Part shown: one piece after another, positions 1-64,000 of the stretch | Position numbering within the stretch: the first letter of the stretch is position 1 | How the letters are laid out: each line of letters opens with the position of its first letter | Assembly: GCA_965262915.1 (NCBI GenBank) | Contig: OZ253564.1 | Coordinates: forward strand, 3,968,001 to 4,032,000 | From: Candidatus Spongiisociaceae bacterium | GTDB taxonomy: Bacteria; Actinomycetota; Acidimicrobiia; Spongiisociales; Spongiisociaceae | Length of the DNA: 64,000 nt | Direction: 5' to 3' | Notes under the pieces: generated by a model | Databases searched by the model: none | What the model saw: only the letters and a program-made list of their open reading frames with translations | What the model was told of the DNA's origin: nothing | Program-made: the position numbers and the translations under genes

Positions 1-724
1 AAAGACTCGGAGAGGCGCCACCAGAGAATGGCCGGCCGGCGGCCGGAGTTCGATCGCTATCCCGAGCGCTTGGCGCCGAACACCGGACGCCCGACTTGAT
101 CTGCTCCGTGCTGGAGGATCTCGGGGTGCCGACACGGTGTAGTCGCCGAGATCCTGGGACGCCGTGTTATCCGGCTGAACTGATCAATCTATGGGGCGGA
201 AGCGTTGGGTCCGGTAACGATGCGGAACATCCGCCCAAGGCTATAACGCATCTACGAGATGCTCGATACCGATCAGAGCCCCCTTAATCGTGGCCCGAGC
301 CTGGTATCTCGCTACGACGCAGACTTCCTCCTGAAGCCCCCGATCCCGGAGCCGTGACTTCGCTCTTCGAGACACTCCGGCACCGGTCTTTCTCGGATTG
401 GACCGAGGAAGAGAGTGGATGAGCCCGCTCAGATCCGATCCTTCCCGCCGTCCGTTGACCCGCGGTATCCGGCTGGCTTTCCCCCATATCGATCATCTGG
501 TAGCTGCGGATTCGCTCGGTGATGTGGAAAGAGTGGCCATCCTCCTACCCAGGCTCGTCTCCGGGATCCGCTCCCCATAGCGGCAAGTGGAAGCCGACTA
601 CCGGTAACGGGAGCGCGGACCCTCCTCCCTTGTCTCGGATAGGCTCGACACAGCGTCCCTACCCGTTCCCGCGTACAGAGCGAAACGGCAACGCGGCGCC
701 GGCGGCGATCACAGGAGTTAACAG

Positions 725-1411
725 ATGGCAACCACGAGGAACGACCGGACGACAATCGAGGAGTTCATCATCCCGCGGGGAACCGGCAAGGCCTTCCATC
801 TGGGCGCGAGCCAGATCCTGCGGATCACCGCCCATGAGGGCAAACAGGTCGCCGACGTCAAGTTCATCAACGCGCATGATCACAGGGAACAGTTCTGTGC
901 GTGGTGGTCATCGTGCCTGAACTCCGAGCGGCCTAGCAGTCTGATCACCGGCGGTACCAAGAGGATCACGGAACTCTTTTCCAAGCCTCCATGGGAACGG
1001 GTCCTGCTCCGTGTCATCGACGACAAGGTCGGAGACCATCTCTTCAACGGCGCCTGCTCCCCCCGGATCCGCGAACTGATGCCCGAATTCAAGTACCTCG
1101 GCAGCAAGACCTGTGTAGACCTCTTCCGGGAGGTCCTCGCCCCTCATGACATCGGTCTCGAAGACCTGGAAGCCTCCGGCACATTCAACGTCTTCATGCC
1201 GGTCCGCTTCAAGGATGACGAAGCCGGCACCTGGGAGTTCCTTCCACCATCCTGCGAAAAGGGTGACTTCATCGAGTTCCAAGCTGAAATGGACATCCTG
1301 GTTGCCGCAACCTCCTGCCCCCAAGTCGCCATCATCAACGACTACGACCCGAAGGCCATGATGTACCAGATCTTCGAACAACCCCACGAACCGCTACATT
1401 CTGCCCTGTAG
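725..1411 (+). CDS. DUF1989 / urea carboxylase-associated family protein
   Basis: 228-aa ORF with RBS (AGGAG); motifs IPRGTGKAF, GKQVAD, TFNVFM, GDFIEFQAEMDILVAATSCPQ typical of DUF1989. Confidence 0.85.
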   Translation: MATTRNDRTTIEEFIIPRGTGKAFHLGASQILRITAHEGKQVADVKFINAHDHREQFCAWWSSCLNSERPSSLITGGTKRITELFSKPPWERVLLRVIDDKVGDHLFNGACSPRIRELMPEFKYLGSKTCVDLFREVLAPHDIGLEDLEASGTFNVFMPVRFKDDEAGTWEFLPPSCEKGDFIEFQAEMDILVAATSCPQVAIINDYDPKAMMYQIFEQPHEPLHSAL

Positions 1412-1489
1412 CACGACGCCATGAGGCCGTTTACCTCTCTGCCTTCTCCAGGGTGGAAGGTGATCCAGGCACTTGCGGCGAGCACTCTG

Positions 1490-1770
1490 CTGGGACCTGG
1501 CCTCGATCAAGGGGTCTCAGCAGACCCGTGCCCTCCCCGTCGTCGATAAGTCCCCTCCTCAAGGCGATCATCGTCACCTCCACCAACAACCGGGCCGTCT
1601 TCGGAGTACTCGCCACCAACCGGTTTGCGGTTCTCTGCGCAGTCGCGACGAACCAGCCGTCACGAGTCATCCCGAGGCGATAGCGACGGCCGGGTTGTGG
1701 AACCTGGCGGTGGAGTCCTGGTCACGAAGCCGTGTGATCGCCATCACCCTGCTCCCCGACCTCCATACGA
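1490..1770 (-). pseudogene. Degraded IS3-family integrase (OrfB) remnant
   Basis: Minus-strand translation TRDGWFV...TARLLVEVTMIALRRG...GLLRPLDRGQ resembles decayed IS3 'TxxGWxY...LVxDALxMAL...HSDRGSQY'. Confidence 0.55.
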
Positions 1771-1969
1771 TAGGCCCGGGCTAACAACCGGGGGGATACC
1801 GCGTCACGAAGCGCGACCCATCCCGAGGCGACAGTGTCAAGAACCGGGCCAACGCGGGCATACCGGGCGTGTTGGTTGCAACCGGACAACTGACTGATCT
1901 GAACGGTCTTGGCCCAGGCCTTGGGGGGAGACGAATTGAGGCTTCGCTGTTTCCGCTTGGAGCCATAAA

Positions 1970-2118
1970 CCCCGCCCCCAGACCGGGGGAGGCCGATACA
2001 GCCCCATAAAGGCGCTCCACACACCAAGTTTCGATTGGGTCAGACCCGCCCCCGGCCCAACGGGCCAACCCCGTCATCGCAGTGGCCCCAAAGAACCGGG
2101 CACCATCCACTATGAGTG
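1970..2118 (-). mobile_element. Orphan left end of an IS110-family element with bridge-RNA target-loop-like segment
   Basis: Starts CACTCATA like the left end at 27416 and shares GGGCGGGTCTGACCCAA...TCGGCC scaffold with 27444-27500; no transposase follows. Confidence 0.7.
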
Positions 2119-2140
2119 AATCTCAGTGATTGCCATCAAG

Positions 2141-2185
2141 GGGATGACTGAGACCTACAACCGTTTCCACGATCCCCACGAGAAC
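2141..2185 (+). pseudogene. 15-codon fragment resembling C-terminus of a type IIG/DrmMI-like N6-adenine methyltransferase
   Basis: GMTETYNRFHDPHEN resembles recalled GLTKTYNRFHDP motif; abuts drmC remnant. Confidence 0.45.
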
Positions 2186-2192
2186 AGGGCCG

Positions 2193-2632
2193 AGCACCTA
2201 CGTCTACTTCGACGGACCCCAAGCCTTCGCTCAACTCGTTCGACGAATGGACAACGTACCGGGATTGCGAGTCACTCTCCTGCTGAACATCCAGCGGGCC
2301 AGGGGGGACACGACCGCCGCGGACCGGCTTGTCCGGCGGTTCACACCGACCGGTTCTGGGGAACGGACTGGCCGGGCTCGTCCCAGCCCGCCGTCTATTA
2401 CGACCCCCGCTCGCTGGATCCGTCCAGTCCCTCCGGTGTACTGCACGCCAAGGCAGTGGTGGTGGACGACGAGGCCGTCTTCATCACCTCCGCCAACCTC
2501 ACCGGAGCCGCTCTCGACCGCAACATCGAGCTTGGCGTATTGATCCGCCACCGGGCACTAGCCGCCGGCGTCGCCAACCACTTCCAAGGCCTCATCGACG
2601 CCCGACTGTTGAGCCCGCTCCCAACCGCCTAG
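2193..2632 (+). pseudogene. drmC: DISARM phospholipase D-like nuclease DrmC, 5'-truncated and frameshifted
   Basis: STYVYFDGPQAF...LRVTLLLNIQR then frameshift near 2343 into DRFWGTDWPG...VYYDPRSL...LHAKAVVVDD (HxKxxxxD) ITSANLT...RNIELG. Confidence 0.75.
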
Positions 2633-2791
2633 ACGACTAGTCCCGAGGTGTGTGGGCCGGCAACCCGAAGGCCATCATGCACCGAATCTTCGAACAGGGG
2701 GACTAGCGACGAGAGGTCCGGGGAATCCGAACAGTCAACCTCAGACCGTGAGGAGGAACGTCGCGGTCGCCGCTGGGCGTCCCTGTGGATT

Positions 2792-4987
2792 TCAATTGGG
2801 CCCGTAGAAGGGGGCTTCCTGGGACAGAACAGTTAGGGTTACCCGCTCTATGAACCTTGCGAGCTCCGGCCATCGGAAATCAACGCCTTGGTAGCAGGTA
2901 GACGATCGACTCTTGGTCAGGATCGCGGCTGTGTTCCCGACGGTCGTGATGGATGCCTCGTATGGTCCTTCAACTGTCCTGGTCAACTCGATGTGAGTAT
3001 CTCCCGTGTCGAGCTTCCAGGCTCCCGCCATGGCACCGGCCGCTTGTCGCTCGGTCGTCTTGTTCATCGCGCCCGGGAGTCCTTCGAGAAAGGCTGCTAC
3101 GTGTGCTGTCGGTTCGGGCACTCCGGGATCGGTCATACGCGACCGAGCGTCCTGAGCAATCAATTCCGATGAGAGGTTGCCTACCCAAACCGATGCTTCG
3201 TAGTGGCCTTCTGCTGTTCGGTCCAGACCAACGTGTATGTCCCCCTTGGAAAGGTCCCATCGGCGCGGGCGCAGTGTGTAATGGGTACCGCGTCTGGATC
3301 CGCGGCGTTCCAGGTGACCGCCGTCGACGAGGCGGTTGAGTATCTTGACCGCAGCGGTCCGGTCCAGGCCTGTGGCGGCTCTCACAGTGGTGTTGGTGAT
3401 GGGACCCGTCACCGCGAGCCCGAGTACCTCGGTGTGGAAGTCTCTACTCTCGATGCGGGTACCGTCGGGTCTTGCGATGTCGGGGCTCAATGCGTAGGCC
3501 GCCCCCGCCCCCCTCCCCTGCTGCTGTAGGAACCCCCCATCCCTGAGGCGCGCCAGCGTCCTGCTCGCTCTAGAGGCGTCCACGTCCAGAAGGTTCCTGA
3601 CCACCGTGTTGGTAAGGGTCTCACCGCGGGAGGCTCGGACAAGCAGACCTAGATCGGACGGTTCAAGACCGGCAGCCAACTCGTCGTCGCCCACCGAGTA
3701 CGGCCGGTGCGCGGCGGCGGTGGCTGATGTGAGGGTCCGCGCGAGCCAGGCACGCTCGCGTGGCGACGCCGCCGAGCCCAACCTGAGCGTGACCGTTACC
3801 GACGAACCATCCGCCTCGAACTCGGGCGGCGCCATCAGGTTCAGCGCCATGTGACGGTGCATCAGATCGACACCACGCCCGGCGTCCTCAGCCACACCGT
3901 AGTAGCGAAGCGTCCTGATGACCAGCACATTGCGAGGGATGGACTGCTGGGAAAGAGTAGCCAAAGAAACACCGCGGGGCAGCCCGCCCGGTGAGCGCAC
4001 CACGACCCGGTCCGGCCGTATCTCCACACGTACCGCTTCGCCCCGCGCTGCGTACGAACGGTGCGCGACGGCGTTGGCGATAGCCTCGCGGACTACTGCT
4101 TGGGGTAGACGATGTAACTCGTGACGCCAGACACCGATCGTGGCCATATCCACACCCAGTTCCTCCAACACAAAGGCTGCGGTGTCGGCCACCTGGTTCT
4201 GGACGGGCCCGTTGAACTCCTCACGGCGGTCGTAGTCGATGCCGTCGTCGCGGTAGCGGAACAACTCCACATGCGCCTTGCCCAAAGCTGCGCCGGGGTT
4301 CGGGAGCAGGAACAGCGCACCGGCAACGCTGAGCCGGTCCCGGTCACCGTTAAGCACCAGAAAACCGTTGTCGCGAAGCCGGGCCGACAATTCCGGCGAG
4401 GTGCCGTTCTGTACCCTCCAGTGCCACGCCTCGGCCAACCGTTGTCCCAGATCAGGATCGATGTCGTCAGAGGTCAGCCCGGTAGGGGAGGACTCCACCG
4501 ACCGTACGAACCGCCTGGCAATGAAGTCGGCGAGGTCCGCGCCCAGCAGCGTATGGTTGGACGCGCCCCTACGCTGCTTGACCTGACCGTTGGGCAACTG
4601 CGCGAACGAGTCCTTGCGCGGAGCCACCGATATAGCGACCACTACGCGGCCGTCAACCCGAAGACGGTGGATCCGATAGCGACCGAGGTCCCGAACCTGA
4701 TCCAGCGCCTGGCGCAAGCGCGTCTCGCTGCCGACACTCAGGTCGGCGCCCTTGACCAACCCTCGGTCGGTCACTCCCACTAGGATCACCCCACCGTCCG
4801 CGTTCGAGAACGCCATCGCCGCTTCGGCGATACGGCCGCGGGAGGCACCCTCCTTGAACTCGACGTACTCGCCCTCAGCAGGGAACTCCGCCGCGAGCTG
4901 CGCGGCGGTGAGTTCTCCTGCCGGTTGAGCCCGGCAACCCGGATGGAACATAGGATATGACATTATCACAAGCCTAATTGAAGGCAC
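2792..4987 (-). CDS. AlbA_2 (Schlafen-like) + HATPase_c_4/RecG-C + tandem winged-HTH protein with C-terminal extension
   Basis: EGEYVEFKE, AFSNADGGVILVGVTD, REAIANAVAHRSY, EDAGRGV, two wHTH-like segments; true start may be a downstream ATG (MSYP/MFHP). Confidence 0.85.
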   Translation of the reverse strand: MPSIRLVIMSYPMFHPGCRAQPAGELTAAQLAAEFPAEGEYVEFKEGASRGRIAEAAMAFSNADGGVILVGVTDRGLVKGADLSVGSETRLRQALDQVRDLGRYRIHRLRVDGRVVVAISVAPRKDSFAQLPNGQVKQRRGASNHTLLGADLADFIARRFVRSVESSPTGLTSDDIDPDLGQRLAEAWHWRVQNGTSPELSARLRDNGFLVLNGDRDRLSVAGALFLLPNPGAALGKAHVELFRYRDDGIDYDRREEFNGPVQNQVADTAAFVLEELGVDMATIGVWRHELHRLPQAVVREAIANAVAHRSYAARGEAVRVEIRPDRVVVRSPGGLPRGVSLATLSQQSIPRNVLVIRTLRYYGVAEDAGRGVDLMHRHMALNLMAPPEFEADGSSVTVTLRLGSAASPRERAWLARTLTSATAAAHRPYSVGDDELAAGLEPSDLGLLVRASRGETLTNTVVRNLLDVDASRASRTLARLRDGGFLQQQGRGAGAAYALSPDIARPDGTRIESRDFHTEVLGLAVTGPITNTTVRAATGLDRTAAVKILNRLVDGGHLERRGSRRGTHYTLRPRRWDLSKGDIHVGLDRTAEGHYEASVWVGNLSSELIAQDARSRMTDPGVPEPTAHVAAFLEGLPGAMNKTTERQAAGAMAGAWKLDTGDTHIELTRTVEGPYEASITTVGNTAAILTKSRSSTCYQGVDFRWPELARFIERVTLTVLSQEAPFYGPN

Positions 4988-4993
4988 TGCATG

Positions 4994-5002
4994 ATTATAT
5001 CA
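4994..5002 (-). promoter_or_regulatory. Extended -10 promoter (TGnTATAAT) for the AlbA_2 gene
   Basis: Minus strand reads TGATATAAT just upstream of the ORF. Confidence 0.6.
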
Positions 5003-5010
5003 TAATTGGG

Positions 5011-5110
5011 GATGACCCCCCTATGGATCAACAAGGTGACTGTGGCGGCGGTAACCATTGCTGGTATCGGGTAGCGAGTCGGTGGTTGTGGCGGAGGGCC
5101 GCTCGATTCG
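5011..5110 (-). mobile_element. Orphan right end of IS110-family element
   Basis: Encodes HNHRLATRYQQWL (cf. HNHHLATRYQNWL in 27646-28875) and ends TTGATCCATAGGGGGGTCATC (cf. TTGACAACCATAGGAGCATC at 28872-28891). Confidence 0.75.
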
Positions 5111-5413
5111 TGACGTGAGGATGGGAGGGGTAGCCGTACCTGGCTAAAGCGGTTCGAGGAGATCGGTGACCTCGTCCGCTCTCGCCCGTCCCAGACCGGC
5201 GTTGCCCTTCCAAGTGACCATCTTCATGCTCGACAGGGGTCGAGGCGCCTGATCTCACCCGATGGAACCGGTCCTCCATCGAGGGTGTCCGGTTCTGACC
5301 TCACCGGAGCGACCCGGTGGTCGCACTGTGGACAGCGCGTGACGGCATCGGCCGTCCAAGCGGAGTCGAGTGATAAACTCGAATATGGCTGATAATCGAG
5401 AGGTGACCAGCGA

Positions 5414-6289
5414 ATGACGATGAGGCAGTTCGACTACGTTGCACCTACGAGCATTGAGGAAGTGACCGAACTCCTATCGAGCCACGGGAGCGACGCAAAG
5501 ATCCTCGCCGGTGGTCAGTCCCTTGTAATCCTGCTCCGGCAGCGGCTTCTCGCACCCACCGTTGTCATCAGCCTGAGCCGGGTCGAGGCGTTGAGGGGCA
5601 TCACCGATAGCGGCAACGGCCTCGAGATCGGGGCTATGACCACGTATTCGGATGTCTCCCGCAACGCAATCGTCGATCAGGCCGCGCCGACGCTGGCGAA
5701 GGCAGCCGGCTCCGTGGGATCCCGTCACATCCGGAACCGGGGCACAGTCGGCGGGAGTCTGGCCCATGCGGACCCTGCCGGGGATGTGCCCGTAGCTCTG
5801 CTCGCCCTGGATGCATCGATCACCCTCGCCGGACAGGGAACGGTTCGCACCTGTTCATCCAATGACTGGTTCACCGGGTTGTTCGAAGTTGCGATGTCGG
5901 ATGATGAAGTGCTCACCGGGGTAACCATCCCGAGGCCACCGGAGATAGTCAGTCACGGATACCACCGGTTCAGCTACCGGGAAGGTGAATACCCGATGAT
6001 CGTAGCCGCTGCCGTCCTCGGTTGGGATGAGGGAGTGTGCACGTCGGCGCGGGTAGCCATGGGGGGTGTAGGCGCCCATCCACAACGACTCCCCGCAGTC
6101 GAAGACCGGCTGCTGGGCTCCCGAGCGGATGCTCGTGACATCGACGCGGCAGCCGTGATCGCCAGCGAACTCATACATCCACCGTCGGATGTACGCGGCT
6201 CCACAGGGTGGAAAAGAAAGGTAGCGGTGGAATACATGAAGCGTGCGCTTGCGGAAGCGGGCCGGGGTCCGGAGAACGGTCATGGCTGA
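5414..6289 (+). CDS. Xanthine dehydrogenase family FAD-binding subunit (CoxM/CutM-like)
   Basis: AKILAGGQSL, IRNRGTVGGSLAHADPAGD. Confidence 0.92.
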   Translation: MTMRQFDYVAPTSIEEVTELLSSHGSDAKILAGGQSLVILLRQRLLAPTVVISLSRVEALRGITDSGNGLEIGAMTTYSDVSRNAIVDQAAPTLAKAAGSVGSRHIRNRGTVGGSLAHADPAGDVPVALLALDASITLAGQGTVRTCSSNDWFTGLFEVAMSDDEVLTGVTIPRPPEIVSHGYHRFSYREGEYPMIVAAAVLGWDEGVCTSARVAMGGVGAHPQRLPAVEDRLLGSRADARDIDAAAVIASELIHPPSDVRGSTGWKRKVAVEYMKRALAEAGRGPENGHG

Positions 6290-6755
6290 GCAGGACATCA
6301 CCGTCGTAATCAACAACGAGTCGATTTCGACGAGGGTCGCCGGTAACCGACTACTCCGTGAGTTCATCAGGGAAGATCTCGGACTCACCGGAACCAAGTC
6401 TGCCTGCGAGGACGGGATGTGCGGCGCATGTTCCGTCCATCTGGACGGTGACGTGGTCAAGTCGTGCCTCATACTCGCCTCGGAGGCCGATGGACGCACC
6501 CTGACCACGATCGAGGGACTCGGGTCGCCCGACGACCTTCACCCGGTACAGCAGGCCATGATCGACAACTTCGGGTTCCAGTGCGGGTTCTGCACCCCGG
6601 GTTTCATCATGACGATCGTCGACATCCTGGACAAGGACGTTGTGCACGATCCGGATTCGCTGCGTGAGGATCTTGTGGGCAACATCTGCCGCTGTACGGG
6701 GTACACCAGGATCGTGGCCGCGGTCATGGATGCCGCCGCTAGGAGGACCCAATGA
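6282..6755 (+). CDS. Xanthine dehydrogenase family [2Fe-2S] subunit (CoxS-like)
   Basis: CEDGMCGAC...C and QCGFCTPG...ICRCTGY; ATG at 6282 overlaps upstream gene end. Confidence 0.92.
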   Translation: MAEQDITVVINNESISTRVAGNRLLREFIREDLGLTGTKSACEDGMCGACSVHLDGDVVKSCLILASEADGRTLTTIEGLGSPDDLHPVQQAMIDNFGFQCGFCTPGFIMTIVDILDKDVVHDPDSLREDLVGNICRCTGYTRIVAAVMDAAARRTQ

Positions 6756-9094
6756 AGAAGCCCGGTAACTCGAACGGTCTCATCGGAACCTCCCTCCCCA
6801 ACGTCGACGGGCGGGCATTGGTCACCGGCCGGGCGAAGTACACGGTCGACCTGAGCTTCCCCCGCATGGCCCACGGGAAGACCGTCCGGAGCACCTTCGC
6901 CCATGCCCTCATCAAGTCCGTGGATGTGGAGCGGGCGCGCGAAGTGGATGGTGTGCTACTGGTCATAACAGGGGAGGACATCTCCGAACTCGGCCCCGTG
7001 GCGAACGGCCCGATTCTCGACATGCTGCTCCTTGCCACCGGAAAGGTCCGATATGTCGGTGAGCCGGTGGCCGTCGTGATCGGCGTTACCGAAGAAGCCG
7101 CCCAGGAAGGCGCGGACCTGGTCGAAGTCAGCTACGAACCGCTCCGTCATCTGCTGGACCCGGAAGTTGCTATGCGAAGCGACGCCCCCCTGATCCACGA
7201 GGGTCTCGACGGAGTGGAGGGCAATGTCTGCTGGAGGCAAGCGACCAGGGCAGGCGATATCGAAACCGCACTCGCCGAAGCCGACTTAGTCATCAGTAGG
7301 CGTTTGGTCACCAGCAAGGCCCACGCCATGCCTATGGAAACCCATGCCGCCGTCGCCCGATACGACGACCTGTCCCGCACCATCACGCTATGGACCGGCA
7401 CCCAGCAACCGCATCTCCTACGCAATGAGATAGCGCGGGTTTTCGGCCTCCCCCAGAGCAAGGTCCGCGTCATAAAGCCGTACATGGGGGGAGCGTTCGG
7501 CCACAAGGAAGGTCTCCATACCAACGAGGCCATGGCAATCTGGGCCGCCCGTGCGCTACGAAGACCGGTCCGCATCGAGCTCAGCCGGACCGAGGAGTTC
7601 GCGGCGACGGTCAGCCGCAACCCTCACATCCGGGACGCCACGATCGCAGTACGCAGCGACGGGAAGATACTCGGCTGGAAGGAGACGATCACCCAGGACG
7701 TCGGCGCCTATACCAATATCAGCCCAGCGGTGCTCGCGCTGTCCGAGTGGGTCACGGTCGGTCCCTACAAGACTCCCGCCCTCGATATCGAAGGTGCGGT
7801 CGTCTACACCAACAAGCCTCCGTCCGGCGCTTTCCGAGGCTTCGGCAACCCGCAGGCAACCTTCGCGCGCGAGGTCATGATCGACATCGCCGCTCGCGAA
7901 CTGGGGATGGACCCACTGGAGTTCCGCTACAGGAACCTCTTCCGGTCCGAGGACCTACCGACTTCCACTGCCAACGGCCTGAAGCTCGTCACGCTACCGA
8001 TCGAGGAGGCGACCGATGCTGTAGCCGAGGCAATCGGATACGAAGCGATGCGGTCTTCGAAACCGCCCTGGAGGGGCGTGGGCATAGCGAACATGCTCGA
8101 ATGGGGCGGTGGGTGCCGCTGGCATGTGAACTACGACGTGGACATGTCATCGGTAACGGTCGCTATGAACGCCGATGGCAGCGTGGTGATTGCCACCGAT
8201 GCCGCCGACTCCGGACAGGGCCACGCAACCATTTTCACCCAGATCGTCTCTGATCGCCTGGGTGTGGACCCCGAGACCGTGACGGTGCTGCAGTCCGATA
8301 CCGAGACTTCACCATTCGGGTTGGGTACGTTCGCCAGCCGTACCGCGGTCGTACATGGTTCGGCGCTCACGAGGGCTTGTGACACCCTGGCCGAGAAGCT
8401 GATGCGGGTTGCCGGGTCAAACCTCGAGGCCGATCCCGATGACCTCGAGATCGCCGACGGTCAGGTGCGCATCCGGGGCACCAATCGCGGAATCCCTGTC
8501 ACGACGGTGGCCACCCTCGCACACTACGTGCGTGCGGCGCTTCCGGACGGCATGGAGACTACGGCACTGGTAGCAAGCGCGAGTTTCGACACACCCTCGG
8601 ACGTACCCGACGAGAACGGCAACGGCAACTTCGCAGCCAACTACACCACGTCGTCGACCATGGTGGTGGTAGAGGTGGACCCGAGCACCGGCAAGGTGAC
8701 CATATTGGACTGGGCGAGCGCGGAGGATGTCGGACGGGCGATCAACCCGGACCTGCTCAAGGGACAGCTCCAAGGTGGCGTCGCCCAAGGGATCGGTTTC
8801 GCGCTCGGCGAAGACCTTATCTTCGACGAGTCGGGGACTGTTCTCAATCCGTCGATGGCGGACTATCAGGTTCCGACCGCGCCCCAAGTGCCTTTGATCG
8901 AGGACAAACTCATGGCTATAGAGAGCCTCGACCCCACCTATCCGCTCCAGCACAAAGGGATCGGTGAGAGCGGGATCACGCCGGCCGCCGCCGCAATAGC
9001 GAACGCGGTGTTCGACGCGATCGGTGTACCCATCACAACGCTGCCAATCACACCGGAAAAGGTACTGGCAGCAATCGAGAGCCGAGCCGACTAG
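6752..9094 (+). CDS. Xanthine dehydrogenase family molybdopterin-binding subunit
   Basis: MGGAFGHK, AFRGFGNPQ, SGQGH, GQLQGGVAQGIG, KGIGE. Confidence 0.92.
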   Translation: MKKPGNSNGLIGTSLPNVDGRALVTGRAKYTVDLSFPRMAHGKTVRSTFAHALIKSVDVERAREVDGVLLVITGEDISELGPVANGPILDMLLLATGKVRYVGEPVAVVIGVTEEAAQEGADLVEVSYEPLRHLLDPEVAMRSDAPLIHEGLDGVEGNVCWRQATRAGDIETALAEADLVISRRLVTSKAHAMPMETHAAVARYDDLSRTITLWTGTQQPHLLRNEIARVFGLPQSKVRVIKPYMGGAFGHKEGLHTNEAMAIWAARALRRPVRIELSRTEEFAATVSRNPHIRDATIAVRSDGKILGWKETITQDVGAYTNISPAVLALSEWVTVGPYKTPALDIEGAVVYTNKPPSGAFRGFGNPQATFAREVMIDIAARELGMDPLEFRYRNLFRSEDLPTSTANGLKLVTLPIEEATDAVAEAIGYEAMRSSKPPWRGVGIANMLEWGGGCRWHVNYDVDMSSVTVAMNADGSVVIATDAADSGQGHATIFTQIVSDRLGVDPETVTVLQSDTETSPFGLGTFASRTAVVHGSALTRACDTLAEKLMRVAGSNLEADPDDLEIADGQVRIRGTNRGIPVTTVATLAHYVRAALPDGMETTALVASASFDTPSDVPDENGNGNFAANYTTSSTMVVVEVDPSTGKVTILDWASAEDVGRAINPDLLKGQLQGGVAQGIGFALGEDLIFDESGTVLNPSMADYQVPTAPQVPLIEDKLMAIESLDPTYPLQHKGIGESGITPAAAAIANAVFDAIGVPITTLPITPEKVLAAIESRAD

Positions 9095-9175
9095 GGGTCT
9101 TCGGGCGGCGCGGTTGTGTGCGTTGGTGAAGCCGTAGGCCACGCGGCGTAGGACTGGGGTGAAGGCTGTTGTGCC
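9095..9175 (-). pseudogene. ISL3 transposase C-terminal remnant
   Basis: Minus strand VLRRVAYGFTNAHN resembles ISL3 'KRxAYGFxN' tail. Confidence 0.45.
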
Positions 9176-9235
9176 TTCGATGGCGGGCTTCGCGATCAGC
9201 CACGGGACGCGGCTGGGCTATACCCTTACGCCTCG

Positions 9236-9859
9236 TCAGGCATCGGTGTCGTGCTCGTGCGGCATGTTGCAGGCGCTGTTCTGATGACGCCATATCCTGG
9301 CTCGCCACTTCCACCCGGCTGCTTCCACAATACGCTCCGCAACTCCGTCATTCCATTGCCACTCCTTCTCTCTATCTACGAGTACATGGAGACTGGTAGG
9401 GGGGTACTCCGACGAGAACAAGTAGACCGGATCTGGGTCTAGCAACACGGCGGCACGCTCACCTACGTACTCTGCTCCTCCCCACCACGCAGCGAAAGGG
9501 CCGCCCAGACCCTCAGCAGCCTCCCTCAGTGAAGGCTCATCTGGCTGGGCAAGCCTGTACACCAACTCGATCCTGTCATCACCCATACCGGTCGACCTGA
9601 CCATGTCGTTGATAATCTCGCGGGCGCTACGGAAAGCATCGGAGAAGGCCGGCTCAGAGCCGCGGCTCTCATCGACCGACCAGACATGGACGTGGGGGGA
9701 CTCTAAGGGCGCGGGCTCGTCTTGGGGCAAATAGCGGAGCTTGTCACCCTTCCTCTCGTAGACAGTCGTCCATCCGTAGCGGACAATCTCGTACACGAAC
9801 TCACCATCGCCATGCTCACACAGCTCATCAGACATCTTCGAACATGCCCGTTGAATCAC
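9236..9859 (-). CDS. Hypothetical protein
   Basis: 207-aa ORF with protein-like composition; no family recognised. Confidence 0.5.
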   Translation of the reverse strand: MIQRACSKMSDELCEHGDGEFVYEIVRYGWTTVYERKGDKLRYLPQDEPAPLESPHVHVWSVDESRGSEPAFSDAFRSAREIINDMVRSTGMGDDRIELVYRLAQPDEPSLREAAEGLGGPFAAWWGGAEYVGERAAVLLDPDPVYLFSSEYPPTSLHVLVDREKEWQWNDGVAERIVEAAGWKWRARIWRHQNSACNMPHEHDTDA

Positions 9860-10184
9860 ATTCTCCCCTGCCCATTTTCACCGACCCGGCCTGGCTCCTC
9901 CCCCGGCCTGAAGAATCGGGGCCAGAGTTCCGTGTATGCGAAGCCCTACCTTCCGAGATGGGCGTGCATGAGGAGCAGGTCGCGGAGTAGGGCAGGATGC
10001 TCGCCGCCGAACCTTCCATCTCGAACCGAGTGGCTCTAACCACGAGACGGCATACGGGATTCCGGCCGCCTGTCCCTCCGGGTGGGAATCGACCCTTTGG
10101 TCAGGGCTCTGTCCGATGCACCGGATAGAGCAGACACATGCTGTGTAGACTCCGATAACCTACAAAGCGGGAAGGATACGTAAT

Positions 10185-10439
10185 ATGGAACTAACCGCCA
10201 TCGTATACCGTGATGAGGGTGGTGAGGGCTGGGTTGTGGAATGCCCCGAGGTTCCGGGCTGTGTCAGCCAGGGCGACACACGGGAAGAAGCACTGGAGAG
10301 CATTCGCGAAGCAGCCGAGCTGCTACTTGAGGGATATGCCGAATACGGATGGCCCTCAACCAACCCGCAGACAGACGACATACCCAAGACAGATCTCACC
10401 GCCCATCGGATAAGCGTCGCCGTTCCTGCCGTAGCTTGA
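10185..10439 (+). CDS. hicB: HicB family antitoxin
   Basis: GWVVECPEVPGCVSQGDTREEALESIREA. Confidence 0.9.
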   Translation: MELTAIVYRDEGGEGWVVECPEVPGCVSQGDTREEALESIREAAELLLEGYAEYGWPSTNPQTDDIPKTDLTAHRISVAVPAVA

Positions 10440-10448
10440 TCGTATCCT

Positions 10449-10667
10449 ATGCCGCCGGTGCCATTGGTGTCCGCCGCACAGGCGGTACGCGTGTTCGAGC
10501 ACTTCGGCTGGGAGATTGACCGCCAGCGGGGTAGTCACATCATCATGCAGAAGCGTGGGGCGCCGTCGCTCTCAGTGCCGAACAAATCAACTATCCGGCA
10601 AGGCACGCTGCGTTCCCTCATCCGACGAGCGGGCTTGACTGTAGAGGAGTTCTGCGACGCATTCTGA
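10449..10667 (+). CDS. hicA: HicA family toxin
   Basis: GWEIDRQRGSHIIM...SVP...GTLRSLIRRAG. Confidence 0.9.
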   Translation: MPPVPLVSAAQAVRVFEHFGWEIDRQRGSHIIMQKRGAPSLSVPNKSTIRQGTLRSLIRRAGLTVEEFCDAF

Positions 10668-10736
10668 TGTGCTGTCACGCCGGATGCCTTGTGGAATGCG
10701 AGATCCTCGCTCTCCGAGGGAGGAGAGATCCCCCGG

Positions 10737-11675
10737 CTACCTCTCCTCCCGTACGTAGGGAATACCCAGTGCGGCGGGGGCGCCGATGCGCCTGCGCAGG
10801 TCGCCTCGGGCCAGGATGAACAGGGCGGCGATCGTGAGAATGAAGGGCATCATCTTCAGGACCTCGGCGGGGATCTCATCAAAGCCGAGAGCCTGCAGGG
10901 TGAAGTTGGTGCGTACGGCGAGACCGAAGACATACGCACCCAGCAGCAACCGGAAGGGTCGCCAAGCCGCGAACACCACCAACCCGATGGCTATCCAGCC
11001 CAAACCCGCGACCGTCGCCTCGGCGTTCCATGACGTAACGATCACCGTGATCATGTTCGCCCCGCCAAGGCCAGCCAGCGCGCCTCCGACTATGGCGTAG
11101 GCGTAGCGGGTTCGGAGCACGTTGATCCCGACCGTGTCGGCGGTCGAGGGTTCCTCGCCGACCGCGCGCAGCGACAGCCCGAGCCGCGTCCTCGAAATGT
11201 GGAAAGCCGTGAACGCGACCAGCACCCACGAGATGTAGACGAATATCGTCTGCCGGAACAGGATCGGTCCCAGCACCGGCACCTGGCTCAACACCGGAAT
11301 CTCGATCGCGGTAACTGTCTTGTTAATGACAGTAAAGCCATGCGGCTCCCCGATGAAACGCGCCACTCCCGAAGCGAAAACGAACAGGGCAAGGCCGGAC
11401 AGTATCTGGTTGGCGCGGAAGGACACGGAGAGCACGGCGTGGAGACTGCCTATGAGGGCGCCCCAGAGTATGCCGACCGCAACGCCTACGATCACGTTGT
11501 CGGTCGCCTGGATCGCGGTGAATGTTCCGATGGCGCCGAGGAGCATGGTCCCCTCGACTGACAGGTTCAGAATCCCGGCCCGCTCGCTGAGCAACTCCCC
11601 CAGTCCTGCCAAGACGATCGGCGTACCGGCTGTGATAGCACCGGCCAGGGTAAGCACCAGCACGCTGTCATTCAT
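10737..11675 (-). CDS. Nucleoside/purine ABC transporter permease
   Basis: GELLSERAGILNLSVEG, LRAVGEEP, GLGWIAIG. Confidence 0.9.
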   Translation of the reverse strand: MNDSVLVLTLAGAITAGTPIVLAGLGELLSERAGILNLSVEGTMLLGAIGTFTAIQATDNVIVGVAVGILWGALIGSLHAVLSVSFRANQILSGLALFVFASGVARFIGEPHGFTVINKTVTAIEIPVLSQVPVLGPILFRQTIFVYISWVLVAFTAFHISRTRLGLSLRAVGEEPSTADTVGINVLRTRYAYAIVGGALAGLGGANMITVIVTSWNAEATVAGLGWIAIGLVVFAAWRPFRLLLGAYVFGLAVRTNFTLQALGFDEIPAEVLKMMPFILTIAALFILARGDLRRRIGAPAALGIPYVREER

Positions 11676-12853
11676 GTACTCGACTCCTCCAGTGGAATGG
11701 TCTCCGCTCCCGGCGGTGCCGCCATGGCGGCGGGTGCATCATCCGGCCCGGCGCGGCGCGGTATCCAACGCCATCGATAGGACAGCAGGGTCGCACCCCC
11801 CACCACGAAGAGGATCAACGTTCCCTGCACGATTATCGAAACCGATATCGGTATCGGGTTGCTCATCGACTGCAGGGTCAGGGCTGCGTTCTCGACCGCG
11901 CCCAGGATCACGGCAGATATGACTATGCCCAACGGAGCCAGCCTGCCGAGTGCGGCGACGACGATACCGGTGTAGCCAAGCCCGGCGGCGAAACCCTCGG
12001 GGCTGAAACGTCCACCTCTTCCCAGTAGCTCGATGGCGCCGGCCAAACCGGCCAGCGAACCGGAGATCAGCAGCACCCGCATCGTCAGGGCACCAATCCT
12101 TATGCCCGAATAGTGGGCGGCCTTGGCGGAACTGTTCATTACGCGCATCGTGAATCCGAGCCGTGTGTAACGCAAGATGAAATGCACCGCGACCGCCGCG
12201 AGGATGGCGACGAAAAAGCCCCAATGCATCCTGGTGGTCCCGATCCGGGGAAGCTCCAGAAAGGAAGCCACCTCACGACCTACCGGATGGCCGATCAGGG
12301 TCGTATCCCGCCATGGGCTGGTCGTGCCATCGACCAGGTAATAGGAGAATATGACCGCTACGAAGTTGAGCATCAGGCTGGTGAGTATCTCGTTCACACC
12401 GTACTTGGCCTTGCCATAGGCCACCAGAGCAACCCAGAACACGCCGCCTAACATGCCTGCGAGCAGGGTCATCGGGATACCAATCGGGGGCGACATGATG
12501 TCGCCTATCCACACGCCGAACCCTGTAGCGGCAATGGCGCCGAAAATGAGTTGACCTTCGGCGCCGATGTTCCAAAGTCGGACCCGGAAGGCAAATGCCA
12601 CGGCGAGACCGGTGAGGATGAGCGGAGTCGCGCTCGTTAGCGTATCGGCGAAACCGAACCACGACCCGAAGGCCGTCCTGACAATCTCGAAATACACCTC
12701 GAGCGGATTGAACGATCGAAACGCGAGAAAAGCTGCCACGACCAGTAGTGCGAGGCCTATCGAGGCGATGGGAAGCATGACCTTGAGCCACAGCGGTGCT
12801 GTCGGTCGGGGCTCGACCACTACGGGCCACCGGAAGGCGCGACCGCTAATCAC
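11672..12853 (-). CDS. Nucleoside/purine ABC transporter permease
   Basis: WNIGAEGQ, NEILTSLMLNF, GYTGIVVAALG. Confidence 0.9.
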   Translation of the reverse strand: MISGRAFRWPVVVEPRPTAPLWLKVMLPIASIGLALLVVAAFLAFRSFNPLEVYFEIVRTAFGSWFGFADTLTSATPLILTGLAVAFAFRVRLWNIGAEGQLIFGAIAATGFGVWIGDIMSPPIGIPMTLLAGMLGGVFWVALVAYGKAKYGVNEILTSLMLNFVAVIFSYYLVDGTTSPWRDTTLIGHPVGREVASFLELPRIGTTRMHWGFFVAILAAVAVHFILRYTRLGFTMRVMNSSAKAAHYSGIRIGALTMRVLLISGSLAGLAGAIELLGRGGRFSPEGFAAGLGYTGIVVAALGRLAPLGIVISAVILGAVENAALTLQSMSNPIPISVSIIVQGTLILFVVGGATLLSYRWRWIPRRAGPDDAPAAMAAPPGAETIPLEESST

Positions 12854-14343
12854 GTGCTGCTTCCGGTCATCGCCAACCCGACCGTGTCCCGATCCAGGTC
12901 CTCGATCGCCGTCTCGTAGGCGACCCTACCTTCGTACAGGACCATCACGGTGTCGGCGAGGGCGAACACCTCATCCAGATCCTCCGAAATGAGGACGATC
13001 GCACACCCTTCCTCGCGCAGGCGACCGATCTCCTCATGTACGAACTGTGCCGACGCCACGTCCAGACCTTGGGTCGGCGAAGACACCACGAGGACGTCCG
13101 GCGACCCGGAAAGCTCTCGCGCCAGGATCACTCGCTGGAGGTTCCCACCCGATAGGGTGCCCGTCTTGACGTCAGGCCCGGCAACAACGATCCCATAGTC
13201 CTCGATATGCTTGAGCGCCCGCCGGTGAGCGCGCGAAGCGTTGAATCCGCTCCTGACCGCGTCGGTCAACATCAGGTTCTCGGCAACGGACAGGTCTGGG
13301 GCCAGACCAGTGTGCAGGCGATCGCTGGGTATATACCCGAGGCCTTGGTTGCGGGCAGCCCGCGGACCTCCACCCGTGATGTCCATCCCAGCGATTTCCA
13401 CCGAGCCCGAGTCGGGCACGACGAGACCGGCCAGTACATCGGCCAGCAAATCCTGGCCATTACCCGCTACCCCCGCGATGCCGACGATCTCCCCCGAACG
13501 CGCTGCGAGCGTGATCCCGTGCAGTCCTTCCCGGTCGTTCGTGCGGGAGACCTCGAGATCTGTGGCCGCCAAGACCGGTTCTCCGACCTCGCCGGTACCC
13601 TCCTGGCGTGAGAATTCGTGTTCGACCGGACGACCGATCATGGCGGTGGCGAGGGCGGCCGCCGTGGTCTCCTCCGTGGGGATCACCAGTTCGACACGAC
13701 CATCCCGCATCACCGTCACCGTGTCCGAGACGGCCATGACCTCCCGCAGCTTGTGTGTGATGATCATGACGGCTACCCCATCGGCCGCGAATGAGCGAAT
13801 CGTCTCGAAGAGGCGTTCCACTTCCGCCGGTACCAGCACGGCGGTGGGCTCGTCGAGCAGGAGCACATCGACTCCTCTGAACAGAGTTTTTAGCAGGTCG
13901 ACCCGCTGCCGCTCGCCGGCCGATAGTTCTCCGGCTGCGGCCCCGACGCGTACCGACAGGCCGTATCGGTCCATGAGCGAACGGACTCTGGCACGAATCT
14001 TCCCGTATTCCAAGTAGTAGGGGAGATCGGGATCACCGAGCACGATGTTCTCCTCGACGGTCAACCGATCCACCAATCGAGCATGCTGGTGAACCATGCC
14101 GACACCACGAGCGAGGGCATCCGGTGGGTTACGGAACTCGACAATCTCCCCGTCGAGTTTCAGGGCTCCGCTATCAGGCCTGTAGAGACCCGACAGCATA
14201 TTGGCCAGTGTCGTCTTCCCGGCCCCGTTCTGACCGAGGACGGCATGAACCGAATGGCGCGCCAGAAACAGGTCCACGGAGTCATTGGCCACAACCGGCC
14301 CGAAACGCTTGCTGAGTCCGTGAGCCTCAAACATGACTTTCAC
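12850..14343 (-). CDS. Nucleoside/sugar ABC transporter ATP-binding protein (double ABC domain)
   Basis: GQNGAGKTT, LLLDEPT, LSGGNLQR. Confidence 0.92.
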   Translation of the reverse strand: MKVMFEAHGLSKRFGPVVANDSVDLFLARHSVHAVLGQNGAGKTTLANMLSGLYRPDSGALKLDGEIVEFRNPPDALARGVGMVHQHARLVDRLTVEENIVLGDPDLPYYLEYGKIRARVRSLMDRYGLSVRVGAAAGELSAGERQRVDLLKTLFRGVDVLLLDEPTAVLVPAEVERLFETIRSFAADGVAVMIITHKLREVMAVSDTVTVMRDGRVELVIPTEETTAAALATAMIGRPVEHEFSRQEGTGEVGEPVLAATDLEVSRTNDREGLHGITLAARSGEIVGIAGVAGNGQDLLADVLAGLVVPDSGSVEIAGMDITGGGPRAARNQGLGYIPSDRLHTGLAPDLSVAENLMLTDAVRSGFNASRAHRRALKHIEDYGIVVAGPDVKTGTLSGGNLQRVILARELSGSPDVLVVSSPTQGLDVASAQFVHEEIGRLREEGCAIVLISEDLDEVFALADTVMVLYEGRVAYETAIEDLDRDTVGLAMTGSST

Positions 14344-14471
14344 CGATCCGGACCAACGCAGCGAAGCTGCGCGCGATAAGACGGTTCTCAGCCATCACCC
14401 ACAATCTACTTCCGCCTCGGTAATGCCGATGGTGATTCAACGCACAAAGGGTGTGACGCCTCGGTCGGATC

Positions 14472-14499
14472 GAGGTCCCCGCCATGGAGCGGGGACCTC
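14472..14499 (-). terminator. Stem-loop after substrate-binding gene (terminator/mRNA stabiliser)
   Basis: GAGGTCCCCGC-N6-GCGGGGACCTC 11-bp stem. Confidence 0.55.
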
Positions 14500-14557
14500 T
14501 ACCAAGCTAGCGGTCACCGATGGTTCTGATCGGGCGAACCGCAATCCACCTTTCTAG

Positions 14558-15709
14558 TTACGATGGAAAGCCCCCGATCACTCCTTCGAGAAGGAAGTCC
14601 ATTCCCAGGAGAAAGCCGAGGTCGGCGACCTCTCCGTCTGCGAGGACTTGATTGCCGTCCTGGTCGTTGAGGGGACCGGTGAACACGTTCAGTTCCCCAC
14701 TAGTCATACCTTCGACGGCCGCATCGAGTAGGGCAACGGTCTCGTCAGACAGGAAATCTGCGTATGGGCCAGGGGATAGTGTCTCCGCCCCCAGGGTCAG
14801 ATAGGTGTTACCGGCTTCGTACGTTCCGTCGATCATCTGTTGAGCCACTTCGGCGAAGTAGCCGCCCAACTCCAGGAGGGCGCCGGTGAGATAGGCCTCC
14901 GGAGCGAACCGCTGTCCGTTGTCATAAATCTCGATCCAGTAGCCACCTCGAGCTTGTGCCACCTCTCCCGCGGTGGTCAACTCGGTTACCTGGGCCACGG
15001 CTCTGACACCTGTGTCGAAGAGCGATTCCGCAGCTTGGCCTTCGATCAGCGGGTCGAACCACGTCCCTGTCCAAACGACCTGAACCGTCGCGTCGGGGTT
15101 GACCGACCTAGCCCCCAGCAGCAATCCGTTGATGTCGCGCAGAACCTCTGGGATCGGATACGAGGCGAGGATGCCGATCTCGTCGGCTTCCACCAGGCTG
15201 GCGGCCGCTACACCGCCCAGATACATACCCTGCTCGAAACCACCGTCGTACGATCCGACGTTCTCGGACAGCAGGAAGAAGCCGGGGCCGAGGAACTGGG
15301 CTTCGGGGTACTTCTCCGCCACTGCCACGACCTGGTCCTGGTAGTCGAACGAAGTCGTGACCAGCAACCTAACCCCTCGCCTGATGAGATCTTCGAACAC
15401 CCGCTCAGCTTCGGCGGTCGCCGGTACGGACTCGAGGAAGAGCGTCTCGACCGCGTCACCCATCGCATCCTCCAGCGCGAGCCGTCCCATGTTGTGCCGG
15501 AAGTTCCAACCGTGCTCACCCACCGGACCCTGATGTACGAAAGCCACCTTCAATGGCTCGGCAGTCGGGGCCTCGGTGGTGGTGGGTGCCGCCGTCGTCG
15601 TTACTGCGGCAGCTGCCGTCGTGGTTGTCTCGGCTTCTTCACCGCCGCAGGCCGCTGCCACTAGGAGCAACGCAACCAGACCGACAACCCATTTCCTCGA
15701 TGTCCCCAT
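14558..15709 (-). CDS. BMP-family ABC substrate-binding lipoprotein
   Basis: Lipobox VAAAC, Thr/Ala linker, GPVGEHGWN, VVWTGTWFDP. Confidence 0.9.
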   Translation of the reverse strand: MGTSRKWVVGLVALLLVAAACGGEEAETTTTAAAAVTTTAAPTTTEAPTAEPLKVAFVHQGPVGEHGWNFRHNMGRLALEDAMGDAVETLFLESVPATAEAERVFEDLIRRGVRLLVTTSFDYQDQVVAVAEKYPEAQFLGPGFFLLSENVGSYDGGFEQGMYLGGVAAASLVEADEIGILASYPIPEVLRDINGLLLGARSVNPDATVQVVWTGTWFDPLIEGQAAESLFDTGVRAVAQVTELTTAGEVAQARGGYWIEIYDNGQRFAPEAYLTGALLELGGYFAEVAQQMIDGTYEAGNTYLTLGAETLSPGPYADFLSDETVALLDAAVEGMTSGELNVFTGPLNDQDGNQVLADGEVADLGFLLGMDFLLEGVIGGFPS

Positions 15710-15909
15710 ACGAACCTCCGCAAAGCTTGGGATTTGCTGATGTCATGACCGACCAGCGCTTCCCGTCGATGCTAAACAGTCCGTTCGTAACCTGGAAATG
15801 CACTCTCGGGGTATGAAAGCAAGGCGGATCAGCTAGACCCACCACCACGGGGTGGTGACCATTCTCCTCCGGGTGGCGACCGGGTGATTACGGACGATCG
15901 ACATCGAGC

Positions 15910-16227
15910 TCATGAACCCCGAGGTTCGAAACTTCGCTCCACGGCTTCAGACGCCAACTCCCTCGCCAGGTCCGTAAGCCACGTCCGGTAGCCATCCTTG
16001 TCGAGCATCATCCGCGCCTTGTTCTGCTCGATGGAGTCCCGCTTGGCCCGCAGAAAGTCGTCCAAGTCCAGACCGGCGATCCCTTCCGCCGCTTCGATGA
16101 GACGGCCGGCACCTTCGATGAGCCGGAACGAACCATAGATCGCCTTCTCATCGAGGCTGAGACGGGCGGACGTGACCAGGTAGAGGATGAACTCGAAGAG
16201 CGGATCGTCGTGCTTGGTCTCGCTCAC
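15910..16227 (-). CDS. DUF6092-like small helical protein
   Basis: GTG overlapping nitroreductase stop (GTGA); LFEFILYLVTSARLSLDEKAIYGSFRLIE. Confidence 0.65.
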   Translation of the reverse strand: MSETKHDDPLFEFILYLVTSARLSLDEKAIYGSFRLIEGAGRLIEAAEGIAGLDLDDFLRAKRDSIEQNKARMMLDKDGYRTWLTDLARELASEAVERSFEPRGS

Positions 16228-16796
16228 GGCGGGTCGGTCCAATCCTTTCCGTAGAGGTTGTGGTGGACGGTGGGATGGAAACCCTTGACCGGCTTGGGGT
16301 GATTCACCACGGGAATCCCGACAGCCATCAGGACTTCCGGCCTGATGTGTTCCGGCAGGCTGAATATCGCCTGGACCACCTCCTCGGTCCAACTCGTCAC
16401 CTTGCAGACACCGATCCCGAGCACCGGGGCGGCGATGGTGAGGTAGCCGGCCGCAGCGCCGGCGTCGAGCCGGGTGACGACCTCGACCCCGCGCGGTCCC
16501 ATCACCTCCTCGGCTTTCTCGAGGTCGCTGCAGATCACGATGATGGCGGGGGCGTTGTTCACAAAGCCGGGACAGGCCTGCCGTACGGTCCGGACCAGCC
16601 GCGGATCGGTTACGACGATGAGATGCCGGATCCCCGGCCGAGCCACCTGGGCACGGCCCGCGGCGTATACGAGACGCTCCAGGATCTCCTCGTCGACCGG
16701 GTCGGGAGCGAACACGCGGTGCATCCGCCGCCGGCGCATCGCCTCGAACACGGCTCGCGCCATACTGCTTCCGGTCTCGGATCCACCCTGGGCCAC
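16224..16796 (-). CDS. Nitroreductase family protein
   Basis: AMRRRRMHRVF..PVDEEIL, NAPAIIVIC, DAGAAA, LMAVGIP. Confidence 0.85.
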   Translation of the reverse strand: MAQGGSETGSSMARAVFEAMRRRRMHRVFAPDPVDEEILERLVYAAGRAQVARPGIRHLIVVTDPRLVRTVRQACPGFVNNAPAIIVICSDLEKAEEVMGPRGVEVVTRLDAGAAAGYLTIAAPVLGIGVCKVTSWTEEVVQAIFSLPEHIRPEVLMAVGIPVVNHPKPVKGFHPTVHHNLYGKDWTDPP

Positions 16797-17034
16797 CGGG
16801 TGACTGTACTACAGCAACAGCACGCACCACCGAGCTGATCTGATGCTGGTGTACGAGCAGCGGCAGGACATCATTTCGAAGCGCGAAAAGAGATCAGCAA
16901 TTGCGCCGACGTACGGCTTCTTCACGAGCAGGCAGGTGGGTGTGAAGACCTCGAAGTGATATCATTCGGCTGATGAAGGAGTTCGCACAGAAGAAGTCGA
17001 GAGAGAGACTTCTCGAGATGTTTTCGCCGGGTCC

Positions 17035-17556
17035 ATGAGCAGTCAAATCGATCGGGGCCCGGTTAGCCCCCTTCCTGGGCTAGATGCGATCGACCAAGGG
17101 ATCATCGCGACGCTGCAAGAAGACGGAAGGAAGTCTTTTCGCAGCATAGCCGCCCAGATCGGTGTATCGGAGGGGACCGTCCGAACCCGATACGCCAAGC
17201 TCCACAATGACAATGTGCTCCGCGTGACCGGAATCACTAACCCGCTGAGCCTTGGTTTCGATGCAATGGCCATGATCGGTGTCAAAACCAGTGGCCCGCC
17301 CGGCACCGTTGCCGATACACTAGCCACTTGGAAGGAGAGCAGCTACGTCGTGATAGCTGCAGGCCAATTCGACCTCCTCGTCGAGTTGGTTTGTTTCGAT
17401 CGAGGCCATCTCTTGGAGGTTATCAACCGTATCCGGGAGCTTTCGGGTGTAGTCTCCACCGAGAGCTTCGTCTACCTAGACCTCTATAAGCAGCTCTACA
17501 ACTGGGGAGTGCCCGTGCCGGAGAGATCGAAGCCCGGCATTGGCAATGGCTCGTAA
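17035..17556 (+). CDS. Lrp/AsnC family transcriptional regulator
   Basis: LDAIDQGIIATLQEDGRKSF..IA..IGVSEGTVRTR; GQFDLLVE. Confidence 0.92.
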   Translation: MSSQIDRGPVSPLPGLDAIDQGIIATLQEDGRKSFRSIAAQIGVSEGTVRTRYAKLHNDNVLRVTGITNPLSLGFDAMAMIGVKTSGPPGTVADTLATWKESSYVVIAAGQFDLLVELVCFDRGHLLEVINRIRELSGVVSTESFVYLDLYKQLYNWGVPVPERSKPGIGNGS

Positions 17557-17621
17557 GTACGACATGAGCCCCAGTTCAATGGTCCACCTTCAGTGGGGGT
17601 ACGACCTATGAGGACACCAAC

Positions 17622-19082
17622 CTAGGCGAACCTCGCCATCACATGCTTCAACTCCGTGTAGTCGTCCAGTGCAAACTTTGACATATCCCGCCCGTAACCG
17701 GACTGCTTGAATCCCCCATGTGGCATCTCAGCAACGAGTGGCAGGTGATCGTTGATCCACACGGTACCGAAACGAAGCAGACGAGAAACGTGCAAGGCCC
17801 TTGAAACGTTCGTTGTCCATATCGATGATGCCAAACCGAATTCGACGTCGTTGGCTAGCCGTATTGCTTCCTCATCGCTCTTGAACCGCTGCAATGTAAC
17901 GACCGGGCCGAAAACCTCTTGTTGGACGATGGCATCTTGCTGTTCGACGGCCGTGACGACTGTCGGCTCGTAGAAAAAGCCCGGTCGATCCAGAGTAGAC
18001 CCACCTGTCACAACCTCCGCGCCTCCATCGCGTGCCTCGTCCACATAGCCGGCAACTCGAGAGAGCTGCTCCGCGGATGCGACTGGACCCATGTCGACAT
18101 CCGAACCTTCCTCGCTCAGCGGATCGCCAACACGAACTGCCTCAGCCACGTCGACAACGATCTCAAGCACCTTGTCGTATATAGTGTCAGGTACAAGCAG
18201 GCGCGTCGCTGCCGTACAATCTTGGCCGGCGTTATAGAACGAGCCGGCTGGAAGCACTTCCTTCAACCGAGCGAGATCGGCATCGTCGAAGATGAGGACC
18301 GGAGCCTTACCGCCTAGTTCAAGATGAACTCGTTTGAGATTCGATGCTGCCGCGGCAGCTACGATCTTGCCCGTCTCCACATCCCCTGTGAGCGAGATCA
18401 TATCGACCTTCGGGTGTCGCACCAAGGCTTCCCCGACCGGAACGCCGTGGCCGGTTACCACGTTGAAGACGCCCGGTGGGAACAGATCTTTGGCGATGTC
18501 GGCCATCAGAAGGGCGGACATCGGCGTCCCCTCCGACGGCTTGAGCACGATGGTATTGCCTGCAGCCAAGGCCGGACCAAGTTTCCATGCGGCGAGCTCA
18601 GCCGGATAGTTCCAAGGTACGATCCCGCCAACGACGCCTACCGGCTCCCGGCGTATGAAGCTCGTCACTCCCGCCATGTATTCACCTGCAGCGACACCTT
18701 CCAGGTTCCGAGCCATCCCAGCGAAGAACTTCAACGAATCGATAGCGAAGTCATGAATCTCCCACGCGGCTCCTTCTAGCGGTTTGCCGCAATTGAGTGC
18801 TTCGATCCGTATCAGTTCGTCGGCGCGCGCCTCGAGCCGCGACGCGAACTCCCAGAGTGCGGCGCTGCGTTCTCTGGGCGTGGAATCTCGCCACGGACCC
18901 TCAAAAGCACGCTGCGCTGCGGCTACAGCCCGATTGACGTCCTCGACGTCACCATGTGCTGCTCTAAAAACCTCGGCTTCGGTTACCGGGCTGATGATCG
19001 AATCCAGCTCAGGCGAGGCCGATCCCACCCATTCACCATCGATAAAGATTCGACCGGACTTGTCGTCCAGCATCGTTACCAC
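17622..19082 (-). CDS. Aldehyde dehydrogenase, gamma-aminobutyraldehyde dehydrogenase-like
   Basis: PWNYP, LELGGKAP, NAGQDCTA, EVFGPV, EMPHGGFKQSGYG. Confidence 0.9.
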   Translation of the reverse strand: MVTMLDDKSGRIFIDGEWVGSASPELDSIISPVTEAEVFRAAHGDVEDVNRAVAAAQRAFEGPWRDSTPRERSAALWEFASRLEARADELIRIEALNCGKPLEGAAWEIHDFAIDSLKFFAGMARNLEGVAAGEYMAGVTSFIRREPVGVVGGIVPWNYPAELAAWKLGPALAAGNTIVLKPSEGTPMSALLMADIAKDLFPPGVFNVVTGHGVPVGEALVRHPKVDMISLTGDVETGKIVAAAAASNLKRVHLELGGKAPVLIFDDADLARLKEVLPAGSFYNAGQDCTAATRLLVPDTIYDKVLEIVVDVAEAVRVGDPLSEEGSDVDMGPVASAEQLSRVAGYVDEARDGGAEVVTGGSTLDRPGFFYEPTVVTAVEQQDAIVQQEVFGPVVTLQRFKSDEEAIRLANDVEFGLASSIWTTNVSRALHVSRLLRFGTVWINDHLPLVAEMPHGGFKQSGYGRDMSKFALDDYTELKHVMARFA

Positions 19083-19158
19083 TCCCCTCTCCTTGTTATC
19101 AGCCGCTAATCTACTCTAATACGCGGACTACTCACATTTTATAAGAAGTCGTGCTCGC

Positions 19159-20172
19159 TTACTCGTACGATATCCGCAACCGTGCCCGGACTCGATCGAC
19201 GATCAATGCGACGATGAGTAGGGAGCCCAAGACGATGCCCTGGGCATGCCCTGGGATCCGAGTGAGGTCCATTCCATTGCTCAGCATGACGATGAACAAC
19301 GAGCCGAAGACTGCGCCTGAGACCCTTCCCTCACCCCCATAGATAGAAACCCCTCCTAGTACTGCGGCAACAATCGACAGCAGCGGATACTGCAGACCTA
19401 TGTTCGACTCCCCTGACGCGATACGAGCTGTAAGTAGAACACCAACAAGTGCGGCAAGCATCGATCCAGTGACAAAGAGAAAGATCACGTCCCGTCGAAC
19501 TGGGATACCTGAAACACGCGCAGCAAGGGCATTTCCCCCGATGATGTAACCATGGCGACCCAAGACCGTACGGTTAAGAAGGAAGTATATCGCCATCACC
19601 ATTACGGCACCGATGAGAACCGGTACAGGAATACCAACGAGCCTTCCCGTACCGAAATACCGCGGGAACTCTGGTGGTAGGCCTATGACGGGCGCCGCCC
19701 CAGATAATAGCAAAGCTACGCTCAATGCAATAGATGCCATCCCGAGCGTCACAATGAAAGACGATATCTGAAAGTACATAACGACGATCCCGTTGACTAA
19801 CCCGACGATCAAGCCGACGGCAAGTCCCGCAAGAGTACCAACCACGATTTTCGTCATGGCCGACCCGCCGCCAACATCCGAAGACATGACCATAGCCACC
19901 ACAATACTTGTCAGAGAAACAACGGAGCCGTTTGACAGATCGTAATTCCTGGTGATCAAGTAAAGCGTTGCGCCGAGGGTAATTATAAGGAGATAAGTAT
20001 GCTGTCTGAGTATATTTGTGAGGTTGTTGATTGAAGCGAACCGCGGTTCGACGATAGTGAACCCGATGAACAGTGCTATTAGAAGCGGAGGAAGAATCCC
20101 CCACCTAACAAAGGCTTGCCTCGGGCTGAGGGCATTCCTCATATTTCTTATCCAACCTTCTTGTGTGCTCAT
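19159..20172 (-). CDS. Ribose-type ABC transporter permease
   Basis: DLSNGS, SFIVTLG, AAVLGGVSIYGGEG. Confidence 0.9.
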   Translation of the reverse strand: MSTQEGWIRNMRNALSPRQAFVRWGILPPLLIALFIGFTIVEPRFASINNLTNILRQHTYLLIITLGATLYLITRNYDLSNGSVVSLTSIVVAMVMSSDVGGGSAMTKIVVGTLAGLAVGLIVGLVNGIVVMYFQISSFIVTLGMASIALSVALLLSGAAPVIGLPPEFPRYFGTGRLVGIPVPVLIGAVMVMAIYFLLNRTVLGRHGYIIGGNALAARVSGIPVRRDVIFLFVTGSMLAALVGVLLTARIASGESNIGLQYPLLSIVAAVLGGVSIYGGEGRVSGAVFGSLFIVMLSNGMDLTRIPGHAQGIVLGSLLIVALIVDRVRARLRISYE

Positions 20173-21704
20173 TCTGAACCTATACGGAAAAAGGCGTCAA
20201 GTACGTTTTCCTCCGTGATCTCCTCGGCGACGAGTTCTCTGCGGATACGCCCTGCTGACATCACATATACGCGGTGAGAAAGGTTGACAACCTCGGGCAA
20301 GTCAGATGATATCAGAACGATAGCAGCTCCATCTTCACACAACTGCTGGATAAACCGATATATCTCGACTCGAGCTCCGACGTCGACACCTGCGGTCGGT
20401 TCATCGAAGATATGTAACTCCGCCTCGCGTGTAAGGGCTCGCGCAAAAAGAATCTTCTGCTGGTTTCCGCCCGAGAAGACCTCCACAGGGCGTTCTGGCT
20501 GATTCGGTTGTACGTTGAGCCGACCCATGATGCGATGTACATCGCTGACCTCCTTAGCACCTTTGAGGAACGGGCCGCGTGAGTAGGTTTGCGTAGCAAG
20601 GGCCGACATAGTGATGTTGGCCCTTGCGGGAAGAACACCGGCAAGGCCTTGTCGGCGGCGATCGGCCGGGTAGTAGAGGAGTCCGCGGGCGAGCCGTACC
20701 CGCGGGCCATCCTTCGGCCGAATCGGCTCACTGCCTAACACTATTTCACCACCAGTATGTCTCTGCAGACCGAGGCAAAGCGGTCCCAACCTCTCCTTGC
20801 CAGATCCGACAAGTCCTGCGATGCCTACTACCTCGCCACCTGAGGCATGGATTGATATATCCTCCAATAGCTCACCATGAACGCCGTCCAAACGTAACTT
20901 GACGGGGCCATCGGTCTTCTTGATCTTTGGGAACAGGGCATCCACCTGCCGTCCTGTCATGAGGCGTATGAGCTCATCATCTTCGGCCTTATCGACCCTG
21001 AGTGTCTCTACACGCCTACCATCGCGTAACACCGTGATCCGGTCCCCGATCAGCGAAATCTCCTGCATCCTATGGGTGATGTAGATAATCCCGATGCCCT
21101 CGCTCCGTAGTCGATCAACCAGCTCGAAGAGGCGATTGGTTTCCTTTTCTGTGAGGGTGGTCGTCGGTTCGTCCAAGATCAGAATTTTTGGCTTCGTGTG
21201 CAGCGCTTTGGCGATCTCGACCAGCTGCTGGTCAGCCCTTGACAAGTTGCCTACGATAACGCCAAGAGGAAGGTCTATGCCGAGCGTGGCAATGGCATTG
21301 GCAACGCGTTGTCGGGCAGTTCCTCGATCCAGAACTCCCAGACGGCGCGGCTCGTCACCCATGAGAAGATTCGCTTCCACGGTCATGTTCGGTGCCAAGC
21401 TTTGCTCCTGAAATACAGTGAAGATCCCGAGGCGATGAACTGTAGCTGGTGTGAGCGGCGGCAGCTTCTCACCCTGAATGTAGATCTCTCCCTCCTCAGG
21501 GTGGTACGTGCCCGCGATCACATTGATCAGGGTGGATTTACCAGCGCCGTTTTCTCCAAAGACTACGTGAACCTCGCCCTCACGGAGATTGAAGTCCACC
21601 GTCTTCAGAGCCGTGACCCCAGGGAACCGCTTCGTGACTCCGCGGACCTCTAGCAGAGACGAGGGAGCAGTGGTCAATCTGGGCTCGCTAACTGCCGGTG
21701 CCAT
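20169..21704 (-). CDS. Sugar-type ABC transporter ATP-binding protein (RbsA-like)
   Basis: GENGAGKST, ILDEPT, FSGGNQQK. Confidence 0.92.
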   Translation of the reverse strand: MAPAVSEPRLTTAPSSLLEVRGVTKRFPGVTALKTVDFNLREGEVHVVFGENGAGKSTLINVIAGTYHPEEGEIYIQGEKLPPLTPATVHRLGIFTVFQEQSLAPNMTVEANLLMGDEPRRLGVLDRGTARQRVANAIATLGIDLPLGVIVGNLSRADQQLVEIAKALHTKPKILILDEPTTTLTEKETNRLFELVDRLRSEGIGIIYITHRMQEISLIGDRITVLRDGRRVETLRVDKAEDDELIRLMTGRQVDALFPKIKKTDGPVKLRLDGVHGELLEDISIHASGGEVVGIAGLVGSGKERLGPLCLGLQRHTGGEIVLGSEPIRPKDGPRVRLARGLLYYPADRRRQGLAGVLPARANITMSALATQTYSRGPFLKGAKEVSDVHRIMGRLNVQPNQPERPVEVFSGGNQQKILFARALTREAELHIFDEPTAGVDVGARVEIYRFIQQLCEDGAAIVLISSDLPEVVNLSHRVYVMSAGRIRRELVAEEITEENVLDAFFRIGSE

Positions 21705-21749
21705 ATCGGAACGAGTTCGTGTGAACCGCGGTAACGTCGAGGTGCCAAC

Positions 21750-21788
21750 GGCAGAAAGGGCATCATTGCGTATGACGCCCTTTCTGCC
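21750..21788 (-). terminator. Long stem-loop after substrate-binding gene
   Basis: GGCAGAAAGGGCATCAT-N5-ATGACGCCCTTTCTGCC. Confidence 0.55.
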
Positions 21789-21816
21789 ATCCAGTAGAGC
21801 GAGCCACTCCTAGCGG

Positions 21817-23127
21817 CTACGGCTGATAGCTGAAGACCGGCCGGAAACCGTCCGGTGGTAGGGTCGTGGCCTCCACGAACGTGTCGAGGTTGTTGGCAGC
21901 CTCCCCTGCACCCGGCCCGCAGACAACCAACGGATCGGGTCCAATGTGCTTATAGCCACCAATGAAGGGAACCCCTTCCAGCTTGCGTATGGCAAGGTCC
22001 ACAGCGATCCTCGCCATGATGATGTCGTGTCCAGTGCTGGCGCAGGATGCATCTCCGCTCTTGATCAGTTCATACACCCCCGGCGTGAAGTAGTAGGAAG
22101 CCGATCGGATCTCCTCGCTCAACCCTCGTTCCTCCAATGGTCCGATCGCTGCCTCGACGGTCACGGCACTGCCCACGATGTAGTCCATATCGGGATACGC
22201 GCCAAACGAGTTCTCGACCAATCGGAGTTGGTCATCTTTGTTCGTGTCTCCGTAGAGCACACCCAAGAGCTTGACGTTGCTGCCCTCCGCCTGCTCCCTG
22301 AAGCACGACATCAGTTGCTCGAGTGCTCCGACACCGACGGGGCCGGGGAACCACACTGCGTTGACCGACTCACCCGTGCTCGCCAGGTACCCTCCCAGGT
22401 TGCCTCCCATCAGGCAGTAGTTGAACAGCGCGCGGCCGGCGACACGATCAGTGTTCACCCCGTTGATGAGATCGATAACAACAACGCCGGCGTCCACCAC
22501 CTCTTCGATCTTCGCGTTCAGAGCTTCGTTGCTCACGGCGCCGAGTAGAATCGCATCCGCTCCGCTGGCCACACAGTTATCAATCTGGTCCACCTGGGTG
22601 CCGATCTCGGTGTATCCACCCGCTTCCAACACGGTCAACGAAACACCTGCTCGCTTAGCTTCAGCAATCAGCGCGTAGTCCGTCCCAACCCAATAAGGGT
22701 CTGCAACGTGGGGCAGTGCAGCACAGAGATTCCACACCTGGGTGATCTGATCCTTCGGAATCGGCGTATAGACACCCGAGACCGCTTCTCCCTGGCAACC
22801 CGGGGCATCGCAGTCGATGAAACGGACAGGGAAGGCCCAATCGTCACGAGCGATGGCTTCCTCTATGGCCTCTCGCGTATTGCCCGTTGGATCAGCAACA
22901 ATGCCACCGGCCTCGGTCTGGACCGGTTCAGGTTCAGGTTCGGGTTCGGGTGCGGCGGTCGTAGCAACCGCGGCGGTCTCCGAAGTGGCTGCAGTGTCCG
23001 ATGTATCTCCACCATCAGCGCAGGCCGAAGCGATTAGCGCGAGAACGGCAACCCCAAGGGCAAGACGTAGTCTCCCAGTGAAGAAGCCAGATCTGGCCCG
23101 AGTAAAGAGTCTTACCCGTCTATCCAT
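21817..23127 (-). CDS. TorT-like substrate-binding lipoprotein
   Basis: Lipobox IASAC; WNLCAALPHVADPYW...LTVLEAGGY and WFPGP resemble TorT; PE-repeat linker. Confidence 0.8.
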   Translation of the reverse strand: MDRRVRLFTRARSGFFTGRLRLALGVAVLALIASACADGGDTSDTAATSETAAVATTAAPEPEPEPEPVQTEAGGIVADPTGNTREAIEEAIARDDWAFPVRFIDCDAPGCQGEAVSGVYTPIPKDQITQVWNLCAALPHVADPYWVGTDYALIAEAKRAGVSLTVLEAGGYTEIGTQVDQIDNCVASGADAILLGAVSNEALNAKIEEVVDAGVVVIDLINGVNTDRVAGRALFNYCLMGGNLGGYLASTGESVNAVWFPGPVGVGALEQLMSCFREQAEGSNVKLLGVLYGDTNKDDQLRLVENSFGAYPDMDYIVGSAVTVEAAIGPLEERGLSEEIRSASYYFTPGVYELIKSGDASCASTGHDIIMARIAVDLAIRKLEGVPFIGGYKHIGPDPLVVCGPGAGEAANNLDTFVEATTLPPDGFRPVFSYQP

Positions 23128-23181
23128 GATTCCATCTCTCCTTTGTTGTTCTTTCGCGCATACCGCGAGTGATGTTCACGT

Positions 23182-24444
23182 CTACCACCAACGCATCCGA
23201 GGAGTACTCCAGATTTCGAAGCCATCTGAAGTGACGAGACCATTGTCTTCGTGGAAGACACCGCCGACTCCCTCAGCGCCAAGAAATCCCTCAAGTGCCA
23301 GGTACATACCTGGCACCAGCACAACATCCTCGTTCGGCCGCAGCCACGGGCTTTCCCATGACAGCCCGACGCTGTGTCCGAGTGCCGGATACTCGTCCGC
23401 ACTGAGCGCAAGCGGAGTGTCAGCCGCTGCTTCGGAAAGCCACTGCATCCCCTGTCGGTGGACCTCTCCGGCTGTCATGCCAGGTTTGGTTATCGCCGCG
23501 AGATGTTCGACAAGACCGACGCTTGCCTCCAAGACCTTCAGTTGTTCGTCTGTGGGATCGCCACCCACAACCGTCGTCCGGCCGAAGTCCCACAGGTATC
23601 CCCCATACGCTCCATAGCAGTCGGCATGAAACCAGTCGCCCCGTTCCAGTGGTCGAAACGCATCGTAAGTCGGGAGCCGCGACCACAGGAAGTGATGTGC
23701 GAGTCGGCCGGATGTAGTAGGCATGTCATACATAACGGCACCGGAACCAACGATCACGTTTGCGGCGGCGCGCACTGCGTCAACTTCTCGATTTCCCTCC
23801 TGTACTGCGGCCATCATCGCGTCTACTGCCCGACTACCGATGAGCGCTCCACGACGAAGCACCTCCTGCTCGGCCGGACTCTTGATCCGTCGCAGTTCTT
23901 CGATAAGCATGTCTACAACTATCAGAGTGGTCTTCTGACCGATGTGTTGTTGCAGCCCTATGTAGGCTGCCGCGGACATGAAGCTTGTCCCGACTAGACC
24001 GATCGTGGTGTTATCCGAGAGGCCACTATCACGCAACGCTCTTCCGACTTCCGCATTGATGTCTATCGTCGATCGTACGTCATCAGCAACGACAAGATCT
24101 GGTCTCCACCACGGTCCGTCGACGATAAGTACGGTCGGCCCATTGACGGGAAGAACCAATACGGCATGGGAACGGGCTGATCCGAGTTCCTCGTGATCGG
24201 CGAAGTAGGGATGGGGCGAGTAGTGATTGGTGAGGTAGAAGACCTCAGGATGCATGTCTACGGCACTGCCGCCCCTTGAGTACACGACCAAGCCGTCGAG
24301 CGAGGCCTCTGCTGCCTTGTGACGAACGGCGTCCTGGCGTTGGAGAAACTCCTCCCTTGGGATGAGAGTCTCCGGTTTCGCCGATACGAGCGAATCTGTG
24401 TCGGCGAAACCGAGACCAATGTCGCTGACAGTCATAACCCTCAC
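23182..24444 (-). CDS. M24 family (Xaa-Pro) metallopeptidase-like hydrolase
   Basis: RRIKSPAE; metal ligands in HADCYG, WDFGRT, GHSVG, LEG, HED. Confidence 0.85.
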   Translation of the reverse strand: MRVMTVSDIGLGFADTDSLVSAKPETLIPREEFLQRQDAVRHKAAEASLDGLVVYSRGGSAVDMHPEVFYLTNHYSPHPYFADHEELGSARSHAVLVLPVNGPTVLIVDGPWWRPDLVVADDVRSTIDINAEVGRALRDSGLSDNTTIGLVGTSFMSAAAYIGLQQHIGQKTTLIVVDMLIEELRRIKSPAEQEVLRRGALIGSRAVDAMMAAVQEGNREVDAVRAAANVIVGSGAVMYDMPTTSGRLAHHFLWSRLPTYDAFRPLERGDWFHADCYGAYGGYLWDFGRTTVVGGDPTDEQLKVLEASVGLVEHLAAITKPGMTAGEVHRQGMQWLSEAAADTPLALSADEYPALGHSVGLSWESPWLRPNEDVVLVPGMYLALEGFLGAEGVGGVFHEDNGLVTSDGFEIWSTPRMRWW

Positions 24445-24628
24445 CAGGCAACTCTTGCGCTAGCCCGTTGCTACGCAATCTGCTCTTCGAGCCGTGCTAA
24501 GTTATGCTAACACGTAACAGAAACCCTGCCAAGTGTGTATTTCGTCACCGGGAGAGGACTCTCGGGCGGCGCTCGATTGGGCGATCTCGACGCACGCAGT
24601 GGTCCGCCACGACAAACCAGGAGGTGAA

Positions 24629-25987
24629 GTGAGAGTAGATTTCCAGCGGGTCGCCGAGCTTACCGACAAGATGGAGAAGGCACTGCGGGCCAAGGTGGAA
24701 CGGTCCGCCGGGTTCTTCGAGCGGGCGTTAAAGGTTCTCCCGGCCGGAGTCCCTTCTTCGTTCCAGGATCAACCTCCACACCCCATCTACATCACAGGCG
24801 GCGAGGGAACCCAGGTTTGGGACCTCGACGGTAACTCGTACACCGACTTCCACAACGGCTTCGGAGTGATGGTGATGGGCCATGCCCATCCCATCATCGT
24901 GGATGCCATACGGAAGGCGGCTGGGAAGGGCACGCACTTCGCCATGCCAACCGAGTCAGCGGTCCGGGTGGCCGAGGAATTGTCCCGGCGGTTCCGGCTG
25001 CCGAAGGTTCGCTTCACGAACTCCGGAACGGAGGCCACGCTCGAGGCCATCCACCTGGCCCGTGCCTTCACCGGTCGAGACACCATCGTCAAGTCGGAGG
25101 GGAGTTACCACGGCCATCACGATTCGGTCATGGTGTCGGTGCACCCCGACCCTGCCCAGATCGGGCCACGGGAGGCGCCCGTTTCCGTTCCCTTCACAGC
25201 GGGTATCCCTCAGGCCTTGGTCGACCTTACTTTGTTGGTCCCCTTCAACGATCCCGACGCTCTGGCGGAGCTGCTTTCCTCCCGCGACGACGTAGCCGGA
25301 GTAATCGTCGAGCCGATCATGCTCAACATCGGAGTGATCACGCCGAATGAGGGCTATCTGGAGGCGCTGCGGGAAATCACCGAGCGCCACGGAGTGGTGT
25401 TGATCTTCGACGAGGTCAAGACGGGGGCCACGATCGCTGCGGGCGGTGTCGGAGAACGCTACGGGGTACTGCCTGATTTGGTCTGTCTGGCCAAAGCAAT
25501 CGGAGGTGGCACCCCAATCGGAGCCATCCTCGGGACCGAGGAGATCATGGGACAGATCAGCGACGGCACCGTCAAGCAGCTAGGCACCTTCAATGGAAAC
25601 CCTCTCACAATGGCGGCCGCCGAAGCGACCCTCACGCGGGTATTGGACGACAAGGCCTACCGCCGGCTTGAGGAGGCTGGGAAGCAGATGGTGGAGGGGT
25701 GCCAAGCTATCTGTGACAAATACGATCTGCCCGCCTACGCGGTGGGCGTCTCCGCCAAGGGCTGCGTGATGTTCGCTGAGAAGGCCGTCACCGACTACCG
25801 CTCCTACGCAGACAACTTTCTCGAACCGCTCAACTACCTTGCCTGGCTGTACCACATGAACAACGGGCTGTTGATGACCCCAGGAGCGGACGAGCAGTGG
25901 ACGCTCTCCATCGCTCACACCGATGAGGAGTTAGACCGCTACGTAAGCGTCTTCGAAGAGTTCGCTCGGGACGTCACTCTCGGATAA
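24629..25987 (+). CDS. Class III PLP aminotransferase (glutamate-1-semialdehyde aminomutase-like)
   Basis: GGAGG then GTG at 24629; DLDGNSYTD, RFTNSGTEA, YHGHHD, IFDEVKTG, AKAIGGG, GTFNGNP. Confidence 0.88.
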   Translation: MRVDFQRVAELTDKMEKALRAKVERSAGFFERALKVLPAGVPSSFQDQPPHPIYITGGEGTQVWDLDGNSYTDFHNGFGVMVMGHAHPIIVDAIRKAAGKGTHFAMPTESAVRVAEELSRRFRLPKVRFTNSGTEATLEAIHLARAFTGRDTIVKSEGSYHGHHDSVMVSVHPDPAQIGPREAPVSVPFTAGIPQALVDLTLLVPFNDPDALAELLSSRDDVAGVIVEPIMLNIGVITPNEGYLEALREITERHGVVLIFDEVKTGATIAAGGVGERYGVLPDLVCLAKAIGGGTPIGAILGTEEIMGQISDGTVKQLGTFNGNPLTMAAAEATLTRVLDDKAYRRLEEAGKQMVEGCQAICDKYDLPAYAVGVSAKGCVMFAEKAVTDYRSYADNFLEPLNYLAWLYHMNNGLLMTPGADEQWTLSIAHTDEELDRYVSVFEEFARDVTLG

Positions 25988-26133
25988 GAGGCTCTTCGGA
26001 AATGAGTGGGGAGTCGGGGATCTGCCAGGGGGAGTGGTAATCCACCAGAAGTGAGGGGGGGTCCTCCATAATCGGGTGCTGGAAAACGACATCCGAGGCA
26101 GGAGGACCCCTGTGGAAGCTGATCCCTGCGCGC

Positions 26134-27411
26134 ATGTGCGAGTTGTTGGTAGGCCTGGGCGACGTTGATCTGGTGGGGATCAACGACTCGGGCGAGGGTG
26201 CACCTCTTGAGGTGGTGATCGGGTCCCGCAAGGCCCGCCCGTTGTGTGTGGCGTGTGGCGGCCCGGTGTGGTCCAAGGGTGAGCGGACGGTTGTGTTGGT
26301 GGATTTACCGGCGTTCGGTCGGCCTGTGCGGCTGCGGTGGCGGAAACGCCGTTGGACGTGCCCGAACCCCGACTGTGAGATCAGATCGTTCATCGAACAA
26401 GACCCCACGATTGGTCCCCAACGGGCGTTGTTGACATCCCGAGCGGCGCGGTGGGTGACCATCCAGGTCGGTCGGCGGGGCCGTCCGATCCAAGAGGTCG
26501 CCGCAGAGTTGGGTTGTGATTGGCATACGGTGAACAAAGAGGTTGGCCGCTGGGGCGAAGCGCTGCTGGAAGCCGACACCGATCGGGTCGGGACCGTCGA
26601 AGCTGTGGGAGTGGACGAGACGTTGTTCTGGCGTCGGGGCCGTTGGCGTACCAAAGTCTGGTGCACCTCTGTCGTCGACGTTGGCGGCCACCAGCTGATC
26701 GACATAGTCCCTGGTAGAACAGCAGAAAGCGCCGCAGCCTGGTTCCGGGCGCAGCCCACCGAATGGTGTGAGGCTATCCGCTGGGCGGTGTTGGACATGT
26801 CCGGTTCGTATCGGAAGGCGTATGACAGGGTGTTACCGCACGCTCTGCAGGTAGCGGACCCGTTCCACGTCATACGCCTCGCCAACCAGCGTCTCGACGA
26901 GGTACGACGCCGCACCCAGAACGAAACCCTCGGGCATCGAGGCCGCAAGGATGACCCGCTGTATCGGATACGGCGGCTCCTAACCGCTGCGCATGAGAGG
27001 ATCAGCGACCGGGGTCAAACACGGCTGCGTGGCCTCCTCGACGCTGGTGACCCCCACGGCGAAGTGCGCACAGCCTGGCACGCGAAAGAGACGGTACGAG
27101 GCATCTACGGGATCGAAAGTCCGGTCCTTGCTCTCCGATACACCCTCGGGCTCGCAGACGACCTCCAAGACGAATCCTGCCCACCCGAGATCAACAAGCT
27201 CGGACGTACCATCGCCCGCTGGACCCCCAGATCACCAACTGGCACATCTCGAAGGTAACCAACAGATGCCACCGAAGCCCTCAACAACCTAATCAAACGC
27301 ATCAAACGAGCAGCGTTCGGGTTACCCAACTTCGCGAACTACCGAATCCGCGCCCTTCTCTACGCCGGGAAACCCAACTGGGACCTACTCGCCACCGTCA
27401 CTCCCCACTGA
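26134..27411 (+). pseudogene. ISL3 transposase, frameshifted near 27223 and 27266
   Basis: CxxC zinc finger, VGVDET, LDMSGSY, ADPFHV; C-terminal TEALNNLIKRIKRAAFG..NF.NYRIR in another frame. Confidence 0.88.
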
Positions 27412-27429
27412 AATCCACTCATACTTAGA

Positions 27430-27610
27430 AGGTTCCTGGGCTAGGGCGGGTCTGACCCAACTGAAATCTGGCCTTGTGCCTTTTCATCGATCTGTCGGCC
27501 CGTTCCCGGCCTAGGGCGTAACCCCCTGACCCGGGGCGGATGTGACCTAATAGGAGCCTTCAACTTCTCCACCGTGAGTGGCCTGTCCAACCGCACACGG
27601 GTCCGGGATC
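27430..27610 (+). ncRNA. Predicted IS110 bridge RNA
   Basis: Two stem-loops with internal loops carrying ACTGAAATC (27460-68), TCATCG (27484-89), ATAGGAGC (27550-57), TGAGTG (27575-80) that match target and donor sites; RNA ends approximate. Confidence 0.8.
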
Positions 27611-27645
27611 ATAAGTGAGTCTATCCCCTAGAGGAGAAGAGCATC

Positions 27646-28875
27646 ATGGGAGAAGCAGACCAGATTATCTACGGTGGGGTTGACACCCATCGGGACGTCC
27701 ACGTAGCAGCGGTGGTGGATGGCGTCGGGCGGGTACTGGGATCGGAGTCTTTCGCGGTGGAGGAATCCGGTTATCGGCGAATGGTCACCTGGTTCGAGTC
27801 GCGGGGACAGTTGGTTCGGGTTGGGGTGGAAGGAACGGGTAGTTACGGCGCCGGCCTGGCCCGTTACCTGACCGAGATGAACATCGAGGTGGTGGAGGTC
27901 AACCGCCCCAACCGCCAACTACGCCGCCAGAAGGGCGGCAAGACCGACAGCGTCGACGCCGAGGCGGCAGCTCGGGCAGCTGCCTCGGGCGAAGCAACCG
28001 CGGTTCCCAAGTCCGGTGTGGGCCCGGTCGAGTGCATACGGATGCTGTGGGTGGTGCGCCGCTCCGCGGTCAAGGCCCGCACCCAGGCCGCTAACCAGAT
28101 ACATGCGCTGGTCGTAACAGCTCCCGAGCCGCTAAAACACCAGCTAAAGGGCATGAATCTCAAAGCACGGGTCAAAACCTGTGCCCGGTTCCGACCCGGC
28201 ACAGACCACACCACCACCGCGTATGCGAAGCGTGCCCTACAGCATTTGGCCCGCCGGTATCAGGCCCTCGACGTAGAGATCGCCCAACTCGAAGCCGAGA
28301 TCCGGCGTCTCTGCGCCCAGGCCAACCCGGCCCTGCTGGCCACAGAAGGTGTCGGTCCTGACACAGCCGCCGCGTTGTTGGTCGCCGCCGGCGACAACCC
28401 CAAGCGAATGAAATCGGAACGGTCTTTCGCGGCGCTGTGCGGCGCCAGCCCCGTCCAGGCGTCATCAGGACGAACCCTTCGGCATCGTCTCAACCGGGGC
28501 GGCAACCGCCAAGCCAACAACGCGCTATGGCGGATCGCTACCACCCGGATGCGCACCGACGCCGCCACCAAAGCCTACGTGGCACGACGCAAGGCCGAGG
28601 GCAAGAAGAAAAAGGAGATCATCCGCTGCCTCAAGCGGCACATCGCCCGAGAAATCTACCGGCTCCTCACCAACCCGCACCCAACCCCGAACTGCGCCCG
28701 CCTACGCACCCGACGCCAACAACGCGGCATCACCCTCACCCAGACCGCCCAAGCCGTCGGAACCCACCCCAATCGCATCTCAGCACTCGAACACGGCCGA
28801 GACCACAACCACCACCTCGCCACCCGATACCAGAACTGGCTGCACACCCACCAAACCGCCCCATCATCGATTTGA
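27646..28875 (+). CDS. IS110 DEDD recombinase with C-terminal XRE-like HTH
   Basis: GVDTH, VEGTG, KTDSVDA (DEDD), QASSG serine loop, RGGNRQAN; tail LRTRRQQRGITLTQTAQAVGTHPNRISALEHG. Confidence 0.93.
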   Translation: MGEADQIIYGGVDTHRDVHVAAVVDGVGRVLGSESFAVEESGYRRMVTWFESRGQLVRVGVEGTGSYGAGLARYLTEMNIEVVEVNRPNRQLRRQKGGKTDSVDAEAAARAAASGEATAVPKSGVGPVECIRMLWVVRRSAVKARTQAANQIHALVVTAPEPLKHQLKGMNLKARVKTCARFRPGTDHTTTAYAKRALQHLARRYQALDVEIAQLEAEIRRLCAQANPALLATEGVGPDTAAALLVAAGDNPKRMKSERSFAALCGASPVQASSGRTLRHRLNRGGNRQANNALWRIATTRMRTDAATKAYVARRKAEGKKKKEIIRCLKRHIAREIYRLLTNPHPTPNCARLRTRRQQRGITLTQTAQAVGTHPNRISALEHGRDHNHHLATRYQNWLHTHQTAPSSI

Positions 28876-29109
28876 CAACCATAGGAGCATCGATGAGCCG
28901 GATAAGAGCGGCGGAAGGCTGCAGTCCGTTCAGTTTGCGGGTTCGGTGCGGGAGAAATTGGGAGCGCAGCGTGGTGTCCTCCGGCACACCCCTGGCGAGA
29001 AGGTTACGAACGGCAGGTGCATCTCCGAGGCGCTCGGTTGCAACACAATCTCGTTCGCCACGCGCGATGGAGGCCGTGTCTGGCCACAAACCGGATACCT
29101 CGCAGAAGC

Positions 29110-29138
29110 CGAAAACCCTTGCACTGCAAGGGTTTTCG
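29110..29138 (-). terminator. Hairpin terminator downstream of tRNA
   Basis: CGAAAACCCTTGC-ACT-GCAAGGGTTTTCG. Confidence 0.75.
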
Positions 29139-29142
29139 TTCG

Positions 29143-29217
<75 letters not shown>

Positions 29218-29285
29218 TCGATTGGATTCATGATTGTAGCGCATTTCTCCGGGTTTGGCTACGGCACCGGGCCCCCGGTTGTCGG

Positions 29286-29395
29286 CTACAGACCGGCCGC
29301 GAAGTTGAGTGCCTCGTCGAAGGTGGCGTCCTGAAGTAACAGCCGGCGTATCTTGATCAACGGCCGATCATGTCGATGGATAGAGCGACAGCATC
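29286..29395 (-). pseudogene. C-terminal remnant of a ferredoxin reductase
   Basis: PLIKIRRLLLQDATFDEALNFAAGL* parallels PLMKMRRLVLGQASFDEALEFAAGL* of 54323-55549. Confidence 0.75.
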
Positions 29396-29490
29396 CTCGG
29401 CGACAGCAATCAACCGCGCATGCCTGCTGCCTCGGCGTGAGCCTCCCGTCGGCGCGCCTGGAGGCCGATCGTAGAGCCGCAACACAACTG

Positions 29491-29524
29491 CTACGCTATC
29501 CGCACATCCGTACGTAAAAGGACC
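29491..29524 (+). promoter_or_regulatory. Candidate IclR operator pair
   Basis: CTACGCTATCCGCAC-atcc-GTACG..., similar to 31824-31857. Confidence 0.45.
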
Positions 29525-29530
29525 ATACGC

Positions 29531-30385
29531 ATGATTATCGACTTTCGCGTCAGGCCTCCGTTCAAGAGCTTCTGCAACCTGAACATCTACGGGCCTCGCG
29601 AATCGAACCCCGACCCGGTGACCGCCCCTGGCGTCTGGCTTGACCTGGCCCCGTGTCGATCCTTCGACGACAGGTCGATCGAGAGGTTCGTCGAGGAGAT
29701 GGACGAAGCCGGCATCGACGTCGCCGTCGCTATGGGCCGCAACTCGCCGGCGCCGTGGGGGTCGGTTGCCAACTCCGACGTCGCCGAGTTGGTCGATACG
29801 TACCCGGGGCGATTCGTCGGGTTCGGTTCGGTCGATGGTTCATCCGAGGACAGCGTCCGCCAGGTTGACGAGTGCGCGGGACTCGGGTTCAAGGGCGTTG
29901 CAATGGACAACCCGTGGTGCAGCCCCGCCCTGTACGACGACGACGAATCCCTCTTTCCGGTGTACGAGCGGGTCGCGGAGCACGGCCTGATCCTGTCACT
30001 TACGAGCAGCATCTACCTGGGCCCCGACATGTCGTATTGCATGCCGATGCACATCCAACGAGTGGCGATGATGTTCCCACAGGTGCCGATCGTCGTTCCC
30101 CACGCCTTCTGGCCGTGGACCACCCAGGGGTGCGGAGTCGCATTCCAGAACTCGAACCTTTACCTGGCGCCTGACTTCTACGGCCATATTCCGAACAGCC
30201 CTGGGGCCGAGGAATACGTCAAGGCGGCTAACTACTACCTGGGTTACAGGTTGCTGTTCGCGAGCAGCTACCCGATCCGGCCGCTTGGACAGAGCGTCGA
30301 GCAGTTTGCCGCCCTCCCGTTCAAGGATGACGACCTGAGGCAACGGTGTCTGGGCGGGAACGCAAGGCGCCTGCTGGGCATCTGA
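29531..30385 (+). CDS. Amidohydrolase_2 family protein
   Basis: MIIDFRVRP, EMDEAGID, LFPVYE, VPHAFWP, LLFASSYP, GGNARRLL. Confidence 0.85.
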   Translation: MIIDFRVRPPFKSFCNLNIYGPRESNPDPVTAPGVWLDLAPCRSFDDRSIERFVEEMDEAGIDVAVAMGRNSPAPWGSVANSDVAELVDTYPGRFVGFGSVDGSSEDSVRQVDECAGLGFKGVAMDNPWCSPALYDDDESLFPVYERVAEHGLILSLTSSIYLGPDMSYCMPMHIQRVAMMFPQVPIVVPHAFWPWTTQGCGVAFQNSNLYLAPDFYGHIPNSPGAEEYVKAANYYLGYRLLFASSYPIRPLGQSVEQFAALPFKDDDLRQRCLGGNARRLLGI

Positions 30386-30550
30386 GTCCGGAAATCTCTC
30401 CGGCTGGTTCCCCGACGCGCCCCGGCCACCTACCTGCGAGCCGGCATATTCCGGTCGCTGCTGACCACATCGCCTCAGGAGCCCCGAACCATTCGAGATC
30501 CGGAGCCACGCGTACCGGTCGAGCCGTGGCCAGTCGACGGCGAGCCATGG

Positions 30551-31351
30551 TCATCTGCTCTGGAGCACCACCGATATCTCGTCCGCGGTGGTCAGCAGCT
30601 GCGGGACGATCTCCCTGATGACCTTCTGCTTCGTCGACCGGGCCACTGTGGTGAAAACGTTGATCGCGGCGATCACCCGTCCCCTCTCGTCCCGGATCGG
30701 GGCGGCAACCGACCGGATCCCGAGTTCGAGCTCCTCGTCAAGCAGATACCAACCCTGATCACGGGCCTTCTTCAGCTCGGCCTTGATCCCATCCGGGTCG
30801 TAGACAGTATTCGGGGTGTGCGGTCTGAGATCCGACTCCGCCAGAATCGCATCAACCTCCAGATCAGTCAGACCGGCGAGCAACACCCGACCCATCGATG
30901 TCACGAATGCCGGCAGACGCGACCCGATACCCAAGGTCAGAGAGAAGATACGCTTGGTCGGCGCACGGGCCACATACGTGACATCCGTTCCGTCGAGCAC
31001 GGTCATCGAGCACGACTCGTTCACCTGCTCCGCCAATGTCTCCAAGTACGGCTGAGCAACGGCTCGCACCCCGACCGCCGAGAAATACGCATAACCCAAC
31101 TGGAGGACTGCAGGCGACAGTGTGAATAACCTGTCGCTCAGCTTTACGTAACCCAAATCGGCAAGCGTCAACAAGAGGCGACGGACCGTCGCTCGGTTCA
31201 AACCCGTCCGGCGAGCAACCTCGGACAATGTCTGCTGCCGGTGATCTGCATCAAAGCTGCGGATCACAACCAAGCCCCGTGCCAGCGACTGGACGAAATC
31301 AGCTTCCTTGAGAACGCTGGGTTTCGTCATGTCCTTCGTCGTCACAGCCAC
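30551..31351 (-). CDS. IclR family regulator (PcaR/PobR-like)
   Basis: FVQSLARGL, LSEVARRTGLNRATVRRLLLTL, GSRLPAFVTSMGRVLLA, ELELGIRSVAAPI. Confidence 0.93.
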   Translation of the reverse strand: MAVTTKDMTKPSVLKEADFVQSLARGLVVIRSFDADHRQQTLSEVARRTGLNRATVRRLLLTLADLGYVKLSDRLFTLSPAVLQLGYAYFSAVGVRAVAQPYLETLAEQVNESCSMTVLDGTDVTYVARAPTKRIFSLTLGIGSRLPAFVTSMGRVLLAGLTDLEVDAILAESDLRPHTPNTVYDPDGIKAELKKARDQGWYLLDEELELGIRSVAAPIRDERGRVIAAINVFTTVARSTKQKVIREIVPQLLTTADEISVVLQSR

Positions 31352-31823
31352 TCCATGTCCTCCTTTGCCCTTGGACCTACTGGTGCCGACCGGCGGCGAA
31401 TGAGCCTACTAAGAGGGTGCTCAATAACGGGTAGATGGTCGGCCCGTCGTCCGCTGACCAGGTATTTTGTTGTCGACCGCCGGGCCAACCGGGGGTTCTT
31501 GACCACCCTCCTAGGCAAGACATCGCACACATGCGCGATTCGAAGAACTACGATCACGCCGTTCGGCTATCCCGCTACGTTCGCGGATGATGCCGCCTGG
31601 CCGCCGACGAACCTCCTGTCACCGACAGTTCCTATTCACCCGAACAGGTCCTCGTACATGGCGCAACGCCTGAACCATACCGGCCTGCCCTCCTGCCACC
31701 AGGGAACGCCGAACGCCGACCAGCCGCCTCGCACCAAGATGCCGTCATCAACTCGCGCATGTAAGCGATTCGCGCGGATGGGAACCCCCATCCTGTTGAC
31801 TCTTCCGCAGGTTAGCAGCGTAT

Positions 31824-31857
31824 GTGCGCTATACGCACAGTCGTACGTTATACGCAC
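31824..31857. promoter_or_regulatory. Tandem IclR-type operator
   Basis: GTGCGCTATACGCAC-agtc-GTACGTTATACGCAC (GTNCG-N5-CGNAC) in the divergent region upstream of the IclR gene. Confidence 0.65.
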
Positions 31858-31865
31858 GCCATTCT

Positions 31866-32470
31866 TATGGGCACAAGTGTTTACCCGCTACATCGACCCA
31901 TCGATACGGAGTCGCCGATCCGGTCCCGGAGGCCGAAGACGAGGGGCCGGCGCAGTCATCATCGGCTGTTGCTCGGACCCGGTATTCAAGGATGCTCGGC
32001 GAGCCAGTGTACTCCCAGCCGTCGGTCTCCCTCAAGCGGGCGCCTCTGTCGCTGGGAGCCGGGAAAGGAACCCGGGAATCGTCCCGCTCCCTCAAGCGGG
32101 CGCCTCTGTCGCTGGGAGCCGGGAAAGGAACCCGGGAATCGTCCCGACGAGCATGCGTAGCGGGTCACCGCTAATCGGGTTCGACACTACTTGGAAGCTG
32201 ACGGCCTTTCCAACTTAGTAAGCTGCCAACACACTCACATTCCGATGCAAGGTGCAGGGCGAGGAGAGCGTCATCGGCGAGGTCCCATCCACCGCTGAGA
32301 ACGTCGAGCGTCGCTTCTTTCGGCGGTTCGAGGGACCCGGGGTTGAAGCGGCGCATGACATGCTGCGCCACGAGCCGATTGATGCGATTCTCTTCGGTAC
32401 GCCGTCCGGGGAGCAATGGTTGCCGCCATCGCGGACCGTACCGATGCCTTCTGCCCTGACGCAGTCGTCA
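31866..32470 (+). pseudogene. Asp/Glu/hydantoin racemase family remnant
   Basis: GAVIIGCCSDPVFKDARRASVLPAVGLPQA; stops and frame breaks downstream; ends approximate. Confidence 0.6.
32027..32146 (+). repeat. Exact 60-bp tandem duplication
   Basis: 32027-32086 identical to 32087-32146. Confidence 0.95.
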
Positions 32471-32555
32471 TACCACTGCACGTTGCGATCGTGCCGGTCG
32501 TAGTGACCCGGCTCGCGCTCGACTCTGGTTCGAGCCTGAAGGCCGGAGGCGGCCG

Positions 32556-33311
32556 ATGACCCCGATACCTGGCACCACCATCGTCAGCGGGGGTTCATCA
32601 GGTATCGGCAAAGCGGTGGTCGAGGGACTGCTGGACCGTGGACGGCCTGTAGCAATCCTCGACATCGAACGCCCACCTGACGAGATGCTTGCCGGCGACC
32701 AGGTCCTGTTCGTGGAATGCGACGTGGCAGACCCGGCCGGCGTTCATGATGCTGTTGCCGAGATAGCGAGTCGGGTGACGCGGATCGACGGTCTCGCCGC
32801 CTGCGCAGGCATCGGCGGTGAGGCAGGGAGGCAAGCGATCGGCAGCGTAGGGTGGGACAGGGTCAGGGCCCTGGTCAACGTGAACCTCCTGGGTCAGTAC
32901 TGGCTGCTGGAATCCTGTGCCGCCGCCATGACCGACGGCGCCGGCGGCTCGATCGTCCTCGTAGGTTCCGTGGTCTCGCGAAAGGGCATCGCCGGCATGG
33001 CGGCCTATAGCGCAGCCAAGGGGGGCGTCGAGAGCTTGACGAGGTCGGCCGCAGTGGAGTTGGCTGATCGCGGTATTCGCGTCAACTGCGTGCTTCCGGG
33101 CCCGATCTTGACGCCGATGTCACGAAGCGGGTTCGAGGCAGATGGGCTTTCGGTGGAGCAAGGAATCGAGCGGCTGGCAGCCGGGGTGCCGCTGAATAGG
33201 ATGGGGCAGCCGCAAGAAGTGGCTTCGGTGGTGTTGTTCCTTCTCGATAGCGCGTCGAGCTACATGACGGGAGCATCTGTCCCGGTAGACGGTGGTGCGA
33301 ACGCCGAATGA
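32556..33311 (+). CDS. SDR family oxidoreductase
   Basis: SGGSSGIG, YSAAK, IRVNCVLPG, VDGG. Confidence 0.92.
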   Translation: MTPIPGTTIVSGGSSGIGKAVVEGLLDRGRPVAILDIERPPDEMLAGDQVLFVECDVADPAGVHDAVAEIASRVTRIDGLAACAGIGGEAGRQAIGSVGWDRVRALVNVNLLGQYWLLESCAAAMTDGAGGSIVLVGSVVSRKGIAGMAAYSAAKGGVESLTRSAAVELADRGIRVNCVLPGPILTPMSRSGFEADGLSVEQGIERLAAGVPLNRMGQPQEVASVVLFLLDSASSYMTGASVPVDGGANAE

Positions 33312-33370
33312 CACGATCGGTGGAGAGCGGATTGGCCGGAGCAGGCCTTCGTCGACGTTAGGAGCACAGA

Positions 33371-34201
33371 ATGAGAGTCATCGACTTCCGTATTCGACCC
33401 AACACGATCGAATACATGAAGCTCTATACGGGCCCGGGCTACGCCTTGCTGTGGCGCCGATTCGGCCTACCGGAGCCGGCACCCGTGCCTCTCGACTACT
33501 TCTCGAACGAGGCGCGTCAGCAGAGCGTAGAACTCGGTGTTTTCACGGGACGCAACAGCAGTTGGGCCCGCCTCAGCAACGACTACGTAAGGGAAACGGC
33601 AGCGGGGACCGGGGGGCTCCTGTTCACTGCCTACGGCATCGACCCACACTCTGCGGAGCGAGAGACGGAACTCGGCGCAGCAGCAAAGGATGCGAGGAAC
33701 ATCGGCATCGCTCTCGATCCTCCGGGCGACCCGATCGCCACCGAGCCGCTGGGGTGGGACGACGACGACGTCATGTTCCCGATATACGAGTTCGCAGCCG
33801 CCAACCGCCTCGTCGCCATCCTCACGGTCGGACCGTTTGTGGGACAGTTCTACGGAGACCCGGGACCATTCGAGCGGATCGCGCGGACCTTCCCTGATCT
33901 GCGCCTGGTCATCGCCCATGGCTGCTGGCCTCGCTCGGAGGAGTTAGTGGCTACCGCCTACCGGAACGACAACGTGTATCTCGAAGCGTCGATCTACGCT
34001 TTCCATCCCGGCGCCCACGTGTTCCGGGAAGCCGCAGGAACCCTGATCGCCGACAAGGTGGTCTACGCCAGCGCGTTTCCGTTCCAGCCACTCGACGCTT
34101 GGACGAGGTATGTGGGTCTCGGATGGCCCGAAGACTCGCTCCAGAAGATCCTGTCTGGCAATGCCCGGCGCCTGATCGAATACGCAGGCGGGCTCGCCTA
34201 A
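33371..34201 (+). CDS. Amidohydrolase_2 family protein
   Basis: VIDFRIRP, IAHGCWP, VVYASAFP, GNARRL; paralog of 29531-30385. Confidence 0.83.
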   Translation: MRVIDFRIRPNTIEYMKLYTGPGYALLWRRFGLPEPAPVPLDYFSNEARQQSVELGVFTGRNSSWARLSNDYVRETAAGTGGLLFTAYGIDPHSAERETELGAAAKDARNIGIALDPPGDPIATEPLGWDDDDVMFPIYEFAAANRLVAILTVGPFVGQFYGDPGPFERIARTFPDLRLVIAHGCWPRSEELVATAYRNDNVYLEASIYAFHPGAHVFREAAGTLIADKVVYASAFPFQPLDAWTRYVGLGWPEDSLQKILSGNARRLIEYAGGLA

Positions 34202-34205
34202 GAAC

Positions 34206-34985
34206 GTGCGTGTCGAGGGTGCCGACACCGCATCGGTCCACCCCAAGGCTCCACGAGTCGTCATAGTCACCGGCGCTCTCGGCGGCGTGGGCAGAGCCAT
34301 CTGCGATGCGTTGGAGGCGACCGGCTGGACGGTTGCCGGTCTGGATCGGCCCGACGTGATCGAATCCCGGACCGACCATGCTTTTCCGGGGTTGCTGCTG
34401 GGGACGGACATCACCTCGATGCCCGATCTCGAGTCTGCATTCACTGCGGTTGCTCGGATGGCAGGCACGCCGACGGCCCTGGTCAACTGCGCCGGCGTAT
34501 CGATGGATGAGCAGCTTGTCGACATGTCATTCGAGCATTTGCGCAAAACGATCGAGGTGAACCTCGTTGCTGCAATAGCCGCTATGAGCCTGTTCGCAAG
34601 ACATTGGACCGCCGGCGAGAGCGAGCGACCGGTCGGCGACACAGGCGCAATCGTCAACCTTGCCAGCTTGTCGGCGTACGGAACCAACGCCGGTCAGGCA
34701 GCGTATGCATCATCGAAGGCGGGGCTGGTTGCCGCCACACGCGTCGCTGCGAACGAACTCGGGCCGCTGGGAGTGAGAGTCAACGCCATCCTTCCGTCCT
34801 TTGTCTCGACACCGCTCACCGCGGGGGCCACCGACGAAGCCCGCACCAGTCTGCTTTCTCGCACCCCCCTCGGGAGATTCCCACAGGTCGAGGAGGTGGC
34901 TGCCACTGTGCGATGGCTCCTGTCGCCGGATTCGAGCTATGTATCGGGGGCCGAGCTCAGGGTGTCCGGCGGTCGGCTGTTCTGA
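34206..34985 (+). CDS. SDR family oxidoreductase
   Basis: TGALGGVG, NCAG, YASSK, VRVNAILP. Confidence 0.9.
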   Translation: MRVEGADTASVHPKAPRVVIVTGALGGVGRAICDALEATGWTVAGLDRPDVIESRTDHAFPGLLLGTDITSMPDLESAFTAVARMAGTPTALVNCAGVSMDEQLVDMSFEHLRKTIEVNLVAAIAAMSLFARHWTAGESERPVGDTGAIVNLASLSAYGTNAGQAAYASSKAGLVAATRVAANELGPLGVRVNAILPSFVSTPLTAGATDEARTSLLSRTPLGRFPQVEEVAATVRWLLSPDSSYVSGAELRVSGGRLF

Positions 34986-35038
34986 GTGCTCGGCGTCGGG
35001 GTCGTGTCCGATCGCGACGAACGCGGCGGAGGCCTCGG

Positions 35039-36061
35039 CTAACGGGCCGGCTCGGCCTTCCAACACCGCACCGATCTTCCGCCTGTGGTAACGAGATCCT
35101 GGGGTCCCGAGCATCGCGCTTCGGCGAGCGGGCAACGGGGAGCGAGACGGCAACCGGTCGGGACGACAGATGCATCCCGGACGTCGACTGCGAGTTCGAG
35201 CGGCTCGGCTGGATCCGGCAAGCTGCTCGCCGTCAGCAGCGCCCGCGTGTAGGGATGCGCGGGCCGCGCCACGATGTCAAGGGCACTCCCTTCCTCGACG
35301 ATCTGGCCGAGGTAGATCACCAGGATTCGGTCGGCGACATACGAGATGACATCGAGGTCATGGCTCACCAGGATCATCGAAAGCCCCATCGACTCGCGAA
35401 GCCCGGTGAGCAGGTTGAGAATCTCGCCTCTAACCGAGACGTCGAGCGACGAGGTCGGCTCATCGAGGAAGACGATGTCCGGTCGGGTGATGAGCGCTCG
35501 TCCGATGGAGAGTCGCTGAAGCTGACCACCGCTGAGCTCGTGTGGATATCGGTCCAAGTGTTGGGCGCCGAGACCCACTGACATCACCGCCCTTTCCAGA
35601 GCGTCACTTACCGGCTCCCCTGTTACCTCCTTGGCGAGCCGGGCGTTGTAGCGCAGCGCGGCGCCGACACGTCGCGCCGGGTTGAAGGCGCCTCGCGGAC
35701 TCTGGTAAACGAATTGCACCTGGCGTCGTTGGTCAGGCGTTCGCGTGCCGTGAGCGAGGTCCAGTGGTTGACCGCCTACCTCGGCGCGTCCGACGTCAGT
35801 TGTCTCCACACCTGCAATGACCTTGCCAAGCGTAGATTTGCCGCACCCGCTCTCGCCGACGACACCGAGTACCTCCCTGGCTCGGAGGCCGAACGAGAGG
35901 TCTGAAAGCGCTTGATAGCCCTTGCTCGATCCGATGAGCCGTTTGGAGGTGTAGGTCTTGGACAACCCCCCGACGCTCAAGACGAGCCGTTCGGATACGC
36001 CTCCCGCATCCGTGTCGCGAGGATCGTCGTACGACCCGGTCGGAGCCTTACGATGAGTCAC
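35039..36061 (-). CDS. Opp/Dpp-type ABC ATP-binding protein
   Basis: [22 protein letters not shown], Cys-rich C-terminus. Confidence 0.92.
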   Translation of the reverse strand: MTHRKAPTGSYDDPRDTDAGGVSERLVLSVGGLSKTYTSKRLIGSSKGYQALSDLSFGLRAREVLGVVGESGCGKSTLGKVIAGVETTDVGRAEVGGQPLDLAHGTRTPDQRRQVQFVYQSPRGAFNPARRVGAALRYNARLAKEVTGEPVSDALERAVMSVGLGAQHLDRYPHELSGGQLQRLSIGRALITRPDIVFLDEPTSSLDVSVRGEILNLLTGLRESMGLSMILVSHDLDVISYVADRILVIYLGQIVEEGSALDIVARPAHPYTRALLTASSLPDPAEPLELAVDVRDASVVPTGCRLAPRCPLAEARCSGPQDLVTTGGRSVRCWKAEPAR

Positions 36062-37041
36062 GCTGACCCCATGTCAGCCGCGTCGGACATCTGCGTCAAA
36101 GGGAACAAGCACCGGACGAAACCGTCCGCAGAGGGCTCCTGAGTCAGAACGGTATCCGAGCATGCCGCCTGCGCCTCACTACACCGGGGACAGTAGGGGC
36201 AGGTTTGGATGACCTCCGCGATGGAGGGAAGTGTGCCGGGGATCGAGTAGGCGGCTTCGCGTCGAGTTAGCACGCTGCTGCGCACGAGATCCCGAGAGTA
36301 TGGGTGCGTCGGCTCGCTCAGGATATCGGCGATCAGTCCGTGCTCGACCGATTGGCCGGCGTACATCACGGTCACGCTATCAGCCAGCCGTTTCACCACC
36401 CCCAGATCGTGAGAGATGAGGATCAGGCTCGCACCGGAGCTATCGAGATACTCCTCGATCAGGTTGAGAACCTGGACCTCGGTGGTGACGTCCAGCGATG
36501 TCGTCGGCTCGTCGGCGATGAGCAGATCCGGTTTGGGCGCCAGAGCCATCGCGATGGCGACACGCTGGCACATCCCGCCGCTCAACTGATGCGGGTACTT
36601 TCGGGCGACTTCTTGGGGCACTGGGATGTGCAGCGAGCCAAGCAATTCAACTGCAGTGCGCCTCCGGTCGGCCTTGGCGACGCCGGCACCGGCTAACGCT
36701 CTCCCGATTTGTATCCCGATTCGTGCCATGGGGTCCAGAACAGAAACGGGGTCCTGGAAGATCATGGCGACACGCCCGCCACGGACATCGTCCGGGAATA
36801 CTTCGCCGAGGTCGAACTCGCCCAGCAGCGTAGCGGATCCTCGATCTAGCACCGCGTTGCGAGGTAGTAGCCCGGTGAGCAACCTTGCGGTCAGGCTCTT
36901 CCCGCAGCCCGACTCACCCACGAGTGCTGTTCGATCGCCGGTGCCGACCGACAGATCCACGTTCTGAACCGGATAGAGGGGAGGTAGGCCTTTTCGATCG
37001 ATCCGGATCCCGGCCCCGGACAGCGAGACGACGTCACACAT
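36058..37041 (-). CDS. Opp/Dpp-type ABC ATP-binding protein
   Basis: [24 protein letters not shown]. Confidence 0.92.
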
Positions 37042-37089
37042 CCTCAGGCTCTGTCCCGATGGCTTCGGATTGTCATAGAGGCCCTCCTT

Positions 37090-37983
37090 CTATGTGATGC
37101 CGCGAGTCTCGGCATCGAAGAACCGCGAGAGGCTGTGGAGGCTGATCACGACGAGCACGACCGCGACGCCCGGGAAGGTAGACACCCACCATGCACCCTG
37201 GAGCAGGAAGGGTGCGCCGGTGTTGATCATGGATCCCCACTCGGGGAAGGGCGGCTTGACGCCCAGACCGATGAAGGCGAGGGCAGCGATGACCTGAATC
37301 GCCAGGGCGGTGCTGAGAGCGAAAAGGCCGAGCACTTGGCTCGTTGCGTTGGGAAGGAGTTCCATGACAACGATGCGGGGGCCGCTTGCGCCGGCGTTTT
37401 GCAGTGCTTTGACGAACTCCGCTTCTCGAAGGGGGGCGATCACGCTTCGCACGACGCGGGCGTACCAGGGCAGGCTGATGGATGCCATAACTACGACGAG
37501 ATTGAAAGTGTTGTCGCCAAGTGCTGCGAACAGGGCCAATGCGAACAGAAAGAGCGGGAACGACTGGAGCACTTCGATGCCCTTCTGGACGACTGCATCG
37601 AGCCACCCGCCGGTGTATGCGACGGTGGCGCCGAGGATGGAGCCGCCGACGGCGCCGACCGTAACCCCAGCAACGGCGACACCAACGTCGAGGCGAGTAG
37701 CCGTGATCACGCGAGAGAACACGTCCATGCCGAAACCGTCTGTCCCGAACCAATGGCTACGTGACGGGGCCTCGAGAACGTTGGCCGGGGTGGGCTGTAG
37801 CGGATCGTGCGGGACGATCGCCGGGCCGATCAGTATCAGCAGGAGGGTGATGCCTAACATGATGGTCGGCAGCCGAGGCAGCTTCTTCATCCAGACAGCG
37901 GCCTTCGCAAGCCTGCTACGAAGCGGATGCGTATCCCGTCGGTCAGCCGTCATTCGCGTGCTCATCGCTATGGAAAGTGGCAC
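37090..37983 (-). CDS. Opp/Dpp-type ABC permease (C-type)
   Basis: HWFGTDGFGMDVFSR, GLGVKPPFPEWG. Confidence 0.9.
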   Translation of the reverse strand: MPLSIAMSTRMTADRRDTHPLRSRLAKAAVWMKKLPRLPTIMLGITLLLILIGPAIVPHDPLQPTPANVLEAPSRSHWFGTDGFGMDVFSRVITATRLDVGVAVAGVTVGAVGGSILGATVAYTGGWLDAVVQKGIEVLQSFPLFLFALALFAALGDNTFNLVVVMASISLPWYARVVRSVIAPLREAEFVKALQNAGASGPRIVVMELLPNATSQVLGLFALSTALAIQVIAALAFIGLGVKPPFPEWGSMINTGAPFLLQGAWWVSTFPGVAVVLVVISLHSLSRFFDAETRGIT

Positions 37984-38028
37984 CAGATGCTCTCACCGGA
38001 GCACACTGAGCCGTAGCTGTGCTTCGCA

Positions 38029-39129
38029 TCACCGGGAGATCCGCAGACGCGGATCCATGGCGAAGGTGACCAGGTCGGCGATCTGGTACACGAGCACGTA
38101 CGCAACCGCGGCGAGGAGCACGACGCCCATCACGGGGTTGTAATCGGCGCTGTCCATCGCGGCCACCGCATACGACCCGATGCCGGGCCAGGAGAAGACG
38201 ACCTCGACGAGCACCGCGCCGCCTATCAGGAAGCCGATGGTGATCGCCAAAATGTTGATGACCGGCGCGGCAATGTTGGGGAGAAGCAGCCTCCTTTCCA
38301 CCACCCGCCTCGAGACCCCGAACGACAACGCAGCTTCGTAGTAGGCGGAATTTACGACACTGACCGTGGCGTTGCGCGTCACGTTGAGGATCGGCGGCAT
38401 CACCCCCGACGCCAGAGTGACGGCCGGTAACAGAAGATACCGGATGGAGTCGAGTGCCGCCGCCCAGTCGGCCGCGAGTACGGCATCGACGGTGACGATA
38501 CCGGTGACCGGTTCGGCTGCAAGGGCCGCCGGCCCGCGCCCTGTGGGTGCGGGGAACCAGTCGAGCCAGTAGAAGCCCAAGTAAATGAGCATCAGGCCCA
38601 GCCAGAAGTTTGGTATCGCTGCGCCAAGCTGCGCGAAGGGCCCGACAAGGCGATCGAGCCAGCCGTCGGGTCGCAATCCGACCCGGATGCCCGAAGGGAT
38701 CGCCACAAGCAATGACAACAACAAGGCAGCACCCGCCAACTCGACCGTCGCCGGAAGCCGTGCCAGGATCTCTCCGCCGACGGGCGCGAAGGTCCGTCTC
38801 GAGATCCCCATGTCGCCGGTTACGAGATCCGCCATGTATGACGCCCACTGGCGATACATCGGTTGATCGAGACCCATCTCGGCGCGCCGAGCGGCGATGA
38901 TCTCTTCGGTCGCGTCCTGGCCCACCATCAGGAAGGAAGGGTCTGCTGTAGCCCGACTCACGACGAAGGTGAGCGTTGCGACGAGCAGCAACACCACGAC
39001 GAGACCTGCCAGCTTCCTGGTGACGTATAGCAGCACGCCGGCGCGGGTGCTCGGTGTCGGTTCGCCCGTACCCGACGGAGGGGTGGCCGAGCCGTCCCCG
39101 TCGAACTCCGTCGCTGTCGACCCGGCCAC
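38029..39129 (-). CDS. Opp/Dpp-type ABC permease (B-type)
   Basis: GLDQP, RLPATVELA, VEVVFSWPGIG. Confidence 0.9.
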   Translation of the reverse strand: MAGSTATEFDGDGSATPPSGTGEPTPSTRAGVLLYVTRKLAGLVVVLLLVATLTFVVSRATADPSFLMVGQDATEEIIAARRAEMGLDQPMYRQWASYMADLVTGDMGISRRTFAPVGGEILARLPATVELAGAALLLSLLVAIPSGIRVGLRPDGWLDRLVGPFAQLGAAIPNFWLGLMLIYLGFYWLDWFPAPTGRGPAALAAEPVTGIVTVDAVLAADWAAALDSIRYLLLPAVTLASGVMPPILNVTRNATVSVVNSAYYEAALSFGVSRRVVERRLLLPNIAAPVINILAITIGFLIGGAVLVEVVFSWPGIGSYAVAAMDSADYNPVMGVVLLAAVAYVLVYQIADLVTFAMDPRLRISR

Positions 39130-39213
39130 CCGCTGACCTCCCTGTCGTTGGCTACCTGCTCGAGATCCGTCCTTGCCGAACTCTTCGGAACCTCTACGCC
39201 GTCACGATGGCCC

Positions 39214-40983
39214 CTACCCGTCAGCCCTGTAGAGCGCTCCCCATATCGGCAGCTCGTCTGGTTCGTGCACGTAGCCTAGGAGACCCTTCGCCAAAGCGAC
39301 TTGGGTTGCGCCACCTGCGATCCACACCTCCGGAGCATCGTTGATGATGATCTCCATCGCCTCTCGGGCGAGAGGCTCCTGGACGGCCCTATCGGTCTCA
39401 GCTTTGAGCTGCGCGACGATCTCATCGATACGAGGGTTGGTGTATTGCGTCCAGTTGATGACCGACTTGGTCCTCCACCAGAGATTGAAGTGGAAGAACG
39501 GCTCATCGACGAAGTCGTTGAGCCAGCCACGCAGATACGCATCCCCGGTCGCCTTACCCATGGCTTCGGCGAGTACGGCGCCTGTCGCCCGCTCGATGTC
39601 CATGGTGACACCGATCTTCTGGTACTCGGACCGCAGGAATGTGGCGATCTCATCGACCAAAGTGTTTCCCTGCGGGATCATGAGGGTGAACTCGAACCCG
39701 TCGGCAAGACCTGCTTCTGCGAGCAATGCCTTCGCTTTGTCGAGATCGTAGGAGTACTTCTGCAGAGCGCCGAAGTTGAAGTCCTGGTAGTAGTTCGAGT
39801 TCGGTGACACCGGGCTCCCCAGATGCACACCTGTGCCCTGCAGGATGTCGTTGAGGATCGTCTCGTGCGGAACGGCGTAGTTGAGCGCCTGCCTCACCAT
39901 CCGGTTGTCGAAGGGCGGAACCTCGTTGTTCAAAATGAGCCGCAGGGTCCGCCGGCCCGGGATCTTGAGGACGTTGGCGGTGCCTGATTCATCGAGGCGT
40001 GCCAGCTGGCGTTCGTCGAGGTCCATCGCTATGTCAACCTCGCCGCGTTCGAGTAGCAGAACGCGGTTGCTGGCATCAGGAATGACCAGGAGCTCGACCC
40101 GGTCGAAGTAGGGATCGTCCCACGCCCATGCCGGGTTGGCCTCGAATACGATCCGCTGCCCGCGATCCCACTCAGCAAGCCGGTAGACGCCGTGGCCCGC
40201 GTAGTTCTGAGCGATCCATTCGTTCCCGCAGGGATCCTCCTCGGTGATGTGCGGCTTGATCGCCTCGGAGTCGAGTATCACTGCGACCTGCGCCCGGAGC
40301 TGGTTTTCGATGATGGGCGACGGTACCTCGAGCGTGACCCTGATCGTGTAGTCGTCGATCTTCTCCACCTGGTCGGTTGACAGCACGCCGTACGAGTTCG
40401 AGTTGAACATGGTGCTCGCCTTGGCACAGAACGCCCGCTCGTAGAACCACAGGAAGTCGTCGGCCGTCATCTCGTTACCGGTTGAGGGGAAGATGGTCCC
40501 CTGCCGGATGTGCATGGTCACCACTCGACCGCCATCCGAGTACTCCATTCGCTCCACAGCCCGGCCGATCCGGGTCGCGGTGTTGGCCATGGCGAACTCG
40601 CCCACCTCTCCGGCGGGTGGCTCGTAGAAGAGGAACTGGGCGTAGATGTTCTTCAACGTCATGTTCGTGAGCGTGTTCTGCCCGAAGATGGGGTCGATCG
40701 ACGGAAGATCGCCCGAGACTGCGATGCGCAGCGTCCGGACTTCGTCATCACCACCGGCCGCGGTGGTGGCTTCCTCCGTGGCGCTCGTTGTTTCCGGTGC
40801 GGCGCTCGTTGTTTCCGGTGCGGCACTCGTCGTTTCCGGCGCGGCACTCGTCGTTTCCGGCGCAGCGCTCGTTGTCGCGGGAGCGTCGTCCGCGGTGTCG
40901 GAGCCGCATGCACTGAACACGAGTGCTAGGGCCACCGCCGCCGCTGCACCTGTGATCAGCCTCGCTCGCCTTGATCTCTCCAT
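39214..40983 (-). CDS. Family 5 ABC substrate-binding lipoprotein
   Basis: Lipobox FSAC, APETTSA repeats, PPFDNRMVRQALNYA, YDLDKAKALLAEAG. Confidence 0.92.
   Translation of the reverse strand: MERSRRARLITGAAAAVALALVFSACGSDTADDAPATTSAAPETTSAAPETTSAAPETTSAAPETTSATEEATTAAGGDDEVRTLRIAVSGDLPSIDPIFGQNTLTNMTLKNIYAQFLFYEPPAGEVGEFAMANTATRIGRAVERMEYSDGGRVVTMHIRQGTIFPSTGNEMTADDFLWFYERAFCAKASTMFNSNSYGVLSTDQVEKIDDYTIRVTLEVPSPIIENQLRAQVAVILDSEAIKPHITEEDPCGNEWIAQNYAGHGVYRLAEWDRGQRIVFEANPAWAWDDPYFDRVELLVIPDASNRVLLLERGEVDIAMDLDERQLARLDESGTANVLKIPGRRTLRLILNNEVPPFDNRMVRQALNYAVPHETILNDILQGTGVHLGSPVSPNSNYYQDFNFGALQKYSYDLDKAKALLAEAGLADGFEFTLMIPQGNTLVDEIATFLRSEYQKIGVTMDIERATGAVLAEAMGKATGDAYLRGWLNDFVDEPFFHFNLWWRTKSVINWTQYTNPRIDEIVAQLKAETDRAVQEPLAREAMEIIINDAPEVWIAGGATQVALAKGLLGYVHEPDELPIWGALYRADG
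40779..40878 (-). repeat. 21-bp tandem repeats encoding the (APETTSA)n linker
   Basis: Four near-identical GCRCTCGTYGTTTCCGGYGC units plus a partial one. Confidence 0.85.
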
Positions 40984-41177
40984 GGTCTCTCTCCTCCAGC
41001 GTTGGACTCTTGGTCTGACGTTTCTCAGTGCCTACGACGCGTACTGACACTCGCGGTTAGGACCGCGGTTTCGGGTGACCGGTCGGCGGGTCCCCCCAAA
41101 CCGCTGACGAGGTCCTCGGAAATGGAGAGAACCCCCGAAAGGGTGAAGGGCTTGCCGGGGGATTGCGCAACCGGTTC

Positions 41178-41219
41178 GATGAAGGTTCCGCCGATGTCGA
41201 TCGCAACTCTGTGACGCAC
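41178..41219 (-). pseudogene. Hydantoinase/oxoprolinase N-terminal stub
   Basis: MRHRVAIDIGGTF then loss of similarity. Confidence 0.55.
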
Positions 41220-41267
41220 GGGGGATCTCCAAGCGCTTTACAGAACCATATACGGGGGTTCACCCGG

Positions 41268-41301
41268 TGTCAAAAAGCGCACAGTGATACGGAGAGCGCA
41301 C
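41268..41301 (-). promoter_or_regulatory. Candidate IclR operator pair upstream of Opp-type operon
   Basis: ...AGCGCAC-agtg-ATACGGAGAGCGCAC, same spacing as 31824-31857. Confidence 0.45.
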
Positions 41302-41499
41302 AACTGGGTGGAGTTCAATGACACCGGGCAAATGTGGTGGATAGTTGCACGTGGTAACCCGACTCCGACTTCACGATGTCTCTCATCAACCGAGAAGCGA
41401 CGTACGTTCTTCAACTGGGGGCATGGACCTGATACGAGTTGCGACCCTCCGTCTAGCCTCTACGACCGGAGCGGGGGGTAGACCCCGGCTAAGGGGGAG

Positions 41500-41945
41500 A
41501 GAAGAGTTAAGGTGTCTCCGGTGTACGGGACAACACGGGAGAGTCTGGATTGAGTCGCGGTGCTAGGGAGAACCGTGCCGGCTTGAGTGGGGGGGGCGGA
41601 TGGCCCCTTCGTCGTTGGGAACCGGCCGGGAGAACAACCGCTCGCCGCCAGTGGTCAGCGCACACACGAAATGTTTGCCCTTGGCTACATCTATACCGAC
41701 GACAACGTCAGCAGCGAACTGCGAGCGATCCTGCATTTGCAGATTCCTTTCTCAGAATTGTACGAAACGCTGCTCACAGGCACCGGCGCCTCAACCACTT
41801 TACGAACCAGCCTCACAACTTCGGTGCATGTCCCCCTCAGAGATCACAGGCACCCAACCACGGCGGGTGACATCACCCCCCAGGCCACCGGCTGCAGAAG
41901 GGCGAGATCAGTCCCTGGTCGGCAGGAGTCGACGTATCGATGAAG
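41500..41945 (-). mobile_element. Internally deleted IS110-family remnant with non-coding leader
   Basis: RBS AAGGA, ATG at 41736: MQDRSQFAADVVVGIDVAKGKHFVCALTTGGERLFSRPVPNDE, truncated near 41590; ends approximate. Confidence 0.65.
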
Positions 41946-41967
41946 CTCTCTGACCTCTGACCACCGG

Positions 41968-42024
41968 TTAGCAATCGTAGCCGGAGGCTGCTAACGTCTG
42001 GCACTCGTAAGGTACGAGTGCCAA
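41968..42024 (+). promoter_or_regulatory. Two tandem CIRCE (HrcA) operators
   Basis: TTAGCAATC-N9-GGCTGCTAA (41968-94) and CTGGCACTC-N9-GAGTGCCAA (41998-42024). Confidence 0.9.
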
Positions 42025-42118
42025 TCCAGGTGCCGTGGGAGACTACTGGTTTCTGGTGATGCCCGATCGGGCGGTTGGCGCTTTGTACGCATAGTCACCT
42101 GTTTAAGGAGGACTTCGG

Positions 42119-42409
42119 ATGAATCTGAAGCCACTCGGCGGCCGTGTGATCGTCAGGCCCAACGAGGATGACGAGCAGCGCACGTCGTCGGGACTGGTAA
42201 TCCCCGACACGGCCAAGGAAAAACCACAGACCGGAACGATTATGGCTGTGGGGCCTGGTGATCTGAGTGATGACGGAGAGCGGATCCCCCTCGATGTATC
42301 CGAGGGTGATGTGGTCGTCTACTCCAAGTTCGGAGGCACCGAATTGAAACATGAAGGCGATGAGTATCTGATCCTCTCGTCCCGCGACCTGTTGGCGATC
42401 GTCGGTTGA
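42119..42409 (+). CDS. groES: Co-chaperonin GroES
   Basis: [32 protein letters not shown]. Confidence 0.98.
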
Positions 42410-42432
42410 CGGTTGCTGTAGGACAGGATTAG

Positions 42433-44091
<1,659 letters not shown>

Positions 44092-44119
44092 CCCCCCAGA
44101 CCACCACATCTACCAGCAC

Positions 44120-44148
44120 GAGCGGCCCGCCCAACCGGCGGGCCGCTC
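44120..44148 (+). terminator. GC-rich hairpin after groEL
   Basis: GAGCGGCCCGCC-N5-GGCGGGCCGCTC. Confidence 0.7.
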
Positions 44149-44978
44149 CACGTCGAAGGCGCCCCGCCGGTTGACGAGCCTCTCGTCGTTGACGCCCTCG
44201 TCGAGATCTCGTCCGCTCTCTACGACGCTCAACATGTCGGGAGGGCCACAGCCAGCCGGGGGGACCTCTACGTGATGGATCAGGTGCTTGCGGCTGTCAG
44301 AACAATCAGCGATACGCTGGCCGTGCATGGGCCTTGTGGGCGAAGAAGACCGGCAACGCCAGAATATGGGATCGTCAGCTCCGATACGAGAGTCCCGCCG
44401 CAGCGTCTCGGGTTGTGGTCGACTCGCTCGAAAGCGCCGACGAGCTCATCGGCCACACCACGTTCGTGGAGGTCGCCCACAATCTGGAAGGCACCGGCAT
44501 CGAACGGGTCGACTTTTCCTGGCGGTGCGTGCTCGAAGCCGAGTGCAGTGCCCTTCGGGGAGAACGAGACGCGACCAGCTACCCGTGTGCGCTCGGAACC
44601 GAAAGCTCCGTCTGGCTCACAACACCGGTACCAACATCCCAGAGCGAACACGTCACCACACTCGACGCCCCGCCCCCGGAACCCGGATGGTTCCTCTACC
44701 GCTGACCCAAGCCCGACACGCCGCCGCGGCGGCGTCCTTCCCAACGGTAGGGCGGATCTCGAGGGGGTATCGGCTCTTGTGCTGTGGCAAACACTTCCGC
44801 CACGGACTTGGTCCGTTCCGGAGTTGACATGGTTCGCGTAGCCGACTTAGCGGATCATAGCCGGCTGAGCACGATACGGCTGTCGGGGTAGACGTTTCCT
44901 GGTGGCCTGGCCTAGCCTGCAAAGGGCGCCTCGGATGCCAAGACACCCAGAGCAGGGAGTGGATTCCTGAGTACGCGT

Positions 44979-45677
44979 GTGTTGTTCCTCGACGATTCGG
45001 GTAAACCCGACCTGAGCCACCCATCTCTAGGGTTGGTGATCGGCGGGTTCTCGGTGCCGTCCACTCAGGTACCAACCCTCAGCCGCAGGGTCGCGGGGGC
45101 TAAGGCAAGGTTCTATCCGGCCCGTGGGGATCCAGCCTCATGGGAGTTGAAGTCCTCCTACATCGTCAAGCCCAACCCGTGGAAGCGCCGCAAGAATCGT
45201 GACTTCGTGGATGAGACTATTCGGATCGTCGAACAGGCGGGGGGTACGGTCTACACGGTGAGCATCGACAAGCGCCGGATGCATCACCCGATGACCCTCA
45301 ACACAACGATGCCGCTACAGCTCCAAGCGCTTGTGGAGCACTTCGCTGTTGAGTGCGCCGAACACCGGGAAACGGGTCTGATCGTCTCCGACTGGTCTAG
45401 CCACCACCACGACGCGCACGCGAGTAAGTGCGTGGGCAGTTTCATAACCTCACGGCGCCTCCCGCTGCATCCAAGTGTGTACTACGCGAACTCGCTAACG
45501 ACGCCGACGATTCAGGTCGCTGATCTGATAGCAGGTGTTAGACGGCGGGTGGTCGAGGGGGACGGCCGTCTGGTTACGCTCAACCGCAGGATGGCGGCCA
45601 CGCGGACTCTGCCGCACAGCCCGGGGCTGATCACGGACCGGGGGCGTAGGTACACGAATCAGATCGAGTTGTTTTGA
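44979..45677 (+). CDS. DUF3800 domain protein (RNase H-like fold)
   Basis: LFLDDSG, LVIGG, ELKSS, LIVSD, IQVADLIAG. Confidence 0.85.
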   Translation: MLFLDDSGKPDLSHPSLGLVIGGFSVPSTQVPTLSRRVAGAKARFYPARGDPASWELKSSYIVKPNPWKRRKNRDFVDETIRIVEQAGGTVYTVSIDKRRMHHPMTLNTTMPLQLQALVEHFAVECAEHRETGLIVSDWSSHHHDAHASKCVGSFITSRRLPLHPSVYYANSLTTPTIQVADLIAGVRRRVVEGDGRLVTLNRRMAATRTLPHSPGLITDRGRRYTNQIELF

Positions 45678-45887
45678 GTAACCGGGTGGGCGTATCCAGT
45701 CTGCTGGTTCGGAGGGGAACAGGTGACACACAGGCCGCACGGCATGCCTGCCGCGGTTGGTGCCGGTTGCCAATCGCTCAGCGGGCTCCTACACTGATAT
45801 GTGCCTGTCCGCTCGGTTAGTAGGCGCAAGCTGAATGTAACCGAAGTGCGGCGGCGATGGGGCCCCGGAACGCACGGGGCCCTTTTT
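45678..45887 (+). ncRNA. Candidate structured RNA downstream of DUF3800 gene
   Basis: Multiple nested stems, GCAA tetraloop, possible loop-loop pairing, ending in intrinsic terminator. Confidence 0.55.
45860..45887 (+). terminator. Intrinsic terminator
   Basis: GGGCCCCG-N7-CGGGGCCC followed by TTTTT. Confidence 0.8.
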
Positions 45888-45964
45888 CTAGTTGGGTGTG
45901 TCCAACGCCTACCACAGTTCGCCTGCTTGCTTAGAGACACAGGACGACAGAGAACCATTCAGTC

Positions 45965-47674
45965 ATGAGCCGCACACGCAAACCGAGGAGCCGTCGCCCG
46001 AAACACAGCCGGGGCGCTAGAACGACCGGCGGTCGACGACCGCGGCCGAGTCGCTCGGAGTCGAGTAGCAGCGGTACCGTTGTGACCAAGGGGACGAAGC
46101 TGACCCCTCGATCCCTAGTGTTCGTCGGACCCGAAGAGGTGGTCACCACGTTCGAGGTCGAACACCCTTCGACGCTTGGGAACAGAACCGGCGGTCGGGC
46201 CCCACAGGATGCCACGATCATCAAAGGCTGCCCGAGCCTATATGCGTTGGAGACGTGCGAGACGCTGCAAATGGGCACCCTTCCCTACTACCGCAAGCAA
46301 GGCGATTCGCTCATCTGGGATCTGGGAGAGGGTGTCATCGCGGGCGACGAGCGAACCGAACGCCGCCGCGACGACCCAGCAGACCTCGACGCATACAAGC
46401 AAACAGACATCGAACTATCTGTAAGCCATCCGCTCGGGCGAGCAACCGAGCACAAGACCACCAAGCGCCTCAACGTGAACGAGACCTCCCAGGCCAGCCT
46501 CTTGCTCGGGGGCAATTGCCTCATCTGGTGCGCTTCGCTTGAGCCACAGACTGCCAAGAAATGGTCCTTGTGGTGGGACTCGCTGGAACCCGACTATGAC
46601 CATCCCACGTTTCTTGGCGAGCCTGCCCCGTTTGCGCGAGCGCTCGCTTTGATGGCCTCATCGCAACGGGATCTACTTCGTAGCTATCTCGACCTCCGAC
46701 ATCGGGAGACTGGTCACGTCGAGCAGTGCAGCAACTTGGCTGTGTTCTACGGTCCCGTCGTTTACTTGGACGATCCACGCGACTACATTTTGGAGCCTGG
46801 CGACGAACTTGAGATGATCGTCCGCCGTATCTTCACCAAGACGACGGAGCACCGACATCAACGCGAGTACAGGTTCGCGATACTCTCCCGACAGGGCCTG
46901 GACTGCGCAACTGTGCACCTGCAGGTTCCGCCCTCGATGAGACAGGCGTTGAACGCTGGCAGCGGCAGCAGAGCCAGAGGACTTCACCTGCCTGAAGGCG
47001 GACCTGCGTTCTGCATGCCTTCGCCTCGGCTTCTCCAGTGCTTTGCAGATGAAGTTGCTCCGGATTCTGCTGATTACCGTCACGGGTTGTCTCTCACCAC
47101 TGGTATGCGGGTGAGATTGTATATCAGCGGAACTCACCATAAGTCATCGAACACACTAAGCACTGCGGTGAGTGAGGTGGCAACACCAGACTATGAAGCC
47201 ATTGACGCGGCTATCAGGGCGGAACCACGAGTGCCCAATGACTCTCGCATCGCCAAGGTCACAATTGACGGGGGACCCGGCACAATCACCCGGATCTACT
47301 GCCTAGAGGGGATCTGGGGCATAATCCAATACAAGTCCGTGTCAGGTAGGGCATCTCTAAGATTTCGTGGATCGCATCCCAGCGACACAGCTCTCATCCT
47401 TTGCTGCAACGCCGACTTTGATGGGCAGTTCCGACTCGGCCACAGCGCCCAGCAACTCATCCTGGATGTCGTGCCCATGAACCCGGCGGCGACGGTTGAG
47501 ATAGATCACCCTAACCGCAACCCGGATCTGCCCCAGAACCACATCACGCTGTCTCTGACAGAGGACACCTGTGTCACTGTGACAGCGACATCTGAGGACG
47601 GCACCCAAGCTTCGAGCTTCGAGATCGTCATCGAAAGAGCACTCTGCCCAACCAACCAGAGCGAAACTGCATGA
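45965..47674 (+). CDS. Hypothetical protein; DUF2971-like central motif and C-terminal cadherin-like beta-sandwich
   Basis: 569-aa ORF; GPVVY...IFTK...HQREYRF; tail VTVTATSEDGTQASSFEIVIER. Confidence 0.65.
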   Translation: MSRTRKPRSRRPKHSRGARTTGGRRPRPSRSESSSSGTVVTKGTKLTPRSLVFVGPEEVVTTFEVEHPSTLGNRTGGRAPQDATIIKGCPSLYALETCETLQMGTLPYYRKQGDSLIWDLGEGVIAGDERTERRRDDPADLDAYKQTDIELSVSHPLGRATEHKTTKRLNVNETSQASLLLGGNCLIWCASLEPQTAKKWSLWWDSLEPDYDHPTFLGEPAPFARALALMASSQRDLLRSYLDLRHRETGHVEQCSNLAVFYGPVVYLDDPRDYILEPGDELEMIVRRIFTKTTEHRHQREYRFAILSRQGLDCATVHLQVPPSMRQALNAGSGSRARGLHLPEGGPAFCMPSPRLLQCFADEVAPDSADYRHGLSLTTGMRVRLYISGTHHKSSNTLSTAVSEVATPDYEAIDAAIRAEPRVPNDSRIAKVTIDGGPGTITRIYCLEGIWGIIQYKSVSGRASLRFRGSHPSDTALILCCNADFDGQFRLGHSAQQLILDVVPMNPAATVEIDHPNRNPDLPQNHITLSLTEDTCVTVTATSEDGTQASSFEIVIERALCPTNQSETA

Positions 47675-48199
47675 AGCACCCTGACCGTTCGGGCCCGTAC
47701 GCTGTGATGAGACCGGCTCGGGCGCTGCCATGCAAGAAGGCTCTCGCCTGAGCCGAGAGTGGCCCGAAACTGTTCGAGGCGCAAGCTGATCTGGGCTGGC
47801 GATCCCTACTTCCTACCCATTCGCGAAGAGCCCGCAAACAGGCATGGTTCCGACCTGGGCTACGCGTCAAGCGGGTACGCGGTGCAACGGGCCTCTACGA
47901 GATGACCTGGGCACCCGACGGACGCGCAACATTCTCATGGGGCCAACCCCTCACAATCGGGACACGACACGTCTTGTAGTACCGCTGCAGCGACCACAGC
48001 ATCCTCCCATAACCAAACCGGGCACTCACGGGCAGCCGTACCGGCCTCACGGAGGCCTACCAACCCACCTGAACCTGACCCGTATCCGGCCTTCGGGGAT
48101 GTCCCGTAATAATGGTTATGTAAAGTAGCGGACTCTTAGGGCGGGTAGGGGCCAAGCTTGGGAAGCGCCAAGCCTTTTGCTTCGGCGTAGGATGAGGGA

Positions 48200-49984
48200 G
48201 TGAGGGGTTCGTATTCTACACCGGCGTTGCTGTTCCTGTTGCTGTTGGGTCTTGCCGTTGTGGTTCTGTTGCATGCGTGTGGTGGTGACGAGGTCTCACC
48301 CACGACGGCCGTCGCCCCGTCAGCGACCACCCAATCTCCTGCCACGATGATCACGGTCCCGTCTACGCCTACCCCACCTACGTCCCTCCAGATGTCAACA
48401 TCTGCCGTGCCGGGGACAGTGGCGGTGTCGGCGAACACTATCGAACGGTTGTCACCTGACGAAGTGTATTTGCGGGTTGCGCCGTCGGTGCCATTCGTCG
48501 AAACCGCTACGGGTACGGGCAGCGGGGTCCTGATCGAAGGCGGTTACGTCGTCACCAACTACCACGTGGTCTGGCCGTATGATGCCGTTTGGGTGGTGTT
48601 CCCCGACGGTACCGAACTGCAGGACGTACCGGTCGTAGGTTGGGATCCCCTGGCGGATCTAGCAGTGCTGGGGCCGGTCAATGTATCAGCACGGCCGTTG
48701 GAATTGGTGGATGGGGAGAGTTTGGCGCCGGGTAGCGAGCTGTTTCTGGTGGGCTACCCGGCTGAAGTGGACCTGTTTCCACAGGCTTCTATCACCCGGG
48801 GTATCTTGTCACGCTTTCGAGAATGGGATCGTCTCGGCATGACATATCTACAGACCGATGCGGCTATCGCGGGAGGGCAGAGTGGTGGTGCGTTGGTCAA
48901 CTCGAACGGTGAGGTGGTAGGTATTTCCACATTCTCGTTCAGCGAAGCCGGGTTCGGGCTGGCGACATCCGCGGCTGATGACGCGCCCATCGTGAAGAAG
49001 CTCATCGAGGGCTGGAATGCGTCCGGTTGGAACGAACGGCGACTGCCGTCCGGCGCTGGTGCCTTCGAATTCGATATAGAGTTGGTCAACCAGTGGGACA
49101 CTCGGACCTTCGTCCTGGACCCAGCCGCCGGATCTATGCATGAGTTCTGGATAGACGGTCCAGAAGATGGATTGCTCCGACTGTTTGACCCATTCGGGCT
49201 GATCTTAGAAGTGGACGAAACCTACACAGGTCTCGAGTCCGGGACTGTGGAAGTTCAAACCGAAGGGATCCACTTCCTCCAAGTGGAGATGCTAGCGAAT
49301 GGTCCATCCGCGTTTACAGTGGGCAGTACGATCAAGATGACGCCTTTGAATGACCCGGATGATGGTCGGACTATCTCTGTGGGTGATACTGTCGTCGGAA
49401 GCCTCGACTATTTTTCTGAGTGGGACTGGTTCTTGATACACCTGAACGAGGGAGAGACGGTGAGGATCTATGCTGACTCTGTCGGTGTGGATACTCTGAT
49501 ATACGTTGACTTTCCTGGCTCATCCAGCCATCAAGTTGTCTATGACGACGACAGCGGTGGTGGATTGTCCGGGACAAACTCTCAACTAGTCTATAGGGCG
49601 CCATCCAACGGTAACTACTATATCGCCGTTACCGGCGCTTTAGACGATGATGTTGGTGGCTACTTCCTGTCGGTCGAGCCAGCACAGGACGGTAGCGAAA
49701 CGGTTAATGTGCCAGCCAGTCGCAACGAAGACACCTTTGATATCCTCATAAGCTCTGATCCAGTACTCGGTGAATATGAGCCTAGCACTTTGAGGGAGTT
49801 CGCTGGAGTAGTATGTGAAGCCATCGATAGCGGTTTACCGTTTGATGAGATCCTGTTGGGTATCTACACAGAGTCGCCTGCCGACTGGGATACAGACACG
49901 GCTGCCATATTCTTGGGATCAGCGGTCTACGGACTGTGTCCAGAGCACGCCGATGCTATGGACACATGGATAGAGAAGCTCTGA
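48200..49984 (+). CDS. Trypsin-like (S1C) serine protease lipoprotein with PPC-like and DUF732-like C-terminal domains
   Basis: Lipobox LHAC; GSG..VVTNYHVV, DLAVL, QTDAAIAGGQSGG; DDDSGGG..NSQL..GNYYI; C-terminal Cys pair ending LCPEH. Confidence 0.85.
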   Translation: MRGSYSTPALLFLLLLGLAVVVLLHACGGDEVSPTTAVAPSATTQSPATMITVPSTPTPPTSLQMSTSAVPGTVAVSANTIERLSPDEVYLRVAPSVPFVETATGTGSGVLIEGGYVVTNYHVVWPYDAVWVVFPDGTELQDVPVVGWDPLADLAVLGPVNVSARPLELVDGESLAPGSELFLVGYPAEVDLFPQASITRGILSRFREWDRLGMTYLQTDAAIAGGQSGGALVNSNGEVVGISTFSFSEAGFGLATSAADDAPIVKKLIEGWNASGWNERRLPSGAGAFEFDIELVNQWDTRTFVLDPAAGSMHEFWIDGPEDGLLRLFDPFGLILEVDETYTGLESGTVEVQTEGIHFLQVEMLANGPSAFTVGSTIKMTPLNDPDDGRTISVGDTVVGSLDYFSEWDWFLIHLNEGETVRIYADSVGVDTLIYVDFPGSSSHQVVYDDDSGGGLSGTNSQLVYRAPSNGNYYIAVTGALDDDVGGYFLSVEPAQDGSETVNVPASRNEDTFDILISSDPVLGEYEPSTLREFAGVVCEAIDSGLPFDEILLGIYTESPADWDTDTAAIFLGSAVYGLCPEHADAMDTWIEKL

Positions 49985-50034
49985 ATCCATAGCGCCCACT
50001 GCGCAGCTTGACCCTCGCTGCGGCGTTGTATCTC

Positions 50035-50170
50035 CCGTCGTACCAGGGTGAGTCCTTGGGTGAACCAGCGTACGACGTGAAAGCGGTCGAGCACATGGCG
50101 AGCGTCGGGCAGGTATTGCGCGATGGCTGCTTGATATCAGCGGGATCCGTCGCTCACGACTATCTCCACT
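50035..50170 (-). pseudogene. ISL3 transposase fragment
   Basis: VEIVVSDGSR*YQAAIAQYLPDARHVLDRFHVVRW. Confidence 0.7.
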
Positions 50171-50230
50171 TGGCGGCAGCAGCCGCATCGCCTCCTCGAG
50201 GGCTTTGCTGGTGGTGAGCCGGCGGATGTT

Positions 50231-50430
50231 CTACTGGTAGCCGGGGCGGAGTTTCCCGAGATCGGCGTGGAGGCGGTTGGCCCCGGCGGTGCGGTCATGG
50301 ACCAGCTCACGGCGGTTTGAGACCAGCACACGCAGATCTTCGGTGTCCTCCCAGTATGTTGGCGGGGCCAACGTGTCGTCTCGGAGAGCGATCCGGGCGA
50401 TCACCAACGCGTCCACCTGATCGGTGTTTG
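50231..50430 (-). pseudogene. IS110 transposase fragment
   Basis: TDQVDALVIARIA...LRVLVSNRRELVHDRT...NRLH. Confidence 0.7.
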
Positions 50431-50710
50431 TGGGCCCTGCGCGGTTTCGTGGGGTAGGGCGTTTCTGTTGTCGGTGTGGGGGTCATAATGCTCCTAATGG
50501 GGGTCCACCACTTCTTCTGGTGTTTCTGGGAGGGTGTGGTGGTTGAGCTGCCGGCCGGTGAGTACCGAATGCTCCTGGAACGCTGATTCCTGAACATAGA
50601 TCGTACCCCGGCCGGTTGGTGAGGCCGCTTGTAGCGCTCATGGGGTAGCGTGCCACAGAGCACTGATCCATTAGGTCGCCGCCAGGCGTTTCCTCCACAA
50701 CTCAGCAAGA

Positions 50711-51940
50711 TGGAGTTCCCCCCATGTGCTGGACACTTGGTTTATGCGGCCGTGTGATGGTAGTAGTTGTCCTCCCATTCGTTTGGTGGCTGTTGTCCGA
50801 TGGTGGAGTGGAGCCGGCGGGGGTTGTACCAGGCTTGGATCCAGTACCGGATTGATAGGCGGGCGTGGTGGCGGCTTCGGTAGTCGGCTCGGTTGACGAG
50901 TTCGGTCTTGAGGGTGCCGAGAAACGATTCGGCGGCTGCGTTGTCCCAACACGCCCCGGTCCGTCCCACCGACTGTGCGATGCCATATGCCCGGCAGAGC
51001 TGGGCGGTGGCCCTCGAGGTGTATTGACCAGGTTCAAGGGGTCCACCACACCCCGCATCTGGCCGCCCCGGGTTGCGATCGCTTCGCGCAGCGCGTCCGT
51101 TGCCAGCGAAGTCTTGGAGGTGTGGTGCCACGGAGACACCGACAACTCGGCGGATGCCAGGTCCAAGACGAACGCCAGGTAGAGGAACCCTTGACGGGTT
51201 CGGATGTGGGTGATGTCGCCTACCCAGGCTTCATCCGGTGCCGAAGTGGTGAACTCACCCCTGAGTAGATCAGGGATCCGATGAGCGGTGTCCGCTGTGG
51301 TGGTGACACGCCGCTTGCGGGGAACGAAACCCGCCATACGGTGGCACTTCATCAGCCGCACCCTCCCGCTTGTGATTCACCACCCGGCCACGCCGACGCA
51401 GCGCGGCGCACACCCGACGCGAACCATAGGTCCCATCCGAGTCCGCCTAGATGGCCCCGATCTCGTCCACCAGAGCGGCCTCTGCCATCTGCACAGGACC
51501 AGACCGGGGTCGCTGCTTGTAGGCGTAATACGCAGACGGTGACACCCCCACCACCGAACACACCATCCTCACCGGGAAGCCTTCGGCCCTCTGAGCATCG
51601 ACGAAGCGACACAACATCACCCCTTCGACTCCCGCACCCGGCTCCCGCAGCCGCTCCCGCTCCCCAGACCTAAGCCCCTCCCGCTCACCCCGGTTGATCC
51701 CATCCTGACGAACCCAGTCACCGCAACGTCGAGTCATAAATACCCAACTCGGTGGCGACCTGCCGTATCGGCCTGCCCGAGCTGCGAACAATCTCCACCG
51801 CATCCACGTTTGAACTCATCCGAGAACTTCCGTCTCGGTCTCTTCCCTCCCAACAGGACTCCTTCCCCACACGCTGCATCCCATTCTCGGACATCAAACG
51901 CGCTCTTTGCGGAAGTGTCCGGCCACCGGGGGGAACTCCA
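50711..51940 (-). mobile_element. IS3-family element with frameshifted orfA/orfB
   Basis: Terminal IRs TGGAGTTCCCCCC..GGACAC at both ends; RRKFSDEFK orfA; WVGDITHIRTRQGFLYL and CWDNAAAESF..LKTE orfB; no target duplication seen. Confidence 0.88.
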
Positions 51941-52071
51941 GTTTTCCAACCAGCGAACCCCGCAAGATTCGTTTTTCAGCACCCGCCTACACCATCGCCC
52001 CCGGCACCGTGCGCGCCCAGACGTCCTATCGGCCGCCGCAATCCCCGGGAGGCGAGGAGGCAATGACGGCG

Positions 52072-52197
52072 CATCTCGCAATGGATGAGTGGGTTCCACC
52101 TCGAGAGATTGCCCACCTCATCGCGTTCCTTGCCACAAGCAACTGCCGGCAGCGGACGGAAGCCACGCCGGCCGTGAACGGCGCCGGCCATATGCGC
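52072..52197 (+). pseudogene. SDR C-terminal remnant
   Basis: EWVPPREIAHLIAFLAT...VNGA. Confidence 0.5.
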
Positions 52198-52388
52198 TGG
52201 GGCGCCCTGCGCTGCAAAGCCACCATCCGGCTGCGCGCGGTCGATGTTTCGTATACTGGACATCAGTGCGACAACCAAACGATGGCGTCATAGTGGGACC
52301 AGTCAGTCGATGAACGCGACCCGGCAGATCAGCCATCGGGCGGTAATCGCTGGTTGAGGGTTGTCGTTGCGATGGGAAAGGAAGAGTA

Positions 52389-54065
52389 GTGTCGGCAGCC
52401 CCCGAAGCCATGCCCGACGGAGCTGGTAGATACTCGGACCTGATCGCGCTCTTCGAAGAGTTCCTGGAGTGGCAGGATCAGGTGGGCAGCACGCTGCGTG
52501 AGGAGACCGCCGGCCGGTATATGGACCGGCTGCCGGATTACGGCTCAGCGGCCGTCTCGGCACGCAAGGAGGAGCTGGCAGAGTTCCAGGAGCGCCTGCA
52601 GACAATGGGTGTTGCGACGTGGAGCTTGAGCCACCAGGTGGACGCAGCTGCAGTCCGGAGTCGCTTCGACCAGGAAGAATTCCTGTTGTACATCAGCCGG
52701 CCGTGGGCACGTGACCCCGGGTTCTACATCGACAGGATGCTTCGAGTCGCCTTCGCCGATCCGTCGCCCGGACGATCCGACGTGGACCGTCTCCTAGCCG
52801 GCCTGCGGAACATCCCCGCTCTTGTCGATCAGGCCGTGAAGAACTTGCGCAACGTCCCGGCCGAGTTGGCCGATCTGGCGATCGTCAAACTGACGGCAGC
52901 AGATGGAGTGGACCACGGATCCCCGTACCGCACGAAGCCGCCGGCTGGTGTGCTCGGTTGGTACGACGAGCTCGTCATGCGAACCGATCGACATCCGCAC
53001 GTGCGTGCCGCTGTCTCGGCGGCTCGCGACTCGGTCAGACGATTCTTGCAGTGGCTCACGGCCGGACGTCCAACGATGACCGCGGAAGCGGGCGTCGGCA
53101 AGGACGCCTTCAACTGGTACCTCAGAAACTGCGAAGTCATTCCGTACTCTTCTGACGATCTCGTCACGCTGGGTCGACGCGAGCTGCAGCGCCTGGGGAC
53201 GCTCTACACGCTGGAACGTCACAAGAATCGTGAGCTGCCGGAGCTGGCCCCGGCGACATCGGCTGCCGACTACCGGAAGCGCCTCGCCGAGACGGACGCA
53301 CACATCCGCAGCTTCCTTGTCGAGAAGGAGTTTGTCTCGATCCCCGACTACGTGGGCGAACTCGGCACAACCGTGCCGTGGGCTGACCGGCCGGGTGGTC
53401 GGAACTTCTGGGAGGAGATCCAGTTCCGTGACCCGCACCCGGACCACCTCCACGCCGTCATTCCCGGTCACCGGTTCGATGCCCTCGTGGCAGCCAACAA
53501 CCGGCATCGGATTCGCAGCCGCATCACGAGCCCCTCGCGCGTCGAAGGATGGGCCACCTACCTGGAGGAGGCGGCGCTGGCCGCAGGCATCCTTGATTCG
53601 CGTCCCAGGGTGCGCGAGCTGGTCTTCATCTTCGGGATGTTCCGTGCCGCCAGGGTACCCGCCGATGTGTGGCTGCACTCGAGAGAGTTGTCCGTGCAGG
53701 AGGTGGTGGATTACTGGCGGGCGCGCGTGCCATTCCTGGACGAGGGCGCTGCTCTTGTCGATGCCGGGATATACCTGAGGCATCTTCCCGGATACGGTAT
53801 GGGCTACACGGTCGGAGCGCTTCAGTTCCAGCATCTGCTCGCAGATCGCAGGCGCCAGCTCGGAAATGCGTTCGTGTTGAAGGACTTCCATGATGCGGTG
53901 CTGGGAGCGGGCCGTCTTCCGGTTGCCCTGATCCGATGGGAAATGACGGGAGTCGACGATGAGGCCAACCGCTGGTGGAGACGCATTCCCGTGTCGATGT
54001 TGGCTGAACGAATGACCTCTGACAAACCCTCTGACCACGCTGTCCAGCCCTCCCAGCCCCGATAA
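52389..54065 (+). CDS. DUF885 family protein
   Basis: LHAVIPGH, VEGWATYLEE, GYTVG, FVLKDFHDAVL..GRLP. Confidence 0.85.
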   Translation: MSAAPEAMPDGAGRYSDLIALFEEFLEWQDQVGSTLREETAGRYMDRLPDYGSAAVSARKEELAEFQERLQTMGVATWSLSHQVDAAAVRSRFDQEEFLLYISRPWARDPGFYIDRMLRVAFADPSPGRSDVDRLLAGLRNIPALVDQAVKNLRNVPAELADLAIVKLTAADGVDHGSPYRTKPPAGVLGWYDELVMRTDRHPHVRAAVSAARDSVRRFLQWLTAGRPTMTAEAGVGKDAFNWYLRNCEVIPYSSDDLVTLGRRELQRLGTLYTLERHKNRELPELAPATSAADYRKRLAETDAHIRSFLVEKEFVSIPDYVGELGTTVPWADRPGGRNFWEEIQFRDPHPDHLHAVIPGHRFDALVAANNRHRIRSRITSPSRVEGWATYLEEAALAAGILDSRPRVRELVFIFGMFRAARVPADVWLHSRELSVQEVVDYWRARVPFLDEGAALVDAGIYLRHLPGYGMGYTVGALQFQHLLADRRRQLGNAFVLKDFHDAVLGAGRLPVALIRWEMTGVDDEANRWWRRIPVSMLAERMTSDKPSDHAVQPSQPR

Positions 54066-54322
54066 TCACTATCCACTTCCTTCTCCCAGCCATCGGTGGC
54101 CGGGCTTCTGGTGATGAGTCCGTGTGGCCGAGCGGACCGAGTGGTGGCTTAACAACGCGGCCAGGCTTGCCGGACGACTCGCTACGGCGGCGTGACACGA
54201 GCACCGGGCAGCCGGGACCGCGGCTGCGGGCCGGCGACCTCGTCCTTGAGCCTGCTCGCCGGCTTCACCACCCACGGGAACGGAGAGCGTGAGAGTGGAA
54301 CTTTCGGTGTTCCCCCATGTGC

Positions 54323-55549
54323 TCAGAGCCCGGCGGCGAACTCCAGGGCTTCGTCGAAGCTTGCTTGCCCGAGCACCAGCCTTCGCATCTTCATCAGGGG
54401 CCCCACCCGGTCGATTGCAAAGGCGCCTCCGAATCGATCTCCACGGCGATAGAGCGCCATGAGCGACACTTCGTCGGGTGAGTCGTGGACGAACACGACC
54501 TCGTCCCGGGAGGCCAGTCCTACCAGTTGGAGGCGGTGCCCGTACTGGTCGGACCAGAAATAGGGGATGCCCGAGTAGGCGACCGGGTCGTCGCCTCCGA
54601 AGGAGTTGAGGATGTTGCGGGCCACGGTGGTGGACTGCTCGACGGTGTTGGTCCAGTGCTCGACCCGCATCCGTTGCCGGAGCAAGGGGTTGTACCAGGA
54701 GGCGAGATCGCCCAGTGCGTAGACACCGGGCAGTGAGGTGCGCAAGTACCGATCACAGACCACCGCCCGGTCCAGGTCGATACCGGAACCTTCCAGCCAC
54801 TCGATGTTGGGAATCACGCCGATCCCCACCACCACCACGTCGCACGGGATCTCGGCGCCGTCCGAGAGCCCTACGGACAGGCCATCAGGGGTCTCCTCCA
54901 CGCCCACCACGCCGACCCCGCAGCGGAGTTCGACGCCATAGAGACCGTGGAGCGCAGCGCACCGCTCCCCCACTTCGGCGCCGACGGCCATCGCCAGCGG
55001 CTGGTCGGCGGCTTCGATGATCGTCACGTCGACACCCCGGCTCCGGGCGCTCGCCGCCACTTCGCTTCCGATGAAGCCGGCCCCGACCACCAGCAGATGG
55101 CGGGCGGTATCGAACGAGGATCGGATGGCTGCAGAGTCGTCGAGGGTTCTCATCACGTAGACCGCCGGAATGTCGGCGACACCAGGGAGTCTGCGGGCGC
55201 GGGCACCCGTGGCGATGACCGCGGCGTCGTATTGCAGTGCTTCCCCGGTCCCGAGCGTGATCGTGCGGGCGTCGGCGTCGAGACCCACCGCCGGAGACCC
55301 GAGCCGCAGGTCGATCCCTTGCTCCTCGAAGAACCCCACGGGTCGGAGCGTGGCGTCGGCCGGCTGTTTCTCCCCGGCCAAGACCTCCTTGGAGAGCGGA
55401 GGGCGGTCATACGGCAGGTGCGGCTCGTCGCCCACCAGCGTGATTCGACCCTCGAACTTGAGCCTGCGCAGCCCGGTTGCCGTACGTAGACCACCCAGGG
55501 ACGCCCCCACGATGACTACGGATGGGAGCCCGGGAGCGGGGATGGTCAC
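54323..55549 (-). CDS. FAD-dependent ferredoxin reductase (glutathione-reductase type)
   Basis: GTG at 55549 overlaps Rieske stop; VIVGASLGG, PYDRPPLSK, GAGFIGSE, YALGD, PYFWSDQY. Confidence 0.92.
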   Translation of the reverse strand: MTIPAPGLPSVVIVGASLGGLRTATGLRRLKFEGRITLVGDEPHLPYDRPPLSKEVLAGEKQPADATLRPVGFFEEQGIDLRLGSPAVGLDADARTITLGTGEALQYDAAVIATGARARRLPGVADIPAVYVMRTLDDSAAIRSSFDTARHLLVVGAGFIGSEVAASARSRGVDVTIIEAADQPLAMAVGAEVGERCAALHGLYGVELRCGVGVVGVEETPDGLSVGLSDGAEIPCDVVVVGIGVIPNIEWLEGSGIDLDRAVVCDRYLRTSLPGVYALGDLASWYNPLLRQRMRVEHWTNTVEQSTTVARNILNSFGGDDPVAYSGIPYFWSDQYGHRLQLVGLASRDEVVFVHDSPDEVSLMALYRRGDRFGGAFAIDRVGPLMKMRRLVLGQASFDEALEFAAGL

Positions 55550-56592
55550 CCGGTGGGGGCCAGCTCGAACCTGCCGTCGGCGAACTCCATGAGCCACCGC
55601 CGGTAGAGAACCGTACCGAGGTCGGCAGCCTTGACATGCATCTCGGCGCTCAACTCCACGGGAAGCTCCTCGGGACGTTGGGACTCGACCACCGGCTTGT
55701 CCTGGGCGAGAATGAGCCGCTGCATCCGGTCGAACTCCTCGTCCTGATCGAAACCGTAGTTCCGCGCTACGAACGTGAAGCACCGGGTTCGCTTGCGGCT
55801 CACCGGAGCCACGGCGACGAAGAGGATGAAGTTCTCGTCGGGACCGGCCGAGCTGTCGAGCCACATGGCGTTGGGCATGAACACCCGGTATCGCTTCCAG
55901 GCCTCGTAGGTCTCGCCCTCGCCGGCGACCGTGGCGTTCTTGGGGTTGTCCGTGTACTCAAGGAACGGGCCGGCCGTGATACGGAGCTCGCCCCCATCGC
56001 GCCAGGCCTCGTAGTCGGCGATCACGGCATTGTCACGATCACCGAGGATTCCGTGGTGGACATGGGCGAAGTGGGAGAAGTCGAAGTAGTTCTCGAGCCG
56101 GCGGCCCACAGAGCAGTTCCATTCGTAGGGTTCCCAGCGCATGATCCGGTAGGCGGGATCGTCGAGTTCGGGGAGGACGGCGGCCGGGAACACGGGTGGC
56201 TCGTCGGCCAGGCAGGTCCACACCAGGCCTGCCGACTCGACCGCCGGGTAGACGGGAAGCTGGGCTACCAGCTTCCCGTTGAGTTCGGGGCGGGCCGGGA
56301 TGTCCACGACGGTGCCCTCCTTGTCGTACGCCCATCCGTGGTAAGCGCACCGGAGCCAGCAGCCGTCGATGCGGCCCAGGGAGAGGGCCGAACCCCGGTG
56401 TCGGCAGATGTCGTCGAAAACATGCGGCTTCCCGTCGAGACGGGCCACCGCCAGTCGGGTCTCGAACAAGGTGACCTGGTGGGGTTTGTCAACCAGATCC
56501 TCGGAGAACGCCACCGGATGCCAAAAGCGGCGGAGCTGCTCGTAGAGGAGCGCCTCGCCGGCCACGTCGAGTTGGGTGGTTCCCTGCTTCAC
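55546..56592 (-). CDS. Rieske non-heme iron oxygenase (NdmA/VanA-like demethylase family)
   Basis: CRH...CAYH Rieske ligands; ENYFDFSHFAHVH; QDKPVVESQ. Confidence 0.9.
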   Translation of the reverse strand: MKQGTTQLDVAGEALLYEQLRRFWHPVAFSEDLVDKPHQVTLFETRLAVARLDGKPHVFDDICRHRGSALSLGRIDGCWLRCAYHGWAYDKEGTVVDIPARPELNGKLVAQLPVYPAVESAGLVWTCLADEPPVFPAAVLPELDDPAYRIMRWEPYEWNCSVGRRLENYFDFSHFAHVHHGILGDRDNAVIADYEAWRDGGELRITAGPFLEYTDNPKNATVAGEGETYEAWKRYRVFMPNAMWLDSSAGPDENFILFVAVAPVSRKRTRCFTFVARNYGFDQDEEFDRMQRLILAQDKPVVESQRPEELPVELSAEMHVKAADLGTVLYRRWLMEFADGRFELAPTG

Positions 56593-56651
56593 AACCGCCT
56601 CCTCGTTGGGTGTCGCTTACCGGTTCGTGTCGCGCTGCTCGGAAGTCGGTT

Positions 56652-56852
56652 CTAGCCCGTATGAACGGTTATCGCCTCCACCGGACAGCAGACTTCGGCG
56701 CTGAGAGCATCGTCGACCAGTTCGGCGGGAACATTCGGTTGGAGCACGATGATCTCGCTGTCGTCATCGGCAACCTGGAACAGATCCGGCGCCACCGACG
56801 CGCACATCCCGGAAACGATGCATGTCGCATGGTCGAGTTCTATTGTCGCCAC
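56652..56852 (-). CDS. [3Fe-4S]-type ferredoxin
   Basis: CIVSGMC...APDLF...CPVEAI. Confidence 0.88.
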   Translation of the reverse strand: MATIELDHATCIVSGMCASVAPDLFQVADDDSEIIVLQPNVPAELVDDALSAEVCCPVEAITVHTG

Positions 56853-57038
56853 GCCGACTCCTCCGCTCGTTCAAGAACTACTGCCATCAGAATTATAGCT
56901 GACACCAAATGCCGCCTAGGGGAAAACCGACCGGAATATTGATTGGATCAATGCTTAGCGGTTGTGCCAACCGAGTCCCAGGCTGTCCGGCATGGTCTCG
57001 CCGCACCCGCTGATCGGCGGTCGGTTAGTAGCCGATAA

Positions 57039-58103
57039 TCAAGCAGGCGCCAGTTCGACCTTTCCGTTGGCGATGTCGAGCAGCCAGCGCCGGTATTCGA
57101 GGGTCCCGAGGTCAGCGCCTTTGACGTGCAGTTCGGCGGCGAGGTCGGCGGGCAGTTCCTCGGGACGTTGCGATTCTACGATGGGTCGGTCCTGATCGGT
57201 GACCATCTGGGCGAAGGCCCTGAAATCCTCATCACTCCCCGGGTAGTTGCGGCCCACGTAGGTGAATGCCCGGGTCCGCTTGCGGTTCACGGGCGCCGCG
57301 GCCACCCACAGCACGTAGTCCTCCACCGGCCCGGCCGCGCTGTTGAGCTTCATGGCGTTGGGCAGGAAGACCCGGTAGCGCTTCATGGCCTCGTAGGTCT
57401 CGCCCGAACCGGACTCGGGGTTGTTCTTCACGTTGTCGGTGAACTCGACGAACGGCCCGGCGATGAACTGGAGCGCTCCCCCGACCCGGTGCACGTCGTA
57501 GTCCTCGATGCGGGGATGGTTGCTGTCTCCGAGGATGCCGTCGTGAACCCAGGCGAAATGGGAGAAGTCGAAGTAGTTCTCCAACCGGCGGGGCAGCGAG
57601 CAGTTCCACTCGTAGATGTCCAGATGGACGAAGGTGTAGCTCGGGTCGTCGAACTCGGGGATGGCGGGCACCGGGAACTTGGGATCGCCCAGCGTGGTGT
57701 AGATGAGCCCCGAGACCTCCACCGTGGGGAACGACGGCACCCGGACATTGCGGAATGCGGGAGAGAGTTCCTCCCGGGCCGGTACTCGGGTGACCCTGCC
57801 CTCGGCGTCGTACGTCCAACCGTGATAGGCGCAGCGGAGCTCGCAACCGTCGATCACCTTTCCGAGCGAAAGCGCCGAGCCCCGATGCCTGCACAGGTCC
57901 TCGAACACGCGGGGGGCACCGGCCAGGCGCACTACGACCAACTGCTCCTCGAACAGGGTGAACGCCTGGGGTTCGTCCTTGAGTTCGTCGGAGTAAGCGA
58001 CCGGGAACCAGAAGTTCTCCCGCATCTGGTCGTAGAGCCGGTCCTCGGCCGCTACGTCGAGGAAGTCGCTGGTCGCGTGACGGGTCGCCATCCGTCCGCT
58101 CAC
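57039..58103 (-). CDS. Rieske non-heme iron oxygenase (paralog of 55546-56592)
   Basis: CRH...CAYH; ENYFDFSHFAWVH; QDRPIVESQ. Confidence 0.9.
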   Translation of the reverse strand: MSGRMATRHATSDFLDVAAEDRLYDQMRENFWFPVAYSDELKDEPQAFTLFEEQLVVVRLAGAPRVFEDLCRHRGSALSLGKVIDGCELRCAYHGWTYDAEGRVTRVPAREELSPAFRNVRVPSFPTVEVSGLIYTTLGDPKFPVPAIPEFDDPSYTFVHLDIYEWNCSLPRRLENYFDFSHFAWVHDGILGDSNHPRIEDYDVHRVGGALQFIAGPFVEFTDNVKNNPESGSGETYEAMKRYRVFLPNAMKLNSAAGPVEDYVLWVAAAPVNRKRTRAFTYVGRNYPGSDEDFRAFAQMVTDQDRPIVESQRPEELPADLAAELHVKGADLGTLEYRRWLLDIANGKVELAPA

Positions 58104-58125
58104 AGAATCCTGCGGGGAGTCGACC

Positions 58126-58172
58126 GGCTCTTCGTGATCGAGTGGGGAGTGGTGGATCCACCAGACGTGTAG
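58126..58172 (+). mobile_element. Orphan ISL3 left-end remnant
   Basis: GGCTCTTCGTGATCGAGTGGGGAGT-GGTGGATCCACCAGA resembles 25990-26050. Confidence 0.7.
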
Positions 58173-58224
58173 TGGTCCGGCCCCATTTCAGCCATGAGAC
58201 GTTCTGCCCTTACCTTGTGTCGCT

Positions 58225-58488
58225 TCATCGGTATACCTTGTCCCGCCTCCCGATTCTTACCACCAAAACACGCACCGCGTCATCTTGGAGGTCGCAGACA
58301 ACCCGATGACTGCCCACCCGATAGCGCCACAGTTTCCCGAGCGGGCCGGTCAGCGCTTGGCCGACGCGGCGCGGGTCCGCGGCCGCAACCCGCTCGTCCA
58401 TATAGTTCATGATACGGCGCGCCGTGTTTCTGTCGAGCTTTCCCAGCTGGGTCTTGGCAGTGTCGGTGTACTCAATCGTCCAAGCCAA
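58225..58488 (-). CDS. relE: RelE/ParE family toxin
   Basis: TTG start; WTIEYT..A..QL.KLD, LWRYRVG..RVVC, IGRRDKVYR. Confidence 0.9.
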   Translation of the reverse strand: MAWTIEYTDTAKTQLGKLDRNTARRIMNYMDERVAAADPRRVGQALTGPLGKLWRYRVGSHRVVCDLQDDAVRVLVVRIGRRDKVYR

Positions 58489-58699
58489 GATCTTTCCTGA
58501 CGTCCGCGGCGGCATGAACGTGTTCCTGGCCTTTGCGGATGCGTTCGAGAACGTCTGCGGCCAGGTAGTAATCCTCGATATCCTCGAGCCCGCGGTCGAT
58601 GATCTCACGGAGGTAGAAGGCCTTCGTACGCCCGGTCTGGGTTGCCAGGAAGCGGAGCCGCTCCTCGGTTTCGGGTGACAGCCGCAGCGACGTGGGCAT
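58472..58699 (-). CDS. Ribbon-helix-helix antitoxin (DUF6290-like)
   Basis: TSLRL...RL..LA..TGRTKAFYLRE...LEDIEDYYLA; overlaps toxin. Confidence 0.88.
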   Translation of the reverse strand: MPTSLRLSPETEERLRFLATQTGRTKAFYLREIIDRGLEDIEDYYLAADVLERIRKGQEHVHAAADVRKDLGLDD

Positions 58700-58886
58700 G
58701 TGGTACTTCCTCCGCTTGTAGTGTGTGTATTCACTGTATCACACCGTGTCGTTTCGAGGATCGGGAACGGCTACGCGAGTCTTGTTCGGGGACATCTCCT
58801 GCCTCCGCGTGGAATGACGACGGCCAACGTGTAGCCCTCTCGATGCTCACCGAATACCCTGGTCAGGGGTAGTGGCGAACATACCC

Positions 58887-59387
58887 CTATGTTGCCTTGC
58901 GGCGCTCCACTCCCCACACCGAGCACACCGCCTTGACGATGTTCTGGTAGCCGGTGCAGCGGCACAGGTTTCCGGAGAGGAGATCGACCACCTGCTCCGG
59001 TTCCCGGTAGTCGTCGGGGTCGACGCTCTCCAGCGTCATCAGGAATCCGGCCGTGCAGAAACCGCACTGCATGGCGTGGTTCTCGTGGAAGGCCTGCTGC
59101 ATCGGCGTGAGTTCCCCGTCTGTTGCCAGGTCCTCGACGGTCCTGATCGTGCATCCGTCGACTTGGACGGCCAGTGTCGAGCAGGACCGGATGGCGTCGC
59201 CGTCGACGATCACGGTGCAAGCCCCGCAGTAGCCGTGCTCGCATCCGACGTGGGTACCTGTGAGGCCCACCACGTCCCGGATGAAGTCGGAGAGCAGCAG
59301 CCGGGCGGGCACCCGGTACGTCACCTTCATCCCGTTGATCGTGACCGACACGTCGGCCTCTCGAGTGCCCGGGTTGGAAGCCATCAC
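58887..59387 (-). CDS. Xanthine dehydrogenase family [2Fe-2S] subunit
   Basis: GCEHGYCGAC, QCGFCTAG, LCRCTGY. Confidence 0.92.
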   Translation of the reverse strand: MMASNPGTREADVSVTINGMKVTYRVPARLLLSDFIRDVVGLTGTHVGCEHGYCGACTVIVDGDAIRSCSTLAVQVDGCTIRTVEDLATDGELTPMQQAFHENHAMQCGFCTAGFLMTLESVDPDDYREPEQVVDLLSGNLCRCTGYQNIVKAVCSVWGVERRKAT

Positions 59388-60259
59388 ACCCCCGTCCTAT
59401 CTCCGTTGGATGTCACCACCGACCGGGCGGTCCTGATCAGGAGGGCGCCGAGCGCCTCACGCCGGTACTCGCCCGTAGCATGGACGTCGTCGACTGCATC
59501 GGCAGCATCCTCGTAGGCCGCTGTGTACAGATCCGATCCGTCGTCGCCCGCTGAGAATCCTCGGATCGATTCCTCGGCGGCTGCCATCCGCTGCGCTACT
59601 CCGCTCACCCCGAAGCTGACCAGCCGTGCCCCGCTTATCGCGTCCCCCTCCATGTCGAAGGCGGCCGCCACACCGGCGATGGCGAAGTCACCCGACCTCC
59701 GGGCGATCTCTTCGAGAACGGTCACAGTCCCGGAAGGCTCGGCCGGGAAGCGAACCGCGGTGATGATCTCCCCGTGGGAGAGGTCGGTCCAGAAAGGCCC
59801 GAGGAAGAAGTCACGGGCCGCCACGCTCCTCGCCCCCGCCGGCCCCTCTACGAGTAGCGTCGCGCCGGACGCAATGGCCATCGCCGGTAGTTCAGCGGCG
59901 GGATCGGCATGAGCCAGACTGCCGCACACCGTGCCCCGGTTCCTGATCTGCAGGTGCCCGACGAAGCGCAACGCCCGGCGCAGCCCGGGAACCACGGCCG
60001 CTACCCGGTCTGAGCCCATGACCCGGCTCTGGGTTACGCAGGCCCCTATCGTCACTTCTTCCCGACCGACCTCCAGGCTGTCGAAGCCTTCCACATGGCG
60101 GATGTCCACCAGTAGGTCGGGTACGGCCAGGCGGAAGTTCATCGTAGGAATGAGGCTCTGGCCGCCCGCAAGTACCTTCGCCGCGTCCGCAGAGCCAAGG
60201 GCCTCTATCGCATCTTCGACGGTATCCGGCCGGTAGTAGTCGAAGACGGCGGGCTTCAT
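59384..60259 (-). CDS. Xanthine dehydrogenase family FAD-binding subunit
   Basis: MKPAVFDYYRP, LAGGQSL, IRNRGTVCGSLAHADPAAE. Confidence 0.92.
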   Translation of the reverse strand: MKPAVFDYYRPDTVEDAIEALGSADAAKVLAGGQSLIPTMNFRLAVPDLLVDIRHVEGFDSLEVGREEVTIGACVTQSRVMGSDRVAAVVPGLRRALRFVGHLQIRNRGTVCGSLAHADPAAELPAMAIASGATLLVEGPAGARSVAARDFFLGPFWTDLSHGEIITAVRFPAEPSGTVTVLEEIARRSGDFAIAGVAAAFDMEGDAISGARLVSFGVSGVAQRMAAAEESIRGFSAGDDGSDLYTAAYEDAADAVDDVHATGEYRREALGALLIRTARSVVTSNGDRTGV

Positions 60260-62682
60260 GATCCGCCCCCCGGACCGGACGCTTCCCGTATGGCTTGGCG
60301 GATGGCGGAGGGTGTCACCGGGGTGGCCTTGATCTCCACACCCAGGTCGGCGAGGGCCTCAGACACCGCCCCTACTACCACCGCCGCCGGGCCGATGGTT
60401 CCCCCTTCCCCGCAACCCTTGACACCGAGGGGCTGCTCGGGAGCCGGCGTCTCGAAGTGTTCGACGGTCATCTCCGGTACCTCGGAGCAAGTGGGGTACA
60501 GGTACTCCATGAAGGAGGCGAACAGGGGCCGGGCCGTCTCCGGGTCGTACTGGAAGTGCTCGTACATCGCTCCGGCGATCCCCTGCGCCACTCCCCCGTG
60601 GACCTGCCCGTCGATGATCATCGGGTTGATCATCGTGCCGCAGTCGTGGACCACCACGTAGTCCTCGATCTTGATCTCCCCGGTGCTGACCCGCACGCTG
60701 ACCACACCGGCGTGGGCACCGTTCGACCAGCTAGCCGCCGCATTGACCTTGCCGTCGAGGCCGGGTAGGTGCTCAAGTTCAGGCGGCTCGAAGTAGCCCG
60801 ACATCTCCAGGCCGGGCTCCATGCCCCGCGGCAAGTCGACGGTACGAACCCAGGCTGCGGTCGCTACCTGGGACCAGCTAACCGTCGGCGTGTCACTGCC
60901 CGCCACATGGAACCGGCTCTCGGTCAGCACGACATCATCGGCCGCCGCCTCCAGCATGTGGGCGGCGATCTCCTGCGCCTTGGCCAGCACCCGATCGGCG
61001 GCCATCAGGATCGACCCGCTCATCACTATCGCCGAGCGGCTGCCCCACGCCCCCAGCCCGTATGGTGCACGGTCTGTGTCACCCATGATGACCGTCACAT
61101 CGTCGGGATCCACGCCCAGCGCCTCGGCGGCCAGCTGGGCGGCGGTCGTCTCGGTGCCCTGGCCCAGGGCCGTTGTGCCCAGACCCACCCTGACCGCGCC
61201 GTCAGGATCGACCCTCATGGTGGCCGAGTCGTACCCGGCCCAGTGCCCGGTGGTGAGGTGGTAGGTGGGTGTGGTGGGCTCCACGTAGTTGGTGTACCCC
61301 ACCCCCACCCGTACGTCGGGATCGTCGGCGTACCTGGCCCGCACCCGCTCGACCGACGGAACAATCAACTCCAGCGCTCGCTCGAAACCTTTGGCGTGGG
61401 AACCCGAATCGATCCTCCCCCCGCCGTGCATCTGGTAGGGCATCTGGTCTTCCTGGAGCATCATCCGGCGACGGATCTCGACCCGGTCGGTCCCTGTGAG
61501 GCGGGCCACCCGGTCGATGATGCTCTCCATGACGAACATGCCCTCGGGCGTGCCAAACCCCCGATAGGCTCCGCTCGGAGTCTTGTTGGTGACCACACAG
61601 AAGTGATGCACCTCCATATTCTGAAAGTCATAGGCCCCCGTCAAGACTCCCCCGGTGACGAAGACGGTGGCAGTGCCGGGCATGAAGATCTCCCCCGATC
61701 CGACGTCGCAGTAGGCCTTGCAGCGGACGGCCCGGATGGTGCCGTCGTCGTCGTAGGCCACGTCCACATCGTGGCGCTGGTCCCTGGCGTGCACCCCGGA
61801 GACCAGATTCTCGAAGCGGTCCTCCAGCCAGCGCACCGGGCGTCCCAGCTTGCGAGCTATCCATGGTACGACCACATCCTCGGGATAGACGTGGGTCTTC
61901 GTGCCGAAACCTCCTCCCACGGCCGGGTTGATTACCCTGATCCTCGGCTCGGGAATACCGGTCATCTCGGCGATCGTGGTACGGACGATATGGGGGCTCT
62001 GCGTAGACGACCACACCGTGAGGTGACCGTCGACCTCATCCGCGAGGACCCCTCGGCACTCCAGAGGTAGCCCGGTCTGGCGCTGGCTGACGTAGGTGTC
62101 CGAGAAGGTATGGTCGGCTTCTTCGAAGGCCTCCCGCACCTCGGGTTTGTCGGCCGGGAAGTTGACCAGGAAGTTGTCGGACCAGCCGTCGTAGAGCTTA
62201 GGGGCGTCCGGGGCGAGCGCCTGATCCAGGTCGGCCACCGTGGGGAGCAGGTCGAACTCGGTGTGGGCGGCCACCAGGGCGGCGGCGTCCTCGGCCACGT
62301 ACCGGTCGGTGGCCACCACTGCCGCGTAGGGCGACCCGACGTAGCGCACCCGGTCCTCGGCGAGGGGGCGCTGGCCGACCGGCTGGATGTAGAGGATCTT
62401 GTGGGGAAAGGAGCCCACATCCGCCAGGTCGCCGCCTGTGAAGACGGCCGCCACCCCTGGTAGGGCGAGGGCCGGTCCGGTGTCGATGCTGCGGATGAGG
62501 GCGTGGGCCTCGGTACTGCGCACGAAGGCCACCTCGAGCATGCCGGGAAGTCTCAGATCGGCGATGTAGCGCTGGCGGCCCATCAACGGAGATCGGTCCT
62601 CCCGTCGGGGCACGGCTCTGCCGATGTGGCCGGCCCGATGACGGATCATCGGGTTGATGCGGGTGGGACTATCTATCGTCAT
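60256..62682 (-). CDS. Xanthine dehydrogenase family molybdopterin-binding subunit
   Basis: VGGGFGTK, AYRGFGTPE, GQVHGGVAQG, KGCGE. Confidence 0.92.
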   Translation of the reverse strand: MTIDSPTRINPMIRHRAGHIGRAVPRREDRSPLMGRQRYIADLRLPGMLEVAFVRSTEAHALIRSIDTGPALALPGVAAVFTGGDLADVGSFPHKILYIQPVGQRPLAEDRVRYVGSPYAAVVATDRYVAEDAAALVAAHTEFDLLPTVADLDQALAPDAPKLYDGWSDNFLVNFPADKPEVREAFEEADHTFSDTYVSQRQTGLPLECRGVLADEVDGHLTVWSSTQSPHIVRTTIAEMTGIPEPRIRVINPAVGGGFGTKTHVYPEDVVVPWIARKLGRPVRWLEDRFENLVSGVHARDQRHDVDVAYDDDGTIRAVRCKAYCDVGSGEIFMPGTATVFVTGGVLTGAYDFQNMEVHHFCVVTNKTPSGAYRGFGTPEGMFVMESIIDRVARLTGTDRVEIRRRMMLQEDQMPYQMHGGGRIDSGSHAKGFERALELIVPSVERVRARYADDPDVRVGVGYTNYVEPTTPTYHLTTGHWAGYDSATMRVDPDGAVRVGLGTTALGQGTETTAAQLAAEALGVDPDDVTVIMGDTDRAPYGLGAWGSRSAIVMSGSILMAADRVLAKAQEIAAHMLEAAADDVVLTESRFHVAGSDTPTVSWSQVATAAWVRTVDLPRGMEPGLEMSGYFEPPELEHLPGLDGKVNAAASWSNGAHAGVVSVRVSTGEIKIEDYVVVHDCGTMINPMIIDGQVHGGVAQGIAGAMYEHFQYDPETARPLFASFMEYLYPTCSEVPEMTVEHFETPAPEQPLGVKGCGEGGTIGPAAVVVGAVSEALADLGVEIKATPVTPSAIRQAIREASGPGGGS

Positions 62683-62772
62683 ATGCCTCCCCGATGTCCA
62701 AAACCCAATGGCGTCGAAGGCAACAATGCCGGCGCCAGGAGACGGTTTTATTGATGCAGATTATAGAGCGGG

Positions 62773-63663
62773 CTATCGCTCGCCGCGGTGGTAGGGGATG
62801 GTCAACGACAGCGGCACCCCGGAACGGCTGCGGTTGAACACCAGAGCCACGATTGTCAGCACGAACGGCAACGCCAGCAGCAGCTGGTAGGGCAGTTCGA
62901 CATCGCTGGCCTGCAGGGACAATTGCGTTGCCTCCAGGAACCCGAACAGCAACGAGCCGACCAGTACCCAGGTCGCCCTCCAGTTCCCGAATATCACTAT
63001 CGCCAGCGCGATCCATCCCCGGCCGGAGATGATGTCCGGGAAAAAGAGACCGGTCGAGCCGAGTGAGAGGAAGGACCCGCCAAGGCCCGCCATGACACCC
63101 CCGAATAACACTGCTACGTACTGGCGGGAGATGATGCCCACCCCCCGCATGTCGCATGCCTCGGGGTTGTGGCCGATACTGCGAAGCTCCAACCCGTACT
63201 TGGTTCGATACAGGAAGACCCAGATCACCGGGACCATCACGAAGGCGAAGTAGGTCAGCCAGGGCTGGCTCAAGGTCTCGACCGTCGGGATTTCGATGCT
63301 GCCCCCGGCCGCGTACACCGAGCGGTACCAGAAGAACGCCAGACCGATGCCGAGGATATTGAGGGCGAGGCCGGCCACCACCTGGTTCACCTTGGCGGTA
63401 ACGGTCATCAGCGCCATCAGTAGGGCCAGGGAGGCGCCGCCGATGCCTGCTGCCACCAAACCCGCCAACAGGCTTCCGGTCTCGTTGGCGACGTAGAAAC
63501 CGGCGAAGGCGCCCATCGTCATCGTCCCTTCCAGGCTGAGGTTCAGGATTCCGCTGCTCTCGCACACCAGTTCCCCCAGGGCGGTCAGGAGGAGGGGGGT
63601 GGCGATCCGCAACGTGGCCAGCAGGATCCCGAAGATGACCGCGCTGGTGAAGAAATCATCCAT
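62773..63663 (-). CDS. Nucleoside/purine ABC permease
   Basis: GELVCESSGILNLSLEG, GRGWIALAIVIFG. Confidence 0.9.
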   Translation of the reverse strand: MDDFFTSAVIFGILLATLRIATPLLLTALGELVCESSGILNLSLEGTMTMGAFAGFYVANETGSLLAGLVAAGIGGASLALLMALMTVTAKVNQVVAGLALNILGIGLAFFWYRSVYAAGGSIEIPTVETLSQPWLTYFAFVMVPVIWVFLYRTKYGLELRSIGHNPEACDMRGVGIISRQYVAVLFGGVMAGLGGSFLSLGSTGLFFPDIISGRGWIALAIVIFGNWRATWVLVGSLLFGFLEATQLSLQASDVELPYQLLLALPFVLTIVALVFNRSRSGVPLSLTIPYHRGER

Positions 63664-64000
63664 GCCGCTTGACCCTCCGGATCCGGTAGCGGGAGACCAC
63701 GGCGGCGATCAGCACCAAGGCCAGGGCGGTTCCCTCGATGACGAACACCAGGGCCTTCGGTATGCCGGTCTCGACCTGCATGGCGGTGGACCCGTTCACC
63801 AGCGCTCCGAACGCGATAGCGGCGACGATCACTCCCAGTGGATGGAGGCGGGCGACCAGCGCGATGATGATCCCCGTGAACCCGATGCCTTCCGCGATGT
63901 CCAACTGCAGGCGGTGGTGGAGGCCCAGCAACTCCCCCGCGCCGGCGAGACCGGCCAGCGCACCCGATATGGCCATCACCGCCAGGGTCACCGTACCGAC
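63656..64000 (-). CDS. Nucleoside/purine ABC permease, 3' part (runs off window)
   Basis: ISGALAGLAGA, GFTGIIIALVARLHP. Confidence 0.85.
   Translation of the reverse strand, partial: VGTVTLAVMAISGALAGLAGAGELLGLHHRLQLDIAEGIGFTGIIIALVARLHPLGVIVAAIAFGALVNGSTAMQVETGIPKALVFVIEGTALALVLIAAVVSRYRIRRVKRHG

Follow-up and report, generated by a model that had tools for sequence, protein, structure and literature searches.

The locus analyzed here raises the question of how one insertion sequence finds the end of another. In the window, a 64,000-nucleotide stretch of contig OZ253564.1 from a Candidatus Spongiisociaceae bacterium, an ISL3 element is interrupted inside its right inverted repeat (IRR) by an element of the IS110 family. 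The sequence-only reading had proposed that the latter carries bridge-RNA guides set to the ISL3 right repeat, a proposal now supported by covariation of loops and flanks. Removal of 27417-28891 was claimed to restore the IRR and does so: the same 25-mer is found uninterrupted in 12 copies elsewhere in the genome, accompanied by the near-variants GAAGAGCC (n = 3) and GAAGAGCT (n = 1). Since this 25-mer exists uninterrupted, the empty site truly reads CC and the insert measures exactly 1475 bp, with a boundary that is ambiguous by one C. The 8-bp duplication made by ISL3 is likewise present at both ends, as had been stated. The ISL3 transposase of the window is shorter than the intact copies (374 aa vs 443-453 aa). 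Compared with an intact copy, its C-terminal part runs on in other frames to a stop codon, TGA, at 27409-27411, and this codon lies inside the guide-matched 9-mer of the left target. The positions of all features are collected in Table 1.

Table 1. Coordinates of the ISL3 host element, the IS110-family insert and their parts within the window.
Feature	Position	Strand	Content or evidence
8-bp target-site duplication GGATAAGA from ISL3	left copy 25982-25989, right copy 28900-28907		sequence match
ISL3 left inverted repeat (IRL) GGCTCTTCGGAAATGAGTGGGGAGT	25990-26014	+	29+3 genome copies, 0 occupied
ISL3 transposase ORF, truncated, 374 aa	26134-27258	+	Pfam DDE_Tnp_ISL3 2.4e-36; NCBIfam NF033550 228 bits
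Inner 17 bp of ISL3 IRR (ACTCCCCACTGAAATCC)	27400-27416	+	left target ACTGAAATC 27407-27415 and crossover C 27416
IS110-family element, 1475 bp	27417-28891 (equally 27416-28890, C ambiguous)	+	removal restores empty site
-10-like hexamer CATACT (CATAAT in sister copies)	27420-27425	+	putative
Predicted target-binding loop domain	27438-27512	+	RNAalifold; stem 27438-27456 with 27494-27512; distal hairpin 27470-27480
Predicted donor-binding loop domain	27536-27594	+	basal stem GCGG.UG.GAC with GUC.CA.CCGC; constrained folds
Recombinase gene, 409 aa	27646-28875	+	DEDD RuvC-like domain, Transposase_20 with serine motif, C-terminal HTH tail (~residues 351-386)
Short right end	28872-28891	+	-35-like TTGACA (28872-28877, overlaps stop codon) and left donor ATAGGAGCATC
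Outer 8 bp of ISL3 IRR (GATGAGCC)	28892-28899	+	right target = first 5 bases

The insert is best explained as an insertion sequence of the IS110 group whose movement, like that of IS621, relies on recombination guided by a bridge RNA, a reading to which a probability of about 0.9 is assigned. Its recombinase matched DEDD_Tnp_IS110 (PF01548; 1.2e-23) and Transposase_20 (PF02371; 1.7e-19) in Pfam, and scored 210 bits with NF033542, "IS110 family RNA-guided transposase", for which the cut-off is 140. Comparison with IS621 (8wt6) gave an E-value of 9.5e-12 with a best stretch of 188 residues, in which D13, E62, the D..D pair and the SG serine motif were aligned with identical residues; the matched DEDD residues are the catalytic ones of IS621 according to the available text of PMC11208158. 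The gene is preceded by a 229-nt non-coding left end, and 16 nt follow its stop codon on the right. The element ends, ACTCATA... and ...GGAGCATC, do not form an inverted repeat. In the available part of PMC11187229, the IS1111 group is characterized by sub-terminal inverted repeats and a non-coding region downstream of the gene, whereas the non-coding region of the present element lies upstream, with those 16 nt after the stop; sub-terminal repeats were not noticed in it. Elsewhere in the genome the element is represented by one copy at 100% identity, seven at 99% and approximately eight at 81%. One of the copies at 99% is itself interrupted by an ISL3 element.

The four guide segments named by the sequence-only reading were all recovered within the left end. 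The left target guide ACTGAAATC (27460-27468) is identical to the left flank at 27407-27415, and the right target guide TCATCG (27484-27489), which includes the core-pairing G, is the reverse complement of 28891-28896. On the donor side, the left guide ATAGGAGC (27550-27557) is identical to the right end at 28881-28888, and the right guide TGAGTG (27575-27580) is the reverse complement of 27416-27421. All four sit in two internal loops with the layout of the IS621 bridge RNA. When the 229-nt left end was shuffled 200,000 times at the mononucleotide level, the four guide words appeared singly 89, 11187, 513 and 8905 times, and never all together. It had also been claimed that the guides fit the IRR and not the IRL, and the genome bears this out: the IRL, present in 29+3 copies and reading ACTCCCCACTCATTTCCGAAGAGCC when turned the same way, matches at 6/9 and 4/5 positions, and 0/17 copies of the element are inserted there.

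The folding of this region into two stem-loops, also predicted from the sequence, was supported only in part. With RNAalifold and 14 left ends, the first stem, its internal loop and its hairpin were predicted, and the stem of the target domain was 100% paired with two compensatory pairs in a count limited to 16 well-aligned pairs. Because indels shift homologous pairs into different columns, column-based counting of the lower stems was dropped. The donor-loop stem was not produced unaided by RNAalifold on the MAFFT alignment; it appeared, identically in 14/14 sequences, when the guide segments were forced to remain unpaired. Folding of the single sequence, in which the two target guides pair with each other, gave a result no better than that of shuffled sequences (z = -1.21) and was set aside. 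A search of Rfam with 25900-29300 returned only a tRNA and, below threshold, radC; no bridge-RNA family was matched.

The comparison of loops with flanks across homologous elements, proposed beforehand as a check, showed that the two covary both in this genome and in relatives. Seven types of target loop occur in this genome, and the donor ends are common to all. In each of the six types other than that of ISL3, the own site listed first agrees with the guides at 13-14 of 14 positions; the mean match of loops to the sites of other types is 6.2. The observed sum of matches was reached by 1/5040 permutations, with the off-target site described below entered for the ISL3-type loop. Five genomes of relatives contribute further covarying pairs of loop and flank, and empty sites were found for 5/7 types. 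The sister loops in this genome are directed to both inverted repeats of a second ISL3, to the transposase gene of another IS110-type element and to the end of a further repeat; one target loop is an orphan here, and its relative in genome G002 sits at the right end of sibling IS110 elements. Variation can be observed on the donor side as well, since right ends of GTAGGAGC occur with GUAGGAGC loops and a right end of ATAGAAGC occurs with AUAGAAGC. These results bear directly on the possibility that the site is chosen by protein, for example by the C-terminal tail reading the ISL3 repeat, with the loop matches being incidental. The tail matches HTH_31/HTH_3 in Pfam and is an addition relative to IS621, the 328-residue chain of which has no room for it. 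However, the recombinase frames of all subfamilies (409-415 aa) carry a tail of the same length and land in different sequences, which track the loops and not the proteins; the failure of all four guide words to arise together in the shuffles also speaks against it. Choice of the site by protein is thus considered very improbable.

Insertion at the ISL3 right repeat has taken place repeatedly. Among 17 genome copies with the ISL3-type target loop, 16 lie at the identical position of an ISL3 IRR, ACTGAAATCC|GA[T/A]GAGCC, in a single orientation and with 16 different outer flanks, and 13-14 of 14 guide positions are matched at these 16/17 sites. The insertion is scarless and orientation-specific, the sequence restored by removal of the element being found intact 12+4 times. 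An 18-base junction word searched against the genomes of 185,579 species was located at five loci, two of them real and both in one other Acidimicrobiia genome; the other three were dismissed as chance matches. An identical junction in 16 places could also be left by a single old insertion, after which ISL3 and IS110 were copied together as one composite by the ISL3 transposase, and two groups of occupied ISL3 copies are indeed 97-98.8% identical within the group. Against this, in 13/14 pairs of IS110 copies with 99.3-100% identity the surrounding ISL3 copies share only 88-94% (98.6% in the other pair), two IS110 subfamilies just 81% identical to each other occupy the same IRR position, and 16 intact targets have been left empty. 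Furthermore, the identity matrices of IS110 and ISL3 are uncorrelated (Spearman 0.15, p = 0.18), for which reason the composite transposon was rejected; joint copying is regarded as extremely improbable, and repeated guided insertion is retained as the reading of the 16 sites.

The remaining copy (G000 3665109) deserves separate consideration. Identical loops in unrelated flanks had been named in advance as evidence against RNA guidance, and this one of 17 copies presents such a case, its site matching the guides at 6/14 positions, while the other 16 do not. Its identity of 98.9% to an ISL3-repeat copy extends along the whole length, and the idea of a mosaic was rejected on that ground. The site matches the loop of the B' subfamily at 12/14 positions in a shifted register only, and resembles the donor halves at just 5/10 and 2/5 positions. 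Off-target insertion has been reported for IS621 in the available part of 10.64898/2026.08.31.748434, and a single off-target copy is too few to overturn the RNA-guided reading.

The crossover itself differs from that of IS621. The sequence-only reading had suggested a core of one base, and in every subfamily donor and target have nothing but C in common where they join, the junction dinucleotides being TC in the donor and CC, AC or TC in the targets. The shared CT core of IS621 is thus absent; CT is a trait of the IS621 subgroup and not of the family at large, the first core base being less conserved according to PMC11208158. Around this C, several bases resemble handshake guides. AT at 27490-27491 complements positions 8 and 7 of the donor, and GC at 27581-27582 occupies the handshake-like position facing target position 8. 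With C at target position 8, the base after the core G of the donor loop is G; with A there, it is U. For example, one subfamily switches this base, with GUU accompanying ..AACC| in G000 and UUU accompanying ..AAAC| in G001 and G002. In the four types with T at target position 8, the handshake-like base is unpaired. Judged from this pattern of bases, the position beside the shared C appears to behave like a handshake position. Moreover, the left target guide is found in two registers, its 9-mer ending one base before the crossover C in 3/7 types, the ISL3 type included, and containing the C in 4/7. A U.G wobble involving the next, conserved U may play a part in this.

In addition to the observed anatomy, the repeated site-specific insertions and the covariation of loops with flanks, a course of transposition may be outlined by analogy with IS621, from which the production and binding of the RNA, the formation of a circle and the order of strand exchange are inferred. 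The 5' non-coding end would encode an RNA carrying two internal loops. Of these, the first would pair with the target and the second with the element's own joined ends, where AUAGGAGC would meet the right end and UGAGU plus G the left. Strands would then be exchanged beside the single shared C by the DEDD/serine recombinase of 409 aa, and the element would come to lie 8 bp from the IRR tip of ISL3, in one orientation and without duplication. If the ends were joined in a circle, TTGACA and CATACT would be separated by 17 nt, and this promoter would arise only upon such joining; a scan of the integrated element for sigma-70-like promoters found none. No circle junction was seen in contigs from four sequencing runs, contigs which carry no joints or ends. 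The non-coding end was covered by contigs from the same runs, at 27358-27560 in one metatranscriptome and at 27418-27579 in one run guessed to be RNA, contigs of a kind that gives no proof of transcription and may come from DNA; the recombinase gene was nearly uncovered in them, a contrast to which no weight is attached.

The consequences for ISL3 can be approached from the state of its copies. As the outer 8 bp of the repeat are cut off from the rest, the interrupted ISL3 copy is very probably immobilised. The transposase gene is broken in 10/13 occupied full-length ISL3 copies vs 1/16 empty ones (Fisher p = 2.6e-4), with an intact gene retained in 3/13. That the element disables its host, as had been suggested from the sequence, would agree with this pattern, although copy age could produce the same one. 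Of 32 cognate ISL3 repeats, 16 are occupied and 16 empty, whereas a repeat variant that mismatches the guide beside the core is occupied in 0/8 cases (p = 0.013). ISL3 repeats may be escaping through mutation beside the crossover base; the vacancy of the variant could also stem from copy age or lineage. A second view retains the same mechanism and regards the ISL3 repeat as a safe and abundant landing pad, like REP for IS621/ISPpu10, with harm to ISL3 as a side effect and gene decay as a sign of copy age. It is in keeping with the use of repeated mobile-element sequences by other subfamilies in this genome, with the half of the cognate repeats that are still empty and with the intact genes of some occupied copies. 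The excess of broken genes in occupied copies and the vacancy of the mismatched variant run counter to it, differences which copy age or lineage could also explain, and the landing-pad view is held as a serious possibility at somewhat less than even chances. The many ISL3 copies may constitute a supply of harmless landing sites for IS110. The broader notion that a whole clade of HTH-tailed IS110 elements consists of RNA-guided hyperparasites of other insertion sequences is tentative and rather unlikely.

Comparison with known systems places the element close to IS621 and ISCro4/IS622 in organization. As far as the available text of PMC11208160 and PMC11208158 describes them, these share with it the two-domain DEDD and serine recombinase, a non-coding RNA (predicted here) encoded 5' of the gene and, in each loop, a left guide equal to the top strand and a complementary right guide with the core-pairing G at its 3' side. 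They further resemble it in having bases just 3' of that G which fit the other DNA as handshake guides, and a right-end -35 and left-end -10, putative in the present element, that are united only in the circle. Differences from IS621 include the distant sequence, one shared C vs CT, the two registers of the left guide, right guides of five bases plus core vs the natural four-base guide including the core in the portion of the literature available, the C-terminal HTH tail and a transposon end as target vs REP. ISEc21 with its seekRNA, likewise of the IS110 group, is similar in possessing an upstream non-coding region and an RNA matching both target strands, and a relative whose guide bases have changed occupies a changed target. 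The natural target of ISEc21 is a conserved stretch inside the coding region of IS3-family transposase genes, in contrast with the inverted repeat here, and no ISL3 target is given in the available part of the source (PMC11187229). IS4321/IS5075 of the IS1111 group are DEDD elements that use one position and orientation in Tn21's terminal inverted repeats, according to the same partial source (PMC11187229). ISPpu9/ISPpu10 of Pseudomonas putida belong to the IS110 family, occur many times within one repeated sequence of the genome and have a CT-flanked promoter at the circle junction, but their target is the REP stem-loop and their core is CT (10.64898/2026.03.19.712850, available part).

No IS110 element with an ISL3 target was encountered in the titles and abstract openings of the papers retrieved, and ISL3 is unmentioned in one large comparative preprint; supplementary tables of PMC11208160 and PMC11187229 could already list such an element or single-base cores. 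Parasitism of mobile elements by IS110-type elements is not new, ISEc21 and IS4321/IS5075 being known already from the available text of PMC11187229, and since the mechanism has been established for IS621, no new field is opened by the present locus. It provides instead a natural experiment, in which at least seven re-programmed target loops within one genome share their scaffold and donor, with empty and filled sites for most of them. Natural loops of this kind reveal, without a library screen, which positions are re-programmed. They also offer evidence that one crossover base in common can be enough, that the adjacent position is handshake-like and that the left guide can occupy either of two registers. 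Furthermore, the prey list of IS110-type elements is extended to the inverted repeats of the ISL3 family, which raises the question of whether elements of this sort limit how far other insertion sequences spread. Under the tentative hyperparasite reading, with donor loops and ends that can replace one another, the circle of any sibling might in principle be guided by any target loop present, and the cell would possess a common "guide library" immobilising elements of the ISL3 family.

The four guide words that the sequence-only reading had placed in the two bridge-RNA loops of the IS110-group insert were located at 27460-27468, 27484-27489, 27550-27557, and 27575-27580, matching the flanks and the ends of the element exactly as claimed, and never co-occurred when the left end was shuffled 200,000 times. 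Removal of the insert indeed restores the right inverted repeat (IRR) of the ISL3 host, the uninterrupted 25-mer being present 12 times in the same genome, together with three empty copies of a GAAGAGCC variant and one of GAAGAGCT. The empty site consequently contains CC, so that the boundary of the insert is ambiguous by one C only.

Features of the interrupted ISL3 and its IS110 insert (window coordinates)
Feature	Position	Extent	Remark
ISL3 target duplication, GGATAAGA	25982-25989 and 28900-28907	8 bp	
ISL3 left inverted repeat (IRL)	25990-26014		
ISL3 IRR, inner part	27400-27416	17 bp	
IS110 insert	27417-28891	1475 bp	splits ISL3 IRR
XRE-type helix-turn-helix tail of the recombinase	28696-28803	residues about 351-386	HTH_31 3.6e-06, HTH_3 1.7e-05
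ISL3 IRR, outer part	28892-28899	8 bp	

The gene of the insert has 229 nt of non-coding DNA on its upstream side and 16 nt on its downstream side. The encoded protein of 409 aa comprises DEDD_Tnp_IS110, Transposase_20, and a C-terminal helix-turn-helix (Pfam), exceeds the curated cut-off of the NCBI model “IS110 family RNA-guided transposase”, and retains the DEDD residues and serine motif on alignment to the solved recombinase of IS621, the bridge-RNA-guided reference. The IS621 chain has only 328 residues, whereas the present recombinase bears an extra C-terminal tail; most of the 120 homologues listed are about 409 aa long, many with the same Pfam hits. The elements TTGACA (28872-28877) and CATACT (27420-27425; CATAAT in sister copies) would acquire a spacing of 17 nt only once the ends are joined, and a search for a sigma-70-like promoter in the integrated state found none. 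The non-coding end is covered by contigs, which cannot prove a transcript, from one metatranscriptome and one run guessed to be RNA; one contig spans the ISL3/IS110 junction, and no circle junction was seen among them.

The genome, a single contig of 5.06 Mb in which the window occupies 3968001-4032000, is crowded with both ISL3 and IS110 elements. The same target loop is carried by 17 IS110 copies belonging to two subfamilies with a mutual identity of only 81%, 16 of which lie in ISL3 right repeats between ACTGAAATCC and GA[T/A]GAGCC, in one orientation and with 16 different outer flanks. None of the 32 left repeats in the genome is occupied, in agreement with the proposal that the guides fit the IRR and not the IRL. 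Copying of a single ISL3-IS110 composite as a unit would also multiply such junctions. However, of 14 IS110 pairs with 99.3-100% identity, 13 reside in ISL3 hosts with a mutual identity of 88-94% and one in hosts with 98.6%, and the IS110 and ISL3 identity matrices are uncorrelated; the composite is therefore rejected and separate insertions are indicated. A junction scan detected the same junction twice in another Acidimicrobiia genome, its other three hits being chance matches. Nesting was also observed at contig positions 4174163-4178303, where an A-type IS110 in an ISL3 right repeat is cut near its 3' end by a full ISL3 (4176829-4178260).

Loops and flanks were compared across homologous elements, the check that the sequence-only reading had proposed. 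Six more subfamilies in the genome share the ends ACTCATA...TAGGAGCATC and a loop scaffold (GUCUGAC, 12 nt, UGGC ... GCC, 8 nt, GAUCUGUC) with differing variable segments. For the first-listed own site of each of these six types, 13-14 of 14 guide positions match, while loops set against the sites of other types give a mean of 6.2 matches and a maximum of 12. The observed total was reached by the true assignment only, 1 of 5040 permutations; flanks thus follow loops. The boundaries are fixed by uninterrupted targets, which were found for five of the seven types, and left ends in 5 of 40 related genomes revealed further loop types with flanks in step. The donor loop covaries as well, right ends GTAGGAGC pairing off with GUAGGAGC and one ATAGAAGC with AUAGAAGC.

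The targets of the other subfamilies are varied. At contig 541943-546193 (loci L027 and L028), both repeats (GGCTGCGCGAAAAC followed by GTGGGTT) of a second, distinct ISL3-family element (398-aa transposase, DDE_Tnp_ISL3 3.8e-59) hold C-type IS110s in opposite orientations. The B' subfamily (1730357-1731886, locus L019; also 1292074 and 715372) interrupts a further IS110-family transposase gene within its Transposase_20 region (flank PF02371, 1.8e-23), between GKEH and NAA codons; the search for uninterrupted targets found no empty copy of this site. The D subfamily (962696-964181), with nine empty sites (e.g., 617926), enters the end of another repeated element (CCGGGAAACC followed by CGGGGCGGTTCA), of which the copies printed diverge directly after TTCA. 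The guides of an orphan target loop at about 4427097 (minus strand; left guide TTGACAAAC, right guide complementary to ATAGA) resemble the right end of these IS110s (GATTTGACAACC followed by ATAGGA), and in a related genome an element with such a loop (L072) sits after CCGATTTGACAACC; from this resemblance, its IS110 possibly targets sibling IS110 ends. The exception among the 17 copies with the ISL3-type loop is a B-type element (3663632-3665109) that shares 98.9% identity with one residing in an ISL3 repeat; it lies in the 3' end of a different repeated element, where the site matches the guides at 6 of 14 positions and related empty sites read AAAGAACCCCGCCACCGCC. Insertion through partial matching is a possibility by analogy with IS621, for which 10.64898/2026.08.31.748434 reports off-target events of this kind; guidance in trans by the loop of a sibling is another.

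Regarding the two stem-loops suggested for the left end, RNAalifold on 14 left ends predicted the first domain, which consists of a long stem, a small hairpin, and an internal loop in which both target guides lie. For 16 well-aligned pairs, pairing is seen in 100% of cells (28-46% when slid), with two compensatory changes. The second domain was not recovered in this way and appeared only with the guides held open, when all 14 of 14 sequences formed the same basal stem; the compensatory changes in it are UG/CA to CA/UG and GCGG to GAGCGG. Rfam gave no match, and the single-sequence fold of the left end was uninformative; in it GAAGGUUCC (27428-27436) pairs with GGAGCCUUC (27553-27561), overlapping the left donor guide, a modelled helix that could reflect chance or self-masking.

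In IS621 (PMC11208160, PMC11208158), a CT dinucleotide common to donor and target takes part in all four pairings, and top-strand cleavage follows the almost invariant T9 (C8 being less so); once strands have been exchanged, the two bases 3' of each right guide pair with the other DNA. Here, C precedes the cut in every donor and target, as anticipated for a one-base core. At position 8 the donor has T and targets have C, A, or T, and in all 16 ISL3 junctions the left side retains C from the target and the right side T from the donor. In the target loop the core G is followed by AU, fitting donor T8 and A7; in the donor loop the base after the core G is G for targets with C at position 8 and U for those with A, and in one subfamily it changes from genome to genome together with the target. 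Where position 8 is T, this base is an unpaired U. We interpret this pattern as a core of one base with handshake positions on either side, which would represent a variation on the IS621 scheme and not a departure from it. Of the seven types in this genome, four have a 9-base left guide whose last base is the core C, and in three, the focal element included, the guide stops one base earlier; the conserved U after the guide could then form a wobble pair with the core G.

The ISL3 transposase frame in the window matches DDE_Tnp_ISL3 (Pfam) and NF033550 (NCBIfam). Its gene (26134-27411) is broken, stopping at 27258 after 374 aa (443-453 aa in intact copies), while the conserved C-terminal part carries on in other frames. 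The left-target 9-mer (27407-27415) overlaps the final His codon and TGA stop (27409-27411), so that two constraints act on the target, one as part of the repeat and one as coding sequence. Upstream, the stop codon of a 484-aa frame (24533-25987) falls inside the left duplication, implying that ISL3 inserted exactly at the end of that gene; a tRNA gene (29143-29217, minus strand) lies 236 bp past the duplication. A transposase frame of at least 400 aa is retained by 3 of 13 full-length occupied ISL3 copies, that of the window being among the broken ones; among empty copies that carry the same repeat the figure is 15 of 16 (p 2.6e-4). The ACGC repeat variant beside the crossover is occupied in 0 of 8 cases versus 16 of 32 (p 0.013). 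Unoccupied variant right repeats lie at contig positions of about 307506, 480775, 1603289, 1721703, and 3228657; one unoccupied variant is single-C (ACTGAAATCGATGAGCC) and several are ACTGAAACGCGATGAGCC, the latter found in four full-length ISL3 copies with a common 236-aa truncated frame. Gene decay and variant vacancy agree with a disabling parasite, and fit equally well with older ISL3 copies having had longer to be hit and to decay.

By every feature tested the focal element belongs to the IS110 group, except that it lacks the CT core typical of the IS621 subgroup. Predation on other mobile elements by IS110-type elements is already known: PMC11187229 describes ISEc21, which targets IS3-family transposase genes, and cites IS4321/IS5075 for Tn21 repeats. 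Literature searches, the supplementary target tables of two 2024 papers (PMC11208160, PMC11187229) apart, found no paper on ISL3 as an IS110 target. The value of the present elements lies mainly in the compact set of natural data that they offer on re-programming.
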